Under the pieces are notes generated by a model. It worked only from the letters and a program-made list of their open reading frames with translations, was not told the DNA's origin and did not search any database. The translations under genes were made by a program, and so were the position numbers. DNA of 62,675 nucleotides, counting the filler, from Theionarchaea archaeon (lineage in GTDB: Archaea; Methanobacteriota_B; Thermococci; Methanofastidiosales; SZ-28-30): the NCBI GenBank assembly GCA_018992565.1. It is 7 parts of 7 records of this genome, joined end to end, with 100 filler letters (N's around TTAATTAATTAA, not from the genome) between each part and the next. Parts side by side here need not be neighbours in the genome. Positions count along the whole stretch, not along the records: positions 55,550 to 59,140 come from JACVGW010000143.1; 6 more parts are not named here. The stretch is one strand, 5' to 3'. This document shows, piece by piece, positions 1 through 62,675 of the stretch (the first letter of the stretch is position 1; each line of letters begins with the position of its first letter).

Positions 1-114
1 TCTATTCCCCTGTACGATTCAGCCCTTCTCCTTGGCGCTCTCATTTTGCTGCTAATAGTCCTGCTGTTTAGTATGGCAGCCAGGCTTATACTCATGAGGG
101 GGAGTGGACAATGA
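1..114 (+). CDS. pstC: Phosphate ABC transporter permease PstC, 3' fragment
   Basis: Frame 1 reads SIPLYDSALLLGALILLLIVLLFSMAARLILMRGSGQ*, a hydrophobic PstC-type C-terminus. The stop overlaps the pstA start (ATGA). Confidence 0.8.
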   Translation, partial: SIPLYDSALLLGALILLLIVLLFSMAARLILMRGSGQ

Positions 115-959
115 CTCTGCGTCATGTTGAGGAACAGTGCTTCAAGGTGCTCATGGTGTGTGCCACCTTCCTGATTCTGGGGAGTCTCTTTGCAGTCATT
201 GGCGTAATTCTGGTGAAAGGAGCTGGAGCTCTGAGCCTTTCCATGATCACCCAGACTTCCAAAGGTGGGTACTATCTGGGAAAAGAAGGAGGTGTCCTCA
301 ATGCCATTGTGGGTTCTCTGTACCTTGCGCTGGGTGCGACCGCAGCGTCCCTTCTGCTATCTCTCCCTATTGCCTTCTGTTTGCAGAGAGAGTATATGAA
401 AAAGCGCACAGCAAACATGGTTCGGCTGTTACTGGATGTTCTGTGGGGCGTTCCTTCCATCATATATGGCGTATTCGGGTTTACTGTCATGCTCTTTCTG
501 GGATTGAGAGCATCACTTCTGGGAGGCATTGCGGCCCTGACTCTCCTGGAACTGCCAATCATGATAAGGGCTATCGATGAAGTGCTGCAAATGGTTCCCA
601 GAGAGCTGAAAGAGACCTCTTATACTCTGGGAGCTACTCGATACGAGACAATGTTCAAAGTGGTTACCCGACAGATTCTGCCCGGGATTGTCAGTGCCGT
701 TATCCTGGCCTTCGGGAGAGGCATCGGGGATGCAGCCTCAATCTTGTTCACTGCAGGGTACACTGACCACATTCCTTATTCATTGCTTGATCCTGTGGCC
801 TCTCTACCGCTTGCGGTCTTCTTTCAGATGGGCACTCCCTTCCCTGAGGTTCAGGAACGTGCATATGCTTCTGCACTGATTCTCCTGATCATCGTTCTCC
901 TGTTGACTGTCTCATCCCGTCTCTTCAGCAGGAGGTTTTCCAAGTTTGTGATAAGGTGA
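111..959 (+). CDS. pstA: Phosphate ABC transporter permease PstA
   Basis: Membrane protein with GVPSIIYG, an EAA-like loop (LKETSYTLGAT) and GRGIGDAA; lies between pstC and pstB. Confidence 0.92.
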   Translation: MTLRHVEEQCFKVLMVCATFLILGSLFAVIGVILVKGAGALSLSMITQTSKGGYYLGKEGGVLNAIVGSLYLALGATAASLLLSLPIAFCLQREYMKKRTANMVRLLLDVLWGVPSIIYGVFGFTVMLFLGLRASLLGGIAALTLLELPIMIRAIDEVLQMVPRELKETSYTLGATRYETMFKVVTRQILPGIVSAVILAFGRGIGDAASILFTAGYTDHIPYSLLDPVASLPLAVFFQMGTPFPEVQERAYASALILLIIVLLLTVSSRLFSRRFSKFVIR

Positions 960-963
960 TATT

Positions 964-1719
964 ATGTGCCACATTACTATCAAGGGATTGAATGTCTCAT
1001 ACGGAAATCAACATGTTCTCAAGAACGTTAGCCTGGAGATTCCACACAACAAAATAACAGTTATCATTGGCCCTTCTGGATGCGGAAAAACTACCCTCTT
1101 GAAGAGCCTTAACCGACTGCTGGAACTGCAGGATGGAGTAAAGATATCTGGGTCTGTTTATATGGACGGTGAATCCGTGTACGATCCCAAGGTTGATGTT
1201 ACCGAATTGCGAAAGAAGATGGGGCTTCTCTCTCAGAGACCGTATCCTCTCCCCATGTCAGTCTATGATAATGTAGCCTATGGCCCTCGCATTCACGGCC
1301 AGAGGAAAAAGCAGATACTGAATGAAATTGTGGAAAAGAACCTGAAAGCTGCGGGACTGTGGGAAGAAGTCAAAGATAGGTTGAAGACTCCTGCTGCATC
1401 TTTGTCCATCGGACAGCAGCAGCGGCTGTGTCTGGCACGGTGCCTGGCAGTCTCCCCTGAAGTCATCCTGTGCGATGAACCCACCTCAGCTCTGGACCCC
1501 TTTTCTGCCCAGAAAATCGAGGAAACCCTCTCCCAATTGAAAACTGAATACTCCATTGTTGTAGTGACCCACAACTTGCGAAGGGCGCGAAGACTGGCAG
1601 ATTATGTGGGGTTCATTTTCCTTGGAGAATTAATTGAACACGGGGAGAAAAAAGACATTTTCGAGAATCCCAAAGACGAGAGAACCAGACGGTATATCTC
1701 TGGAGAAAGCTATCTGTAG
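964..1719 (+). CDS. pstB: Phosphate ABC transporter ATP-binding protein PstB
   Basis: Walker A GPSGCGKTT, signature LSIGQQQRLCLAR, DEPTSALDP; SD GGTGA upstream. Confidence 0.95.
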   Translation: MCHITIKGLNVSYGNQHVLKNVSLEIPHNKITVIIGPSGCGKTTLLKSLNRLLELQDGVKISGSVYMDGESVYDPKVDVTELRKKMGLLSQRPYPLPMSVYDNVAYGPRIHGQRKKQILNEIVEKNLKAAGLWEEVKDRLKTPAASLSIGQQQRLCLARCLAVSPEVILCDEPTSALDPFSAQKIEETLSQLKTEYSIVVVTHNLRRARRLADYVGFIFLGELIEHGEKKDIFENPKDERTRRYISGESYL

Positions 1720-1859
1720 ATAATTACCGGAAATCATGCAGGAAGCGAATTCTCATTCTGAAATCGGGTGAAGTGAAGCCAGAAAAGTCACGGAAAACTA
1801 TTTAAGGCAATTTGCGTGGAAAGTGGTAAACCTCAGTCTACTCTATGAGGAGGATTACT

Positions 1860-3797
1860 ATGGATAACAGAACACATACAATCATGGTACCCCCCCAGGT
1901 AAGAGCATTCATGAACCGGGGGAACGATTTCACGTCATTCTGGGAACATGCTGCTGTGGCAGCCCAAGATGAAGTTCATTGGTTCACGCCGTGGGATACA
2001 GTATTTGACTGGACTGGACCTACCTTTTCCTGGTATAAGGGTGGCACAACCAACATTTGTTACAACTGCGTGGATGTGAATGTGAAGAAAGGAAGGGCGG
2101 GGAGAGCTGCTTTCATCCATGAGAGTGGAGAAAAGAGTGAAACCCGTGTGGTCACGTACGGTCAACTTCTACAAATGGTCAGCCAGTATGCTGCATGTCT
2201 CCGGGGCATGGGTGTAAAAAAAGGTGACCCTGTTGCTATCTACATGCCCATGCGTATTGAATCTGTGGTCTCTATGCTGGCTTGTGCTCGCATAGGTGCT
2301 ATTCACGTGGTTATTTTTGCTGGATTCTCTGCCAAGGCAGTGGCAGACAGGATCATGATTTCTGATACAAAATACGTCTTGACCCAGGATGAAGGGTCCA
2401 GGAGAGGAACCCCCATTCCTTTGAAGCCCACAGTGGATGAGGCCCTGAGCAAGGTGTCTGGTCAGGTGAAGAAGGTCGTTGTTTTGCGCTCCAACCCAGA
2501 GGGCAGCTACACCATGAAGAAGGGAAGAGACATCTCATGGGAAGAATTTCTCACTCTTGGCCAAGATGGCATGGGCGATGCGGAACACATGGAGGCAAAT
2601 GAACCTCTCTTCATGCTACCTACTTCAGGGACCACCGCTCTTCCCAAGGTCACCGTTCAGAATCATGGAGGATACCAGATATATGTCTATTCCATGGGTA
2701 AATGGATCTACAAGATGAGGGAAAATGATGTCTGGTTCTGTACGTCAGATATTGGATGGATCGTGGGTCACAGCTATAATGTATACGGCCCATTACTTGC
2801 AGGATGTACCTCTGTGTTATATGAGGGAACCCCGGATTATCCCAGAAATGATATGTGGTGGGATGTGCTTGATAGAAACAGGGCAACTGCATGGTGGGTT
2901 TCACCCACTGGAGTCAGAGGATTGATGCGGTTGGGCAATGAACATGCTATGGCGCATGATATTTCCAGCCTGGAACGGGTCTTCTGTGCGGGCGAAGTGC
3001 TCAACCCCGCAGCCTGGAGATGGCTGCAGGAAGATATTTTCCACGGTGAAATCCCAGTCATTGACCACATGTGGCAGACTGAGACCTCAGGCCCCTTAAT
3101 TGCTAACCCCTATGGGCTTGGAATGTTACCGATAAAGTCAGGATCTGCTGGGCTCCCTGTCCCGGGTGTAACGGTAGACATTGTAGATGAGATGACAGGT
3201 GAATCACTTCCCCATGGGACCAAGGGAGTCCTGGTGGCTAGGAATCCATTTCCCGGATTGACCCCCACATTGTGGAAGAATGAGGAGCGATATCTGGAAG
3301 AGTACTGGGACAGGTACAACCAGAAGAAGGTGTACTACTCGGGCGATGCCGCATATATTGATGAGGATGGTTACATATGGTTTGTGGGACGGTCTGATGA
3401 GGTCATCAAGATTGCATCGCACCGGATTGGAACGATTGAAATCGAGAATGCTTTGATATCTCACCCTGCAGTAGTTGAAGTTGGAGTCAGTGGTGTTCCT
3501 GATGAACTGCGAGGAGAAGTGGCCTGTGCTTTTGTGGTGCTGAGAAAAGACATGAACGCTGGTGAAGACCTTAAAAAAGAACTCATCCAGCATGTTCGAA
3601 ATACCATGGGCCCCATTGTGGTGATAAAGGATATTGAGTTTGTCAATCAACTTCCCAAGACACGCAGTGGCAAGATTCTGCGGAGAGTCATGAAAGCATT
3701 ATGGGTTTCAAAGGATCTGGGTGACTTGTCCACTATAGAAGAAGAAACCTCTATCAAGGAAATTCAGGAAGCTGTAGAGAAAATGAAGCATCTCTAG
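1860..3797 (+). CDS. acs: Acetate/propionate--CoA ligase (AMP-forming acyl-CoA synthetase)
   Basis: Motifs TSGTTALPK, DIGWIVGHSY, WQTETSG and LPKTRSGKILRR. Start placed at ATG 1860 after SD GAGGAGG. Confidence 0.88.
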   Translation: MDNRTHTIMVPPQVRAFMNRGNDFTSFWEHAAVAAQDEVHWFTPWDTVFDWTGPTFSWYKGGTTNICYNCVDVNVKKGRAGRAAFIHESGEKSETRVVTYGQLLQMVSQYAACLRGMGVKKGDPVAIYMPMRIESVVSMLACARIGAIHVVIFAGFSAKAVADRIMISDTKYVLTQDEGSRRGTPIPLKPTVDEALSKVSGQVKKVVVLRSNPEGSYTMKKGRDISWEEFLTLGQDGMGDAEHMEANEPLFMLPTSGTTALPKVTVQNHGGYQIYVYSMGKWIYKMRENDVWFCTSDIGWIVGHSYNVYGPLLAGCTSVLYEGTPDYPRNDMWWDVLDRNRATAWWVSPTGVRGLMRLGNEHAMAHDISSLERVFCAGEVLNPAAWRWLQEDIFHGEIPVIDHMWQTETSGPLIANPYGLGMLPIKSGSAGLPVPGVTVDIVDEMTGESLPHGTKGVLVARNPFPGLTPTLWKNEERYLEEYWDRYNQKKVYYSGDAAYIDEDGYIWFVGRSDEVIKIASHRIGTIEIENALISHPAVVEVGVSGVPDELRGEVACAFVVLRKDMNAGEDLKKELIQHVRNTMGPIVVIKDIEFVNQLPKTRSGKILRRVMKALWVSKDLGDLSTIEEETSIKEIQEAVEKMKHL

Positions 3798-4020
3798 CTT
3801 TCCTCTTTTTGAGAGTTGCCTTCAGGGGTTTCAGGTATGGATGCCATCCAGACAGGTGGTTGCGAGAGTCTATGACTCTCAGTGTATGGTCTTTGTCAAG
3901 ATCCTTTGGAGGCAACATACTCATTTGACCCGACACAAAATCAGCTTCATCTCATGAGCTTCCACTTACGTGAGAATTGACGTTGAAGTTGCAGGCTTGA
4001 TTCATGATGGAAGAAAAAGA

Positions 4021-5178
4021 CTATACCCCTCTCTCTTTGTAGATCTCTCTCTGTATCAAGAACCGGAGAATTTCAGCAGTTCCTCCTCCGATCATCATCA
4101 ATCGGGAATCTCTCAGGAATTGCTCTGTCCGGTACTTCTTGGTATACCCATTTCCTCCCAAGACCTGTAATGCCTTATGTGCAACCTCAAAGGACGCTTC
4201 TGTAGCAAAGATCTTGGCCATGGCAGCCTCTTTAGTAATTTTCATACCCTTGTCATACATACGGGCAGCTTTCAGCGTCAGCAACCGGGCAGCTTCAATG
4301 ACGGTGGCCATCTCTGCAACTTTGAAGGAGACACCTTCAAAGTATTTTATCGGCCTGTCAAACTGGATTCGTTCAGTGGACCACTTCACTGCTTCTTCAA
4401 AGGGCACCCTGCAGTATCCCACTGCCTCTGCAGCTATGGCTGTTCTCTCTGAGTCCAGTTCGTCCATTAGTACTCGGAATCCTTTGTTCTCTTCGCCTAT
4501 CAAGTTCTCAGCAGGGATCCTGCAATTTTCAAACTTCAGCTGAGAAACACGGGCACCTGCCATCCCCAGCATCCAGTGGTCTTCTACCACACTAAACCCT
4601 TTGGTAGCTGTTGGAAACAGGAAAGCAGACATTCCGTCTTTTGGATGAACATCGGGATTGGTGATGGCAAACAGGCAAATGTAATCTGCCTGGGAACCAT
4701 TGGTGATGAACTTCTTCTGTCCATTGATAACATATTCATCACCCTCTTTCACCGCCCTGGTCTTCATTCCTGCAGTGTCTGATCCCACATCAGGCTCTGT
4801 GATGCCAATAGCCCCGATCTTCTCGCCTCGTATCACTGGTGCCAGGTATTCCTGCTTTTGTTCTTCTGTGGCAAATCGCCTCATGGGGGCACCAAACAAG
4901 GTTACAGATGCCATCCTCCCCATATCCATGGCAGGACTGACAGCTGAAAGCTCTTCACAGACTATGATCTCTGTGGACAGTCCCTTTCCAGAACCGCCAT
5001 ACTCAGGAGGGTGGAAGACAGCCAGATAGCCAGCGTCACCCATTTTCTTGATAAGATCTCGAGGATATCGATTATTCTCTTCAATATCCCGCGCATGAGG
5101 GGCAATTTCCGCATCAATGAACTCTCTTAGCTCCTTGCGGAAGGTATTTTCTTCTTCAGTGAAAAAGACATCATTCAT
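4021..5178 (-). CDS. Acyl-CoA dehydrogenase
   Basis: Motifs ITEPDVGSD, NGQKKFITNG, ERIQFDRPI, LGGNGY and IGGGTAEI. Start at 5178 after GGTGA. Confidence 0.93.
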   Translation of the reverse strand: MNDVFFTEEENTFRKELREFIDAEIAPHARDIEENNRYPRDLIKKMGDAGYLAVFHPPEYGGSGKGLSTEIIVCEELSAVSPAMDMGRMASVTLFGAPMRRFATEEQKQEYLAPVIRGEKIGAIGITEPDVGSDTAGMKTRAVKEGDEYVINGQKKFITNGSQADYICLFAITNPDVHPKDGMSAFLFPTATKGFSVVEDHWMLGMAGARVSQLKFENCRIPAENLIGEENKGFRVLMDELDSERTAIAAEAVGYCRVPFEEAVKWSTERIQFDRPIKYFEGVSFKVAEMATVIEAARLLTLKAARMYDKGMKITKEAAMAKIFATEASFEVAHKALQVLGGNGYTKKYRTEQFLRDSRLMMIGGGTAEILRFLIQREIYKERGV

Positions 5179-5290
5179 AATCTCACCCATTCCACCTTTC
5201 AAAATCACCTTAAATAGGTTTGGGATATTCACTCAATGAAATTCACGCTTCATAACGTTCCACAGGACTCTCCAATACGGGATACACTGA

Positions 5291-6034
5291 TCACTTCTTC
5301 CCGATAAAAATAGCATATCCAACCTTTTTCTCCTCAATCAGTCTTTCTCCTTCTTTGATTAGGTCAGTGAACTCCTTCTCGTCCACGATAGTATCCTGTA
5401 GAAATATCTTTGAAAAGAACCTCAACTTGGACCATTTTTTCTTCAATTTGTCATATTGTTCCTCTGCAATTTCTGACCTGTCAATTCCTTTCACTGACTT
5501 GAATCCTGCCTTTTGAAATAATTCCACATATTCTGGGATAGACGGGGAACTGAACAGACAGGTTAATTCCCGAAATTTCCTTTCTGTTTCCTTTGGGATG
5601 TCATGGATAATCACTCCTGAGAATACGGTAGTCCCGTGGGGACGCAACACACGATATACCTCCTTCAACACATTCAGGCGATCAGGGAAAAGACAGATAG
5701 TCATCTCGCACAGAACCACATCAAACATGTCTTCCAGAAACGGCATATCATAGGCAGAGGCATTCTTGAAGAAGACCCTCTTCAGAAGTCTCAGTTTCCG
5801 AGCTTTTTTTGTTCCTTCCCTTATTTTTTCAGGAGAAATATCTACAGCGTACACCTTTGCTCCGGTTTCCTGAGCCAGGAAAATGGCACTGTCTCCTTCT
5901 TCACATGCCAAGACCAGAACATCAGTATCCCTGTCAATACCCGCTAGTTGAGCAAGTTCAGATGTGAGTTTCAACCCACCTGGATGGAACACATCTCCGA
6001 GTACTTTATCTATGAATCCTTTTCCTACACCCAT
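5291..6034 (-). CDS. Class I SAM-dependent methyltransferase
   Basis: HPGGLKLT, a degenerate motif I (VLVLACEEGDS), FDVVLCE and RVLRPHG. Confidence 0.8.
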   Translation of the reverse strand: MGVGKGFIDKVLGDVFHPGGLKLTSELAQLAGIDRDTDVLVLACEEGDSAIFLAQETGAKVYAVDISPEKIREGTKKARKLRLLKRVFFKNASAYDMPFLEDMFDVVLCEMTICLFPDRLNVLKEVYRVLRPHGTTVFSGVIIHDIPKETERKFRELTCLFSSPSIPEYVELFQKAGFKSVKGIDRSEIAEEQYDKLKKKWSKLRFFSKIFLQDTIVDEKEFTDLIKEGERLIEEKKVGYAIFIGKK

Positions 6035-6099
6035 GACGATCTCCTTCCTATTGGAATATGACTATATTAACCTTTTCCCTCATTTCAGGTTTCTTGTGT

Positions 6100-6747
6100 C
6101 TACCATTGCTCTCTTCGTCTCTTTCTAAAGACAAAGACCAGAATTGCTCCTGCTACAAACCCTCCAATATGAGCGAAGAACGCCACCCCACCTGAGCTGA
6201 CATCTCCTAGAGACAGGAACCCGCTGAACAATTGGAGCACAAACCAGGAGAGCAGTACAAGGACAGCAGGCACTTTCACATACATGTATCCCAGCAAAGC
6301 ATCGATACGTTCCCGAGGATACATTACCAAGTATGCTCCCAACACACCAGCAATGGCACCTGAAGCTCCCAGGTTGGGGATTTGAGAAGAGGGATCAATG
6401 AAAATCTGGGCAAAAGAAGCTATCAATCCACATACCACGTAGAACACAATAAACCGTATGTGTCCCATACTGTCCTCCACGTTGTTTCCAAAAATGTGAA
6501 GGTACAGCATGTTGAAGAGAATGTGGGCAACTCCACCATGCATGAACATGGACGTCAGCAAGGTGTACAGGTTTTCTCCCCTCACTATCAGGTACGGTAT
6601 AACAGCGAAATTCTCATAAAACCATTCAAGGTAACCCACAGAATCGAGATACAGCTCTAATACGAATACTGCAATATTCACAACAATAATGCCATACATG
6701 ATGGTGGGAAAAATCCTGGTAGGACGAAAATCACGAATGGGGAGCAT
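6100..6747 (-). CDS. Rhomboid family intramembrane serine protease
   Basis: SMFMHGG, HILFNM, catalytic GASGA and AHIGG. Confidence 0.95.
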   Translation of the reverse strand: MLPIRDFRPTRIFPTIMYGIIVVNIAVFVLELYLDSVGYLEWFYENFAVIPYLIVRGENLYTLLTSMFMHGGVAHILFNMLYLHIFGNNVEDSMGHIRFIVFYVVCGLIASFAQIFIDPSSQIPNLGASGAIAGVLGAYLVMYPRERIDALLGYMYVKVPAVLVLLSWFVLQLFSGFLSLGDVSSGGVAFFAHIGGFVAGAILVFVFRKRRREQW

Positions 6748-6766
6748 ACCACACTTTGCCTACAAC

Positions 6767-7420
6767 CTATTTAAATATTTTGGATTTGAGTATCCTGCTG
6801 GAAAACTGGAGAAGACTCACATGAACTCCGCCCACTGCACACAGTCCCTTCCGTATTCTGGCAATGACATCCTGTGGCGTAGAGGCCTCCACCACGGTGA
6901 AAGCCTTTCCTACGTAGTTCACAGTGTGGGCATCGCTTCCCCCGATTCCAGGGAGGTGCAATGTAACGGCTGCTGTATGTGCCCTCCTGTTGGCAAAGGG
7001 GAATACAGTGGATCCATTAAAGGTCTCGAGTGCATCCCAGGTGTAATCGTAGACTTCTTTGCCCATTCCATGCCTGAAATAATCGAAAGGGTGGGCAGGT
7101 GAAAGGATGACATCTGCATCTGCGGCTCTGGAGACGTAGTACGACAGAGGCTTGGAAATCTCGAGCTCTCCAAGCATGCTGCCGTTGTCAGGTGTTGTGT
7201 ATATAAGGAGATGGCCCACCCGGGTAGTGACTTCAATTCCAGGAAGATATATCATTCCATAGTCTCTGGCAAGGATTTCATAGTCTTCAGTATCACCTGA
7301 TGTATCATGATCTGTTATGGAGAATCCGTTCATTCCCCGTCGAGACATGGCGGCCACCATCTCTTCCGGGGATGCTGTGCCGTCACTGACAGTGGTGTGA
7401 ACATGGAGATCGAGCTTCAT
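6767..7420 (-). CDS. PHP domain metal-dependent phosphoesterase
   Basis: DLHVHT-SDG, ITDHD, AHP and GGSDAH. Confidence 0.92.
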   Translation of the reverse strand: MKLDLHVHTTVSDGTASPEEMVAAMSRRGMNGFSITDHDTSGDTEDYEILARDYGMIYLPGIEVTTRVGHLLIYTTPDNGSMLGELEISKPLSYYVSRAADADVILSPAHPFDYFRHGMGKEVYDYTWDALETFNGSTVFPFANRRAHTAAVTLHLPGIGGSDAHTVNYVGKAFTVVEASTPQDVIARIRKGLCAVGGVHVSLLQFSSRILKSKIFK

Positions 7421-8076
7421 GAGATCACGAAGGCAGTCATTATCAGTCCTGAAAGCACGGGCACAAAGAAATTGTCGTCCATAAGGGCTCTCCTGATGAT
7501 GGAACTACCTCTTGACCTTTCGAAGGGCAATGTCTCAATAAATGCGCCGCATGCAGAACCCAGCAGTGCAATCTTACCTAGGTAACCTGGACTAGTGTTC
7601 TCCAATCCTGCAAAGGATAGAAAGTGAGTGAGTATCATCAGGACCATGAGTGTGCTCAAGAAGCCGCATACAATAAACCCTACAGTACCTTCTAGGGATT
7701 TGTCCGAGTATGGATACGTGTGTCTTCCCACATTTCTGCCTACAATGGTTGCAAATCCGTCACCAAAGGCCATGATAGCAAAGGAAGCTGCCGCGATATA
7801 TGGTGGATACAGTCCCACACATACCATCACTGCCAGAATATAGATGAGAGGACCCATCAGATATCCATGAGTGTAGTCTTCCTCCCGTGCCATGGCATCA
7901 AAAACAGCTTTCCATCGATGTTCTCTGAATACAAATAGAACCAGCAACAGGAATACAACACAGATGAAAAGGGCAGAATAGCGGGCAACAAGTAAGGGGA
8001 AAAAAGCCCACAGTCCCATGCAAATGTGGATGGCTTTCCTCTTGTATTCTTCTCGTTCCATGCATGGAGATTTCAA
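7417..8076 (-). CDS. Dolichol/phytol kinase family (CTP-dependent polyprenol kinase)
   Basis: RKAIHI, GDGFATIVG, KSLEG and DDNFFVP. Confidence 0.85.
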   Translation of the reverse strand: MKSPCMEREEYKRKAIHICMGLWAFFPLLVARYSALFICVVFLLLVLFVFREHRWKAVFDAMAREEDYTHGYLMGPLIYILAVMVCVGLYPPYIAAASFAIMAFGDGFATIVGRNVGRHTYPYSDKSLEGTVGFIVCGFLSTLMVLMILTHFLSFAGLENTSPGYLGKIALLGSACGAFIETLPFERSRGSSIIRRALMDDNFFVPVLSGLIMTAFVIS

Positions 8077-8238
8077 ATGGCTATTTAAGCGTTATGGATT
8101 TCAAAAGTTGTGCTAGATCAGTGGAAGCACGATAGGGGCATGGACAGTTATTCCTCTGAGAATGATTTGAGAGGAAACATATCCGGTTACCTGACTCTTT
8201 GAGCAGAGTATTTGTTTTGGAGGGAGCGTCCAAAAAGG

Positions 8239-9537
8239 TCAGACTTTGATGAGCTTCCACTTTTTCTCCATGCGGGCAGGATCAAGGTGGCGCCACGCTG
8301 AATACCGTCTGTTCCCCATGAAGGCAATTACCTGCTCGTCTCCCATAGACATCGCCCACTGGATGAATCCTTTCCTGGCAGTGGGCCCTGAAAAGCGCAT
8401 GCGATTCTTCAAGAAAGACAACGCTTTCTCCACAGTCTTTGTATCATACACGTGATCTGCATATGGTGTGTGTGGTTTAGGAACAAAAGGTGAGACTGTG
8501 ACTTTGGTGCGCATTATTCTGGAGATCTGGCGGGTTAAGTCCACGATGCCCTCTAAGTCCTGGAGAGTCTCTCCAGGCAGCCCGACCATGAAGTACAATT
8601 TCATCCAGTGAGCATGCTCTGAACATAATCTCACCTTTTCCAGAATTTCTTCATCGGTTATTCTCTTCCCCAGTGAGATGCGAAGCCTTTCACTGGATTC
8701 AGGAGCTATGGTTACTGTCCTCAAATCTGCAGATGTGAGAACCTCCTCAGAAATCTGATCGATTCTCAAGGACGGGAGGCTTACTCGATAGGGACGGCAC
8801 ATTTCCATGATTTCCAGAAGTCTAGAATGAGAATCTGGTCCAATGAGTGACACTACCTCGAATTTGGTGCACCTTTCGGCTTTCTCCAGAATCACCTGTA
8901 TCTGGTCAAGGGGACGTTCTCTCTTCCTGCCTATGCAGTGGGATACCATGCAAAATGCACACTGTCTCGAACATCCTCGGGACACCTCCAGCAGGAAGCT
9001 TCTGTAGAAGGCTTGGCCATATTCTCCCCACTGAATAGGCTGATGAACAGGGTGATATTCCAGCTGAGAGAACCCTGCTTGTACCCGGGCTGCATCTCCG
9101 GTAAAAACCCCTTCAATCTGAGAAATCTCTCCTTCTCTGTATTGGTTCAAGAACTCTGCAAGAGAATGTTCAGCATCCCCTACAAATATATAATCAATCA
9201 CCCCTTTCAGTGGAAATGGGTTGTACGTAGTCCTCCCCCCCATTATCTTCATCGTCTCTGGAAATTGCTGTGCAATCTCATAAACAGTGAAATAATCCAT
9301 TTCAAAACTGCAGGAAAAGGCAATAATGTCAAAGTCTTCCAGAACAGAATTGGATTCAATGCTCTTTGGAAAATCAGTGAAGAATCGTTCACATTGAAAT
9401 CCTTCCTGCTCATTGATAAAATTATAGGCAAATAAGAACCCCAGATTACTGTTACCTGCCTTGTACAGATTAGGATAGACCAGAGCTACCCGGTGCTCTC
9501 CCCTCTTCCGTATGACACCATACTCCAGGAAGTGCAT
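8239..9537 (-). CDS. Radical SAM protein with N-terminal B12-binding-like domain
   Basis: VYPNLY-SNLG, CSRQCAFC, APES, YFMVGLPGET and PFVPKPHTP. Start probably ATG 9537. Confidence 0.85.
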   Translation of the reverse strand: MHFLEYGVIRKRGEHRVALVYPNLYKAGNSNLGFLFAYNFINEQEGFQCERFFTDFPKSIESNSVLEDFDIIAFSCSFEMDYFTVYEIAQQFPETMKIMGGRTTYNPFPLKGVIDYIFVGDAEHSLAEFLNQYREGEISQIEGVFTGDAARVQAGFSQLEYHPVHQPIQWGEYGQAFYRSFLLEVSRGCSRQCAFCMVSHCIGRKRERPLDQIQVILEKAERCTKFEVVSLIGPDSHSRLLEIMEMCRPYRVSLPSLRIDQISEEVLTSADLRTVTIAPESSERLRISLGKRITDEEILEKVRLCSEHAHWMKLYFMVGLPGETLQDLEGIVDLTRQISRIMRTKVTVSPFVPKPHTPYADHVYDTKTVEKALSFLKNRMRFSGPTARKGFIQWAMSMGDEQVIAFMGNRRYSAWRHLDPARMEKKWKLIKV

Positions 9538-9588
9538 GCTCCACTTCTGCTCCTGCCTATAAAAACTACATGATTGCAACATCGATTA

Positions 9589-9604
9589 CCGAAAAGTTTA
9601 TATA
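9589..9604 (+). promoter_or_regulatory. BRE-TATA promoter facing a non-coding region
   Basis: CCGAAAAG-TTTATATA. No plus-strand ORF follows. Confidence 0.6.
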
Positions 9605-9626
9605 CTATTGATTAGCAATATTGATT

Positions 9627-9715
9627 AGACCTCAGTTGTCTCCTACCTCAGGGGTCTTGCCGGGGCTTCGGCCCCGGTTCACACTCTCCAAGAGCATCAC
9701 TCTTTTTTTCTTTTT
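9627..9715 (+). ncRNA. Candidate small RNA (two hairpins plus U-tract)
   Basis: Stem AGACCTC/GGGGTCT with a C/U-rich loop, then CCGGGGC-TTCG-GCCCCGG, then a T-tract at 9703-9715. Begins about 23 nt after the TATA box. Confidence 0.5.
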
Positions 9716-9793
9716 GAAGGAAATCTTCCTGAGAGAAGAGTCAAAATCTCTGAATATATTCAGCAGTCACCTGAGAGAGCAGGTATGATTGTC

Positions 9794-10231
9794 TCACTTC
9801 TTCTTGAAAAACAGCCAGTTCTTGTTGGACTTGAATGCAATCAAGCAGTACAACCCTCTCAGCTTTTCGCCATCTAGGTCAACAATAATCTCTCTTTCTT
9901 CCCATTTCTCTTTAGAATATGTTCCACTGTCCCAGATTTCCACTGTCCCAGCTCCATATTCTCCTTTTGGGATGACTCCCTGGAATGCAGCATATGCCAC
10001 AGGGTGGTCCTCTGTTTGCACTGCCAATCGTCTGACACCTGGTGTCAAAGGTGGTTCTTTAGGCAGGGCCCAGCTCTTGAGAACACCATCTTTCTCCAGA
10101 CGCAAGTCGTAGTGGAGATGAGAGGCATTGTGCTTCTGAATGACATACATGCGTCCTTTCCCTCCACGGGTTCCCTGGGGCTCTGGCGTTTTCTCAAAAT
10201 TCCGTTTCTCCTCATATTCTTCCAGACTCAT
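9794..10231 (-). CDS. Stand-alone LigD 3'-phosphoesterase domain protein
   Basis: [46 protein letters not shown] and [12 protein letters not shown]. Confidence 0.93.
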
Positions 10232-10702
10232 GGAATCACTTCTCTCTCATTACATGTTGACACACCAACATGTGCGTCCAGGTATTTACGTGTTTTGAAT
10301 GTCGTGAATTCCAGGCCAGGAAGGACTCCTCCTCAAAGGCGTCCTGTTGAAGACCACATGGACAGTCTAGTTCCCGGGATGCAGAATCACTTCCCAGAAT
10401 ATCCCGATACAGCTGCATAACCTTCTGGCTGGAGCTTTGTGCATGTGACGTGTAGAGGAGGTTCGTTCAGTTTTCAATCAGATTGAAAATTTTAGAACAT
10501 CTGCAGAATTTCTGCAATTCTTGGCATGGGGAGGGAGCAACCCCTTGCCGAGACTCTCAACGGTATTACGTTATACAGTAGTGGAAGAGAACCCTTATAA
10601 GATGCTTTCTGTACTATGAACAAGAGGAAAAGGATGAGAGACGGGTGTCTTCAGAGCATGAACCTGAAGATGCTTCTGCCTCTCTTTCAGGGAGGTGTGA
10701 AG

Positions 10703-10801
10703 ATGAGTAAAAAAGGATGTCGCCCGGGCATGAAGCGCTTGCTCTTAGAAGTGCTCATTATTGTTCTGGCATCGTGGCGCGGGAATACCAATTTAGCCTG
10801 A
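10703..10801 (+). CDS. Small hydrophobic peptide (32 aa), possibly type I toxin-like
   Basis: SD GGAGGTG at 10691, product MSKKGCRPGMKRLLLEVLIIVLASWRGNTNLA, TATA-like CTTATAAG at 10594. Confidence 0.4.
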   Translation: MSKKGCRPGMKRLLLEVLIIVLASWRGNTNLA

Positions 10802-10822
10802 GGGCTAAATTTCCCTTTTTTT
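10790..10822 (+). terminator. Hairpin plus T-tract terminator
   Basis: AATTTAGCC-TGAG-GGCTAAATT followed by TCCCTTTTTTT. Confidence 0.6.
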
Positions 10823-11230
10823 ATATTGATTCTATTTGACATTCCCTGAAGGGTTATGGCGGGATTTCCGTCTGAAGGCACAGGCAGAAGTCCTGCACTC
10901 AGCTTCTCAACAGCGTTGATAAACCCCCTTAAATCTATTCTTCAACTTCGCATTGTACGAGAATTGCCAAGACTGAGAAAACACAACAGATCTGAGAGAA
11001 TGTGTGTGATAATCTCATTCTGCGTGCTGTTTTAACATGGTTATAAAATTCGCACATCCAAATGTTTATATGAGGGAGAACTCATGCGGGAGCAGAAAGT
11101 GCATCGTGTCGCGAGAGGGCATAATCAACAGATCGAATTCCGTGAACGTGATAAGGAAGATCGTTTTTGATCCGGATGTAAAAGGAGAGGGTACAAAGGA
11201 GGGGGAATTTAGTCAAGAAAGGCTTAGGGA

Positions 11231-11263
11231 TGGTAGGGAAGTGACTCTTTCACTTCCCTACCA
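11231..11263. repeat. Perfect 14-bp inverted repeat
   Basis: TGGTAGGGAAGTGA-CTCTT-TCACTTCCCTACCA. Confidence 0.85.
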
Positions 11264-11311
11264 ACACCTGCTTTCAGAGTCTGAAGGTTATTGGGTTGTT
11301 TTTCTGGCAGG

Positions 11312-12106
11312 TCAATCGGCCTTAATCTCTACCTTGATTTCTTTCTGGTCTAGAACAATGTCATATCCGTCTGTCCTCCATACCAGCTTTATTACCAGCA
11401 CAAATGTGACTTCATTCGCCCCCTGTGGAAGTGAAGCCTCCAGAGTAAATCCTTTAGCCAGCAGGTCATTGAGCCATAGAACATCAGTTATGGCATATTC
11501 GAAACAACTTCCCACTTCCTCGATATCCACTCTGTAGATTTCGACATGTTCATAGTCTGTGCAGAACAGGATATGGAGGTTTTCCATCTTTCTGCTCTCT
11601 TCATTCTTTACGTACACACTAATAGGGACTTTTTCATGCTCCTTAGCAGAAATCTTGCCGGGAAGTAGCCCTGCCTCTAACTTGTCTATATTCACCACCG
11701 GTTTTCGCAGCACAAATTCGAAGGAAGTCTTGGTCGTCTTCTGATTGTCATCTGCATCGAAGTACTTCACTTTTATCACGGCTTCCACTTGATCATAGTC
11801 TCTCGTCTCCTTGAGGATGTCTACGGCTTCCAGTGTGGCTTTGATCTTCTTGGTCACACCTTCCTTGAGTTCAGCTATTTCGTTTTCCTCGAAGGTCAGC
11901 ATGGCGGGTATGTTGCTCTCCAGGCTCACCTGGAAGGCTGTGGCGGTTCCTTCATTCGTCAGCTCAATTGAGAGCTCGTAAACTTCTGAGACAATCAGTT
12001 CATCAGGAGGGCTTTCCATACTGAGAGCTATCTCAGGGGAATCACCCTGGAACACGCACCCTGAGAAAATGACTGCAACTATGAGTATAACACCTAGCCA
12101 TCTCAT
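11312..12106 (-). CDS. Hypothetical lipoprotein with Ig-like/CARDB-like beta domains
   Basis: Signal peptide with lipobox FSGC; beta-rich segment IELTNEGTATA. Confidence 0.65.
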   Translation of the reverse strand: MRWLGVILIVAVIFSGCVFQGDSPEIALSMESPPDELIVSEVYELSIELTNEGTATAFQVSLESNIPAMLTFEENEIAELKEGVTKKIKATLEAVDILKETRDYDQVEAVIKVKYFDADDNQKTTKTSFEFVLRKPVVNIDKLEAGLLPGKISAKEHEKVPISVYVKNEESRKMENLHILFCTDYEHVEIYRVDIEEVGSCFEYAITDVLWLNDLLAKGFTLEASLPQGANEVTFVLVIKLVWRTDGYDIVLDQKEIKVEIKAD

Positions 12107-12220
12107 GTCCAGTAGTATGCCGGAATCTATAAAAAGCTTTCACTTGCTTCTCGTGGAAGGAATCGGCTTCAACCCTTGCCCCATGATAAATGATTTAAGG
12201 CACGGTCCATCCATCACTCT

Positions 12221-12901
12221 GTGACAGAAACTGTCCTGGGCATTGTAGCCCATCCAGATGACGAAATTGGAATGGTAGGCACCCTGAAAAATCATGCAGA
12301 TCGGGGCGACACGGTAATCCTGGCCTGGATGACAGCGGGAGAGAACACTACTATGCTCAAAGGTACGCCTGAAGAAAAGGCAGCTGTCCGGAAAGACCAG
12401 GCAGCCAGAGTTTCATCCATTCTAGGAGTTAAGACGCGGTTTCTGGACTTCTCCGACTCACAGGTGCCCCATACGGTAGAAGCTTCCAAGCATGTGGCAG
12501 AGTTCATCAGGGAGATCAAACCGTCCATTGTCATAACCTGGAATGATTTCTGGCAGGCAGGAGCCGGGCATCCAGATCACCGAAATACGTGTTGTGTGGT
12601 GAGAGATGCAATCACATATGCACGGTTTCCGGGTCAGCGGGATGCACACAGGGACTTTGTCAGCCTGTATCTGTACTACAGTCCACGTTCTCCTCTTCCT
12701 GAAGTTTATGTAGATGTAACCCGTCAGGAAGGGATTTTCGAACAAGTTGTGGATGTGTACTCCAGGGTATATGGAGGATGGCCGGTCACTGAGTGGAAGT
12801 ACACAAACTTACGGTTCTTCGGTATGCAGGCGGGATGCGCGCTTGCTGAAGTGTTCAACGTCGTACAGAACAGGAAATCTGCTTCAGAATATCTTGAGTA
12901 A
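12221..12901 (+). CDS. PIG-L/LmbE family N-acetyl-sugar deacetylase
   Basis: AHPDDE and HPDH motifs. Confidence 0.92.
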   Translation: MTETVLGIVAHPDDEIGMVGTLKNHADRGDTVILAWMTAGENTTMLKGTPEEKAAVRKDQAARVSSILGVKTRFLDFSDSQVPHTVEASKHVAEFIREIKPSIVITWNDFWQAGAGHPDHRNTCCVVRDAITYARFPGQRDAHRDFVSLYLYYSPRSPLPEVYVDVTRQEGIFEQVVDVYSRVYGGWPVTEWKYTNLRFFGMQAGCALAEVFNVVQNRKSASEYLE

Positions 12902-12959
12902 CCGTGATGAATATCAAATCCAAGAACTTTAGGATGGACACATATGAAAAACCTTTAAA

Positions 12960-14210
12960 ATGCCCAATGAAAACCTCACTATGGAGACTGTTCGTCGTGT
13001 GGGTAAGGATGAGACTCTGCAGGTTACAGGCCCGGCACGAATTGCTGTGAAGACAGGGAGAGTTCGTATTGGTGGAGTTGATAGAAGCACGTACATTGTT
13101 AAAGAAGGGCGTTCCTGTAGCGTGGAAGGTGTCCAGGAATCAGAAGTGGGGATTGCGCTGGGCTCAGGTGCAAGAGTGGAAAAGCGCAGTCCCATGATGG
13201 CTCCACGCATGTGGCTGAAACATGCTCATGAGATACTCCAGAGGAAAGGAGTGGTGATGATATTAGGGGCCCCTGATACTGGCAAGACGACCTTTGCCTC
13301 CTTTCTGGCCAACCAGGCACTGGAAAAGGGAATATCAGTAGCTGTTATTGATTCTGATATTGGTCAGTCTGATATTGGCCCCCCTTCTACTATTGGACTT
13401 GCTTTTGTGAGAACCAGTATTGCCCGTCTTGCAGAGGTTCCTGCTGATGAATTCTACTTCGTGGGCACTACATCAGTGAAGGACGTGTGTGACATGGTTG
13501 TAGGGTTGCAGGAAATGATAGAAAAAGCCAGGGGACAGGCCGATGTGGTCATCATTGACACCTGTGGATATGTTTCAGGCGACACGGGAAGACGGCTCAA
13601 GGCTCTCAAACTTCAGGCCGTGCATCCGGATTTTGTCGTTGCACTGCAACATAACAGAGAATTGTATCCCATTCTGAGAACCTGGAAAGGCAACATCATA
13701 GAGGCAGAAATACCTAAGGAAGTACGGAGAGTACCCAGGCATATTCGAAAAGAGATCAGGGAATCCAGATGGAAAAGAGCATTTGAAGGGGCACAGGAGC
13801 GTAACATCGATCTGGAAGAAAAGATGCTGCATAATACTTATTTGCTTTCAGGGGAGGTCACTGAAACCAGGATGTTTCAGAAACTACTGCAGTGCCGTGT
13901 CCTCCATGCTGAAGAGATCCCTGAGGGGTACCTAATCGTGAAGGAGGATGCCTTCCACGAGTATCAGTCACCTCATGTGTCGATGACTTCTGATACCCTG
14001 CGTATTCTTGATGCAGGGTGGGAAGAAAACCTGGTGGTCGGGCTGATGACCGATGGGAGATTTGTAGATTTGGGCATTGTAAAGAAAATTAACTACAAGA
14101 CCATGATGGCAGTCATTTCCTGCAGAGAGCATTCATTTGATGCCATCAAATTCGGCAGAATAAAAGTGGATGAATCAGGACGCGAAATTGGGTTTGTACC
14201 CTGGTGTTGA
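12960..14210 (+). CDS. Clp1/Grc3-type polynucleotide 5'-hydroxyl kinase
   Basis: GAPDTGKTT, DSDIGQSDIGPP, IIDTCG and an RxxxR lid. Confidence 0.88.
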   Translation: MPNENLTMETVRRVGKDETLQVTGPARIAVKTGRVRIGGVDRSTYIVKEGRSCSVEGVQESEVGIALGSGARVEKRSPMMAPRMWLKHAHEILQRKGVVMILGAPDTGKTTFASFLANQALEKGISVAVIDSDIGQSDIGPPSTIGLAFVRTSIARLAEVPADEFYFVGTTSVKDVCDMVVGLQEMIEKARGQADVVIIDTCGYVSGDTGRRLKALKLQAVHPDFVVALQHNRELYPILRTWKGNIIEAEIPKEVRRVPRHIRKEIRESRWKRAFEGAQERNIDLEEKMLHNTYLLSGEVTETRMFQKLLQCRVLHAEEIPEGYLIVKEDAFHEYQSPHVSMTSDTLRILDAGWEENLVVGLMTDGRFVDLGIVKKINYKTMMAVISCREHSFDAIKFGRIKVDESGREIGFVPWC

Positions 14211-14423
14211 AGAGCGGCCGATTGAACCCGGTACGAAGCATGCAACTGCTCATTCTTCTGCAAAATAAAAAATCAGCAGAAAAGGTGTCACAGGCAGTGC
14301 CAATTCTGTCCCACAGAAACGATGTGAGTAAGAATCATCTCATGGAGGTTACTGAAGAAAGGACTTCGAGAAGGCAGAACCTAATCTACGCTATCTGACT
14401 CACTCAACGTCAAAACAGACGAT

Positions 14424-15482
14424 TCATGCAGAATCAGCAAAGTGCTGCATCTTGCTGCTGACCTCATCCAGTTCTGCAACTTCTGTCCCTTTCAGGCTCC
14501 ATCCCAGAGCTCCTGCGTTTTCTAAGGCCTGCCTTTCGTTCTTTACTCCTACAATGGGCACCGCACCCTTACACATGACCCAGTTCAAAGCCACCTGGGT
14601 GGGTGTCTTATCATGGGCTGCGGCAATGTCGCCCAGCAGGTCAATGAGAGGCTGGATTTGGATGATCTCATCAGGTCCGAATTGACATGCTTTTGCCGCA
14701 GAACACGCTGGGAGAACAAGAGAATAAGCATGGAGAGCCAGGCGCTCTTTCAACCTGAATTTGTGGATGGGTGGATGTTCTGGAGTATATTTACCTGTCA
14801 ATACTCCCATAGCCAGGGGACTGTAGGCAATGAGAGTAATGCCCTGCTGATGGCACGCTTCAAGCAATCCTTCATACTCTGGCTCGCGATTGAGAAGGCT
14901 GAATTCTACCTGGTTTGAAGAAAGACTCATTCCCCGTTCTGAAAACAAGTCTACTGCCTGGAGCATCTGATGACAATTGCAGTTAGAAATGCCAACAGCA
15001 CGAGTCTTTCCCGTTTCCAGAGCTTCAGTCAGTGAATCCATCCAGGTTTCAAAAGAGACTGGCGGGAAATGTTTGTGAAACTGATAGAGATCAACTCTCT
15101 CCATATCTAGTCGATTCAGACTGTTTTCCAGGGCTGCAAGCAGGCTCGATTTTCGCAGCCTCCAGGGAGAAGGCAGGAACTTGGTGCCAATGACCAATGG
15201 TTCGGTACGCAAACGTACAAACTGACCCAGCAGCCGTTCAGCTTGTCCCCATCCATACGCTTCTGCCGTGTCAAAAAAGTTGATACCTTTTTCCACACTG
15301 ATCCTGAATGCAGTCTCCAGGTCCTGCCTGGTATAGCTCTGGCCATATCCCCAGATCATATGATCTCCCCAGGACCACGTTCCAACACCCAGTGGGGATA
15401 CCATCATATCGGTACGGCCTAGCTGGACGCGGGGGAGTTCTGGATTCCTGGCCTGATTCTCTTCGGCTGGCATCTTACTCAT
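14424..15482 (-). CDS. Aldo/keto reductase
   Basis: GVGTWSWG, FFDTAEAYG, IGISN, AYSPLAMG and TQVALNW. Confidence 0.93.
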   Translation of the reverse strand: MSKMPAEENQARNPELPRVQLGRTDMMVSPLGVGTWSWGDHMIWGYGQSYTRQDLETAFRISVEKGINFFDTAEAYGWGQAERLLGQFVRLRTEPLVIGTKFLPSPWRLRKSSLLAALENSLNRLDMERVDLYQFHKHFPPVSFETWMDSLTEALETGKTRAVGISNCNCHQMLQAVDLFSERGMSLSSNQVEFSLLNREPEYEGLLEACHQQGITLIAYSPLAMGVLTGKYTPEHPPIHKFRLKERLALHAYSLVLPACSAAKACQFGPDEIIQIQPLIDLLGDIAAAHDKTPTQVALNWVMCKGAVPIVGVKNERQALENAGALGWSLKGTEVAELDEVSSKMQHFADSA

Positions 15483-15511
15483 TCTTATCCCACCTTCTAA
15501 TGGAACCAATT

Positions 15512-16150
15512 CTAGTCTTCTTCAACAGGGGTCTTGGGTACTCTGAACACATCGAATTGATCTCCCATGGCCCGGCACTCAATTTCCCGTATGTCATAGG
15601 TATGTCCAGTGATCCACTCCATGAGATACTGAAGTCTTCCCACGCAGGTTGCACACATGGGTGTATCAGAAGTAATTCCCTTGCTTTCAAAGTTGTCTTT
15701 ATCAATGAGTAAAAAGCAGTCTTCCTCTTCTCTGATTTCTATTCGGGGGCTGTACTCCGGAGAAGGCTGTCTTCGATCATATTCCTCTGCAAATTTCTTC
15801 AGGGCAAGACTGATGCGCGTCTGTCCGGGGAGAAGGCGAGTGGACAACTTGAGTGCTCCTGCAATGGTGGGGCGCTTGGTGACACCGATACGGATGAATT
15901 CTTTCCCAATGCGCAGCTGAAGGCTGCGAGCACCTTTTCGGCCAAAGAGCTCAAGAAGGGCAAGATACAGTCTGTGAAGGTCCTCAACGGCGATATCAAG
16001 GTTGTCGTTATCTGGTGGAGGAGACTCAATGTACTTCTCCAGATGAGAATAGTTCAGTAATGATTTCACCCCATTAACTCCAATGACACTTTCCAGCGTT
16101 TCAAGCCAAAGCCTTAGAGTTATGTTGTCAGTTTTCGCTTCTTCAGGCAC
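15512..16150 (-). CDS. V4R (4-vinyl reductase) domain protein
   Basis: C-terminal PMC...EWITG...EIECRAMGD-F pattern. Confidence 0.8.
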   Translation of the reverse strand: MPEEAKTDNITLRLWLETLESVIGVNGVKSLLNYSHLEKYIESPPPDNDNLDIAVEDLHRLYLALLELFGRKGARSLQLRIGKEFIRIGVTKRPTIAGALKLSTRLLPGQTRISLALKKFAEEYDRRQPSPEYSPRIEIREEEDCFLLIDKDNFESKGITSDTPMCATCVGRLQYLMEWITGHTYDIREIECRAMGDQFDVFRVPKTPVEED

Positions 16151-16240
16151 AGATTCTCACCTCGTGCATGTTGTTGTTGGCAGCCCTGTCGAAGGGATGA
16201 GCTTGCATTCCATCTGACTGCCTGTTTCACATCTCTTCTC

Positions 16241-16340
16241 NNNNNNNNNNNNNNNNNNNNNNNNNNNNNNNNNNNNNNNNNNNNTTAATTAATTAANNNN
16301 NNNNNNNNNNNNNNNNNNNNNNNNNNNNNNNNNNNNNNNN
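16241..16340. other. Contig-join linker (N-TTAATTAATTAA-N), assembly artefact
   Basis: Six-frame-stop spacer padded with N. Identical linkers occur at 20128-20227, 36218-36317, 51706-51805, 55450-55549 and 59141-59240. Confidence 0.97.
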
Positions 16341-16415
16341 GGTGCAGTCTCAGGAGGTGCAGTCTCAGGAGGTGCAGTCTCAGGAGGTGCAGTCTCAGGA
16401 GGTGCAGTCTCAGGA
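16341..16415. repeat. 15-bp tandem repeat x5 encoding PPETA
   Basis: GGTGCAGTCTCAGGA repeated five times, abutting the contig end. Confidence 0.95.
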
Positions 16416-17386
16416 AGTGTCGTTTGTTGTTTTTCATGAAGATTGCAGCCAAAGATGTCTTCTCGACTTGTCCACACAATGTACTCTCTACAAATTACTG
16501 CTTCTTTCCCAGCCCATATCCAGAATTCTTCTTTTGTTGAAAGGTTATAACCAGAGACATCCAATCTGTCATAGCCAAGATTTGTCCAAACAACGATATC
16601 TCCATATATTTTTGGCCACACTTGATCACCTGGATTTGTTATGATAGAAAATTCTTCCTTCGTTGAAAGGTTGTACCCAAAGATATCATAATTACCATTT
16701 CGATTATCTTGCCACACCACAATGTCTCGAAAAAGTGCGGGTGCACTTTGTCTTTTCGAATTACTTGTTATCTGAAACTCTTCCTGTGTTACTAGATTGT
16801 ACCCGTAGATGTCTTCATTACCATTTCTCCGATCTTCCCACACGACAATATTCCCATAGATTGCAGGATATTCTTGGTTTCCTTGATCTTCTGTTATTTG
16901 GAATTCTTCTCGTGTTACTAGATTGTACCCGTAGATGTCTTCATTACCATTTCTCCGATCTTCCCACACGACAATATTCCCATAGATTGCAGGATAGCTT
17001 TGGAAGCTCGGATCTTCTGTTATTTGGAATTCTTCTTGTGTTACTAGATTGTACCTGTAGATATCTTCATTACCATTTCGATTATCTTCCCACACAACAA
17101 TATTCCCGTATATTGCAGGAAATTCTTGTGCATCTTGATCTTTTGTAATTTGAAATTCTTTTCTTGTCAAAAGTTCATACCCGTAAATATCAAGGTTGTA
17201 ACTAGAGAATGTCTTCACATTTCTCCAATCTGTCCACACTACAATATTCTCATCAATTGCTGGGGACCATTGTCTTGCTGTATCCTGTGTTATTTGAAAT
17301 ATTCCGGGATCTTCTAATGGCACTACCTGAATCAATAAGAAGACTGTAAATATTCCTCTGGTCCAATTATCTATTTTCATATTCAC
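16341..17386 (-). CDS. Cell-surface beta-propeller repeat protein (TolB-like, archaeal), 3' truncated
   Basis: Signal peptide, about seven 42-aa repeats (FQIT...PAIYGNIVVWEDxRNGNxDIYGYNL) and a PPETA linker that runs into the gap. Confidence 0.85.
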
Positions 17387-17974
17387 ACCTCCTTTCTTTA
17401 AGAGAATTCAAGACTATTTAATCCTTCTGAAGGATATTCCTGATCCTTTAATCCGCTTTGCCTTAGGTTATAATAACCAACCCCTGCATCAGGACACTTG
17501 AAAGTGTCTTTGACTGGTTTGAAAAGCTTAAGAGGACCAGATATGATAGACATATCTACGATGTGCTCCTTCAATCCCTCAGCAGTTTTAAGGCCCCCAC
17601 AGTGTACATGCAACGTGAATATCTCGATCAGGCAATTTTCCCAGCCTTTCCGGGTTCTTTCATCCTATGATTCCTCCTTCTTTCTGGATTATTCTGAAAT
17701 TCAAAGATCTGTGCGCACTGAACATGTGGGATGAGGCATATCTCTGATCTTGGAACAAATCATTTTTCCTGGAAAGAAGAAAGTATTCCAGCAGTCTATT
17801 TGAGACAAAGACTCTCTGGAATTTTACTTCAACCGTTCTAAACCATATGAAACTGTGCTAAATGTATTAAGATTCGAATTGTTGATGTTTTACGATGTTT
17901 AAACAATGTGAACAATGAAAACGTTCTTAAATTACCGGGGTTTTCTGTCACAAATCTCACAGGAGGTGAAAGAG

Positions 17975-19720
17975 TTGAAAGGAAAAAAAGCAATGCTGTT
18001 AGTAATGATACTCGCAATGAGTATCCCGTCTGTTATATCGAGTAACAATTCCGTCAGTGTGGAGTACACATTTGACACCATCTTCATAAACAACCACTGG
18101 GTTATAGAGAACGGTATTCTACAGGAGATTGCAGGTGAACCACTGGTACCTTACTATCCCGCACGGATTCTTCTCCCTCAAGACACTGAGGTTACTGATG
18201 TCACTATTTCCCACAGCAGCCCCATCATCCAGCAGGGAATTGACATCCAGTGGGGACAGCCCCCATGTACGTTCAGTGACACTCCCGTCAAGGTGGGGAG
18301 AAACAGTGGAATCTATGGCTCAGACAATCCCTACCCTGGTAAGATGATTGACATCCTTTCTGTTCAATCTTTCAGAGGGTTCCAAATACTGTATGTAAAT
18401 TTGTTCCCACTGCAATACCAGCCAAAATCGCAGACAGTAACACTCTATGAAACGATAACAGTGAACGTCAAGACTCAGAGAGGCCCCGGTCATACCCTGT
18501 ACAGAGGACATAGTGCAGACAGAGAGGCTATCATAGATCTGGTAGACAACCCTGAAACAGTGAATACCTACACGACTCCTGCGCAGAGTGTGTCACCACT
18601 CCTTGAATCAGGGACCTACGAATACGTCATCATAACCAGCGACGCGCTGACGCCTACCTTCCAGGCACTTGCCAACCACAAAGCTGCTTTCGTGAATGGA
18701 ACGAAAATTGTCGATATCCAGTGGATCTACTCCAACTACACAGGGCTGGACAATCCCATGAGGGTGAGGAACTTTATCACAGACGCCTATAATACCTGGG
18801 GAACCAACTGGTGTCTCCTGGGTGGAGATGTGGATGTTGTTCCTTACAGAGGATTCTATGTAAGGGTACAAGGAGGAAGAGATCCAGACATGGCAGCTGA
18901 CATGTACTTCGGATGTCTGGATGGCACATTTGACGCAGATGGTGACCAACGCTACGGAGAAGAAAGAGATGGCATTGACTGGCTGGAGGAGGTCTTCGTT
19001 GGAAGGGCACCTGTGGAGACAGTTGATGAAGCTCAAGTATTTGTCAACAAGGTCATAGCCTATGAACTAGCGCCCAAACAGAAAATCTGTCAGTTCCACC
19101 AGTCTCGATTGGCCAGAGACAACACCCCTGATGCCAGAGTGATCGCTTGGGACTGCGAGTACTGGACACCCTCCGACTACGAAAAACGAGAGTTGTTTGA
19201 AGAGAACGGCAATGTATCTAAGTCCGATTGGATCACTGCATGGAACGGAAAGCCCCTCATGTTCCAGCACGTAGGACATGGCAATACCACAGTCTACGGC
19301 ATCTGCTATGAAGTGGGGGGAGAGGTTGCCTGGTATAACGCAGACGTTCCGAGTCTAATCAACACTGACTTCTGGCCCATTCACATGAGCGTTGCCTGCA
19401 TCACCGGAGAATTCGAGGCTAACGACTGTCTGGCTGAAATGTATGTCAAGGATGACGCAGGAGCCATTGCCACCATGATGAACGACAACTATGGATGGTA
19501 TTCCTCACTTGATGCCTCCAAGTACTCAGGGGAATTCCTAGAAACCATGTTCAGAGCTCTGTTCAGTGATGGAAAACAGAACCTAGGAGAACTTCTAAAT
19601 CAGGCCAAGAGTTACTGGATCTCTGCAGCGGAGTCCAATGGAACATATAGATGGTGCTACTTTGAGATCAACCTCATGGGAGATCCTGAAACACCCTGTT
19701 TAACTCAGAGAGCCTTTTAA
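17975..19720 (+). CDS. Peptidase C25 (gingipain-like) with propeptide, paralog 1
   Basis: Signal peptide, LLGGD, VGRAP, catalytic HVGHG and SVAC, NLMGDP. TTG start after GGAGGTGA. Confidence 0.9.
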   Translation: MKGKKAMLLVMILAMSIPSVISSNNSVSVEYTFDTIFINNHWVIENGILQEIAGEPLVPYYPARILLPQDTEVTDVTISHSSPIIQQGIDIQWGQPPCTFSDTPVKVGRNSGIYGSDNPYPGKMIDILSVQSFRGFQILYVNLFPLQYQPKSQTVTLYETITVNVKTQRGPGHTLYRGHSADREAIIDLVDNPETVNTYTTPAQSVSPLLESGTYEYVIITSDALTPTFQALANHKAAFVNGTKIVDIQWIYSNYTGLDNPMRVRNFITDAYNTWGTNWCLLGGDVDVVPYRGFYVRVQGGRDPDMAADMYFGCLDGTFDADGDQRYGEERDGIDWLEEVFVGRAPVETVDEAQVFVNKVIAYELAPKQKICQFHQSRLARDNTPDARVIAWDCEYWTPSDYEKRELFEENGNVSKSDWITAWNGKPLMFQHVGHGNTTVYGICYEVGGEVAWYNADVPSLINTDFWPIHMSVACITGEFEANDCLAEMYVKDDAGAIATMMNDNYGWYSSLDASKYSGEFLETMFRALFSDGKQNLGELLNQAKSYWISAAESNGTYRWCYFEINLMGDPETPCLTQRAF

Positions 19721-20061
19721 TCGTCTCTTTTTTATTTCTTTTTCTTTTCGAGTGTATTGATGATACTGATTTACCAGCACTACAGAGTTTGAGGAATACA
19801 GTGGTTCAACGATTGGTGCCATTATGACTTGGAGAACCTCTGGACCCCTTATCCTGGTTAATAGCGCTCTCAGTCTGACACTACTCCCAGTGCTCGCTTT
19901 TTCTTCTCGTATTATACGTTTTTCCAGAAAAAGACCACTCTGAATCCTCCAGCAGAAAAACCATTCAAAGTCTAAGAACCAATTCCTGCGCTGCAAGACT
20001 TGATATGGCGTTCCCAAGAACAAGAAACAGAAGAAAATACAAAAAAGAAAGAAAAATATGT

Positions 20062-20127
20062 TTACAGCTGGTCAATCAGGTCTTGAGCTGCTTCTCTGGT
20101 GGCGTCTCTGTCAGCACCTGCGATGAT
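20062..20127 (-). CDS. S-layer protein C-terminal fragment
   Basis: IIAGADRDATREAAQDLIDQL* resembles the C-terminus of Thermococcales/Methanococcales S-layer proteins. Confidence 0.6.
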   Translation of the reverse strand: MIAGADRDATREAAQDLIDQL

Positions 20128-20227
20128 NNNNNNNNNNNNNNNNNNNNNNNNNNNNNNNNNNNNNNNNNNNNTTAATTAATTAANNNNNNNNNNNNNNNNN
20201 NNNNNNNNNNNNNNNNNNNNNNNNNNN

Positions 20228-20827
20228 GGACTGTTCACCGACTGCATTACTGCCTCCCGTTCTATTTCCCAGGATGTAATTCGCAGGGTAGATGCAGGGT
20301 GTGTGACCTTTGGTTGTGAAAAGAGGTATTTTATCGGGGTGGCAGGCATGGGATTTGACGGGCTCGTTTCCAAGACTACCAGCCAGGTTACAAAGCCCAA
20401 GATGGGAACTGTCCCCTACATCATGGGTATTTTGAAGCACCTGGCAGAGTACAAGAGTGCCGAGGTTTCCCTCACCATTGATGACCTGCACATTCATCAG
20501 AAGGTTATGTTCGTGGATGTAGCTAACGGGAAATATGTGGGGGCGGGCATGAACATTGCGCCCCATGCAGAAGTGGATGATGGGCTGTTTGACGTCATCA
20601 TCATTGGGGACCTGAGCCGGCTTGAATCACTAATGAAGCTGCCCACGCTGTACCGGGGAACCCACCTGAGTAACCCCAAGGTAGCAGCTTTCAGAGGGCA
20701 CCATGTGGAGCTGCATTCCCCCCAGCCCCTCTCTATCCACGTGGAAGGGGAATACATTGGAGACACACCTGCAGCGTTTGACATACACCAGAAGGCGCTG
20801 AAATTCTGCGCACCTCTTTCCACATAG
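20228..20827 (+). CDS. Diacylglycerol kinase family (YegS/BmrU-like) lipid kinase, 5' truncated
   Basis: AGMGFDG, ANGKYVGAG, DDGLFDV and VEGE. Confidence 0.88.
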   Translation, partial: GLFTDCITASRSISQDVIRRVDAGCVTFGCEKRYFIGVAGMGFDGLVSKTTSQVTKPKMGTVPYIMGILKHLAEYKSAEVSLTIDDLHIHQKVMFVDVANGKYVGAGMNIAPHAEVDDGLFDVIIIGDLSRLESLMKLPTLYRGTHLSNPKVAAFRGHHVELHSPQPLSIHVEGEYIGDTPAAFDIHQKALKFCAPLST

Positions 20828-20830
20828 AGC

Positions 20831-21670
20831 CTATATCAAGCGTGCCACCAGGAATATTCCCAGGGTAACATACATTCCCACCTTGAGTATTTTCTGCCAT
20901 ACTGGCATTTTCTCAATACTTTTCAGCAGCATCTGCACCATGACAAATCCCATGACCAGGTCCACTGGTATGATCAGTATCAGGTACAGACTGTCAAAGA
21001 TCTCCAGCATATACGGAAGCAATGATGTACCAATGGCCAGAGCAAGGAATCCCCCTGCTATCTGAGCAGTCACATTTTCTCCAAGGAGGACAGGCAGGGA
21101 CTGGGAGCCACCTATTCGGTCGCCTTCTATATCTTCAATGTCTTTTGCCAGTTCTCTGGAAACAGTCGCAAAAAACGCAACCAGGGCCAAAATCGATACC
21201 AGCTGGATATTACCCGTGGCAATTCCGCCGTATAGTAAGGCCAGAGCAGAGAGCAGGGCTACTGCCAGGTTTCCTACGAATAACTGCCTCTTCAATTTCC
21301 AGGAATACACTATTATCAAGAACAGCGCAGGAACTCCCACCAGGACACACCACGCATTAGTAAACAGCACGCACAACCCTGCACCTGTGAACAGGAACAG
21401 AGAAAAGTAGAAAGCTCCCTGGCGTGTTATCCTCCCGCTGGGTATAGGTCTTTGGGGACGATTGACTCTGTCTATATCCACATCGAAGTAGTCATTGATC
21501 ACCATTCCTCCTGCAGATGCAAAAAAGGTGCCCAATGAGGCAGCCACCACACTCAAGAGGGGCATATGCCATCCCACCGATATTACCCCCGCAATGAAAA
21601 CAGCAAATCCCGACATGATGTCATTTATGGGACGCGTCAATTCTAGCAGTGTCTTCATGTCCATGATCAC
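20831..21670 (-). CDS. Digeranylgeranylglyceryl phosphate synthase (UbiA family)
   Basis: NDYFDVDIDRVNRPQRPIPSG and RELAKDIEDIEGD; next to GGR. Confidence 0.88.
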   Translation of the reverse strand: MIMDMKTLLELTRPINDIMSGFAVFIAGVISVGWHMPLLSVVAASLGTFFASAGGMVINDYFDVDIDRVNRPQRPIPSGRITRQGAFYFSLFLFTGAGLCVLFTNAWCVLVGVPALFLIIVYSWKLKRQLFVGNLAVALLSALALLYGGIATGNIQLVSILALVAFFATVSRELAKDIEDIEGDRIGGSQSLPVLLGENVTAQIAGGFLALAIGTSLLPYMLEIFDSLYLILIIPVDLVMGFVMVQMLLKSIEKMPVWQKILKVGMYVTLGIFLVARLI

Positions 21671-21802
21671 CAGTGATCAATGCCCCTTTATGAGGTTTTG
21701 CTCTTGAAATAGTGGTACATCTCTTTAAGAGAAAAAGCTGCGCTTTCCGTAAAGGTTCCCATCTTGGAGATGATACAGAGTCTGGGTAAAAGAAGAAAAA
21801 GG

Positions 21803-22978
21803 TCAGGAAGTGAGAAATGAAGCAAACTTGACTGCAAAGGTGGGATGCCTCTTTAAGGCGAATTTCACCAGATCCACAGCACCAAGCTGGCCCACTCCCT
21901 TTTCGTTCATCCATTGTGCAGTGGCATCAAAGTCTTCATCAGTGAATTCTTCCAGGATAAACCGTCCCTTTAATGACATATCAAGTTCTCTTCCAAAGTC
22001 TGCTTTCCACAGTGTCTCATATTCAGAGAGAGTCTTCTTATCGAGACTCTGTGTTTCCACAGCTTTCCTTGCTGTGTCGCCTGCATACTTCCCTGACAGC
22101 ATGGCAGTGTGGATACCTCCTCCCGAGATGGGGTTGGCCATATGTGCTGCGTCTCCTGCAATGAGGAGGTTGTCATCATAGGTTTGATCCAGGGGACCAG
22201 ACACAGGAACTCCTCCTGCATTTACTTCCACGATTTCCCCGGAAAGTCCCAGCCAGTTGACGAATTTGTCCAGATAGTACTTTGCGGGATATTCAGCCCT
22301 GGTGGGGAGGATGCCAATTCCCACATTTGCCACATCACCTTCTTTGGGGAATATCCATGCATATCCTTTGGGAGCAATCTCATTCCCGAAATACAGTTCT
22401 ATGCAGCTTTCCCGATCTATGCCTGTCATCTCGTACTGGCAGCATGACTCGAGATGTCTCAGGTTGGTGGTAGAGTCAATCCCAAGATCCTTGGCCACTC
22501 TTGACATCAACCCGTCTGCAGCAATGACGATTTTTGCCTTGAAGGTCAGATCCTCGTTAAATTGCCGTGCCTTTACTACAACATGGTTGTCTTCTCGTTT
22601 CAGTCCCTGGTACTGTGTCCGCAGGTGGAACTCTGCTCCCTTCCGGGCTGCAAGCTCCGCAAGCCCCTTGTCAAACTTCTTCCTTTCAAGAACGTACCCG
22701 AATTTGAGCTGTTTGACTCTTTCATCCTTGAGATCAACTGTAATCCTGGAAGGCGATATCAGCCGGGCAAATTCAATTTTCCGGGATATCCATGTGGGAT
22801 TCAGTGGAATATTCAGTTTCTCAAAGAGCCCTTCACTGGTTCCTTCCGCGCACTGTTTGGGAACACCAATGTGTGCTCTCTTCTCCAGGACCACCACATC
22901 GCAGTGAGGAGCTGCAGTAAAGGCAGCCATGCTCCCTGCCGGACCTGCTCCCACCACGAGTATATCACATTCCCTCAC
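21803..22978 (-). CDS. Geranylgeranyl reductase (digeranylgeranylglycerophospholipid reductase)
   Basis: VVGAGPAG, KQCAEG, PKGYAWIFP and GDAAHMANPISGGGI. GTG start overlaps the ferredoxin stop. Confidence 0.92.
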   Translation of the reverse strand: MRECDILVVGAGPAGSMAAFTAAPHCDVVVLEKRAHIGVPKQCAEGTSEGLFEKLNIPLNPTWISRKIEFARLISPSRITVDLKDERVKQLKFGYVLERKKFDKGLAELAARKGAEFHLRTQYQGLKREDNHVVVKARQFNEDLTFKAKIVIAADGLMSRVAKDLGIDSTTNLRHLESCCQYEMTGIDRESCIELYFGNEIAPKGYAWIFPKEGDVANVGIGILPTRAEYPAKYYLDKFVNWLGLSGEIVEVNAGGVPVSGPLDQTYDDNLLIAGDAAHMANPISGGGIHTAMLSGKYAGDTARKAVETQSLDKKTLSEYETLWKADFGRELDMSLKGRFILEEFTDEDFDATAQWMNEKGVGQLGAVDLVKFALKRHPTFAVKFASFLTS

Positions 22979-23133
22979 TGGATCGCCCCCATGGGGCAGG
23001 CTTTGACGCAGGTCTTGCAGTCTGTGCATGCATCTGTTACCTGAACATCATAATCTGTGACTATAACAGCGTTAAAAGGGCATACACTGGCGCAGCACCC
23101 ACAGTACATACATGAATCTTTTTCCACCATCAT
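22975..23133 (-). CDS. 2[4Fe-4S] ferredoxin (52 aa, missing from the ORF track)
   Basis: MMVEKDSCMYCGCCASVCPFNAVIVTDYDVQVTDACTDCKTCVKACPMGAIQ contains two CxxCxxCxxxCP motifs. Confidence 0.92.
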   Translation of the reverse strand: MMVEKDSCMYCGCCASVCPFNAVIVTDYDVQVTDACTDCKTCVKACPMGAIQ

Positions 23134-23576
23134 GCGAGAGACTTTGATCAGTCGTTAAAAACCTTTGTGCTTTTCCTTGAGAAGACCCAGAGACAGGACG
23201 TCTCTTCCCAGCCCTGTATCCTATGTTACAAAGGGTCTCTCTTTTTCCTGAGGAATTGAGAGAACCTCGACATTGAATTGGTGACTGGACCCGCTTGCAG
23301 GTGCAGGACAGCAATACCATCGCTGAAACCAGGGCAGGAATGATAATTCCATCCCTCATTGAAGTGAGATGTCGAGACATAATCCCCTCTCACCTGAATT
23401 GCTCCACGTTCCACTTTCCTGTGCCCTACGAGTCATTGAGCTCCTGAATCTGTAAGAGGCTCTCCTCCCAGGTCTATGCTGGATGCTGCAGTGCTTCTGG
23501 AGACGTGCTCTCTTGGAGAAAATCTACTACCAGGGGTGAATCAAAGACTTTATAAACTCTTAACGAAAGAAAGAGT

Positions 23577-23810
23577 ATGCTGTACGCGTATCTCCTCCTG
23601 ACAGTGCGTATTGGCATGCTGAAGACGGCACTGGAGAAGGTCAGAGAACTGGATGAAGTGATTGAGGCCGAGGCCATTACTGGCCCCTATGACATGATAG
23701 TCTCTATCGCTGTGGAAGGATTGACCCAGCTGACAGACATTATTCTTCACCGGATTGAGAGAATTGACGGTGTCACTGAATCCATGACGCTAGTAGTTGT
23801 TGAGTTGTAA
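23577..23810 (+). CDS. Stand-alone Lrp/AsnC ligand-binding domain protein
   Basis: 77 aa with ITGPYDMI and IERIDGVTESMT; no HTH. Confidence 0.88.
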   Translation: MLYAYLLLTVRIGMLKTALEKVRELDEVIEAEAITGPYDMIVSIAVEGLTQLTDIILHRIERIDGVTESMTLVVVEL

Positions 23811-23812
23811 CC

Positions 23813-24556
23813 ATGAAGCTTGCTTTCTTTGACATGGATGGGGTACTCACTCCCACAGCACATGCTCTTCACTTCGCAGAAATGGTGGGAAGGGAGCCTC
23901 AACTTAAGAAGGTCTTCACTGGCACCACAAACAGGAAGATTGGGCTGGAATGGGTGATCCGGAAAGGAGCGAGTCTCTTTTGCGACATGCCTGAATCAAC
24001 ATTGAGAGAAGCAGGAGAAACCCTCCCGCTGGTAAAGGGAGCTGAAAAGACTATTGAAGCACTGAAGGAAGCTGAATACCAGCCAATCATCATTACCAAC
24101 GGAGTGCTACAGATAGCGTCAGCTTTTGCTGAACGGCTGGGAATCACTGAATGCTATGGAAATGTCCTTGAAATCAGAGAAGGGAAGATTACGGGAGCCT
24201 TCGTTTCAGAGACGCTGATTACATTGCAGTCGAAAGGAGACCTTGTGCGGAAAATTGTGGCTCAGAAATCCTCAAGGAAGGAGAGCGTGGCAGTGGGAAA
24301 TGATGAGAATGACTGGGCCATGTTTCAGGAGGTGGGATTCTCCATCTTGTTCAACCCATCCTCAAACCTGACCCAGCGACTGAAGCAGTGCCTTGAAGAA
24401 GCAGAAAAGGGGTTCAAAAAGGAGTTCATCGAATTCTGCAAGAGTGTGGATGTGATAATTGAACGACCAGATTTTGAGCTCTTGCTCCCCTTCTTGATTC
24501 CTGAACCAACTGTCTTTCCAGACAAGGTGCGCATAGAGAAGACCCGGTTTGTCTGA
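23813..24556 (+). CDS. HAD phosphatase, phosphoserine phosphatase-like
   Basis: FFDMDGVLT, ITNG, SKG and AVGNDEND. Confidence 0.8.
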   Translation: MKLAFFDMDGVLTPTAHALHFAEMVGREPQLKKVFTGTTNRKIGLEWVIRKGASLFCDMPESTLREAGETLPLVKGAEKTIEALKEAEYQPIIITNGVLQIASAFAERLGITECYGNVLEIREGKITGAFVSETLITLQSKGDLVRKIVAQKSSRKESVAVGNDENDWAMFQEVGFSILFNPSSNLTQRLKQCLEEAEKGFKKEFIEFCKSVDVIIERPDFELLLPFLIPEPTVFPDKVRIEKTRFV

Positions 24557-24610
24557 TTGCTGTTTTTGGGAATGGCAACCCTTTTTAAGGAGGGTACAGT
24601 ATGTCACAGC

Positions 24611-25468
24611 ATGGCTCTCAGCGCATTGGTTGCTGTCATGCTGTTGCTGCAGCCTCTAACCATGGACTACCCGTATGAGATTACTGAGTACAATGTGACT
24701 GTCAATATCTCGGAGGGAAAGGTCCATGAAGAGATTACCATTACCGTAGAGAACTATGACTCACTGCCGATTTTTGAATACAGTTTTCTGTATCCTCTGG
24801 AGAACCTGCAGGTTTATGACAGCCAGGGAAGCCTCCATCATGAAATCAAGAATGATCTCTTATTATGTTATCTTGATATTATTGGCTCGAGACCCTACAC
24901 CTTTACCATCGAATTCGACACTTCTGGGTATATTAGCCCAGTAAAGGAGGGAAAATGGGTATTCTCTCCCATATTCCAGTTTTCTGTTCCTGCCAAGAAC
25001 TTCCAGATTGAGATTACCGTTCCTTCAGAAATGGCAGTCGTATCCCCCATATACCCGGTACCTACCTCATTCTATTCTTACCGGGAAACCCTGGTGGTGA
25101 AGTGGAAAAGAGATGTTCTGTCAGAGGGTGAGGAGTTCATGGTACTGCTGGGGTATAAGCCTGTGAGCTCCCCTGACTCCAGGGAATTCCTCCTGTACTA
25201 CCTGACGGCAGCAGTCCTTGCTGGATTTGCCCTGGGACTCTACGTGGGGAGAAAGCGCAAGCCTCAACCCGAGTACGTGGTTGCAGATGAGCAAAAGGTC
25301 CTGGAAGAGATACGGAGAGCAGGAGGAAGGATTATCCAGAAGGATCTGGTAAAAAATACAGAATTTTCGAAATCGAAGATATCAAAGATAATATCAGACC
25401 TCGAAAGCAGAAATGTCGTTAGAAAAAAGAAATATAAGCGCACAAATCTTATTTTTCTCAAGGAATGA
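24611..25468 (+). CDS. Membrane-anchored protein with C-terminal winged HTH
   Basis: Signal peptide, extracellular beta domain, a TM helix, then GGRIIQKDLVKNTEFSKSKISKIISDLE. Confidence 0.75.
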   Translation: MALSALVAVMLLLQPLTMDYPYEITEYNVTVNISEGKVHEEITITVENYDSLPIFEYSFLYPLENLQVYDSQGSLHHEIKNDLLLCYLDIIGSRPYTFTIEFDTSGYISPVKEGKWVFSPIFQFSVPAKNFQIEITVPSEMAVVSPIYPVPTSFYSYRETLVVKWKRDVLSEGEEFMVLLGYKPVSSPDSREFLLYYLTAAVLAGFALGLYVGRKRKPQPEYVVADEQKVLEEIRRAGGRIIQKDLVKNTEFSKSKISKIISDLESRNVVRKKKYKRTNLIFLKE

Positions 25469-25527
25469 GTTCAATAAGGGTTGAAGTATATGGAAACCTA
25501 TAAATAGTGGATGAATACACTGTAATC

Positions 25528-26436
25528 ATGAGAAAAAGAACACTGTTACTTGGTGTCATTATTGTCAGTTGTGTGCTGGCTGTCTTTCTGGCTGTGGCCC
25601 AGATAGGCCAATCGGGATCCCAGTACACTCAGGGAGATTATTCTGTCAGGGAAGTGGAAGTGAGCGAAGAGGGAACTGTCGCCTCGTATGCCCTCTCCAG
25701 GAATCTCCTCAGCATCCCCTCTCTTTCCAAAGAGTCCCAATCCCTCCCCCTTCCTTCTGCAGGTGGGGAGTACTTATCTTCCTCAGAGCCCAAGCTCATA
25801 AAGACTGCTGTTCTGTCCCTGGAAGTGGACTCATGTACAGAAGCTCTCAAAGCTGTGGAAGAGACTGCTGCAAACCATAATGGATATGTTGCTGATTCTG
25901 CAGTCCAGCAGTACGATGACAGAGAAGTGGGGCACATCACTGTCAGGGTCCCCGAGGACAGTTTTGAGGAAGCAGTCAAGGACATAGAGAATGTGGGGGA
26001 CCTGAAAAAGGAGAACCTGACACTGGAAGACGTCACAGAACAGTACATTGATCTGAAAGCCCGTCTTGACAACCTGGAACACCAGGAACAGCGCTACCTG
26101 GAGATTCTGGAAATGGCCACCACAGTGGAAGACGTGTTGAAGGTGGAAACCCAGCTGGAAAGGATACGGGGGGAGATCGAGAGTCTGCAGGGGACCCTCA
26201 ACTACATGGAAACTCAGATACGCTATTCTGTGATCTACGTACAGCTGGCAGAGCCAGAAGAAGTAGTCCATGATTCAGGAATTGGAAGGGCTTTTGATCA
26301 GGCAATTGATGGATTCCTTGGGGCCATCAGAGGCATTATCATATTCCTGGGGTATTTCATTCCCGTGGCTCTATTCCTCACTGCTCTGGCTGTTGGAGGG
26401 ATGATTCTGTATCGGAAAATCTTCAAGAAGCAGTAG
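25528..26436 (+). CDS. DUF4349 domain protein
   Basis: ITVRVP, EDVTEQYIDLKARL, LERIRGEIESLQG and a C-terminal TM segment. Confidence 0.85.
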   Translation: MRKRTLLLGVIIVSCVLAVFLAVAQIGQSGSQYTQGDYSVREVEVSEEGTVASYALSRNLLSIPSLSKESQSLPLPSAGGEYLSSSEPKLIKTAVLSLEVDSCTEALKAVEETAANHNGYVADSAVQQYDDREVGHITVRVPEDSFEEAVKDIENVGDLKKENLTLEDVTEQYIDLKARLDNLEHQEQRYLEILEMATTVEDVLKVETQLERIRGEIESLQGTLNYMETQIRYSVIYVQLAEPEEVVHDSGIGRAFDQAIDGFLGAIRGIIIFLGYFIPVALFLTALAVGGMILYRKIFKKQ

Positions 26437-26528
26437 ACATCCAAATCCAGTTGAGAAAGAGGTCAGTTCTGAATTGAATTGTCCTTCTCTTCCTCTTTTC
26501 TTTCTGTTCTGCTGCCCATTTCCCCAAC

Positions 26529-26628
26529 NNNNNNNNNNNNNNNNNNNNNNNNNNNNNNNNNNNNNNNNNNNNNNNNNNNNNNNNNNNNNNNNNNNNNNNN
26601 NNNNNNNNNNNNNNNNNNNNNNNNNNNN
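26529..26628. other. 100-N scaffold gap without linker
   Basis: Run of N only. Confidence 0.95.
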
Positions 26629-26911
26629 TCAGGAAGACCCCCAGAATCTGACCACTGAGCAGAGAAAAGCAAAGCGAGGATCAAGAGTATTCTTGGATAT
26701 CATGCGCAACAGCTATGCTCAGACATCGGTGGCACCATATGCTGTGCGGGCAAAGCCTGGTGCTCCTGTTGCCACCCCCCTGGAGTGGAGAGAGCTTGAG
26801 GATGTCACTTCCCAGAGCTACACCATTACAACTGTCCTTGAAAGGATGAGCCAGAAAAGTGATCCGTGGAAATCTCTCTATTCTGAGGCTCGCCCTCTGC
26901 CACAGCTGTAA
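26629..26911 (+). CDS. LigD primase-polymerase domain, C-terminal fragment
   Basis: RKAKRGSRVFLDIMRNSYAQTSVAPYAVRAKPGAPVATPLEWREL and DPW. Confidence 0.88.
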
Positions 26912-27007
26912 TTCCAGCATGCAAAGAAGAGAAACAGCATGTCTCTCAGCCATGGTTGCAGTAAGAGCAGTCAAAAAGAGGCCAGGAAGGCCAAAAAAAT
27001 AGAAAGA

Positions 27008-27214
27008 CTATTCAGGGTTCACGAGAAACGCGATTTTGACATCTGCTTTGTATTCCACGATTTTCCTGTTCTTTACACTTCCACTGTATCCCAAAACGTC
27101 AATTCCTACGATGTTGTCCACGGTCTCTGCAGTCCTGTCAAGTGCCCGCTGCACAGCATCATCCCAGCTCTTTTCAGATGCACCCATTACTTCGATTATT
27201 TTGACTACACTCAT
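27008..27214 (-). CDS. Dodecin
   Basis: MSVVKIIEVMGASEKSWDDAVQRALDRTAETV...EYKADVKIAF. Confidence 0.9.
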   Translation of the reverse strand: MSVVKIIEVMGASEKSWDDAVQRALDRTAETVDNIVGIDVLGYSGSVKNRKIVEYKADVKIAFLVNPE

Positions 27215-27369
27215 TCTATCACTCCACATTACAGTATCTTTGAGATTTTTAAATTCTTTCCCATTTTCACATGTTGGCAAAAATCTACGTACGCAATCTA
27301 GGAATTCCTCGCCTCCAGAAAAACATAACCTTCTAAAAACTACTTTGGATTATGAGGAGAGGTGAAAAG

Positions 27370-27564
27370 ATGAATAAGAATATACTCATTGTTTTGTTTG
27401 CTGCCCTTGTTTTCATGGGTGGAGCAACCAATATTTTGGCTGATGCAGTTCAAGGTTCCAGTGAACAAAGTTGCGAATTGACTCTATCAAGTCCCGTGCT
27501 TCCAACAGATTTCCCACCCACTACTTTGAATGGAGGGGGGAATGGTGGTGGAAATCCTGGGTAG
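27370..27564 (+). CDS. Small secreted peptide with Gly-rich C-terminal tail
   Basis: SD GAGGTGA, signal peptide MNKNILIVLFAALVFMGGATNILA, ends PTTLNGGGNGGGNPG. Confidence 0.7.
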   Translation: MNKNILIVLFAALVFMGGATNILADAVQGSSEQSCELTLSSPVLPTDFPPTTLNGGGNGGGNPG

Positions 27565-28140
27565 TTCGATCAGGGTTCCAGTGATAAATCGGAATTGACA
27601 ATGTGTACTCGTCTATGAAGCCGGAAGACTGCAGTGAAGTGAGTAATTCAAGCAGGTTCACCTGTTGCACCTTCTTTTCAACAAGGATGTGTGAAAAGAC
27701 TACATCAGATATTTTCAACATGGGACAATGTACAGGTATTTTCCTTAATTGCTCCACGAGTTGTAGTTCATGAGATGTCTTGAACAGAATGAAAAATTCA
27801 TTGTAATTTGAATAACCATGAGGGTAGTATGGTGTCCAGAGTGTGCATCTTTGAATGACATTGTGGAGATGATCATAAAACAGACTTTGAAAGGCCAAAG
27901 CTGCGTATGATATCAATATATTTCGTTCTGAAATCATTCTTCAGAAAAATGAATAGTCCATAGTCCATCTCGTCCCAAGTGAATTCATCTCTCTTTGGTA
28001 TCGTCATTTCAGATTTAACAAAGTCCCCAGCAGCCAGAAAATCATGAAATCCTTTGAAATACTCAAGTTCGGGTCTCCTCTCAACCCTGTTGTATATGAA
28101 ATCACTCCGTGGCCCGCTTACAACATACCCTTCAAAGCTC
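27521..28140 (-). pseudogene. 5'-truncated, frameshifted Lrp-like winged-HTH regulator
   Basis: One frame gives WDEMDYGLFIFLKNDFRTKYIDIIRSFGLSKSV and the next frame continues FYDHLHNV. The shift lies in the A4 run at 27877-27880, and an in-frame stop lies just upstream of 28140. Confidence 0.6.
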
Positions 28141-28185
28141 CACGATGATCAAAACATTCATAAAGCTGGAAAGAGATGATACACT

Positions 28186-28341
28186 ATGTCTTCTCGGAGA
28201 AAGGCAAGAGAACATCATGCGAAAGAGGCATTGAAGGACATGATTCCTCCCCAGGATCCTCTTTCGAACCTTATAGAAGGCGAGAGAGATGTAGATGAGC
28301 TCTTTGAGAATGCTACAAAAAAAATGAAAAAGGACAAATGA
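28186..28341 (+). CDS. Small charged hypothetical protein (51 aa)
   Basis: MSSRRKAREHHAKEALKDMIPPQDPLSNLIEGERDVDELFENATKKMKKDK, with TATA-like TTCATAAA upstream. Confidence 0.4.
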   Translation: MSSRRKAREHHAKEALKDMIPPQDPLSNLIEGERDVDELFENATKKMKKDK

Positions 28342-28378
28342 TTTTCAGGGCTCTATGAGGGTTACCCTTTGGGGTTGA

Positions 28379-28825
28379 TTATTTCTGAGATTCGTCAGCT
28401 GGAATTACCAGGACAGGAACGGGTGTATGCCTTACCACTTTTTCAGTAACGCTACCCATGAGCAGGTGAAAGAGTCCGCTCTTTCCCATCGTGCCCATGA
28501 CCACCAGATCATGGGCTTTGGCATACTTAATAATCTGGTCAGCAGGGTGGCCTATTACCACCACAGGGGCGGCTTTTACCCCCATTTTTTCAGCCTGTTC
28601 AACAACTCGATTAACCATGTCCTCTCCTGCTTTTTTCAAAATTTCTATTTCTTCTTCAGGTACAAATGAGGGTTCCCCTGCTACAGGAGTGGGGAAGAAG
28701 GGAACTTCTACCACGTGAATAACAGTCACTGATGCATGCGACGTCTTGGCCATCTCAAGTCCATAGCGTTCTGCTTTCTGAGAGTGTATGGAACCATCTG
28801 TAGGGATCAGTATCTTCTTAAACAT
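28379..28825 (-). CDS. Universal stress protein
   Basis: KKILIPTDGS, VMGTMG and MGSVTEKVVR. Confidence 0.95.
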   Translation of the reverse strand: MFKKILIPTDGSIHSQKAERYGLEMAKTSHASVTVIHVVEVPFFPTPVAGEPSFVPEEEIEILKKAGEDMVNRVVEQAEKMGVKAAPVVVIGHPADQIIKYAKAHDLVVMGTMGKSGLFHLLMGSVTEKVVRHTPVPVLVIPADESQK

Positions 28826-29008
28826 GTAGTAGCATGAGGAGTGAGAATATATGTGCCTTTCCCTGGTTTTTCCGAGAGGTTAGTTCTGGAGCCTCAATCT
28901 CATTTTTGCTCTACTATTTTGCATGAATTATTCACTTTGGCTCGTCAATTGAGAAAATAGATTATATTTAGGGATATTTTCATCCGGGTCACACATTGAG
29001 TACCAAAA

Positions 29009-29665
29009 TCAGTATGAGTATGAAAACTGGTCAAGCGTGCATTGAACGTATTCATCCAGAATCTTCTTTGCAGTGTCCCATGAAGAACGAGTAATGGGGG
29101 GGAATGTTCCTTCCCTGCGAAGATAGTCTCTGAGGAAGCTGGTAGTCCTCCCGTCAGAGCAGTAACCCGAGCCAAAGTCACCATATATCTCCTTCAGCTC
29201 GTCAACTCTTCTATCACGTTGCATTTTGGCCAGTATGGAAGCAGCAGAGACCACAGGATAGGTGTCATCTGCCTTATGTTCTGAGATAATGCCGTGCACT
29301 CCTGCCTGCTGAGACACTCTTTCACCAAACCGCTGAGCATTTACATCACAGGCATCAACTATGATCGTGCGGGCAGCAGAAAACTTCATCAAAACCTGGG
29401 CAAACATGTCCACTTCAATATCATTCAGGGTCCTGCGTGCCCTCTGGGTATCGATTTCATGAGCAGGAATTTCAGCAATTTCCCTGTCTACCAGAGGCAG
29501 GATGAGCTTCTCAAGTTCTTCCCTTTTTTTCCGGGTGTATTTCTTTGAGTCACGCAGATTCAATGCTTCCAGTTCCCTTGCAGTTTCAGGTGCCACTGCC
29601 ACGGCACATACCACCAGTGGTCCTATGACAGGTCCTCTACCTGACTCATCGATTCCCACAAGCAT
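29009..29665 (-). CDS. rnhB: Ribonuclease HII
   Basis: GIDESGRGPVIGP, DSKK, VSAASILAK and GSGY. Confidence 0.96.
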   Translation of the reverse strand: MLVGIDESGRGPVIGPLVVCAVAVAPETARELEALNLRDSKKYTRKKREELEKLILPLVDREIAEIPAHEIDTQRARRTLNDIEVDMFAQVLMKFSAARTIIVDACDVNAQRFGERVSQQAGVHGIISEHKADDTYPVVSAASILAKMQRDRRVDELKEIYGDFGSGYCSDGRTTSFLRDYLRREGTFPPITRSSWDTAKKILDEYVQCTLDQFSYSY

Positions 29666-30075
29666 CCATTTCCTCTTGGTCTAGCTTTCTCTTAAAGGTT
29701 TGCAGCAGTCTATCTGCTCATTCGTATCCTTTCGAATGCAGCCCGGTGATGGGAACCCATCAATGGAGTCCAGAATGACATCCACACTTTCACTGCGATC
29801 CCATTTCTGGAATTATCCACCGTAAATCGAATACCCCTCGTGAAATTTCGCCAGCATTTCGGTCAATGAAAAGGCTGCAACTGACCATGAATTCTACCTG
29901 AATATATCTTCAGAGCCCCAGGATATGTGAAGTATAAGGGTTCTGGGTATATGGAGATGATAGGTTGCTCTGAACCTTGATATATGTAAAGTAGGTTCTC
30001 TGCTGGATATTTTATAGTACAGGTTTGCTTCGTTCAATGGCAAAGCTTTTTATCTGCTCTCAAGCAGTACCCATC

Positions 30076-31911
30076 ATGGTCAGTCTTCAGGTTACATTTC
30101 AACCTTCAGGAAAACGTCTCCTGGTGGAACCAGGGCACACGGTATTAGAAGCTGCGCACGCAGCAGGGATACAGTTGCGCGCTGAATGTGGGGGAAAAGG
30201 TCTGTGCGGGAAGTGTAAGGTGCAGGTATCTGGATATGAAGGATATACTGAAGAAGAAATGGAATTTTTCTCTCAGAATGAGTTGGCACGGGGATTTAGA
30301 TTAGCATGTCAGGCTATTGTAGATAAGAACCTTACTGTGTACATACCTGAAGGATCACTGGCCAGAAAACAGCGTATCCTGGTAGAAGGCGTCACCAGGA
30401 AAATTGTACTGGCCCCCAATGTGAAGAAAATCTTTCTCAAGCTCCCCGAACCCTCTCTGGAGGACAACAGGACAGATGTGGAGAGGTTGAGAGACTCGGT
30501 GGAGTATGATATTGGCTCTGTCAGCCTGGAAGCCCTGAATCAGATACCCGTAGCCATGAGAGACTCCAGATTTGAGGTCACTCTTGTGCTCCTGGGAAAT
30601 GAACTGGTCGGTTGCGAAAGGGGGGACACCAGTAACCGCTGTTTTGGAGTTGCTTTTGATGTTGGGACTACCACTGTGGTTGGCTATCTCATGGATTTGA
30701 ATACAGGAGAACAGCGTGCAGTCAAAGCCAGGATGAATCCTCAGATCAGCTATGGTGATGATGTTATTTCCAGGATCAACTTTGCCCAGAGCCCAGAAAA
30801 CCTGGAACGGCTGCGCAAGTCACTGCAGGACTGCCTCATGGGCATCGTTACTGAGCTCTCAGATGCAGCAGGGTTACGACGAGGAGAAGTCTATGAACTG
30901 GTGGTGGCGGGAAATGCCTGTATGCAGCACTTGCTCCTGGGAATTTCTCCCCGCAGCCTGGCTGTGTCTCCTTATATTCCGGTGGTGAAAGAGGCTCTGT
31001 CTTTTCCTTCCACCCTGTATGGAAAACGCATGTACGTTTTGCCCATGATAGCTGGGTTTGTAGGAGCAGATACTGTTGCAGATATTATTGCCCATCCTCT
31101 TGACAATCATCTGCGGCTGCTCATTGATATTGGAACAAACTGCGAGGTGGTCCTTGGAACAGCAGACAGGGTCTTAGCCTGCTCTACTGCTGCAGGTCCC
31201 GCCTTTGAAGGGACTCACATCAAGTATGGAATGCGGGCAGCACCTGGTGCAATTGAACGCGTGGAGATCAATGATGATGTGACAGTGCATACGATTGATG
31301 ATGAGCCCCCCCAGGGAATTGCAGGTTCTGGGCTGATCAGTGTCACAGCAGAGCTTCTCAGGCACGGCATCATTAACAGGGCAGGCAAACTGCAGCCAGG
31401 TGAGGAATTTTCGTCCCGGATGAGAAATGATTCCTTCGTGCTTGATGGCACTGTCGCGATTACTCAAAAGGACTTGAGAGAGATTCAGCTGGCCAAGGGA
31501 GCAATTTTTGCGGCTCAGAGGATTCTCCTGAAGACCTATGGAGTCACAGTTGAGGAGTTGGAGGAAATCTGCCTGGCAGGGGCTTTTGGCAACTACATTC
31601 CCAAGGAGGCAGCAAAAGACATTGGATTGATCTTTGATCTCCCTACAGAGAAGATCAAGAGTATAGGAAATGCAGCGGGGGTGGGGGCCACGCTGTGTTT
31701 ACTGTCGGTGAAAGAAAGGGAGAAGGCTCAGGCGATCTCTGAGACTGTGGAATACGTGGAACTCTCCTCAAGGAAGGATTTTCAGCAGGAATTCATGGAT
31801 GCCATGTTTTTCCCCCATTCCAACCTGGATCTGTTCCCTCTGGTGAGAGAAAGGCTTTCAAGAACGAGTACGTACTTCAGGCAGGAGTCCAGTCCTCTTG
31901 CAACCAAATAA
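30076..31911 (+). CDS. ASKHA-family ATP-dependent corrinoid reductive activator-like protein (RACo/RACE, DUF4445) with N-terminal 2Fe-2S domain
   Basis: CGGKGLCGKC...RLACQ, DVGTTT, DIGTN, AAGPAFEG and AGAFG. Confidence 0.88.
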   Translation: MVSLQVTFQPSGKRLLVEPGHTVLEAAHAAGIQLRAECGGKGLCGKCKVQVSGYEGYTEEEMEFFSQNELARGFRLACQAIVDKNLTVYIPEGSLARKQRILVEGVTRKIVLAPNVKKIFLKLPEPSLEDNRTDVERLRDSVEYDIGSVSLEALNQIPVAMRDSRFEVTLVLLGNELVGCERGDTSNRCFGVAFDVGTTTVVGYLMDLNTGEQRAVKARMNPQISYGDDVISRINFAQSPENLERLRKSLQDCLMGIVTELSDAAGLRRGEVYELVVAGNACMQHLLLGISPRSLAVSPYIPVVKEALSFPSTLYGKRMYVLPMIAGFVGADTVADIIAHPLDNHLRLLIDIGTNCEVVLGTADRVLACSTAAGPAFEGTHIKYGMRAAPGAIERVEINDDVTVHTIDDEPPQGIAGSGLISVTAELLRHGIINRAGKLQPGEEFSSRMRNDSFVLDGTVAITQKDLREIQLAKGAIFAAQRILLKTYGVTVEELEEICLAGAFGNYIPKEAAKDIGLIFDLPTEKIKSIGNAAGVGATLCLLSVKEREKAQAISETVEYVELSSRKDFQQEFMDAMFFPHSNLDLFPLVRERLSRTSTYFRQESSPLATK

Positions 31912-33441
31912 TCAGGCGTAGAGGAGAGCTTCCTCTTCAGCCTGACGTGATTCTATGAGTTCTTCCACTTTCTTGGGTGTCGGGAGGATCTTGTTCACCC
32001 AGAAGTAGTCCGAGATATCCTCCCTGTACTGCATGTAGTCTGGTGCAGGGTAGGTGAATGACTTCTTTTTTCTCTGGAGTGAGTAGATGATGGATTCCAC
32101 AACCCGGGACAGCTCTTCACTGCAGACCTGTTCAATGGAGTGGGCACTTCCGTCAGTACCTGCTATTTTCTGGGCAATCTGGTTCAAAGGAATCCTCATC
32201 CAGAGGTCCAGCTCCGGATATATTTTGGATAAAGAGGCATACCTTCGGAGAATCTCCATCTTGTTCTCAGAAAGGTATGCCCTGAAATGAGGTCTCCTGT
32301 ACTTTTTACGTACAGTGAGTGTTCCCAGTCCGAGATTGGAGGAGAGACGAGACACGTCCTGTAAGAATGACTCTGAACGTGATGTGATTTCAAACCCGCC
32401 ATTTGATTTGCTTGATAGGGAGATTATATGCAGGAGAAGCTGAGACTTCTCCTGCATCTGATCCACAGGACTCAGTGTGGACCATCTATCCGGTATTTTG
32501 GAGGGAATTCGAGCTGAGGAGCGCTTAAATCGTTCCAGCTCATAGTACGACTTGAGAATCATGGTAATTGCCGAGGGAACGCGCGCCGTGGAATCATCAA
32601 ATTCCCCGAACTTCTCATGAAGAGCTCCAAAGAGCCACTTCTTCTTCTTGGGGAATGTGTAAAGATGGTTTCTTGATAATTTCTGGAGGAGTTGAATCAA
32701 GATCTTATCCAGTTCTGAATCTACAACTATGGGAAGTTTATACTCTCCCTTATACGTGGGGCTGACTGGAATTCCCGGAGGGAGATGATATTTTGCAACA
32801 CTGTTCTTCTTGTCTACTATATCTGAGTCACTCAGGTCAATAAGCTTCTTCAATGCCCATACAGGCACATCTGTCCGGCCTGTTCTCCATCGATGCACTG
32901 CATCTGCCAGCGTATATGTACTGGTATATGTCTTGGCATATCCTCTCTTTGTGGGAGCTACTTCTGCAAATCCTTCCCACAAGAAGAATGACAATTCCAG
33001 TTCTTTGACCGAGATGCCGTACTTCCGCCTCAACCGGGCATCTTCTTCAAGCTTCACCAGGTTGCTCATTGATAACAACTTGAAAGCATCCTCTTTGAGA
33101 AAATACAAGCGATCCTTCTTTTCCAGAATATCCTGCTGGCTCAGCTCTTTCAGAAAGTGATAGACTGCGCTGGGACTCAATCCACTGATTCCAACTAGAT
33201 GAGAGGCAGATTGCGGACCTTCTGAGAGTATCTGGATGATTTTGCCCTTTTTCTTACCATACAACTCAGAAGAAAAGTCATCATCCTTTTCATACTTCCT
33301 CTTGATTTTTCCAACATTCTTCACAGCTTTTGAGAAGATATTCCTTCGAGCTGTCTGATCCAGTGTGACTCTAATGAACGGGGGGAAGTCCCCAACTCCA
33401 ATGTGCTCTTCAGTATATCCAAGTTCCATCATGACTATCAC
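31912..33441 (-). CDS. Hypothetical DNA-binding protein: winged HTH plus degenerate LAGLIDADG-like region
   Basis: ArsR-like LSEGPQSASHLVGISGLSPSAVYHFLKEL; DOD-like FEITSRSESFLQDVSRLSSNLGL. Confidence 0.55.
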   Translation of the reverse strand: MIVMMELGYTEEHIGVGDFPPFIRVTLDQTARRNIFSKAVKNVGKIKRKYEKDDDFSSELYGKKKGKIIQILSEGPQSASHLVGISGLSPSAVYHFLKELSQQDILEKKDRLYFLKEDAFKLLSMSNLVKLEEDARLRRKYGISVKELELSFFLWEGFAEVAPTKRGYAKTYTSTYTLADAVHRWRTGRTDVPVWALKKLIDLSDSDIVDKKNSVAKYHLPPGIPVSPTYKGEYKLPIVVDSELDKILIQLLQKLSRNHLYTFPKKKKWLFGALHEKFGEFDDSTARVPSAITMILKSYYELERFKRSSARIPSKIPDRWSTLSPVDQMQEKSQLLLHIISLSSKSNGGFEITSRSESFLQDVSRLSSNLGLGTLTVRKKYRRPHFRAYLSENKMEILRRYASLSKIYPELDLWMRIPLNQIAQKIAGTDGSAHSIEQVCSEELSRVVESIIYSLQRKKKSFTYPAPDYMQYREDISDYFWVNKILPTPKKVEELIESRQAEEEALLYA

Positions 33442-33570
33442 TTATTATCATTTCTAAAGTATTTACTGTGGAAATAGTATATATACTTTACGGTTTTGTA
33501 CAATAGGTATAATCAGAAACATGGGTTTGAATTATTGATCCAATAGGGGGTTACTGTATGAAGATATGTC

Positions 33571-34656
33571 CTACTGGGAACTGTAGTATGCTTCCGCCTG
33601 GGTTAGCCATTGATACCAGGAGGGTTTTGGAGTGCCGTCTGTCCTTCTCAGCCCCAGATAACACATGAAGTCGGCGAACCGTTCCATAGTGTTCTCGTCA
33701 AGAAGTATTTCTTCATTCACTCCCGTGACGAAGAATGCTGCACTTTCTCTGCATTCTTCTGGGGTGGAATCGTGAAGGGTAATCCACATGAGAAATTCAA
33801 TTCTGTCTCTATTCTGGGTTAGAATCTCGAAGAGCTTTGTGATGTACTGGGCTTGAGCCTCTTCTGAGCTCTCCAGGGTGGGAGAAGAGCTCCAGGAGGT
33901 TTCCACAACTGCAATCTTCCTGGTGCCTGCAAGGGTAATCATCGCGTCAAAGTAGGCGGTCGTATCCTCCACACGTTCTCCAAAAGAGAAGGCGTCACCT
34001 GTGGGATACAGGGTATAGAAGACCATGTCACCTGCTATGACGTCTCGAGCAATGTCTTCCGTCCTGGACTGGACTACTGAGTGGATAGCAAGTTCTGTCC
34101 CTACAGGAATGCTACTTACACGGGCCACAGCTTCCACGAGTGCCTTGAAACCGGCAATGTGCTCAGGATGCTGCGACAGATATATGTCCACCTCATTTCC
34201 GATAACCAGGTATCGGATGGTGGACCCGTAGCGCTCCAGCAGCAGTTCTGAGAACGCAACAAATCTGCTGACAAGGTCTGGGTCTTGAAACCCTGTGAAC
34301 GTGATGTCTGAAGGCATAACGTCCAGTTTGGTGGTAAAAATGAGAGGGATGACCACCACAGCTTCAAACCCATATTTCTTGAACTTCCCCAGAACGTAGT
34401 CAGGTATTATCCAGTCGTATTCGTCTCTTGATTTTTCTACCAATCCCCACTGGATATACAGGTGGGCGATTTGGACGTGTGCCTCCCTGGCCAGGTTCAA
34501 GGCTTCATCGTAGTGATCCATGTCCGCTTCTCTGGGGGTTATCCACATTCCAAGCTTCCCAGTAGTCACGCGAACTGGTTGTTGGGTGGGCTGTTCTTCA
34601 CATCCCAGTGTCAGAACGAGAGCGATCAGAACACAGGGGAGGAGTATCTGTCTCAT
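33571..34656 (-). CDS. Lipoprotein with clan GH-A glycoside hydrolase fold
   Basis: Lipobox TLGC, acid/base IGNEVD, nucleophile VVETSW and LGL...DGTPKP. Confidence 0.7.
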   Translation of the reverse strand: MRQILLPCVLIALVLTLGCEEQPTQQPVRVTTGKLGMWITPREADMDHYDEALNLAREAHVQIAHLYIQWGLVEKSRDEYDWIIPDYVLGKFKKYGFEAVVVIPLIFTTKLDVMPSDITFTGFQDPDLVSRFVAFSELLLERYGSTIRYLVIGNEVDIYLSQHPEHIAGFKALVEAVARVSSIPVGTELAIHSVVQSRTEDIARDVIAGDMVFYTLYPTGDAFSFGERVEDTTAYFDAMITLAGTRKIAVVETSWSSSPTLESSEEAQAQYITKLFEILTQNRDRIEFLMWITLHDSTPEECRESAAFFVTGVNEEILLDENTMERFADFMCYLGLRRTDGTPKPSWYQWLTQAEAYYSSQ

Positions 34657-34796
34657 GGTGTGGCTTCTCCTGATGCTTTATAGGGGTTTGGTCAGATGGT
34701 CTCAGAATCTCGTATCCAGACCTGTTGGAGGCCATACATGGGTAGACAGCTTCTATCTGGTTCCCGAAACATGTATTTAAGCTTCCAATCATAGAG

Positions 34797-35012
34797 ATGT
34801 TTATGTCATGCTATTTCAGACATATGTCAGATGTTTTCCAGAAAGCTGGTGTTGTCATCACCAAGGAGAACAAAAAAGATGTTGACAGGGCGCTTCATTC
34901 TCTGGTGGGTGTAGAATATAAAGACTGCAGTTCAACCTGGAGGGAGCTCAAGATATTGCTCCAGGACGAGGAAGGGAAAGAGAGAGTGATCAAAACCATC
35001 AGAGGACTCTAA
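34797..35012 (+). CDS. Small hypothetical protein
   Basis: 71-aa ORF with a TATA box upstream and an SCYFRH...C pattern. Confidence 0.6.
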   Translation: MFMSCYFRHMSDVFQKAGVVITKENKKDVDRALHSLVGVEYKDCSSTWRELKILLQDEEGKERVIKTIRGL

Positions 35013-35156
35013 GGGCCAGAGTCAAGTCCTAGCTTCTTTAAGATATGAGGGCACACTATGCCGAAATTGATGGCTTTGCTACGTTTCATTGTGACTACCG
35101 TAAGGAAGGGCAATGTTTTTATTCTCCATGTTCCATAATACCCTGAGGGAAAGTGT

Positions 35157-36095
35157 ATGGCTGAGCTTTTATTGGGATCAGAGGAACAATTGGTAATGTC
35201 GTCACATGCAAAATTCTCTGAATACAAGATTTTTGGTCACTTTAACACAGGTGATGCCTTCCTTACCAACAGACGGTTTGTCTTTACAGGTAGAGTCGAG
35301 ATTAAGACATGGTTTCATCTTATCTCTGTTGCAGCAGGGAAGAGCAGGAAGTATTTTGAGATTCCTACTTCTACACTGAGAGAGGTCAAGAAGAAGCGGC
35401 TAGAAAACACCATCGTGGTGGAATATAAAGAAGGGGCCAAAACCAGAAAGGCCTTGCTGAAGCCACAAGAAACTCCTTATCTCGATGTCATAGCGGGACT
35501 TGGGCTGGGACTTCTGGGCGGCGAGATTGGAGAGAAAATAGGAGGATCTCTTTCAGGCAAGTTCGGTGACCTGGTGGGGGGAATGATCGGCGGGCAGGCA
35601 GGAGGCAAGGCAGGAGAAATGTCAGGAGAGACAGTGAAGGAAATAGAAGGAAAGACTCTGTCCAGAACATGGCTGGATGCATTTAACCAAGTCATGCATC
35701 ATCAGGATCACTGGATGCCCAGTACTGTTCCTGCCCCGGGCACAGATTATGTGCAAAAAGAGAAATCTGACACTGACTCCGCCTCTGCTCGTTCTGGAAT
35801 ATATGAGCAATTTTTCAACCGAATGAGACATATCTTTTCTGTTTCTACTGGCAATCCACCAAGGATGGAGGTTGTTACAATTGGGCAGATTTTTGAGGAA
35901 GAGCTGGGAAAGGATTTTGCGAACTTTGAGATACCTGTTCGACGGGTCACGTATCTGAAAGAATTGATGGATACTATTGAGAATGCCAGAAATCCCATCG
36001 ACAGAGAGATATTCTCTGAGCAGCTGAGATTGTATCTCCAGCAGTTAAAAAGAGAACGAGATCTTTTTTTGAGAAAGAAAGACCAGGGCAGCTGA
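35157..36095 (+). CDS. Hypothetical protein with PH/GRAM-like N-terminus and glycine-zipper segment
   Basis: GDAFLTNRRFVF and GxxxG repeats GLGLGLLGGEIGEKIGGSLSGKFGDLVGGMIGGQAGG. Confidence 0.6.
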   Translation: MAELLLGSEEQLVMSSHAKFSEYKIFGHFNTGDAFLTNRRFVFTGRVEIKTWFHLISVAAGKSRKYFEIPTSTLREVKKKRLENTIVVEYKEGAKTRKALLKPQETPYLDVIAGLGLGLLGGEIGEKIGGSLSGKFGDLVGGMIGGQAGGKAGEMSGETVKEIEGKTLSRTWLDAFNQVMHHQDHWMPSTVPAPGTDYVQKEKSDTDSASARSGIYEQFFNRMRHIFSVSTGNPPRMEVVTIGQIFEEELGKDFANFEIPVRRVTYLKELMDTIENARNPIDREIFSEQLRLYLQQLKRERDLFLRKKDQGS

Positions 36096-36108
36096 ATCAT
36101 CACCTGTC

Positions 36109-36217
36109 CTATCGGTGAGCGAAACACACAGTGATCTCTTCCCCTCGTTTGTCAATTCTGCAAAATCCGAACCGTTCAAATTGTATAATCTCTCCCTCGG
36201 GAAGCTCACCTACTGCC
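36109..36217 (-). CDS. gltX: Glutamate--tRNA ligase, C-terminal fragment
   Basis: GEIIQFERFGFCRIDKRGEEITVCFAHR*, an archaeal GluRS C-terminus. Confidence 0.85.
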
Positions 36218-36317
36218 NNNNNNNNNNNNNNNNNNNNNNNNNNNNNNNNNNNNNNNNNNNNTTAATTAATTAANNNNNNNNNNNNNNNNNNNNNNNNNNN
36301 NNNNNNNNNNNNNNNNN

Positions 36318-36628
36318 TTGAGCCCGCAGGCAACACTCATTGCTCCCTGACGCAAAGCAGCCCCTCCGGAAGCTGCTGCAGCCTCAACCCTCACTGCCTC
36401 AATACCATCAAATCCACAATAGTCGCTGATGAGAGCTCCCAGGTGCTCCTGCCCTGACAATTCACCCGCCAGCATATTCCCGACGTACAGTGCATCAACG
36501 CTGTCTACCCCAGCATCATGCACTGCCTCCTTAATTGACTGATACGCCAGATCACGCAGTGAGGTCTCCCAGTGTTCACGCACCGCAACCTCTCCCACTC
36601 CTGCAATGACCACCTCTCTCGTATTCAT
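36318..36628 (-). CDS. Acetoacetyl-CoA thiolase, N-terminal fragment
   Basis: VVIAGVG, LYVGN and [11 protein letters not shown]; directly downstream of HMG-CoA synthase. Confidence 0.85.
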
Positions 36629-37671
36629 TTTATCACCAGGGCTTGTGTGTACTTGAGATAGAGAGCATAGTCAACTTCCTTTCTCCTCTCGATGTAGACA
36701 GAAACATGAGGAGCTCTCATTCTTCGTTCCTCAATGGCATCAGTAACCATGAAGGAAAAAGCATCACTCCCCGCCCCGCTTCCATAGGAAACGCATAGAA
36801 TCCGGTCTCCGGGTGCAGCTACATCCAGGGTCGCCGCCAGCCCCAACACTGAGCAGCCTGAGTACGTATTCCCAATATAAGGAGCAATTAATCCGGGTTT
36901 GACTTTTTCTGGAGGAAATTTCAACATCTTGGCTGCTGTCAACGGGAACTTGGTGTTGGGCTGATGAAAGACCACGTACTGGTAGTCATCTGGTGTATGT
37001 CCCAGATCCTCCATCAATTCAGTTGCTGCATGAATTACATGGTGGAAATAGGCGGGCTCTCCTGTAAACCGGGAACCATGCACCGGGTAGCGGTTGCTCT
37101 CTCGTCTGAAAAAGTCGGGAGTGTCAGATGCGTACGAATGAGATGCTTCCAGGACGGCCAGGCTCTCTTCCCCTTTCCCTATGAGAAAGGCAGCCCCTCC
37201 CGCAGCTGCTGTATACTCCAGAGGATCTGCAGGCCTTCCCTGCGCGGTATCAATACCCAGAGCCAGAGCGTACAATCCCATGCCTGATGCCACTAAAGCA
37301 AAACACGCCTGCATGGCTTCTGTTCCTGCTTTACAGGCAAATTCCCAGTCTGCTGCATCTACATGGGGAGTGGCCCCAATTGCTTCAGCAATAATACTGG
37401 AAGATGGCTTTACTGCGTACGGCTTGGATTCAGATCCTGCCCACACTGCAGCTATCTTCTCTGGCGGAATCTGGGCTCTCTTCAAGGCATTCTGAGCGGC
37501 TTCTATTCCGATAGTGACTGCATCTTCATCAAGGCCTGGAACAGATTTCTCCTGGACAGGAACGGCACTGGTATCCTGTCCCCAGACTCTGGCAATCTCA
37601 CAACCTCTTATCCTGTACCGTGGAATATATGCGCCGTATCCCACGATGCCTGTATGCTGATTCGGTTTCAT
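36625..37671 (-). CDS. Hydroxymethylglutaryl-CoA synthase (archaeal)
   Basis: [32 protein letters not shown] and SYGSGAGSD. Confidence 0.95.
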
Positions 37672-37804
37672 ATCGTCACCAAACACAATCTCCATGAACA
37701 TACCTGACCATCCATATAAATATTACGGTGATTAACTAACCAGAATACGACAATAGTCTATAATCCTCGTTGTATTCTATGACGATAAAATGGTGAACCC
37801 CAGG

Positions 37805-38521
37805 CTACATGGGGAGGGAACGCAGTCCTCGAATCATGGTATCCACAGAATCTGCTTTAGAAAGAATGAGTGGAATACGCTCCACCTCCGCAAGCCTGAT
37901 CGCCACAGGATCATCAATGGTCGAGGGGCCATGGAGGATAATGAGAGCTGGTCTCAGCCCCTTCACTCTGATGGCGATCATGGGAGACCTGCCTCGAGAG
38001 ACTTGAGTGAAAACCAGGGCACGCTCCGTGGTCCAGCCATATAGCTTGGTAAATTCATCAGATGTCATTTCAGAAATACATCTGATGCTGTCTATGACTG
38101 TATAGCCAAAGATTTCCCGTTCCATCAACTGCTCATTCACAATAATGTCTCCCTGAACTGCTTCCTGAACCATACGCGCGTTTATGGGAACTGCAAACTC
38201 ACGCATATCAATGATAACCTCAGTGGAAAGCTCGGTATCCATCATCCTGCTGAAAGCATGGATAACATGACCTCCATTGAGCTCATCCAGGTCAATCAGC
38301 CCTTCCACAATTTTCTTGATGGTGGAAGAACCGGGTGATTTCCTCCTGCCCCCTTCATAATCGCTGATGACAGATGATGAGATATTGAGATGGTCTGCCA
38401 GCTGGGTCTGGGTGATACCGAAGACTTCACGCCATTTCTTCATGGTTTTCCCCGGATCTTCAGAAAGCGTAATTTCACCAGCCATCCGTTTGGCAAGCCT
38501 CTCTTTGTAGTCATCAATCAT
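37805..38521 (-). CDS. XRE-HTH transcriptional regulator (COG1709-like)
   Basis: MAGEITLSEDPGKTMKKWREVFGITQ...ISDYEGGRRKSPG and GRSPMIAIRV. Confidence 0.88.
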   Translation of the reverse strand: MIDDYKERLAKRMAGEITLSEDPGKTMKKWREVFGITQTQLADHLNISSSVISDYEGGRRKSPGSSTIKKIVEGLIDLDELNGGHVIHAFSRMMDTELSTEVIIDMREFAVPINARMVQEAVQGDIIVNEQLMEREIFGYTVIDSIRCISEMTSDEFTKLYGWTTERALVFTQVSRGRSPMIAIRVKGLRPALIILHGPSTIDDPVAIRLAEVERIPLILSKADSVDTMIRGLRSLPM

Positions 38522-38718
38522 GTGTGGTAGTCTCTCTCAAATCCTATTTAAGGCTTTCGGCTTTTGCTATAGACGGCAAAGACAACTGATTGAATAACCT
38601 CACTGAGAATGCCTCGCCTATAGTGGAGTGCTGTGAGGTCTGGGAGAAGAGAAGACACGAGGGTCCATCTGAATCGAAAGAGATAAAACAGGATGAGGAG
38701 AACACGAGGTGTGGTATT

Positions 38719-39597
38719 ATGTTGAAAAACGTGCTGGATGTATATGAAGTGCTGGATAATCCTGAAGTGACAGGGGAAGATGTGGCAGGTCTTTTTTCAA
38801 CGGCCGAGGTTGAGACAGTCACTGAACAGAAATCTACTGATTTTGTGAGTATCGAATTTGGATCTGGTTCTCCCACCCTGGGTATTGTTGGCCAACTGGG
38901 CGGTATAGGGGCTGAAGAGCGGACAGGGTTGGTATCAGACGCTGAAGGTGCACTGACTGCACTCGCCTGTGCGCTGCAGCTGGAGAAAGTCCCGGTAGAG
39001 GGACGTGTCATTGTCACCACCCACATATGCCCAAGAGCACCCATCATCCCCCATGACCTGGTGGATTTCATGGGGTCCCCCCTTACTGTGGGTACTATGA
39101 TGGAACATCTCCTGGACGAGAGGATGGATGCTGTTCTGTCCGTGGACACCACGAGAGGAAACAGGATCATCAATTACAGGGGATTTGCACTTTCTCCCAC
39201 TGTGAAGGAAGGATGGATTCTACGGGTCAGCGAGGACCTGCTGGACATCCAGGAGAGGGTAACAGGAAGGCACCCTGTTGTATTTCCCATCACCATGCAG
39301 GATATTACTCCATATTCCAGTGAGGTGTACCATCTCAATGCCATAATGCAGCCCTGTACCAAGACGAAGGCCCCTGTGGTTGGTGTGGGCATCACATCTG
39401 AAGTTGTAGTCCCGGGGTGTGCCACGGGAGCCAATCAGTTGCTTGATGTTGAAGCTGCTGCCAGGTTCTGCGTGGAGGTGGCAAAGGAATATACAAGAGG
39501 AGCGTGTTCGTTTTACAGTGCAGAGGAATTCGAGAAGTTGAAAAAGATATATGGAACGATGGATCACCTTCAGCAGGCATTCAACATTCAGAACTGA
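38719..39597 (+). CDS. DUF1177 family protein
   Basis: PTLGIVGQLGGIGA, GLVSDAEG, SVDTTRGNRI and VPGCATGA. Confidence 0.85.
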   Translation: MLKNVLDVYEVLDNPEVTGEDVAGLFSTAEVETVTEQKSTDFVSIEFGSGSPTLGIVGQLGGIGAEERTGLVSDAEGALTALACALQLEKVPVEGRVIVTTHICPRAPIIPHDLVDFMGSPLTVGTMMEHLLDERMDAVLSVDTTRGNRIINYRGFALSPTVKEGWILRVSEDLLDIQERVTGRHPVVFPITMQDITPYSSEVYHLNAIMQPCTKTKAPVVGVGITSEVVVPGCATGANQLLDVEAAARFCVEVAKEYTRGACSFYSAEEFEKLKKIYGTMDHLQQAFNIQN

Positions 39598-39844
39598 TGG
39601 AAGGTGCGTCAGGTTCTGTTCCCGAAAAGAAAATTAGTTAGTGATCTTCTGAATGGAGGTTCGGTCTCATGCACGCTGCGACCAGAAGAATTCCAGGGTC
39701 TGGATTCTTCTTACAGACATACTACATGTGGCACATCTTCTCTGCTCCTGCAGAGCACAGGTAACAGCCGCGAAAGAACAGAATACTATTGTATAGACTA
39801 ACAACGCAGATTCATGAAACAACTAGAAATGAGAATTGAGTAGT

Positions 39845-40156
39845 TTAGGAAATCAACTCGATCTCGATATTCACACCCTCAGGTACTCGAACCCTCATGA
39901 TCTGCCTCATGGTTCTCTCATCGGCGTCGATCTCTATCAGTCGCTTGTGAATGCGCATTTCCCAGCGCTCCCATGTTGCAGTACCCTCACCATCTGGGGA
40001 TTTCCGAGTAGGGACCCTCAATTTCTTGGTGGGAAGGGGAATGGGCCCTGAGAGGTCCACCCCAGTCTTTTCTGCAATCTTCTTCACCTGGTCGCAGACG
40101 TCATTGAGTTTCCGCGGTTCAGTACCTGCAAGGCGTATTCTGGCTTTCTGCACCAT
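39845..40156 (-). CDS. rpsJ: 30S ribosomal protein S10
   Basis: [10 protein letters not shown] and [24 protein letters not shown]. Confidence 0.98.
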
Positions 40157-40165
40157 GATCCTCTC

Positions 40166-41458
40166 TTAGCTTGCTTTGTGAATGGCAACACACACACCGA
40201 CAGCCACAGTCTGACCCATGTCTCGGATAGCGAATCGACCCATTTGAGGTATCTCCTTGAATACCTCCACAACCATGGGTTTAGTTGGTCTAATCTCCAC
40301 CAGAGCAGCATCACCTGTCTTCAAGAAGCTGGGATTCTCTTCCTGGACTCCACCCGTCCTGGGGTCGAGCTTGGCAGCCAGCTGTTCGAATGTGCAGGCG
40401 ACCTGGGCTGTGTGGGAGTGAAACACAGGCGTATATCCTGCTGTGATAGCTGTGGGATGCCTGATAACCTGTATCTGAGCTCTGAAGCTGTCTTTTGGCC
40501 TGACAACGCTGGGAGGTGCATCTGCATGTCCGACTACATCTCCTCGTCTGATATCCTGTTTTCCGACTCCTCTCACATTGAATCCGACATTGTCACCGGG
40601 AGTTGCCTCCGGCAGAGACACGTGGTGCATTTCAATTGACTTCACTTCACCAGAGATAGGCTTACTGAGAATCGTAGTGGCAGGTTCGAAAGTCACGATT
40701 TCTCCTACTTTCATGACACCTGTCTCCACGCGGCCCACAGGCACTGTACCCACTCCCTTGATGGTGAATACATCCTGCACCGGCAGTCTCAGAGGCTTAT
40801 CAATTGGTTTATCTGGTGGTTTCAACTTGTCAAGTGCCTGTAACATGGTGTCTCCCTTATACCAGGACATCTTGTCAGATGATTTGATCACATTGTCTCC
40901 ATTGAAGGCAGAGGTTGGAATAAAAGGCGTTTTTTCAGGATCGTATCCAATACGCTTCAGAAGCTTGGATAGCTCTTCTTCTAATTCCTCACACTTCTTC
41001 TGGTCATAGTTGACCAGATCCATCTTGTTAATACACACTATCAACTGGGTGATTCCCAGTGTCTTGGCCAGAAATCCGTGCTCAATGGTCTGGGGCATGA
41101 TACCGTCTTTGACATCCACGACAAGCACAGCAGCATCAGCCTGAGAAGCTCCGGTAATCATGTTCTTGACGAAGTCCCTGTGACCTGGACAATCCACAAT
41201 GGTAATATAGTTGTGGTCAGTTTCGAACTTCTTGTGAGCCAGGTCAATGGTAACACCTCGCTCACGCTCCTCTTTGAGATTGTCCATGACCCATGCAAAC
41301 TTGAATGTCTTCCCCTTTTCACCCATCTCCTCGAACTTCTTGATCAGGGCTTCTCGGACATCTCCATGCTCAAACATCATTCTTCCAATGAGCGTGGACT
41401 TTCCGTGATCGACATGTCCAATGAACGCCACGTTCAGGTGGGGTTTATCTTCAGCCAT
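40166..41458 (-). CDS. tuf: Translation elongation factor EF-1alpha
   Basis: [21 protein letters not shown] and [11 protein letters not shown]. Confidence 0.98.
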
Positions 41459-41679
41459 GTTGTTGACCTCCTCTTTCTTTTTCTCAAGTTTCTCATCCTT
41501 TTTAAATGTTTCTATAACAGTATGAAAGGCAGAAACGCTGATTTCTCAGAGGGCATGACACCCTCTCACCTGCTTTTGTTCCTTTACAGAACGCAGAACA
41601 CAGCATTACTTCTGCAGGTCTATTTAAACCTTTCCCTCACCTATGCCTATTCGAAAGGTGCAACCAGTAAAGGAACGAG

Positions 41680-41753
41680 TGGGCCCGTTGAGATTCGAAC
41701 TCAAGACCTCCGCCTTGTAAGGGCGACGTCATAACCAACTAGACTACGGGCCC
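41680..41753 (-). tRNA. tRNA-Val(TAC)
   Basis: GGGCCCGTAGTCTAGTTGGTTATGACGTCGCCCTTACAAGGCGGAGGTCTTGAGTTCGAATCTCAACGGGCCCA folds as a cloverleaf with anticodon TAC. CCA is not encoded. Confidence 0.96.
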
Positions 41754-41808
41754 TTCTCCTTTTTTTTCTTCCTGCTCTATTTAAACCTTTTGCAAGAATC
41801 CCATTCTG

Positions 41809-42639
41809 CTATTCTGGTTCATCTCTCACCACAAGGGTGGGGGCTTTGGAGGACTCCACGATGTCGATGGAGGGACTCTTGAGAAGGAGTGTCTCCAGGA
41901 TGCCCGGCTTGTGAGATCCCACCAGGACCAGATCATACTTGATGGACTCATTGTGGATTTCTTCGGTGGGATTTCCCACCCGTATCGTGGTCTCCACAGA
42001 GACCCCAGCTTCCTTGAGAATGGATTCTGCATACTGGACAATTCTCTGAGCCTTCTCCATGTCTTTCTTCTGCCCCGCCACTGTCATTACAGTGACATGG
42101 GCATCTATAGCCTTGGCAAAATCCCTCGCGTACTCTATGGTAATGCGGGATTGTTCCGTCCCCTCCACGCACAGCAATATGGATGACAGTGTGCTGACAT
42201 GACTGGCCACCAGTACGGGAATACTGGCATGTTCAATGAGTCTCTCAGAGAAGCTCTCGAACCTGGCCTTGATCCCATGGAGTGCTCTGGAACCCACGAT
42301 TATCAGGTCGTACTTCCCTTCTACACTTTCCAAAATAGTCTCCTTCACGGGGTCACCCTGTCTCAATTTCACCTGTGCTTTGACACGCAATCCAGTGAGA
42401 AAGTCCTTTGCCTCCTTCAATAGGCGCTGGTCGACTATGCGGGACTGTTCCACTCTTTCTCCCAGAGAACGCCCTTTCAAATCCACATCTGCCTCAAAAT
42501 ACTCTTCAAATCGTTCTGGAGGCTTGGGTGACACGAAAAGGACAGTAGCCTCAGAATTGGTGGCTCGAACCAGTTTTCCTCCTACCTCAAGAGCATTATG
42601 TCGACATTCACTCTTCCGAATACAGATGAGAATTTTCAT
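41809..42639 (-). CDS. Tandem-domain universal stress protein
   Basis: Two USP repeats (GDP...DLIIVGS and GNP...DLVLVGS). Confidence 0.9.
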   Translation of the reverse strand: MKILICIRKSECRHNALEVGGKLVRATNSEATVLFVSPKPPERFEEYFEADVDLKGRSLGERVEQSRIVDQRLLKEAKDFLTGLRVKAQVKLRQGDPVKETILESVEGKYDLIIVGSRALHGIKARFESFSERLIEHASIPVLVASHVSTLSSILLCVEGTEQSRITIEYARDFAKAIDAHVTVMTVAGQKKDMEKAQRIVQYAESILKEAGVSVETTIRVGNPTEEIHNESIKYDLVLVGSHKPGILETLLLKSPSIDIVESSKAPTLVVRDEPE

Positions 42640-42726
42640 TTACCACTTCGTTAGATTATTCGTTATATAAAGGTTTTCGCCAGGATTCTACATCAGGAAA
42701 TTGAAGGTCGAACTCCTCATAGAAAG

Positions 42727-44190
42727 TCATATTCCAAGAATTCTCCATACTACCATAATAAAGAACAGCAAAATCAAATAAGAAGCCATAAACTGAATTA
42801 CTCCAGCTTTCAGGAAATCACGCGGTAGGACATATCCACTGGAGGAGACAATGGCATTGGGGGGTGTTCCAATTACCAAAAGATACGCAAATGCTGCAGA
42901 ACAGGCAGTTGCAAGCCCTACCTGCACAACACTAACCCCGGACAACGCTGCAAGGTTCAGGTTAATTGGTCCCAGGACTGCCACTGCTGCCCCATCACTC
43001 ATGGACTGAGTCATCAGCATGGTGAGGAACGCCACACTGGCTGCAAAAGACTGCCCTGAATGAAGGCCCAGGGAACTGAGCACTGAAAGGAATTCCTCGG
43101 CCAGAAACCTGGCAGCACCTGTCTCCATCATTGCAATACCCAGAGAAATGGCACCTGAATAGAGAAGAACCACCCCCCAGGCAACTCCTCTCTGATACTC
43201 TGCCCACTCCACCACTCCGCACAAGAGGTAGAGGACAGCTCCGAACAGAGCTATCATGCCCAGTCCAAACCGAGTACCCACCAGAATCCACAGGACCACA
43301 ACAACAGCAAACACTGCGATGGAGATTTTCTCTTCTCTTTTCATGGAATGGATCTGAGACCCTTTTCTCTGGAATCCCTGTAATACTTTCCCCAAATCTT
43401 TCACTTCTGGCTTGAATATTCGAGTCAGAATCACGGCAGTGACCGGGATATTCACCAGTACGATGGGGAATGCTGCCACTGCCCACTGACCATAACTCAC
43501 CTGCACGCCGAATAGCTGGTGAAGATATGCAAGCATAATAGCATTCCGGGCTCCGCCACTGGGGGTACCCATTCCACCTATGGCACATCCATACGCGATA
43601 CAGAACATGATCAACTTTCCCAGAGATGGAGAACTCTCTTCCCTGGCAGATTCTACAATAGCAATTCCCACAGGGAGCATCACGGCAGCCACCATGTGGT
43701 CTGACATGAACGATGAAAGAAGTGCACAGGCAGCTATGATTCCAAAGGATACTCTGAAGGTGCTGGTACCTGTTCGAGCCAGAATCAGTGAAGCAATTCT
43801 CTTATCGACACCGTGCTTGATCAACACCGTGGCGATCATCAATGATCCCAGAATAAATAGAACAGAATCACTCATCATGGAGCTCGCCACACCATCAGGC
43901 GTGTCTATCTGAAAGACAACCAGAAGAAGAGGAATCAGGAGCGCTACACCTGGAACAGGGAGGGCATCCGTGACAAATGCTCCAGCAGCTATGATTAGAA
44001 CTACCAGTGTCCGTTTCCCCAGCACGGACAATCCTTCCGGCGCAGGCAGGAAGAAAACCACAGCACCGGCTGCAGCAATGCCGATCAGCCATTTCCAGCG
44101 AATTACATGGGACACACTGTGCAATTCTGCCTCAAGCATAAATGGTTTTCCTTTACATATGTAAATAAAATGGAGGGGAGCACCAATCAT
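42727..44190 (-). CDS. DASS/SLC13 sodium-coupled anion transporter
   Basis: LSSFMSD, GGMGTPSGGARN and GTPPNAIV. The true start may lie downstream of 44190. Confidence 0.88.
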   Translation of the reverse strand: MIGAPLHFIYICKGKPFMLEAELHSVSHVIRWKWLIGIAAAGAVVFFLPAPEGLSVLGKRTLVVLIIAAGAFVTDALPVPGVALLIPLLLVVFQIDTPDGVASSMMSDSVLFILGSLMIATVLIKHGVDKRIASLILARTGTSTFRVSFGIIAACALLSSFMSDHMVAAVMLPVGIAIVESAREESSPSLGKLIMFCIAYGCAIGGMGTPSGGARNAIMLAYLHQLFGVQVSYGQWAVAAFPIVLVNIPVTAVILTRIFKPEVKDLGKVLQGFQRKGSQIHSMKREEKISIAVFAVVVVLWILVGTRFGLGMIALFGAVLYLLCGVVEWAEYQRGVAWGVVLLYSGAISLGIAMMETGAARFLAEEFLSVLSSLGLHSGQSFAASVAFLTMLMTQSMSDGAAVAVLGPINLNLAALSGVSVVQVGLATACSAAFAYLLVIGTPPNAIVSSSGYVLPRDFLKAGVIQFMASYLILLFFIMVVWRILGI

Positions 44191-44302
44191 TTGTTCCCAT
44201 TTATGGCTATTTACGTTTGTAAAAGGCTTTCTGCAGCGCGTAGAGTTAAAACGATACCTTTATTAGGCACCTTTTCCATGTACAAGGAGAGGAGGCGCTC
44301 CC

Positions 44303-44965
44303 ATGACCTGCGAAACAGAAGAAGAACCAATTACCGCTGTTGAAACTTCCCGAGGAACTGTCTACATACGGAGGAGATGCAGGTGCGATCTTATCAAAAG
44401 TCTTGCATTAGATCCAGGGATTGGTGCTTTTTTCAGGTATAATGAAGGAAGCGCAGAGCGCCAGAGAGAGCTTTTTATGGGCATTGCTGTCAATGAAGAT
44501 GAAGAAGTCTTGCTTGTCTACACAGACAAAGGAGTCATCGTAGGAGGGATCACAGTGCTCCATCCAGGGCCTCACGAGCACTGGGGGAAGCTGGGGGACC
44601 CCCGTATCTATGAAATGGGCTCTATTGAAGTCAGTGTGAATTGGAGAGGACTTGGAATTGCCAGAAAGATGCTGGATTTCCTGTTTGCCAATGGGTTCTA
44701 CGATGACAAAATTGTATACTCCATGGAACTGGCCTGGCACTGGGACTTCAGGCACATTGAACTCACGAAATTCGAGTATCGGGATATGCTCCTGGCTTTG
44801 TTTGAATCAGCAGGGTTTGTCCTGCTTGATACAGATGATCCTGATATTCGCATGGATTCAGCGAATATGCTCACAGTGAGAATTGGAGAGAATGTTGACC
44901 AGGAACTGAGAGACAAGTTCTGGTATTCCCTTTTTGAGACAGGAGATTATCGGTGGGGGTTCTAG
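44303..44965 (+). CDS. AcuA-like GNAT protein acetyltransferase
   Basis: EMGSIEVSVNWRGLGIA, WHWD, YRDML, TDDPDI and ANMLTVRIG. Confidence 0.8.
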   Translation: MTCETEEEPITAVETSRGTVYIRRRCRCDLIKSLALDPGIGAFFRYNEGSAERQRELFMGIAVNEDEEVLLVYTDKGVIVGGITVLHPGPHEHWGKLGDPRIYEMGSIEVSVNWRGLGIARKMLDFLFANGFYDDKIVYSMELAWHWDFRHIELTKFEYRDMLLALFESAGFVLLDTDDPDIRMDSANMLTVRIGENVDQELRDKFWYSLFETGDYRWGF

Positions 44966-44990
44966 GGGCTGCCATGATGTGGTACGTCAG

Positions 44991-46364
44991 TTATCCTGAT
45001 TGTGGCTGCAGGTGCTTTCTAGATAAATAGAAGTAACCTGCAATGAAAGGAAGTCCAATAGCACTGTAAACAGCCATGGTGAAGAACCTTCCTCCTGGTA
45101 TGCCTGCAAGATATTCGATAAGGAATATGGGCACAAAGACCACCACATACTGTATACGGGGTATGACTGCAATTCTCACTGCTACGAGGGCCAGCACCAT
45201 TGCCAATCCGCAGGAGAGAGTTGTGGAAAGCGCAGCACCTGCCAGTCCGAACCGGGGAATAAGCATGAAACAGACACCACCATTCACGAGAGCAGAGCCT
45301 ATCCCAATGAGCATTGAACGTTCGGGGTGGCCCATTCCCTGGAGGGCAGAATATCCCACAAAGAATATAGAATAGAACAACATACCACAGGACAATATCT
45401 GAAGTCCGAGATACCCATCATAGTTGCCAAAGAGAACGTACAGGATCTCCTTGGAGAACGCACTCATCACAACTGCAATGGGAACTGTCACCACAGTGCA
45501 TATCTCCAGAGACCTCCTCACAGATTTTCTGGGATCCATGCCTTTGAACTTCATTTCTGAAACTCGAGGAATCAGTAACGCAGACAGGGCAGTACTGAAC
45601 CCAAAAATCAGTCGCGCAGTAGGAGATGCCATCCCGTATAGCCCCACCTGCTCAGAAGTAGCAAATCTGGCCAATATCAGAATGTCTATATTCAACAGCG
45701 CCCACAGCCCCGTCACGCCCAGCAACACAGGGAGTGAGAATCTGATGATCCGAACCACTTCCTGAGCCAGAACTTTGCCAATGGAGCTGAATTTTAAAGC
45801 TATGACAAAGGCTATCCCTCCACTGATAACATACCCCACCAGGATACCCTGAGCCGCTCCCTGGAGTCCAGTGTGCTGAACCAGGATATAAGAGGAGCCT
45901 ACCATGACACATTGATATACCATGAGAACTCCTGCCACCAGTCCTGCTCTCTGGTAGCCCAGAAAGATTCCTGTACATATGCAGAGTAGTACGGCAAATG
46001 GCACAGCTAGTGCCAGAATCCGGAGCAGAGACTGAGCCTCGGCAAATTCTGGTCCAAAGAACCCTGAAAAGAGTCCGGTCATACCGTACAAGACACCAGC
46101 AACCACAAGTCCCACCACCAGAAGTGAGAAGACGTTAACCATCTTTTCCTTTTGAGAGACTTTGTACTCAGAGGCAAACCGGGATACCGTCGGAGTAATG
46201 CTCATGGAGGTGAATAGCAAGACAAAACTCTGATAAGGTAGGCTGGCAGAAAGAATGCCAAAATCTTTCAAACTCAAAAAATAGCCCATAATAACTCGAT
46301 ACAAATATTGAAAAACCCTCCCTGCCACATTCACTGAGAATAATACGACGCTTTTTCTAATCAT
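44991..46364 (-). CDS. Oligosaccharide flippase (MOP/Wzx family)
   Basis: Polytopic membrane protein with DILIL...VGLYG and LIPRFGLAGAA. Confidence 0.85.
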   Translation of the reverse strand: MIRKSVVLFSVNVAGRVFQYLYRVIMGYFLSLKDFGILSASLPYQSFVLLFTSMSITPTVSRFASEYKVSQKEKMVNVFSLLVVGLVVAGVLYGMTGLFSGFFGPEFAEAQSLLRILALAVPFAVLLCICTGIFLGYQRAGLVAGVLMVYQCVMVGSSYILVQHTGLQGAAQGILVGYVISGGIAFVIALKFSSIGKVLAQEVVRIIRFSLPVLLGVTGLWALLNIDILILARFATSEQVGLYGMASPTARLIFGFSTALSALLIPRVSEMKFKGMDPRKSVRRSLEICTVVTVPIAVVMSAFSKEILYVLFGNYDGYLGLQILSCGMLFYSIFFVGYSALQGMGHPERSMLIGIGSALVNGGVCFMLIPRFGLAGAALSTTLSCGLAMVLALVAVRIAVIPRIQYVVVFVPIFLIEYLAGIPGGRFFTMAVYSAIGLPFIAGYFYLSRKHLQPQSG

Positions 46365-47590
46365 GTGCCATACTTCCATGAGGTCAGATATGCTCTTTGA
46401 GACTCAGTGAGTGTATCTATGGAAATATCCAGGGCCTGCAAAGCCAGATTTGCCACCGTGGTATCGATTTCTTCAGGAACAGAAAGGACTGCAGGTTCGA
46501 GTGAATGTGTTGCTACATACTGGGCTGATAAGATCTGGAGAGTAAAGGATAAGTCCATGATTTCAGCAGGGTGTCCATCCGCGCAGGCCAGATTGACCAG
46601 CCTTCCTTCACCCAGGAGATAGACAGTCTTTCCATTGAAAGTATATGCTTCCACGTTCTTGCGGATCTTCCTACCTTCAGCCAGGGTCCTCAGTGTTTTA
46701 ACATTTATCTCTACATCAAAATGCCCCGCATTGCAGAGAATGGCCCCATGTTTCATGGCTTCAAAGTGTTCTTCACGAATAACATCAATGTTACCGGTGG
46801 CTGTAATAAAGATATCGCCCCTGCTGCTGGCTTCATCCATAGACATAACCCGATACCCTTCCATGTGGGCCTCCAGGGCTTTAATGGGATCCACCTCGGT
46901 AACAACGACATGGGCTCCCAATCCACGTGCTCTCATGGCCAGACCTTTGCCTACCCATCCGTAGCCGGAGATGACCACTGTCTTCCCCGCAACAACCAAG
47001 TTGGTAGTCCTCATGATGCCATCAAAAGCAGATTGACCTGTTCCATATCGATTGTCAAACAGTGATTTACAATATGCATCATTGACTGCAATGACAGGGA
47101 ATTGCAGCAGCCCCTGGTTCTGAAGGGCTCTGGCCCTGATAATTCCGGTTGTGGTCTCCTCGCACGCTCCTTTTACGGGAGGTCTCTTCTGGGAGTGGAG
47201 CAGCGATGTAAGGTCCAGTCCGTCATCTATAATGATTGTGGGGTTGGCATCGAGAATTGTAGTGAGATTCTTGTAATAGGATTGTGGATCAATTCCATGC
47301 CAGGAGTAAACATGAACACCTTCCTCAGCCAGTGCAGCACACACAGTATCATCAGTGGAGAGAGGGTTGGACCCAGAGATGTATACATCTGCTCCCAACT
47401 CCTGGAACAGCAGCGCCATGTATGCTGTCTTGGCCTCAAGGTGCAGGCAGACAGCCACTCTCTCATTATCAAAGGGTTCTTTTTTCAGGAAGGTCCTTTT
47501 TATATGGCTCAGGACTGGCATATGTTCTTTGACCCACTCAATTTTCTCATGCCCTTGGGGAGCCAGGGCGATATCTCTTACATTGTACAT
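46361..47590 (-). CDS. ahcY: Adenosylhomocysteinase
   Basis: HMPVL, EETTTG, FDNRYGTGQS, NAGHFDVEI and GRLVNL. Confidence 0.96.
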   Translation of the reverse strand: MYNVRDIALAPQGHEKIEWVKEHMPVLSHIKRTFLKKEPFDNERVAVCLHLEAKTAYMALLFQELGADVYISGSNPLSTDDTVCAALAEEGVHVYSWHGIDPQSYYKNLTTILDANPTIIIDDGLDLTSLLHSQKRPPVKGACEETTTGIIRARALQNQGLLQFPVIAVNDAYCKSLFDNRYGTGQSAFDGIMRTTNLVVAGKTVVISGYGWVGKGLAMRARGLGAHVVVTEVDPIKALEAHMEGYRVMSMDEASSRGDIFITATGNIDVIREEHFEAMKHGAILCNAGHFDVEINVKTLRTLAEGRKIRKNVEAYTFNGKTVYLLGEGRLVNLACADGHPAEIMDLSFTLQILSAQYVATHSLEPAVLSVPEEIDTTVANLALQALDISIDTLTESQRAYLTSWKYGT

Positions 47591-47640
47591 GACTTTGAGT
47601 AGAACAAAGCATTTATATATCTGGTTCCCAAACGGCATCA

Positions 47641-48180
47641 ATGTATACAGAGAAACTGAAAGAGACTGCAGGGGGGGTTATCGGCTCTTTCATAATGGAA
47701 AACGGAGAGATGAAAGAAACAGACCTTGAAGGTAATCTTCAATTCGAAATCCAGAACATATATTACTTGATAGAAACTGTCACTGAGAAGAAAGATTTCA
47801 AGATCCTGCTGATTTGTGGGGAAAGTAAGATGTTCTTTGTATACGTTCACCCGAGGTATATTGTGGGAGCACTGCTGACCCATACTGCAAATGTACCGTT
47901 ACTGACTCTCATTACCAGGAAGATGCTGGAAGCTCCTCCTGAAGAAGAACCCGAAACCAGGTACCTCTCTGCCTTTGAAGATAATGTTCCCTTTTTTGAT
48001 GAGCATGAGAAAGAAATTCTTCCCAATGTCCCGGAATATGCCCGGCAAGTATTAAAATTTGTGGATGGAAACCGGACGATACGGGAAATAATTGATGAAT
48101 CCAGACTGCAACCCCAAGTAGTCCTGGACGTTATCATGGCTTACAGAAGAAGTTCTGTTCTTCATTACAAGAGAGAATGA
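47641..48180 (+). CDS. Hypothetical protein: Roadblock-like N-terminus plus C-terminal winged helix
   Basis: GVIGSFIMENGE...ANVPLL pattern and VLKFVDGNRTIREII. Confidence 0.5.
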   Translation: MYTEKLKETAGGVIGSFIMENGEMKETDLEGNLQFEIQNIYYLIETVTEKKDFKILLICGESKMFFVYVHPRYIVGALLTHTANVPLLTLITRKMLEAPPEEEPETRYLSAFEDNVPFFDEHEKEILPNVPEYARQVLKFVDGNRTIREIIDESRLQPQVVLDVIMAYRRSSVLHYKRE

Positions 48181-48210
48181 GCAGTGATGTTGTTCTGGCA
48201 TATGCAATGC

Positions 48211-48459
48211 CTATAATACTACTCCATCTTGGATCAGATGGGTTCGAGTCTCTTCAATCCCTGGTATCGTCCTGATTGACGTCACAATATTGAACAGGTC
48301 TTCTTTGGTACTCACATTAATGATGATTCCTATGTTGTACCTGCCTATCAACTCATAGAAGGCCTCAACAAACTCCGCATTCGCTAGCTGCTCTCGTACA
48401 GGAGATGTATGTTCAGCCCGAATTTCTATCAATGCTACTATCGACACACTATCCCTCAT
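48211..48459 (-). CDS. Stand-alone Lrp/AsnC ligand-binding domain protein
   Basis: YELIGRYNI and IRTIPGIEETRT. Confidence 0.8.
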   Translation of the reverse strand: MRDSVSIVALIEIRAEHTSPVREQLANAEFVEAFYELIGRYNIGIIINVSTKEDLFNIVTSIRTIPGIEETRTHLIQDGVVL

Positions 48460-48719
48460 TTCTTGATGAAGGTGGTCCTGGTGTCTAAGACGCCCTCCAT
48501 TTTTCTCACTTTGTCAATTACAAATTCAGTAACTTCACGTGAATCTTCGATTTTGAGCAGTGCAATAATGTCAAAATCTCCCAAGGAAGTAAAGACTGCT
48601 GCAACTTCTTTTGATTTCCGCAGTTCTTTGAGAACAGGATCTTCTACTCCGGGTTCGACTTTTATCCCCAGGATTACATGAACGTCATCAAAACATTTAG
48701 AGACGAAAGTCACACTCAT
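48456..48719 (-). CDS. Stand-alone Lrp/AsnC ligand-binding domain protein
   Basis: SLGDFDIIA and VRKMEGVLDTRT. Confidence 0.85.
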   Translation of the reverse strand: MSVTFVSKCFDDVHVILGIKVEPGVEDPVLKELRKSKEVAAVFTSLGDFDIIALLKIEDSREVTEFVIDKVRKMEGVLDTRTTFIKK

Positions 48720-49730
48720 TCACCTCGCTGCTGAGAGAATCTATAGTTTATAAGGCTTTCTGTTAATGGGAGTAGATAAATCTGGGAATGCATGCACTGA
48801 ATTTTGGTATTTAGTAGCGACGACGAGCATTACTATTCCCCACATTGGAAATAGTTATTCATTCAGGAGCCATTCATATTTCCAGTCACAGTCGTGCTGA
48901 TTTTGGGCACATATATGAGAAACGACACTCAAAGGGGAATCATCTCTGTGTATGCGGATATTTTCTTATTTCTTTTTATATAGCATGGATTCAATGTTCA
49001 ATTATTATAGACACTTATTAATAAGTTTTTTTCTGAAAACAAGTTGCCTCTGAATACCCACCATTTGTTATTGAAATCCTGTTTTATCTAACTTCGAAAG
49101 CTCACATCATTTTTGGCTACCTCTTATATCTCTTAGTTGGTCTTAATCTAATTTTTTTTTCTAAATATTGAGAAAAATAGTTTTAAAATACTTATAATTT
49201 AAACAATAGTAATGAAAATAATTTGATCTGATTTCAAACGCATTCATTCTTAATAATTTTCTTTTCATAAGAATTATATATTTTAGTCACGTTCTATACT
49301 ATTCAGAAGATCTAAGAATAATTTTAGAAATTTAAAGAAATATTTCTTTTCTTACATTACGAATGAGACTCTAGAAATGATTTTTCATAAGTGCTTGAGG
49401 TTTTTTGCTCATTCTATAATACTTCATTCACTATTTTTATATGACGATTTACTTGCCCAGTCTCACGTGGGCAGAAAATCTCAGCCATTTTTTCTCTCTA
49501 AAAATCCATGAAACACTTTCAGTGATAAATTACTTGCAGAAAGTAAAAAAATAGATGGAAGAAAGGATTTAACACCCTTTTCAACTAGCTACGCATTATC
49601 AATGGAGAAAGAGTAATACGCAGTTCCAATCTGACTGTCGAAATTCCATTTCAAGAAAAAAAGACAAAAAAAGTGAATGACAATCGAAAGATTTATAAGG
49701 AGGTCCGTACATACATCTCTACGTAAACTT
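48720..49730. other. About 1 kb AT-rich non-coding region
   Basis: No ORF of 60 aa or more. The core at about 48960-49450 is visibly AT-rich, and a BRE-TATA (CGAAAGATTTATAAG) lies near 49685. Confidence 0.8.
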
Positions 49731-49747
49731 TACAGGAGGTGAAACAT

Positions 49748-51705
49748 GTGAGAAAGGTAACAACATTTATATTAGCAGTGCTGTTGATTTTGAGCATCCC
49801 TGCAGCTCTTTCTGACAATGATACCCTATCTGTCGACTATACCTTCACTGCTGAATCTCTTGGCAGCTGCTGCGGTCAGTATACGATTGAAGGTACCATG
49901 CTTGAAGAAGTAACAGGTGCCCCTCTGATCCCGTATTATGCTGCCGCGATTTTGCTACCCCAGGAGAGTGAACTCAAAGACATCAAAGTGAAGACTGGAG
50001 CACCGATAATCCAGAAAGGGATTGAGATCCCGTGGGGTCAACCACCCTGCACATACAGCGATACTCCAGTACTGGTGGGAAAGGATGAATCTATCTACAA
50101 CTCAGACACAGATTACCCCAACAAGCTGTTTGAAATGGTTTCTGTGGATTCTCTGAGAGGATTCCAGATTTTGAACATCCACTTGTACCCCATACAGTAT
50201 CAGCCACAATCTGGAACAGTCAAATTCTACGAAACCATGACGGTGGAGATCAAGTTTGGCAAGGGTATGAAGAACAAGCTGTACAGAGGATTGTACGGTG
50301 ACAAGGCTGATGTCGCTGGTATGGTGGACAATCCAGATGTCCTCGCAACGTATGAAGACGGACCAGCACCTCTGGCAACAGAGGAGTACATCATCATCAC
50401 CGACGATACCATGCAGTCAACATTCCAGACACTGGCAACTCACAAAGCCGGATATGTCAACGGAGCCACTGTGTACACGGTAAGCTGGATCAGTTCCAAC
50501 TACACTGGTACTGACACTCAGATGAAGATGAGAAACTTCATCATTGACAAGTACACCAACAATGGGTGTAAGTATGTCCTTCTGGGTGGAGACACAGCAT
50601 CCGTCCCCTACAGAGGCTTCTATGTATCCACTGGTGGATACACTGATTCCGACATGCTGGCTGACATGTACTTTGGTCACCTGGATGGCAGTCACAACTC
50701 AGATGGTGACACACGCTATGGTGAAACCACTGATGGTGTCGACTTTGGTGCAGAAGTTGCTGTAGGAAGAGCTCCATGTCAGTCTGTAACTGAGGCTCAG
50801 AACTTCGTCAACAAGGTCATTGCCTATGAACTGGATGACAAACCCAAGAGAGTCTTGCTCCACCAGTCAAGAGTGCAGTCTGGTAACAGTCCTGACGCCA
50901 GATGCCTGGCTTACGGGTGTGACAACTACATACCCGGTGACTATTACATTGACTACCTCTTTGAGGAGAATGGTACTGTTTCCAAGTCAGCATGGATCTC
51001 TCACTGGGCTCAAGACGCAATAGCAGTAGCCCACATTGGACACGGAAACACCACTGTCTACTACATCAACTACGAAATCGGTGGTACAGTAAGCTGGTAC
51101 AATTCAGATGTTGCCAGCCTTACCAACACGTTCTGGCCCTGGACCACCAGTGTCGCTTGCATCACTGGACAGATCGAAGCTAACGACTGTCTGGCAGAAG
51201 CGTACGTCATGGATGCCAACAATGGTGCTATTGGAGCTATCTACAACGACAACTACGGCTGGTTCAGCACGAGCAACGCCTGCATGTACTCTGGTGAGTT
51301 CTGTATTAATGAATTCAGAGCCTGCTGGAGTGACGGAAAGGAGAAACTCGGTGACATGCTGAACAAGGCAAGAAGCTACCTGGCTTCTTCAGCACAGAGC
51401 AACACGTACTACAGATGGTGCTTCTACGAGAGAAACCTGGTGGGAGACCCCGAGTCACCCTGCCTTACCAAGAGGATACCAGGATCAAATGACACCGTAA
51501 CCATAACCTACCCAGCTGATGGGGCCACTGTCCTTGGAACAGTCGATATCACCACAGCTACCACAGGAGCAATCGATGAAGTCAAGTTCTACATTGATGG
51601 GACTCTGGTGAAGGATGATACATCATCACCCTTTAACTACACCTGGGACACTACCACCTACCCCGATGATACCTACACCATACTGGCTGAAGGATACGTG
51701 TCTGG
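49748..51705 (+). CDS. Peptidase C25 paralog 2 with C-terminal Ig-like domain, 3' truncated
   Basis: LLGGD, HIGHG, SVAC and NLVGDP, then VKFYIDG...YTWDTT. GTG start after GGAGGTGA. Confidence 0.9.
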
Positions 51706-51805
51706 NNNNNNNNNNNNNNNNNNNNNNNNNNNNNNNNNNNNNNNNNNNNTTAATTAATTAANNNNNNNNNNNNNNNNNNNNNNNNNNNNNNNNNNNNNNN
51801 NNNNN

Positions 51806-52359
51806 CCTGAAATATCATAGTTAAAGAGAATATCACACCAGAAGTTATCCATAATATCTTCCAAAGGAGTCAGCCTCCCCTCCATATGCAGTATCTTTGC
51901 AATAACATGCGGGTTCTGGCTTGCCATGATATAGTCCTCAATATAGATGGCAAGGCCTTCTGCAAGTAATCCATGCTGGAACCCAATCTTGTTGGCAAGT
52001 GCGTGGGTCAGTTCATGTGAATCGTTAAGTCCTTCCTTGCAGAAATCCACACAAAAAACACACAGATACGTGACAGTCGAACCACTGCAATACGCTCCAG
52101 GAATCCCCTGAAAATCTTCCCTGTTCCCGTACAGGTAGTACGTGACCTTCTCCTGGCAGTCCACTCCCAGCAACCCACTTAACATCACGAAGAGGGCTTC
52201 CTGGTTTTCGGCCACAGCTGCAATCTCATCTGCTGTCAAATGACCGCGAGTGTAGTAGAAAATGAAGTGATCAGACTCATACTCTTCCCAGTCTACCGCC
52301 TGGACCGGGAAGAGCACTGTCATAATGAGAAGAACCATCAACAAGGACCCTTTTCTCAT
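51806..52359 (-). CDS. Secreted zinc metallopeptidase-like protein, 3' truncated
   Basis: Signal peptide, SHELTH and a downstream EGLA. Confidence 0.7.
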
Positions 52360-52404
52360 GAGAGTACCTCGCAGTACATCTTAAAAGGGTTTGCACATGT
52401 GGGC

Positions 52405-52914
52405 TTACCTGATGACGTCAGCTATTGCTCCACCCAGGATAGCAAAGAAGCCCACCAGGACAACAACCTTGACTCTCCATAGATGGCCAAACTCGGTTAC
52501 GACCTGGTAGTTGAACACTCCCAGGACAGACAAAATGACTGCGACTATCCCATAAGATACACATATGAGAGAGATAATCCTGATGGGGACATACTGTCCA
52601 AACCGCCTGTGGTCAGCCACCTTCTGGTAATCAGTGAAATAAATGAGAATTACTCCCAGCATGACAGATAATCCAAGAATACCGCCTGCTCGAAAGAGGC
52701 TGATAGAATCAGCCAGGCGCCAGACTTCCTCTGTTGTACAGAACGGACTAGAAAGAAGAGCTGCCCCAATAATCTGCTGTGCCATGTCATCAAACCCGAA
52801 AATCTCGGGTTCTGTCTTAATGCGCGATCTCAGCACTTGAAACAGTTGAGAATGTTTATCAAATGCCTTTTCCAGCTTGGACACTCGGGTTTCCAGTGAT
52901 TCTTCTGGCTGCAT
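52405..52914 (-). CDS. DUF2391 family membrane protein
   Basis: DMAQQIIGA, PFCTTEEVW and GGAIAD. Confidence 0.78.
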   Translation of the reverse strand: MQPEESLETRVSKLEKAFDKHSQLFQVLRSRIKTEPEIFGFDDMAQQIIGAALLSSPFCTTEEVWRLADSISLFRAGGILGLSVMLGVILIYFTDYQKVADHRRFGQYVPIRIISLICVSYGIVAVILSVLGVFNYQVVTEFGHLWRVKVVVLVGFFAILGGAIADVIR

Positions 52915-53012
52915 GGAAAAGTAGAGAACCGGTTCTTCATAAGGGTTATCCTTTCGTGAATTCTGCAGACACTACTGGAAAGATTTATTAAGATTAGGTC
53001 TGTTTTTAATTC

Positions 53013-53432
53013 ATGGAAAGAAAAACGAAATTCGCCCTTATAGTCATCTTGTTGGTTATTGTAGCTGTGGTCATTCTGGTGGTTGTCTTCTATGATGGTG
53101 GAGTCACTGGAAAGAATGGTGCGAAAGACTACATCCTGGATGAACTTGACGGAGAAGTCATCGAGTGCTCCATTGATGAAGAAGCTCATTTCTGCCACCT
53201 CATTTACAGGGAAGACAGCAGGACAATTGGTGAAATCTGGATCTATTACTATCCCAGTGGTATTGAACCCTATACGCCCTATACTATCAAAGGTGATCCT
53301 GACCAGATGATCCGCTCAGGTAACGTGACAATACTCCTCAAGGGGACTCAGCAGTTCAGGGAAGAAGCCTGTTCACTCTACAATGAGAAATATGGATTCC
53401 GGTGTTCTGTCTTCCAGAGACGTGAGAGATAA
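53013..53432 (+). CDS. Hypothetical membrane-anchored protein
   Basis: N-terminal TM segment, four Cys and a TATA box upstream. Confidence 0.65.
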   Translation: MERKTKFALIVILLVIVAVVILVVVFYDGGVTGKNGAKDYILDELDGEVIECSIDEEAHFCHLIYREDSRTIGEIWIYYYPSGIEPYTPYTIKGDPDQMIRSGNVTILLKGTQQFREEACSLYNEKYGFRCSVFQRRER

Positions 53433-53666
53433 ATCTCGTTCTTTGGTTTCTATGCCTGGAATTCCCGTGTCATCGTGAGGATTCCTTCTCTTTTCTTTTC
53501 TCCTTTTCTGGAAGGGGTTCTTATGCTGATTCTTGTACCTCATATAAGGTTCTATTTCAATTAGCACGTACGCTGCAGAGACCTATAAGTCCATATTGGA
53601 TCAATCTTTACGTATGCCAACGGAAAAACGTTTAAACAGGTTCTGTAAGTAAATACAGGTGAATTC

Positions 53667-54569
53667 ATGAAGAAAATTCTGGTCTATTTGAGTAATGAGA
53701 AACAGCCCAGCCTCTTTGACCTTATTGTGGCCTATGATTCTGATGTGGATGTAGTTCTGCCCTTTGGAAATATTACGCTAGAGGATATTACCAGTATGGT
53801 TCATGGGTGCATCTTCACCAGAAGACCCAAGAAACTGGTGAATACTGCGATTCTTTTCGGTGGCAATGATTCGGATCTGGCAGATGACATGATGAAGAAG
53901 GCAAAGAAGACCTTTTTTGGAGATTTTAAGGTATCTGTCATGGCAGACCCTGATGGAAATACCACCACGTCTGCTGCTACCGTGGCCAAGATCAAAGATG
54001 TCCTGGGTGACATGAAGGGAATGAAAGCTGTGGTCCTGGCAGGGACAGGTGCTGTGGGAGAGAGGGTATCAGTGCTGCTCCACAGGGAGGGAGCTTCAGT
54101 GATATTAACATCGAGGAAACTGGAAAAAGCAGAAGCTGTGTGCAAGAAGATAGAAGAGAAGTATGGCAGGGATATTACGCCATTACAGGTGTCTACAGAT
54201 GAGGAGTGCATGAAAGCTCTAGAAGGCGCTCAGATTGCAATTGGCACGGGGAAAGCAGGTATACAATTGATGAAGAAGGATATCTGGACGAAAAATCCTA
54301 CTATCAGGGTTCTGGCGGATGTGAATGCATATCCCCCGGCAGGAATCGAAGGAGTAGAAGTGGCAGATGATGCGAAGGAAGTGGACGGAAAGGTTTTGTT
54401 TGGTGCTGTTGCTATTGGTGATTTGAAGACTAAAGGGATGCGTGATGTCATTCGAAAGATGTACGAAGAGAAAGGACAGTACATGGACCTGGAGAGAATC
54501 TACGATATTACCTGGGAATCACTGGAAGTAAAAAAAGAGCGGTATGAGAAGGGAGACACAATAATGTAG
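53667..54569 (+). CDS. NAD(P)-dependent methylene-H4MPT/H4F dehydrogenase (MtdA/MtdB family)
   Basis: PSLFDLIVAYD, GCIFTR, MADPDGNTTTSAA, AGTGAVG and DVNAYPPAGIEG. Confidence 0.82.
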   Translation: MKKILVYLSNEKQPSLFDLIVAYDSDVDVVLPFGNITLEDITSMVHGCIFTRRPKKLVNTAILFGGNDSDLADDMMKKAKKTFFGDFKVSVMADPDGNTTTSAATVAKIKDVLGDMKGMKAVVLAGTGAVGERVSVLLHREGASVILTSRKLEKAEAVCKKIEEKYGRDITPLQVSTDEECMKALEGAQIAIGTGKAGIQLMKKDIWTKNPTIRVLADVNAYPPAGIEGVEVADDAKEVDGKVLFGAVAIGDLKTKGMRDVIRKMYEEKGQYMDLERIYDITWESLEVKKERYEKGDTIM

Positions 54570-54611
54570 TACTTCTCTTTTTCTGTCCTATAATAAAGTA
54601 AAAAGAAAAGA

Positions 54612-55449
54612 CTAGTAGTGTTTGGCAAAGTACACCGGATATTTTGCATCTTTCCCGCAGTAGACGCAGGTACCTTGGACTTCCTCATTGAAGGGAATAC
54701 AGCATGAAGATGCTCCTGTCTCATCTTTAATGATGGCTTCACATTCCTCAGAGCCACACCAGTTGGTCCTAACCAGTTTCTTGTCTTCGATGCAGGCTTT
54801 AAGATCTTCGTAGTTGTTTGCTGTGACCGTATTCTCTTCCAGGAATCTCTTCGCTTTTCTGAACAAGTCTTCCTGGATTGTGACCAATGTGTTCTGGACC
54901 TCTTCTTCAACTGTGTTCACGGGGATTGCCCGTTTCTCACCTGTATCCCGCCTCACCAGGACCACCTGGTCCTTTTTCACATCTCTGGGGCCTATCTCTA
55001 TCCTCACAGGGACTCCCTTGACCTCCCAGTGGTTGAATTTCCATCCTGCCGTGTATTCTTCTCTGTCATCCAGAACGACAACAACCGTTCCAAGCTTCTC
55101 TTTGACTTTCAATGCCATCTCCTGGATAGCCTCTCTACTCTCCTGGAAGATAATAGGAATAATCACTACATGAATGGGAGCTACCCTGGGAGGCAAGACC
55201 AGCCCTTTGTCATCTGAATGCACCATGACAGCCACTGCCACGGACCGCGTGGACAATCCCCAAGAGGTTTGCCACACGTATTTTTTCTGTTCATCCTTAT
55301 CAATAAAGGTGATATCAAATGCTTTTGAGAAGTGCTGTCCCAGATTGTGGGTGGTAGCACTCTGGGTGGCGCGGTTATCGGGCATCAAAGATTCCAATGT
55401 CAAGGTGTACAAAGCCCCCGGGAATTTCTCACTCTCTGTTTTAGTTCCC
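54612..55449 (-). CDS. proS: Proline--tRNA ligase (archaeal/eukaryotic type), 5' truncated
   Basis: EKFPGA, HNLGQHFSKAF, QTSWGLSTR, HSDDKGLVLPP and C-terminal FAKHY. Confidence 0.96.
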
Positions 55450-55549
55450 NNNNNNNNNNNNNNNNNNNNNNNNNNNNNNNNNNNNNNNNNNNNTTAATTA
55501 ATTAANNNNNNNNNNNNNNNNNNNNNNNNNNNNNNNNNNNNNNNNNNNN

Positions 55550-56921
55550 ATTCATGGGAATTGTTGTGAGCGTGCTGAGCCTCTCTGGCTTCTTCCATGA
55601 GGAGATACCAGTATAATTCTCGATGGACACCGCACTTCGGTGATACCTTTTTCAACTCTCCTGAATCGTGGAACCTATCCACATGACACCCTCCCCCGCA
55701 TATGTATTTGAGTTCACACTCCCCGCATTCAGGTATATCCAGTACTGAAAGCGACCTCAATTCAGAGAACACTTCGCCGGTCTCCCAGATATCCTTAAGC
55801 GTCTGTTCACGGATAGTACCTCCACAAAACCTATCATCATGGAGTCCTGCACAGGGATAGATGTTCCCGTTTGGTGAAACACTCATCATGGAAATGCCTG
55901 CTCCACAGAATTCTCTCCTCTGCATTTTCTCAACTTCATTGCGAAGGGTGTCTTCTATTGTTGTGACGATGCCTATCTTTGAAATGTCTTTCATTCTCTT
56001 GAAGGCTTCAATCAGATCGTTGTCTTCCAGTGCCACCTGTGACTCATTCTGTTTTGCCCTCCCTTTCATCTGCAGAATAGGAAAGTGAAGACTTGAGATT
56101 CCCAGGCTCTTTACAAGATGTGCCATCTCCTCCATTTCATGGACATTCTGACTCATGAGTGTCATACCTACTGTTACAGGTGCCCCCACCCTCACCAGGG
56201 TTTTCAATCCCTCAATGACTTTCCTGTATGATCCCTTTCCCCTGATGAAGTCCTGGGTTTCTTCTCGGGCTCCATCCAGACTTACCTGGACTGCAACATT
56301 CAACTCTTTGAGAACGCGAGCAATCTCATCTGTTATCTGTGTACCATTTGTGATGAGCTGGATTCCTTCCATGCAGTCATATGCATAGGCCAGGATGGCG
56401 AGAATATCTTTTCTCAGCAGAGGTTCTCCTCCTGAGACAGTCATATGTCTTGCTCCCAGCTCCTGGGCTTCTGAAATTACGTGACATATCTCTTTTTCGG
56501 TGAGTTCATTTTCCAGTGGCGGCCCTGACTCTTGATGGCAGTGAATACACCTCAAATTACATGCATTTGTGACATTGAGCCAAAAATTGTGCAGAGGGAC
56601 AGCCTTCTTGTCCGGCGTGCTGGGTGGTACCCATTCTTCTTCCCGTAGGACAGTCTTCTCCCGCAGTTCATTAACAAATGCTAGAACACTGTCCACGGAT
56701 TCATGGTACGGCTCATTGTACTTTTCGCACAGTGCCTGTATGATATGTTGCAGAGGAGTCTTGCCATCACAGAGCGTGATAATGTCCTTTCCTATGGTAT
56801 TGACAATGACCCAGTTTGGGGTCTCCGGGTCAAGCAGAAGATAGAGATCGGGTGAACCTTCTCGGGAAATCACAGTTCGGGGAGCATGGGGGGCAGAATC
56901 TAGAGTGAATGATGTGCTCAT
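55550..56921 (-). CDS. PqqD/RRE-radical SAM-SPASM peptide maturase (stop not reached before the gap)
   Basis: N-terminal RRE-like segment (NTIGKDIITLCDGKTPLQHIIQALCEKY...FVNELRE), CNLRCIHC, SGGEPLLR, and SPASM CGAG...GNIYPC...CGEC...ICGGGC...C. Confidence 0.92.
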
Positions 56922-56942
56922 CTGATCACCTGTTAAAGAAAG

Positions 56943-56974
56943 CCGAAAAACTTATAAATCTATCTTAGGATAGA
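56943..56974 (+). promoter_or_regulatory. BRE-TATA promoter with adjacent inverted repeat
   Basis: CCGAAAAA-CTTATAAA followed by TCTATC-TTAG-GATAGA. Confidence 0.6.
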
Positions 56975-56990
56975 CAAGTGAGGTGACACC

Positions 56991-57134
56991 ATGGGACTGA
57001 ACCCTAAACTTCTCAAGGCTTCGTTTGGCGTGACTCCAGAGGACGAATTTGATCCTGGTGGAGGGTGCGGTTATTGCACTGTGCAGTACTACGCATGTTG
57101 GCCCAAGTACTGCAACAATGTGTATTTGTATTGA
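56991..57134 (+). CDS. Cys/Tyr-rich RiPP precursor peptide (47 aa, missing from the ORF track)
   Basis: SD GAGGTGA 4 nt before ATG; product MGLNPKLLKASFGVTPEDEFDPGGGCGYCTVQYYACWPKYCNNVYLY; divergent from the rSAM/SPASM gene. Confidence 0.8.
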   Translation: MGLNPKLLKASFGVTPEDEFDPGGGCGYCTVQYYACWPKYCNNVYLY

Positions 57135-57182
57135 GGTATCTGTTACATAATCGAGTAGTGACTGTACTTCAACAAAGAGAAT

Positions 57183-57219
57183 ACTAGATTTGTCCCCCCT
57201 CAAGGGGGGCCCATTTAGT
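57183..57219 (+). terminator. Stem-loop downstream of the precursor gene
   Basis: CCCCCC-TCAA-GGGGGG, flanked by ACTAGAT/ATTTAGT. Confidence 0.5.
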
Positions 57220-57290
57220 GTTGCAAAGGATGGAACCCTGAAAGTCACAAGATATTTAAGGGTTATCCTGTATGTTGATTTGGTGATATC

Positions 57291-57758
57291 ACGATTCACG
57301 GTGTCAAGATAAAGGATTTAAGAGTAATTCCCGATGAAAGAGGATGGCTCATGGAGATTTTGAGGTGTGATGACCCGCTTTTTGAGAAATTTGGGCAGGT
57401 ATATGTGACTGTGGCCTATCCTGGTGTGGTTAAAGCATGGCACTGTCACAAGAAACAGACAGACAATTTCACCTGCATACAAGGAATGATGAAAGTGGCT
57501 TTATATGATGGGAGAGACGACTCACCCACATTTAAGGAGATAATGGAGCTCTTTGTTGGGGATAGGAACCCTGTGTTGATTAAAGTCCCACCCTTCGTGT
57601 ACCATGGGTTCAAAGCGCTTGGTGATGAAGCTGCGTTCTTTTTGAGTGTGCCGACACTGCCCTATGACTATGAGAACCCAGATGAGTACAGGCTGCCCCC
57701 CGATACGGAAGAAATTCCCTATGACTGGGTCCTGACCCCGGGAAAGAAGCATGGGTGA
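57291..57758 (+). CDS. rfbC: dTDP-4-dehydrorhamnose 3,5-epimerase family protein
   Basis: IHGVKIKDLRVIPDERGWLME, VKAWHCH and PPFVYHGF. The homologous N-terminus starts at ACG 57291, upstream of the track's ATG. Confidence 0.85.
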   Translation, partial: TIHGVKIKDLRVIPDERGWLMEILRCDDPLFEKFGQVYVTVAYPGVVKAWHCHKKQTDNFTCIQGMMKVALYDGRDDSPTFKEIMELFVGDRNPVLIKVPPFVYHGFKALGDEAAFFLSVPTLPYDYENPDEYRLPPDTEEIPYDWVLTPGKKHG

Positions 57759-58722
57759 TTCAGTGGATGTATTGGTGACAGGAGGCTGTGGGTTCATTGG
57801 GAGCAATTATATCAGATATGTGCTTGAGAAATATCCGGAATACCACGTTGTGAACCTGGATAAGTTGACCTATGCGGGGAACCTGGACAATCTACGGGAC
57901 ATTGAGAATAATCCCCGGTACACCTTCGTGAAGGGAGATATTTGTGATAAAGAGAGAGTGAAAGAGATTATTCCTTCCTGTGATGTTATCATTAATTTTG
58001 CTGCAGAAAGTCATGTTGACAGGAGCATTACGGGGCCAGAGCCCTTTATCCGTACTGATGTTGTAGGCACCTTCACGCTACTGGAAGCTGCCCGGCAGCA
58101 CGATGTGACCTTTGTGCAGATTTCTACTGATGAGGTGTACGGTTCACTGCAAGAAGGTGAATTTCGTGAAGATGACCCTCTGAAGCCAAATTCGCCATAT
58201 TCTGCTTCCAAGGCTTCTGCAGAGTTGCTGGTGCGTTCTTACCATGTGACGTACGGATTACCTGTTTTGATAACCAGGTCCAGCAATAATCTTGGTCCGT
58301 ATCAGCACCCTGAGAAGCTGATTCCTAAGTTCACCTTGAATGCACTTCAGGGGAAGACACTGACGATTTATGGGACGGGGGAGAATGTGAGAGACTGGAT
58401 CTACGTTCTGGACAACTGTACGGGTATAGATACGGTAGTGCACAGAGGTTCCTCAGGTGAGGTGTACAATGTCGGCGGAGAAAATGAAAGGACGAATCTG
58501 GAAATCACGCATAAGATTTTGGAAATACTGGATAGACCTCTATCTTTGATGGAATTTGTGGAAGACAGGAAGGGACATGATTTCAGGTATGCTCTGAATG
58601 TTGAGAAGATGAGGGAACTGGGATGGAACCCGCAGCACAGCTTTGAAGAAGCTCTTGAAAGAACTGTTCTCTGGTATAGAGACAATGAATGGTGGTGGAG
58701 ACCCATCTTTGGCAGAGGTTGA
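57751..58722 (+). CDS. rfbB: dTDP-glucose 4,6-dehydratase
   Basis: TGGCGFIGSN, DKLTYAG, AAESHVDRSI, STDEVYG and YSASK. Confidence 0.96.
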   Translation: MGDSVDVLVTGGCGFIGSNYIRYVLEKYPEYHVVNLDKLTYAGNLDNLRDIENNPRYTFVKGDICDKERVKEIIPSCDVIINFAAESHVDRSITGPEPFIRTDVVGTFTLLEAARQHDVTFVQISTDEVYGSLQEGEFREDDPLKPNSPYSASKASAELLVRSYHVTYGLPVLITRSSNNLGPYQHPEKLIPKFTLNALQGKTLTIYGTGENVRDWIYVLDNCTGIDTVVHRGSSGEVYNVGGENERTNLEITHKILEILDRPLSLMEFVEDRKGHDFRYALNVEKMRELGWNPQHSFEEALERTVLWYRDNEWWWRPIFGRG

Positions 58723-58781
58723 ATCTGGAACCTGATCCGAACTGGGGAAGGAAATCTGCTTTGGAGTATTGAGAATGTGAG

Positions 58782-59140
58782 GTGGACATTATAAGACTGG
58801 ATTTGAGGACAATCAAGTCAGTGCTATACTCGATTATCTGGATAGTGATCACAGCGTCATTGTGGTTTTTGTGGTTGCTTGGACTTGAGGGCTTGGTCCC
58901 AGTAGGAGATTTCACCTTCGTCATGCTTTACGGCACGCTCATGGGGGCGGGATCAGGATTCTCTCCAAGAAAAGCATTCTCCATCTGTTTCTTAGGATTT
59001 TTCATCATAGCAGTACTTCTTGGTCTTGCATTCCCCGTTGGTTTTGGAGCTCTGTTGCTTCTCAGTGTTTTTTGCGCCATATTTGCCATGATAGGCGCGA
59101 TAATAAGAAGACTAATCACTCAGAAGAAAATAGAAGAGCT
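58782..59140 (+). CDS. Hypothetical membrane protein, 3' truncated
   Basis: Four hydrophobic helices; SD GAGGTG overlapping the GTG start region. Confidence 0.6.
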
Positions 59141-59385
59141 NNNNNNNNNNNNNNNNNNNNNNNNNNNNNNNNNNNNNNNNNNNNTTAATTAATTAANNNN
59201 NNNNNNNNNNNNNNNNNNNNNNNNNNNNNNNNNNNNNNNNTGACATGTTTTGGAATGGTATTCTTTCAAATATCCTTTCTTCTTGGCCTTTTACGTTTAA
59301 AATAGTGTTGCCAGAATATTTCGGGGAAATCAATAACCGTTCTCTCTTCAAAGATGATGCAAGAACACAGAACAGGAGGAAATCT

Positions 59386-60441
59386 ATGAATATTAAAATG
59401 GGTGATATTGCTCCTTTGATGGAAGGAGCACAGAAAATCGTTTTAGAATGTGCACGGATAACTCCCAAGGAGAGAGTACTGGTTATCACGGACACGGGAA
59501 GAGATCTGGCAGTAGCATATGCACTTATGGAAGCCGCTATGGAGGTTGGGAGCGAGGTCACGGTTGTCACGATGAAAGAACGAGATGCCCCCGGATTGGA
59601 GCCACCACCGCAGGTATATACTGCCATGCTGGAGTCTGATGTTATCCTCCAGGTTACATCTACCATAATGGGATATACACAGGCAAAGAAAGATGCCTGC
59701 AAGAAGGGTGCACGGTTTGCTGCAATGACATGCATGATCCCAGAAATCCTTACATCGCCCGCCCTGACAGAAACCGATTTTGAGAATTTGAAACCTTTCG
59801 TGGAAAAAATGAGTGAAATGGTGACCGCAGCAGCCAGTGCCCGGGTGACAACTCAAGAGGGTACAGATCTTGTCATGAGCCTGGAAGGAAGAACTGCGGA
59901 ATTATGTACAGCAATTCTGGAGACTCCTGGCAAGCTATCAGGAATGCCTGATCTTGAGGTGTACATTGCACCTGTTGAAGATTCTGTTAATGGTGTAGCG
60001 ATCATTGATGCAACTATCTCTTCTTCTGGACTGGTTACATCTCCTGTAAAACTGACCATCAAGAATGGCATTGTACAGAAGATAGAAGGTGGAAAAGACG
60101 CAGAAGCCCTCCGGGACATACTTGAAAGACAGAAGAATCCCCATGTGTACCAGATAGCAGAACTGGGAATTGGACTGAACCCCAATGCACATCTACGAGG
60201 TGCCATCATTGAGGATGAAGGAGTCCTGGGGACTGTTCACATTGCCGTGGGTGATAACACCTTGATGAACGGCGCAAACAAAGCCCCCATCCATATTGAT
60301 ATGGTAATGAAAGACCCAACTGTTGTGCTGGATGGGAGTGTGGCGATATCCGCAAAAGGAAAGACCGTGTACGTTGCACCTGAGCTCCTGCCGCTGACAA
60401 CCCCTCTTGAATCTTCAGGGTGGAACGTAAGGAACCCCTGA
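59386..60441 (+). CDS. M29 (aminopeptidase T-like) peptidase
   Basis: GTDL, PDLEVYIAP, IAELGIGLNP, EDEGVLGTVHIAVG and IHID. Confidence 0.88.
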   Translation: MNIKMGDIAPLMEGAQKIVLECARITPKERVLVITDTGRDLAVAYALMEAAMEVGSEVTVVTMKERDAPGLEPPPQVYTAMLESDVILQVTSTIMGYTQAKKDACKKGARFAAMTCMIPEILTSPALTETDFENLKPFVEKMSEMVTAAASARVTTQEGTDLVMSLEGRTAELCTAILETPGKLSGMPDLEVYIAPVEDSVNGVAIIDATISSSGLVTSPVKLTIKNGIVQKIEGGKDAEALRDILERQKNPHVYQIAELGIGLNPNAHLRGAIIEDEGVLGTVHIAVGDNTLMNGANKAPIHIDMVMKDPTVVLDGSVAISAKGKTVYVAPELLPLTTPLESSGWNVRNP

Positions 60442-60540
60442 TCCAAGTCCCTCAGGCTGATACCTGACCTGTCCTGTATCAGGGGACTCACATCCGACGC
60501 CATACCCACACGTTTTTAAGGGAATAGGAGCATTCAGTTC

Positions 60541-61338
60541 ATGGTGTCGCTTTTAAGGAAGTACCTGGGCCCCCTTGTATTCATTGTATATCTGGCAAAT
60601 TGGATAGGATTCGGATTCATACTCATAAGTCGTTCTTTATCCACTCTTGACCCATTGACAATGACCAAGATTGGAATAGTCCTTTTCATTGCATCTACTG
60701 CTATACTACTCATTCTCTATAGGCGGTTATCATCGCTGCAGAAAGAATTCTTTCAGATCAGTGGCGAAATATTCGCCCTGTTTTCACTGTGTATCATCGT
60801 AAACTATGTCCTCTCTTCACGAATTCATCAGGTGGGATCATTTGAACCTTTTTTCTTTGTTCTCTTCACCCTGGCTCTCCTTGCGTATCATCTTGTTGTC
60901 AACAGGAGGACTATTGAAGATTTGGGCATTAAATCATTGGGCAAAGACGTGGAATACACAGTGGTGGCGCTCATAATAGTCTTCTGCCTTTTTCTGTGGC
61001 TCCAATTTGGCTCGCTTCTGGAGGGAATCACCCTTGGCTTTCCCTCATTTGATGAAATTGTCCTTGTAGTTCTGGTAGTTTTCTCAGAAGAAATTGCTTC
61101 GAGGTACTATATCCAAAGAAAAGCAGAAGAGGTAACAGGCCAGCGATATGGAATCTTGATTGCTGCAGTACTATTTTCCCTGCTTCATCTCACGGCAACA
61201 CACTTTGATCTGCAGTCCTTTGTCGTCCTCATCGGAAAGGGATTGATCTTTGGCTATGGGTATTCAAGAAATAAGAACCTGGCTGTGCCCTTGCTCCTTC
61301 ACGTTGTGGACAGTCTACTCCCTATCGTTTTCTTTTAA
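60541..61338 (+). CDS. CPBP/Abi family intramembrane metalloprotease
   Basis: EEIASR, FSLLH and LLLH motifs. Confidence 0.85.
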   Translation: MVSLLRKYLGPLVFIVYLANWIGFGFILISRSLSTLDPLTMTKIGIVLFIASTAILLILYRRLSSLQKEFFQISGEIFALFSLCIIVNYVLSSRIHQVGSFEPFFFVLFTLALLAYHLVVNRRTIEDLGIKSLGKDVEYTVVALIIVFCLFLWLQFGSLLEGITLGFPSFDEIVLVVLVVFSEEIASRYYIQRKAEEVTGQRYGILIAAVLFSLLHLTATHFDLQSFVVLIGKGLIFGYGYSRNKNLAVPLLLHVVDSLLPIVFF

Positions 61339-61655
61339 CGATGGAGCTACCATGAACAGAAAAAGGAGGATACGGGCTGCGAATTGGGACCTGTATTCTC
61401 CTAGAGCTCAGGGAGCCTGTCGTATGTCAGATTGTCTTCAAGTGGCTGGGGTACATGCTGGGGGTTCGTGACTGCTTATCGCCAGGCCTGCGGCTCAGGA
61501 TGGTCCTCTTTTTTAGCATCTTTCTTCTCAATCCTCTTCATCCCTACTGCTCAGTTAAGCGTGAATAAGTCATCACAATAGTCAAGGTTAGTCTAAAGGA
61601 AATCTTTATAAATACTCTTTACTATAGGAGCACAAATTGAAAGGAGGTGAAAATC

Positions 61656-62675
61656 TTGAAAGGTAAGAAAATCTCAACACTCATACTGGCAGCTTTACTG
61701 GGACTCAGCATTCCCGCAGTCTTTTCTACTACGGATTCGTTCTCAGTGGACTATCATTTTTCAGCCCAGTTACAGGGGACCCAGTGGATGATAAAGGACA
61801 CTATTATCCAGGAGATACCTGGAGAACCGCTGATGCCGTACTATCCTGCACAGATTCTCCTTCCCCAGGATGCAGTATTGAAAGATATTTCCGTGAAGAC
61901 AGGTCCTCCTGTGATACAGGAAGGAGTTGATATCACGTGGGGTCAGCCACCCGTCACCTTTAGTAATACAGATACTCTTCACCAGGTGGGGAGGAATGAA
62001 CTGGTATATAACTCTGATACGTGGTATCCGGATACGCTTTACACAGTGGTATCTGAAGAGTCTTTCAGAGGGTTCACCATGCTGAATGTAATGTTGTACC
62101 CCCTGCAGTACAAGCCCAAGACGGGAACAGTCAAATTCTATGAGAGGTTGACCGTGACTGTCAACATTGGCAAGGGTAAGAAGAACAGCTTATACAGAGG
62201 ACTGCCCGGTGACAGGGATGCAGTGGCCCAGATGGTAGATAACCCCGATATGACTGCAACGTACGCCGAGCCTGCTGAAGCACAGCCTTTCCTTCAGGGA
62301 GGCCCGTACCCATATGTCATCATAACTAGTTCGACCCTGGCTCCGGCGTTCCAGGAGCTTCTTGAACACAAGATTGACTATATCAGGACCAAGCTGGTGG
62401 ACGTCAGCTGGATCTACAGCAACTATACTGGGTACGACAATCCTGAAAAGATCAGGAATTTCATCATTGATGCATATAATGACTGGGACACAACCTACTG
62501 CTTGTTGGGTGGTGATATTTCTGCTGTTCCTTACAGAGGGTTCTGGGTGTCAACTGGAGGGTATACTGATTCAGACATGGCAGCGGACATGTACTTCGGG
62601 TGCTTGGATGGCACCTTTGATGCAGATGGTGACCATATTTACGGTGAGCCCAACGATGGTGTAGACTGGCTGGAA
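61656..62675 (+). CDS. Peptidase C25 paralog 3, runs off the window end
   Basis: TTG after GGAGGTGA; IQEIPGEPLMPYYPAQILLPQ, WGQPP, LLGGD and DSDMAADMYFGCLDG closely match paralogs 1 and 2. Confidence 0.88.
   Translation, partial: MKGKKISTLILAALLGLSIPAVFSTTDSFSVDYHFSAQLQGTQWMIKDTIIQEIPGEPLMPYYPAQILLPQDAVLKDISVKTGPPVIQEGVDITWGQPPVTFSNTDTLHQVGRNELVYNSDTWYPDTLYTVVSEESFRGFTMLNVMLYPLQYKPKTGTVKFYERLTVTVNIGKGKKNSLYRGLPGDRDAVAQMVDNPDMTATYAEPAEAQPFLQGGPYPYVIITSSTLAPAFQELLEHKIDYIRTKLVDVSWIYSNYTGYDNPEKIRNFIIDAYNDWDTTYCLLGGDISAVPYRGFWVSTGGYTDSDMAADMYFGCLDGTFDADGDHIYGEPNDGVDWLE

Follow-up and report, generated by a model that had tools for sequence, protein, structure and literature searches.

The window analysed here, a stretch of DNA of 62,675 nucleotides in total, includes a short contig of a Theionarchaea MAG on which a 47-codon open reading frame (ORF; 56991-57134, plus strand) lies beside a divergent gene for a radical SAM maturase (55551-56921, minus strand), with an intergenic spacer of 69 bp between them (56922-56990). 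The initial annotation of this DNA had pointed out the small ORF, which is missing from the annotation tracks, its divergent PqqD/RRE-radical SAM-SPASM neighbour and the contig end at 55550, and all of these are where it had placed them; a run of N and the linker ttaattaattaa fill 55451-55549. In run X13, a contig extends 1796 nt beyond 55551. Near-identical DNA was found in sediment metagenomes from 7 studies, and the sequencing runs listed for it include none of RNA. The locus comprises the following features:

55551-56921, minus strand: maturase gene (RRE, radical SAM and SPASM), 457 codons, with the stop codon at or beyond the contig end
56652-56870, minus strand: RRE (PqqD-like) domain, residues 18-90, built of three strands followed by three helices (Pfam PF05402 and structure model)
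56538-56561, minus strand: CX3CX2C motif (C121, C125, C128) for the radical SAM cluster, invariant in 28/28 homologues
55632-55907, minus strand: SPASM domain with seven invariant cysteines (Pfam PF13186)
56925-56931, minus strand: SD-like AGGTGAT, 3 nt ahead of the maturase ATG (read from the sequence)
56944-56959, no strand assigned: BRE-like CGAAAAA and TATA-like CTTATAAAT, mid-intergenic (read from the sequence; putative function)
56980-56986, plus strand: SD-like GAGGTGA, 4 nt ahead of the peptide ATG (read from the sequence)
56991-57134, plus strand: putative precursor peptide gene, 47 codons and stop (ORF reading)
56991-57032, plus strand: predicted leader recognition segment, residues 1-14, with an M-x-L-x-P-x-L-L start (alignments and complex model)
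57066-57131, plus strand: putative core, residues 26-47, including C-W-P-K-Y-C (from composition; putative leader/core boundary)
57180-57222, plus strand: 3' hairpin with a G/C inner stem at 57192-57210 (from folding; putative function)

The encoded peptide, MGLNPKLLKASFGVTPEDEFDPGGGCGYCTVQYYACWPKYCNNVYLY, has the bipartite build that had been described for it: residues 1-25 are free of cysteine, and residues 26-47 contain 4 Cys, 6 Tyr and 1 Trp, with aromatics making up 7 of the 22 residues of the putative core. Its family had not been recognised from the sequence, and database searches gave the same answer. Neither this peptide nor its relatives (5 of 5 peptides) matched an NCBIfam family at E-values up to 1, a Pfam search of the peptides matched no family, and a word-based protein search with the 47-aa peptide as sole query found only the peptide itself. 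In the Protein Atlas, clusters of bacteriocin, sactipeptide and lantibiotic precursors appeared at scores of 0.76-0.79, all below 0.9 and thus to be read as a lead only.

Small ORFs are abundant, and this one could have arisen by chance within promoter or intergenic DNA and be untranslated, with the substrate of the enzyme encoded elsewhere. The whole window holds 597 ATG-started ORFs of 30-80 aa, of which 18 have GGTGA within 16 nt upstream; by this crude filter, devised ad hoc, only the 47-aa ORF adds a TATA-like hexamer 21-50 nt upstream. An SD ahead of the ORF had been predicted at a spacing typical of this genome; the SD is present, whereas the claim of typical spacing did not hold up, with an SD-like word before the first start codon of only 5 of 41 ORFs of at least 200 aa (whose starts are uncurated). 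The BRE-TATA element expected upstream was also found; its BRE-like part is purine-rich, its TATA-like part is near-palindromic, and the whole, midway in the divergent spacer, is a candidate shared or bidirectional promoter. The predicted 3' stem-loop is likewise present as a hairpin, and the 111-nt 3' stretch folds at -37 kcal/mol (z = -2.98), as well as which only 1 of 200 shuffles folds; a common variant, 57203 A>G, sits in the hairpin loop. The hairpin is possibly a transcript end or a stabiliser. The peptide ORF carries no variants in 3 of 4 other sequencing runs, those that cover it (run X11 spans only small pieces of this stretch), while the non-coding flanks do vary; with 5 differences in 223 flanking nt against none in the 144-nt ORF in run X20 (p ~0.08), this is, taken alone, no significant sign of constraint. 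From the SD and the recurrence described below, we infer that the ORF is translated.

The maturase is essentially full length despite the contig end, because its homologues measure 449-460 aa. Pfam places a PqqD/RRE domain at residues 27-90 (41.5 bits, with the cut-off at 23.4; E = 1.7e-10), a Radical_SAM domain at residues 116-270 (112 bits) and a SPASM domain at residues 339-402 (36.6 bits). The AF2 model (mean pLDDT 91.6) gives the fused RRE a beta3-alpha3 layout, with strands at 18-23, 26-30 and 37-40 and helices at 42-50, 57-68 and 72-88. Like the three radical SAM cysteines, C339, C357, C399, C402, C408, C412 and C430 of the SPASM domain are all invariant in 28 of 28 homologues, and C366 is kept in only 18. 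The enzyme combines an RRE, a radical SAM core and a SPASM domain with seven cysteines for two auxiliary clusters, the features of RRE-dependent radical SAM RiPP maturases in general. The maturase is under purifying selection, as 19 of the 24 sites at which it varies in three further metagenomes are synonymous. The closest solved structures by sequence are SkfB (E = 1.5e-21) and then PqqE, with CteB also matched (E = 4.7e-18, residues 40-424), and the closest full-length fold matches in Foldseek are SkfB as the best, CteB at ranks 2-4, and also SuiB and TigE.

A similar small ORF next to homologues of the maturase, as the initial annotation had expected of a true precursor, was found at four (L082, L083, L084 and L085) of six metagenome loci whose maturases are 41-57% identical to this one. 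L083 and L084 are near-duplicates, which leaves three independent loci among the four, and at L081 and L086, where the small ORF was not seen, the contigs end inside the maturase and one flank is absent. The related small ORFs start with M-x-L-x-P-x-[LI]-[LF], contain 4-7 Cys and are rich in Cys and aromatics in their C-terminal halves, with Trp/Tyr/Phe-rich tails throughout. M1, L3 and P5 of the peptide are invariant in alignments A2 and A3, as are C26, C29 and C36 in A3; the Cys positions are the best-conserved feature of cores that differ strongly in length and sequence among relatives, and a C-[WYD]-x-Y-C motif occurs in 4 of 4 related peptide types. In the window and at L083/L084 the peptide gene lies upstream in divergent orientation; at L082 and L085 it lies downstream and shares the strand of the maturase. 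Neighbouring genes differ at every locus, with only the peptide-maturase pair kept; no further gene is common to the related loci, so that the unit consists of two genes, and L081 and L082 have downstream ORFs that bear no relation to each other and hence offer no conserved third gene. Protease or transporter genes had been suspected beyond the contig end, but none is conserved in the flanks of the relatives, and the system is therefore probably a bare two-gene cassette, as opposed to a larger cluster truncated where the contig stops.

These loci speak against a chance ORF in several ways. At L083/L084 the peptide starts with MGLNPKIL, identical to the window peptide in 7 of 8 residues, beside an enzyme of 54-57% identity; at L082 and L085, Cys-rich ORFs with the leader motif adjoin enzymes of 41-44% identity despite altered gene order and neighbours; and all four peptide genes (window, L084, L082 and L085) share a strong SD at identical spacing, GGTGA followed by 4 nt and ATG. 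Moreover, GAAAA[AG]CTTATAA precedes the peptide genes of the window and L084 at equal distance (-45 to -33 from the ATG). The main weakness of the case, and a point for the chance reading, is that the likeness of the four peptide types over their whole sequence is insignificant, and that what they share is confined to the leader motif and the pattern of Cys and aromatics.

Searches with these features gave a mixed picture. Run in six frames over 160 loci and the window (~1.5 Mb), a regular expression for the leader motif, which was defined only after the sequences had been inspected, matched 22 times; at least 4 Cys were present in only 5 matches (window and L082-L085), and the other 17 carry 0-2. 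Among 1.84 billion proteins, a profile search turned up one more member that had not been used in training (P0126, E = 1.1e-5); another hit of this search, P0125, is a 1009-aa repeat protein matched in 15 stretches and was treated as spurious. Leave-one-clade-out profiles over 40,063 ORFs never recovered the left-out peptide (L082 at 12.1 bits and L085 at 11.0 bits both ranked 8, and the window and L084 peptides fell outside the top 8). The evidence for recurrence covers 3 independent related loci with readable context; among proteins, the closest maturases form 24 clusters at 47-57% identity. Named Theionarchaea genomes include maturase homologues at 54% identity, and the best identity among the matches listed in a scan of genome contigs was 35%. 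The class and the phylum of genome G001 (the same 132 genomes) contain no close maturase, with matches in G001 only (36% identity). No peptide of this family was seen at loci with enzymes of 29-36% identity (L001, L002, L027, L087-L089 and L161), and around 14 other radical SAM/SPASM paralogues in G001 the filter let through four ORFs with 3 Cys, none of them with the leader motif, and gave no convincing Cys-rich peptide with an SD ahead of it.

A predicted complex of peptide and maturase scored 0.75, compared to 0.25 for the best of 3 controls. Of 80 solved complexes 58 attain this mark, as do 2 of 110 mismatched pairs, counts that hold only roughly here because own alignments were used. At least 52% of contacts are common to the runs, and with a partner pLDDT of at least 46 the fold of the peptide in the complex is uncertain. 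Its confident interface sets peptide residues 1-14 against RRE residues 34-47 and 61-91, which suggests that the leader binds to the RRE; since RRE-leader complexes of CteB and SuiB have been solved, the pass may reflect likeness to these. The model also sets C29 of the peptide near the auxiliary-cluster cysteines C339 and C412, a contact that may be a memory of CteB. That the complex passes its controls argues further against a chance ORF, and together with the conserved leader and SD we consider an untranslated ORF very improbable.

Compared to named enzyme families (the best 25 of 107 NCBIfam matches), the maturase scores far below all curated cut-offs. The top model is StsB (178.6 bits, cut-off 625), and the named sacti- and ranthipeptide maturase families were rejected on their curated scores, with PapB at 135.4 bits (cut-off 340), AlbA at 100.8 bits (cut-off 850) and the SkfB model at 97 bits (cut-off 300) besides StsB. 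A heme or heme d1 enzyme was rejected because NirJ2 (172.7 bits) and AhbD (162.4 bits) stay below their cut-offs of 500, match only residues 116-430, and the maturase has an RRE. The initial annotation had stated that clustering with non-peptide SPASM enzymes would refute its reading; these scores, the fused RRE and the RiPP maturases at the top of the fold matches set the protein apart from such enzymes. SCIFF identity was likewise discarded, as the peptides match no NCBIfam model and the SCIFF maturase model lies outside the best 25 of 107 matches. The maturase core scores about equally against StsB, MftC and WgkB (165 bits, far below cut-off) and against non-peptide NirJ2 and AhbD, and its chemistry therefore cannot be read from similarity.

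The MftC and PqqE matches raise the question of whether the peptide is a precursor of a PQQ- or mycofactocin-type redox cofactor, with the enzyme modifying a Tyr-containing motif at its C-terminus. MftC is the family that most of the homologues match, 27 of 28, and gives the strongest match in their scan, at E = 1.5e-62 (by E-value, not bit score); among solved structures PqqE ranks second by sequence; and the peptide tails are aromatic-rich, that of the window peptide containing V-Y, the residues with which MftA ends. However, the maturase itself reaches only 168 bits with MftC (cut-off 265) and 123 bits with PqqE (cut-off 381), and the cores vary strongly among relatives while cofactor precursors typically have conserved cores. 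No accessory pathway genes occur in any flank; mycofactocin identity was rejected on the MftC score and the absence of MftA/B/D/E/F neighbours from the visible flanks. We regard a cofactor precursor as extremely improbable.

The locus is instead probably a two-gene RiPP cassette in which the leader of a 47-aa precursor docks on the RRE and the neighbouring enzyme closes thioether rings. Recurrence and enzyme features support the archaeal precursor and RRE-radical SAM/SPASM pathway of the initial annotation, and its macrocyclic product is what we infer from them. Leader residues 1-14 (M-G-L-N-P-K-L-L...) would dock on the fused RRE by adding a strand to it, and the Cys/Tyr/Trp-rich core, residues 26-47, would then be fed into the active site. 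An acceptor residue would there lose a hydrogen to the 5'-deoxyadenosyl radical, and the sulfur of a Cys, probably held at auxiliary cluster I, would close a thioether ring (sactionine or ranthionine), up to four times and with -2 Da per link.

Thioethers are the most likely cross-links, but characterised ranthipeptides typically use Asp, Glu or Thr as acceptors, and a core poor in these residues and rich in aromatics also fits C-C or cyclophane chemistry. The same gene pair might then form C-C, C-O or C-N cross-links on aromatics, giving cyclophane-type rings as in StrB/SuiB, WgkB, the three-residue cyclophane enzymes or DarE/DynA, and keep its cysteines for other roles such as disulfides or metal binding. 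The aromatic share of the core and the tails of all relatives suit this alternative, as do WgkB among the top NCBIfam matches and SuiB among the top fold matches. The invariant C26, C29 and C36 weigh against it, as do the thioether-forming SkfB and CteB among the top matches by both sequence and fold, the modelled position of C29 by C339/C412, with the caveat given above, and the scores of WgkB, DynA and similar families, all far below cut-off; we therefore hold aromatic cross-links to be unlikely. Still more doubtful is a broader reading of the cassette, in which the core motif C-[WY]-x(1-2)-Y-C would mark a new type of radical SAM cross-link and the cassette would be common in Theionarchaea of anoxic sediments, as a signal or weapon. 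Such a link would join a Cys sulfur to an aromatic side chain, or one enzyme would make both thioether and cyclophane rings, and the product would be a compact, knotted peptide.

Returning to the thioether cassette, we read the system as a member of the RRE-dependent radical-SAM RiPP kind whose layout is closest to SCIFF/CteB of Clostridia (structures 5WGG and 5WHY). In CteB, too, an RRE at the N-terminus comes with a radical SAM core and a SPASM domain of seven cysteines, and in either system a precursor of ~45 aa joins a conserved leader to a C-terminal half rich in Cys. The two systems also seem to be bare two-gene cassettes, that of SCIFF, to our knowledge, without protease or transporter. 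In contrast, the solved CteB chain is only ~20% identical to the maturase, and SCIFF has six Cys where the archaeal peptide has four along with many aromatics. SkfB, AlbA and StsB, which provide the best solved match by sequence and fold (SkfB) and the best NCBIfam model (StsB), form thioethers from Cys to C-alpha, the acceptor often being an aromatic or a small residue, but their precursors are unrelated to this peptide and no immunity or transport genes lie nearby here. MftC and PqqE have the radical SAM/SPASM core in common with the maturase and act on small peptides with a Tyr; their systems keep the RRE as a separate protein, whereas here it is fused, the cores are hypervariable and accessory pathway genes are absent.

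Among archaea, CrpC of Methanococcus voltae is an RRE, radical SAM and SPASM enzyme with seven SPASM cysteines; it has been demonstrated to form ranthionine links in a Cys-rich substrate encoded nearby, whose N-terminus is leader-like (PMC13692751). That substrate, CrpA, is a 28.8-kDa repeat protein in contrast to the 47 aa here, and the study excluded products below 100 aa (PMC13692751). CrpC belongs to TIGR04463, a model that is outside the best 25 of 107 NCBIfam matches of the maturase. Thermococcus, of a related euryarchaeal lineage, is reported to have subtilosin A homologues with AlbA/AlbC, an archaeal radical-SAM thioether cluster with a recognisable sboA/albA homologue and a transporter (bioRxiv 10.64898/2026.07.27.741052); the AlbA score given above and an unrelated peptide separate the present locus from it.

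Other small cassettes that pair a peptide gene with a radical-SAM gene suggest, by analogy, that the product likely acts as a signal or as an antagonistic peptide. Modified peptides of this kind are well studied in bacteria. For archaea, our literature search found only CrpC/CrpA (PMC13692751) and the Thermococcus subtilosin homologues (bioRxiv 10.64898/2026.07.27.741052), and it found nothing on this peptide or its enzyme clade. The cassette offers a compact, testable archaeal example from an uncultured lineage, a 47-aa peptide with a defined leader motif and a 457-aa enzyme, and its precursor escapes standard gene calling as well as family libraries. Should the cross-linking of the aromatic-rich core prove unusual, the cassette would add new enzyme chemistry; if not, it would be one more sacti/ranthipeptide-like family.

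Together, the maturase and the small ORF divergent from it are best read as a two-gene RiPP cassette built on an RRE-dependent radical SAM/SPASM enzyme. The window strings contigs together, with N runs and a ttaattaattaa linker between them, and both genes lie on a short contig that spans 55550 to about 59138 with the following features:

55551-56921, minus strand: maturase gene, 457 codons, reaching the contig end
56944-56959, between the divergent peptide and maturase start codons: near-palindromic TATA-like element
56991-57134, plus strand: peptide ORF, 47 codons
57279-57758, plus strand: dTDP-sugar epimerase-like gene (Pfam PF00908)
same contig: dTDP-glucose 4,6-dehydratase-like gene
same contig: membrane protein, start only
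maturase residues 27-90: PqqD (Pfam)
maturase residues 116-270: Radical_SAM (Pfam)
maturase residues 339-402: SPASM (Pfam)

Since its homologues measure 449-460 aa, the maturase gene is essentially complete despite the contig end, past which a contig from sequencing run X13 with near-identical DNA extends by 1796 nt. The identical protein in the database bears a name that assigns it to a Theionarchaea MAG. The epimerase-like gene lacks any ATG, GTG or TTG upstream of 57351 and follows a TGA at 57276-57278; read from 57279, its PF00908 match begins at profile position 3, not 39, and rises from 42.8 to 55.5 bits, which points to either a non-canonical start codon or a single-nucleotide error in the assembly. 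On the contig next to it lie a methylene-tetrahydromethanopterin dehydrogenase-like gene with an Mpt_N domain and a prolyl-tRNA synthetase gene truncated at the contig edge (53667-54569, plus strand, and 54612-55412, minus strand).

Translation of the peptide ORF gives MGLNPKLLKASFGVTPEDEFDPGGGCGYCTVQYYACWPKYCNNVYLY, and the composition described in the initial annotation is correct. GAGGTGA stands 4 nt 5' of the peptide ATG and AGGTGAT 3 nt 5' of the maturase ATG; the further claim that the genome typically uses this Shine-Dalgarno spacing found no support in a crude count, where an SD-like word precedes the first start in only 5 of 41 ORFs of at least 200 aa. Halfway along the 69 bp between the two genes, some 35 nt from each start codon, lie a purine-rich stretch and the near-palindromic CTTATAAAT. 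Judged against the archaeal BRE/TATA consensus, this TATA-like element could be a bidirectional promoter for both genes, whose mRNAs would then have very short 5' leaders. Beyond the ORF is a hairpin at 57180-57222 (z = -2.98 for a 111-nt stretch, whose folding is equalled by 1 of 200 shuffles). The window contains 597 ATG-started candidates of 30-80 aa; GGTGA precedes 18 of them, and the peptide ORF is the only one of these that also has a TATA-like hexamer between -50 and -21.

Relatives of the maturase form 24 protein clusters at 47-57% identity, one of them named Theionarchaea archaeon DG-70-1; all have either the same four Pfam domains or three of those. A metagenome scan yielded six loci, L081-L086, with enzymes 41-57% identical to the window maturase. 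The near-duplicates L083 and L084 (enzymes 57% and 54% identical) have a divergent upstream 39-codon ORF, MGLNPKILAAPTSGGLPNLHCPFWICYKYCMLFCYPFYW, that shares seven of its first eight residues with the window peptide, while small ORFs follow on the same strand downstream of the enzymes of L082 (41%; MTLKPTLLAAAKEKQSVMAGACIETVCWAYCSTHGGDPGCCWMWGHFAWV) and L085 (44%; MSLHPNLFACAETPGDGLGGCISFTTVWSCDTYCPITYACPYICEVHVPCWV). No such ORF was found in the remaining sequence of L081 and L086, whose contigs break off within the enzyme gene and lack one flank, and none of this type in the loci of enzymes at 29-36% identity. The peptide genes of the window, L084, L082 and L085 all have GGTGA, 4 nt and then ATG, and GAAAA[AG]CTTATAA recurs at equal distance from the ATG in the window and L084. 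A chance ORF is unlikely because leader and signals recur in this way; a cofactor precursor is improbable because the cores vary between relatives.

A leader motif set after the sequences had been inspected (M-x-L-x-P-x-[LI]-[LF]) matched 22 times over 160 loci and the window, once with a stop, and four or more Cys occur in just five of these ORFs (window, L082, L083, L084 and L085), the others having 0-2. The five peptides compared with NCBIfam match no family there, and their single Pfam match is at chance level (E = 0.22). Searching 1.84 billion proteins with a profile built from the peptides returned five at E ≤ 0.001: the L082-type peptide and a variant (P0123 and P0124), the window peptide, P0126, which is an untrained member (E = 1.1e-5), and P0125, a repeat protein rejected as spurious. 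P0124 (70 aa) runs on into an unrelated 20-residue tail compared with P0123 (50 aa), pointing to loss of a stop, or to a frameshift, in one population. The peptides are divergent as well as short, and when each clade was dropped from the profile in turn, no search of 40,063 ORFs brought back the omitted peptide with a useful score (L082 at 12.1 bits and L085 at 11.0 bits, each at rank 8; window and L084 peptides outside the top 8). The family therefore rests on the N-terminal octamer, on C-[WYD]-x-Y-C with Cys/aromatic richness, on the translation signals and, chiefly, on adjacency to orthologous enzymes.

The CX3CX2C motif and seven SPASM Cys of the maturase are invariant in all 28 homologues, and an eighth, C366, is present in 18 of them. 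An AF2 model (mean pLDDT 91.6) shows the RRE as three strands and three helices at residues 18-88. The closest solved proteins are SkfB, PqqE and CteB by sequence and SkfB, CteB, SuiB and TigE, then anSME and PqqE, by fold. Among the best 25 of 107 NCBIfam matches, the window enzyme stays below every cut-off (bits, with cut-off: StsB 178.6, 625; NirJ2 172.7, 500; MftC 168, 265; scores for WgkB and AhbD, 165.4 and 162.4). Across the 28 homologues the strongest match is MftC (E = 1.5e-62), given as an E-value where cut-offs are in bits. The roughly 2.5-Mb "Thermococci archaeon" MAG that holds another locus, L062, has 25 maturase matches at E ≤ 1e-20, many including the N-terminal RRE region, with clusters of at least five on contig C10 and four on C45; in the remaining 131 genomes of that class there is none at E ≤ 1e-60.

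In the proposed mechanism, the RRE would bind leader residues 1-14, and the enzyme would cross-link the Cys/aromatic-rich core. The predicted peptide/maturase complex scored 0.75 against 0.25 for the best control, a level that 58 of 80 solved complexes attain, as do 2 of 110 mismatched pairs; these counts hold only roughly since alignments made for this analysis were used. Agreement between runs is at least 52% of contacts, and the peptide's own fold is uncertain because partner pLDDT is only at least 46. The confident interface is predicted between peptide residues 1-14 and RRE residues 34-47 and 61-91, and Cys29 is modelled against SPASM Cys339 and Cys412. Leader-RRE complexes of CteB and SuiB have been solved, so the score may reflect likeness to them. 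In a seven-Cys SPASM domain, auxiliary cluster I keeps a free site for a Cys of the substrate, as it does in CteB. The likeliest chemistry is thioether formation, because the core stands out mainly for its conserved Cys, SkfB and CteB as the nearest solved enzymes form thioethers, and this site would be left open; aromatic C-C or cyclophane links, which would fit so aromatic a core, are a serious rival.

No third gene is conserved across the loci read (window, L081, L082, L084 and L085), so the unit is two genes, peptide and maturase. The neighbours are sugar-nucleotide genes in the window; an aldo-keto reductase, a GNAT, a DUF6653, a PD40-repeat and a PsbP-like protein in L084; a Crp-type regulator in L085; and in L082 a 447-aa ORF without assigned family. 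The latter is unrelated to the signal-peptide-bearing 446-450-aa ORF of L081 (weak Peptidase_MA_2 match below cut-off), which comes after a second RRE, radical SAM and SPASM gene (1431-2660, plus strand). This second gene lies directly 3' of the L081 maturase (55% identical to that of the window) and encodes a shortened, 409-aa paralogue without part of the radical SAM barrel.

Near-identical DNA occurs in 20 metagenome runs, none listed as RNA, from 7 studies that sampled sediment, mangrove, estuary and soil. Three runs covering the region contain 24 variant sites in the maturase (19 synonymous) and zero in the peptide ORF, with one upstream of it and several downstream, one of these in the hairpin loop; with so few sites, this invariance is a weak hint. 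Four metagenomes besides the window's own carry a recurrent 3' haplotype (57173-57274: C>T 57173, 1-nt deletion 57185, A>G 57203 in the hairpin loop, A>G 57226) in which the peptide ORF is unchanged.

SCIFF/CteB is closest in layout to the cassette, which appears to belong to no named family because it failed every curated-model test. The searchable literature yielded two archaeal systems in which radical-SAM enzymes cross-link peptides or proteins, and nothing on this family. Neither appears to be of the same family: CrpC/CrpA of Methanococcus voltae has a protein as substrate and belongs to TIGR04463 (PMC13692751), and the other comprises subtilosin homologues in Thermococcus (bioRxiv 10.64898/2026.07.27.741052). 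Represented by few independent loci and with a chemistry that we only infer, the cassette would be a small, clean archaeal example that lends itself to testing and whose core is unusually aromatic.
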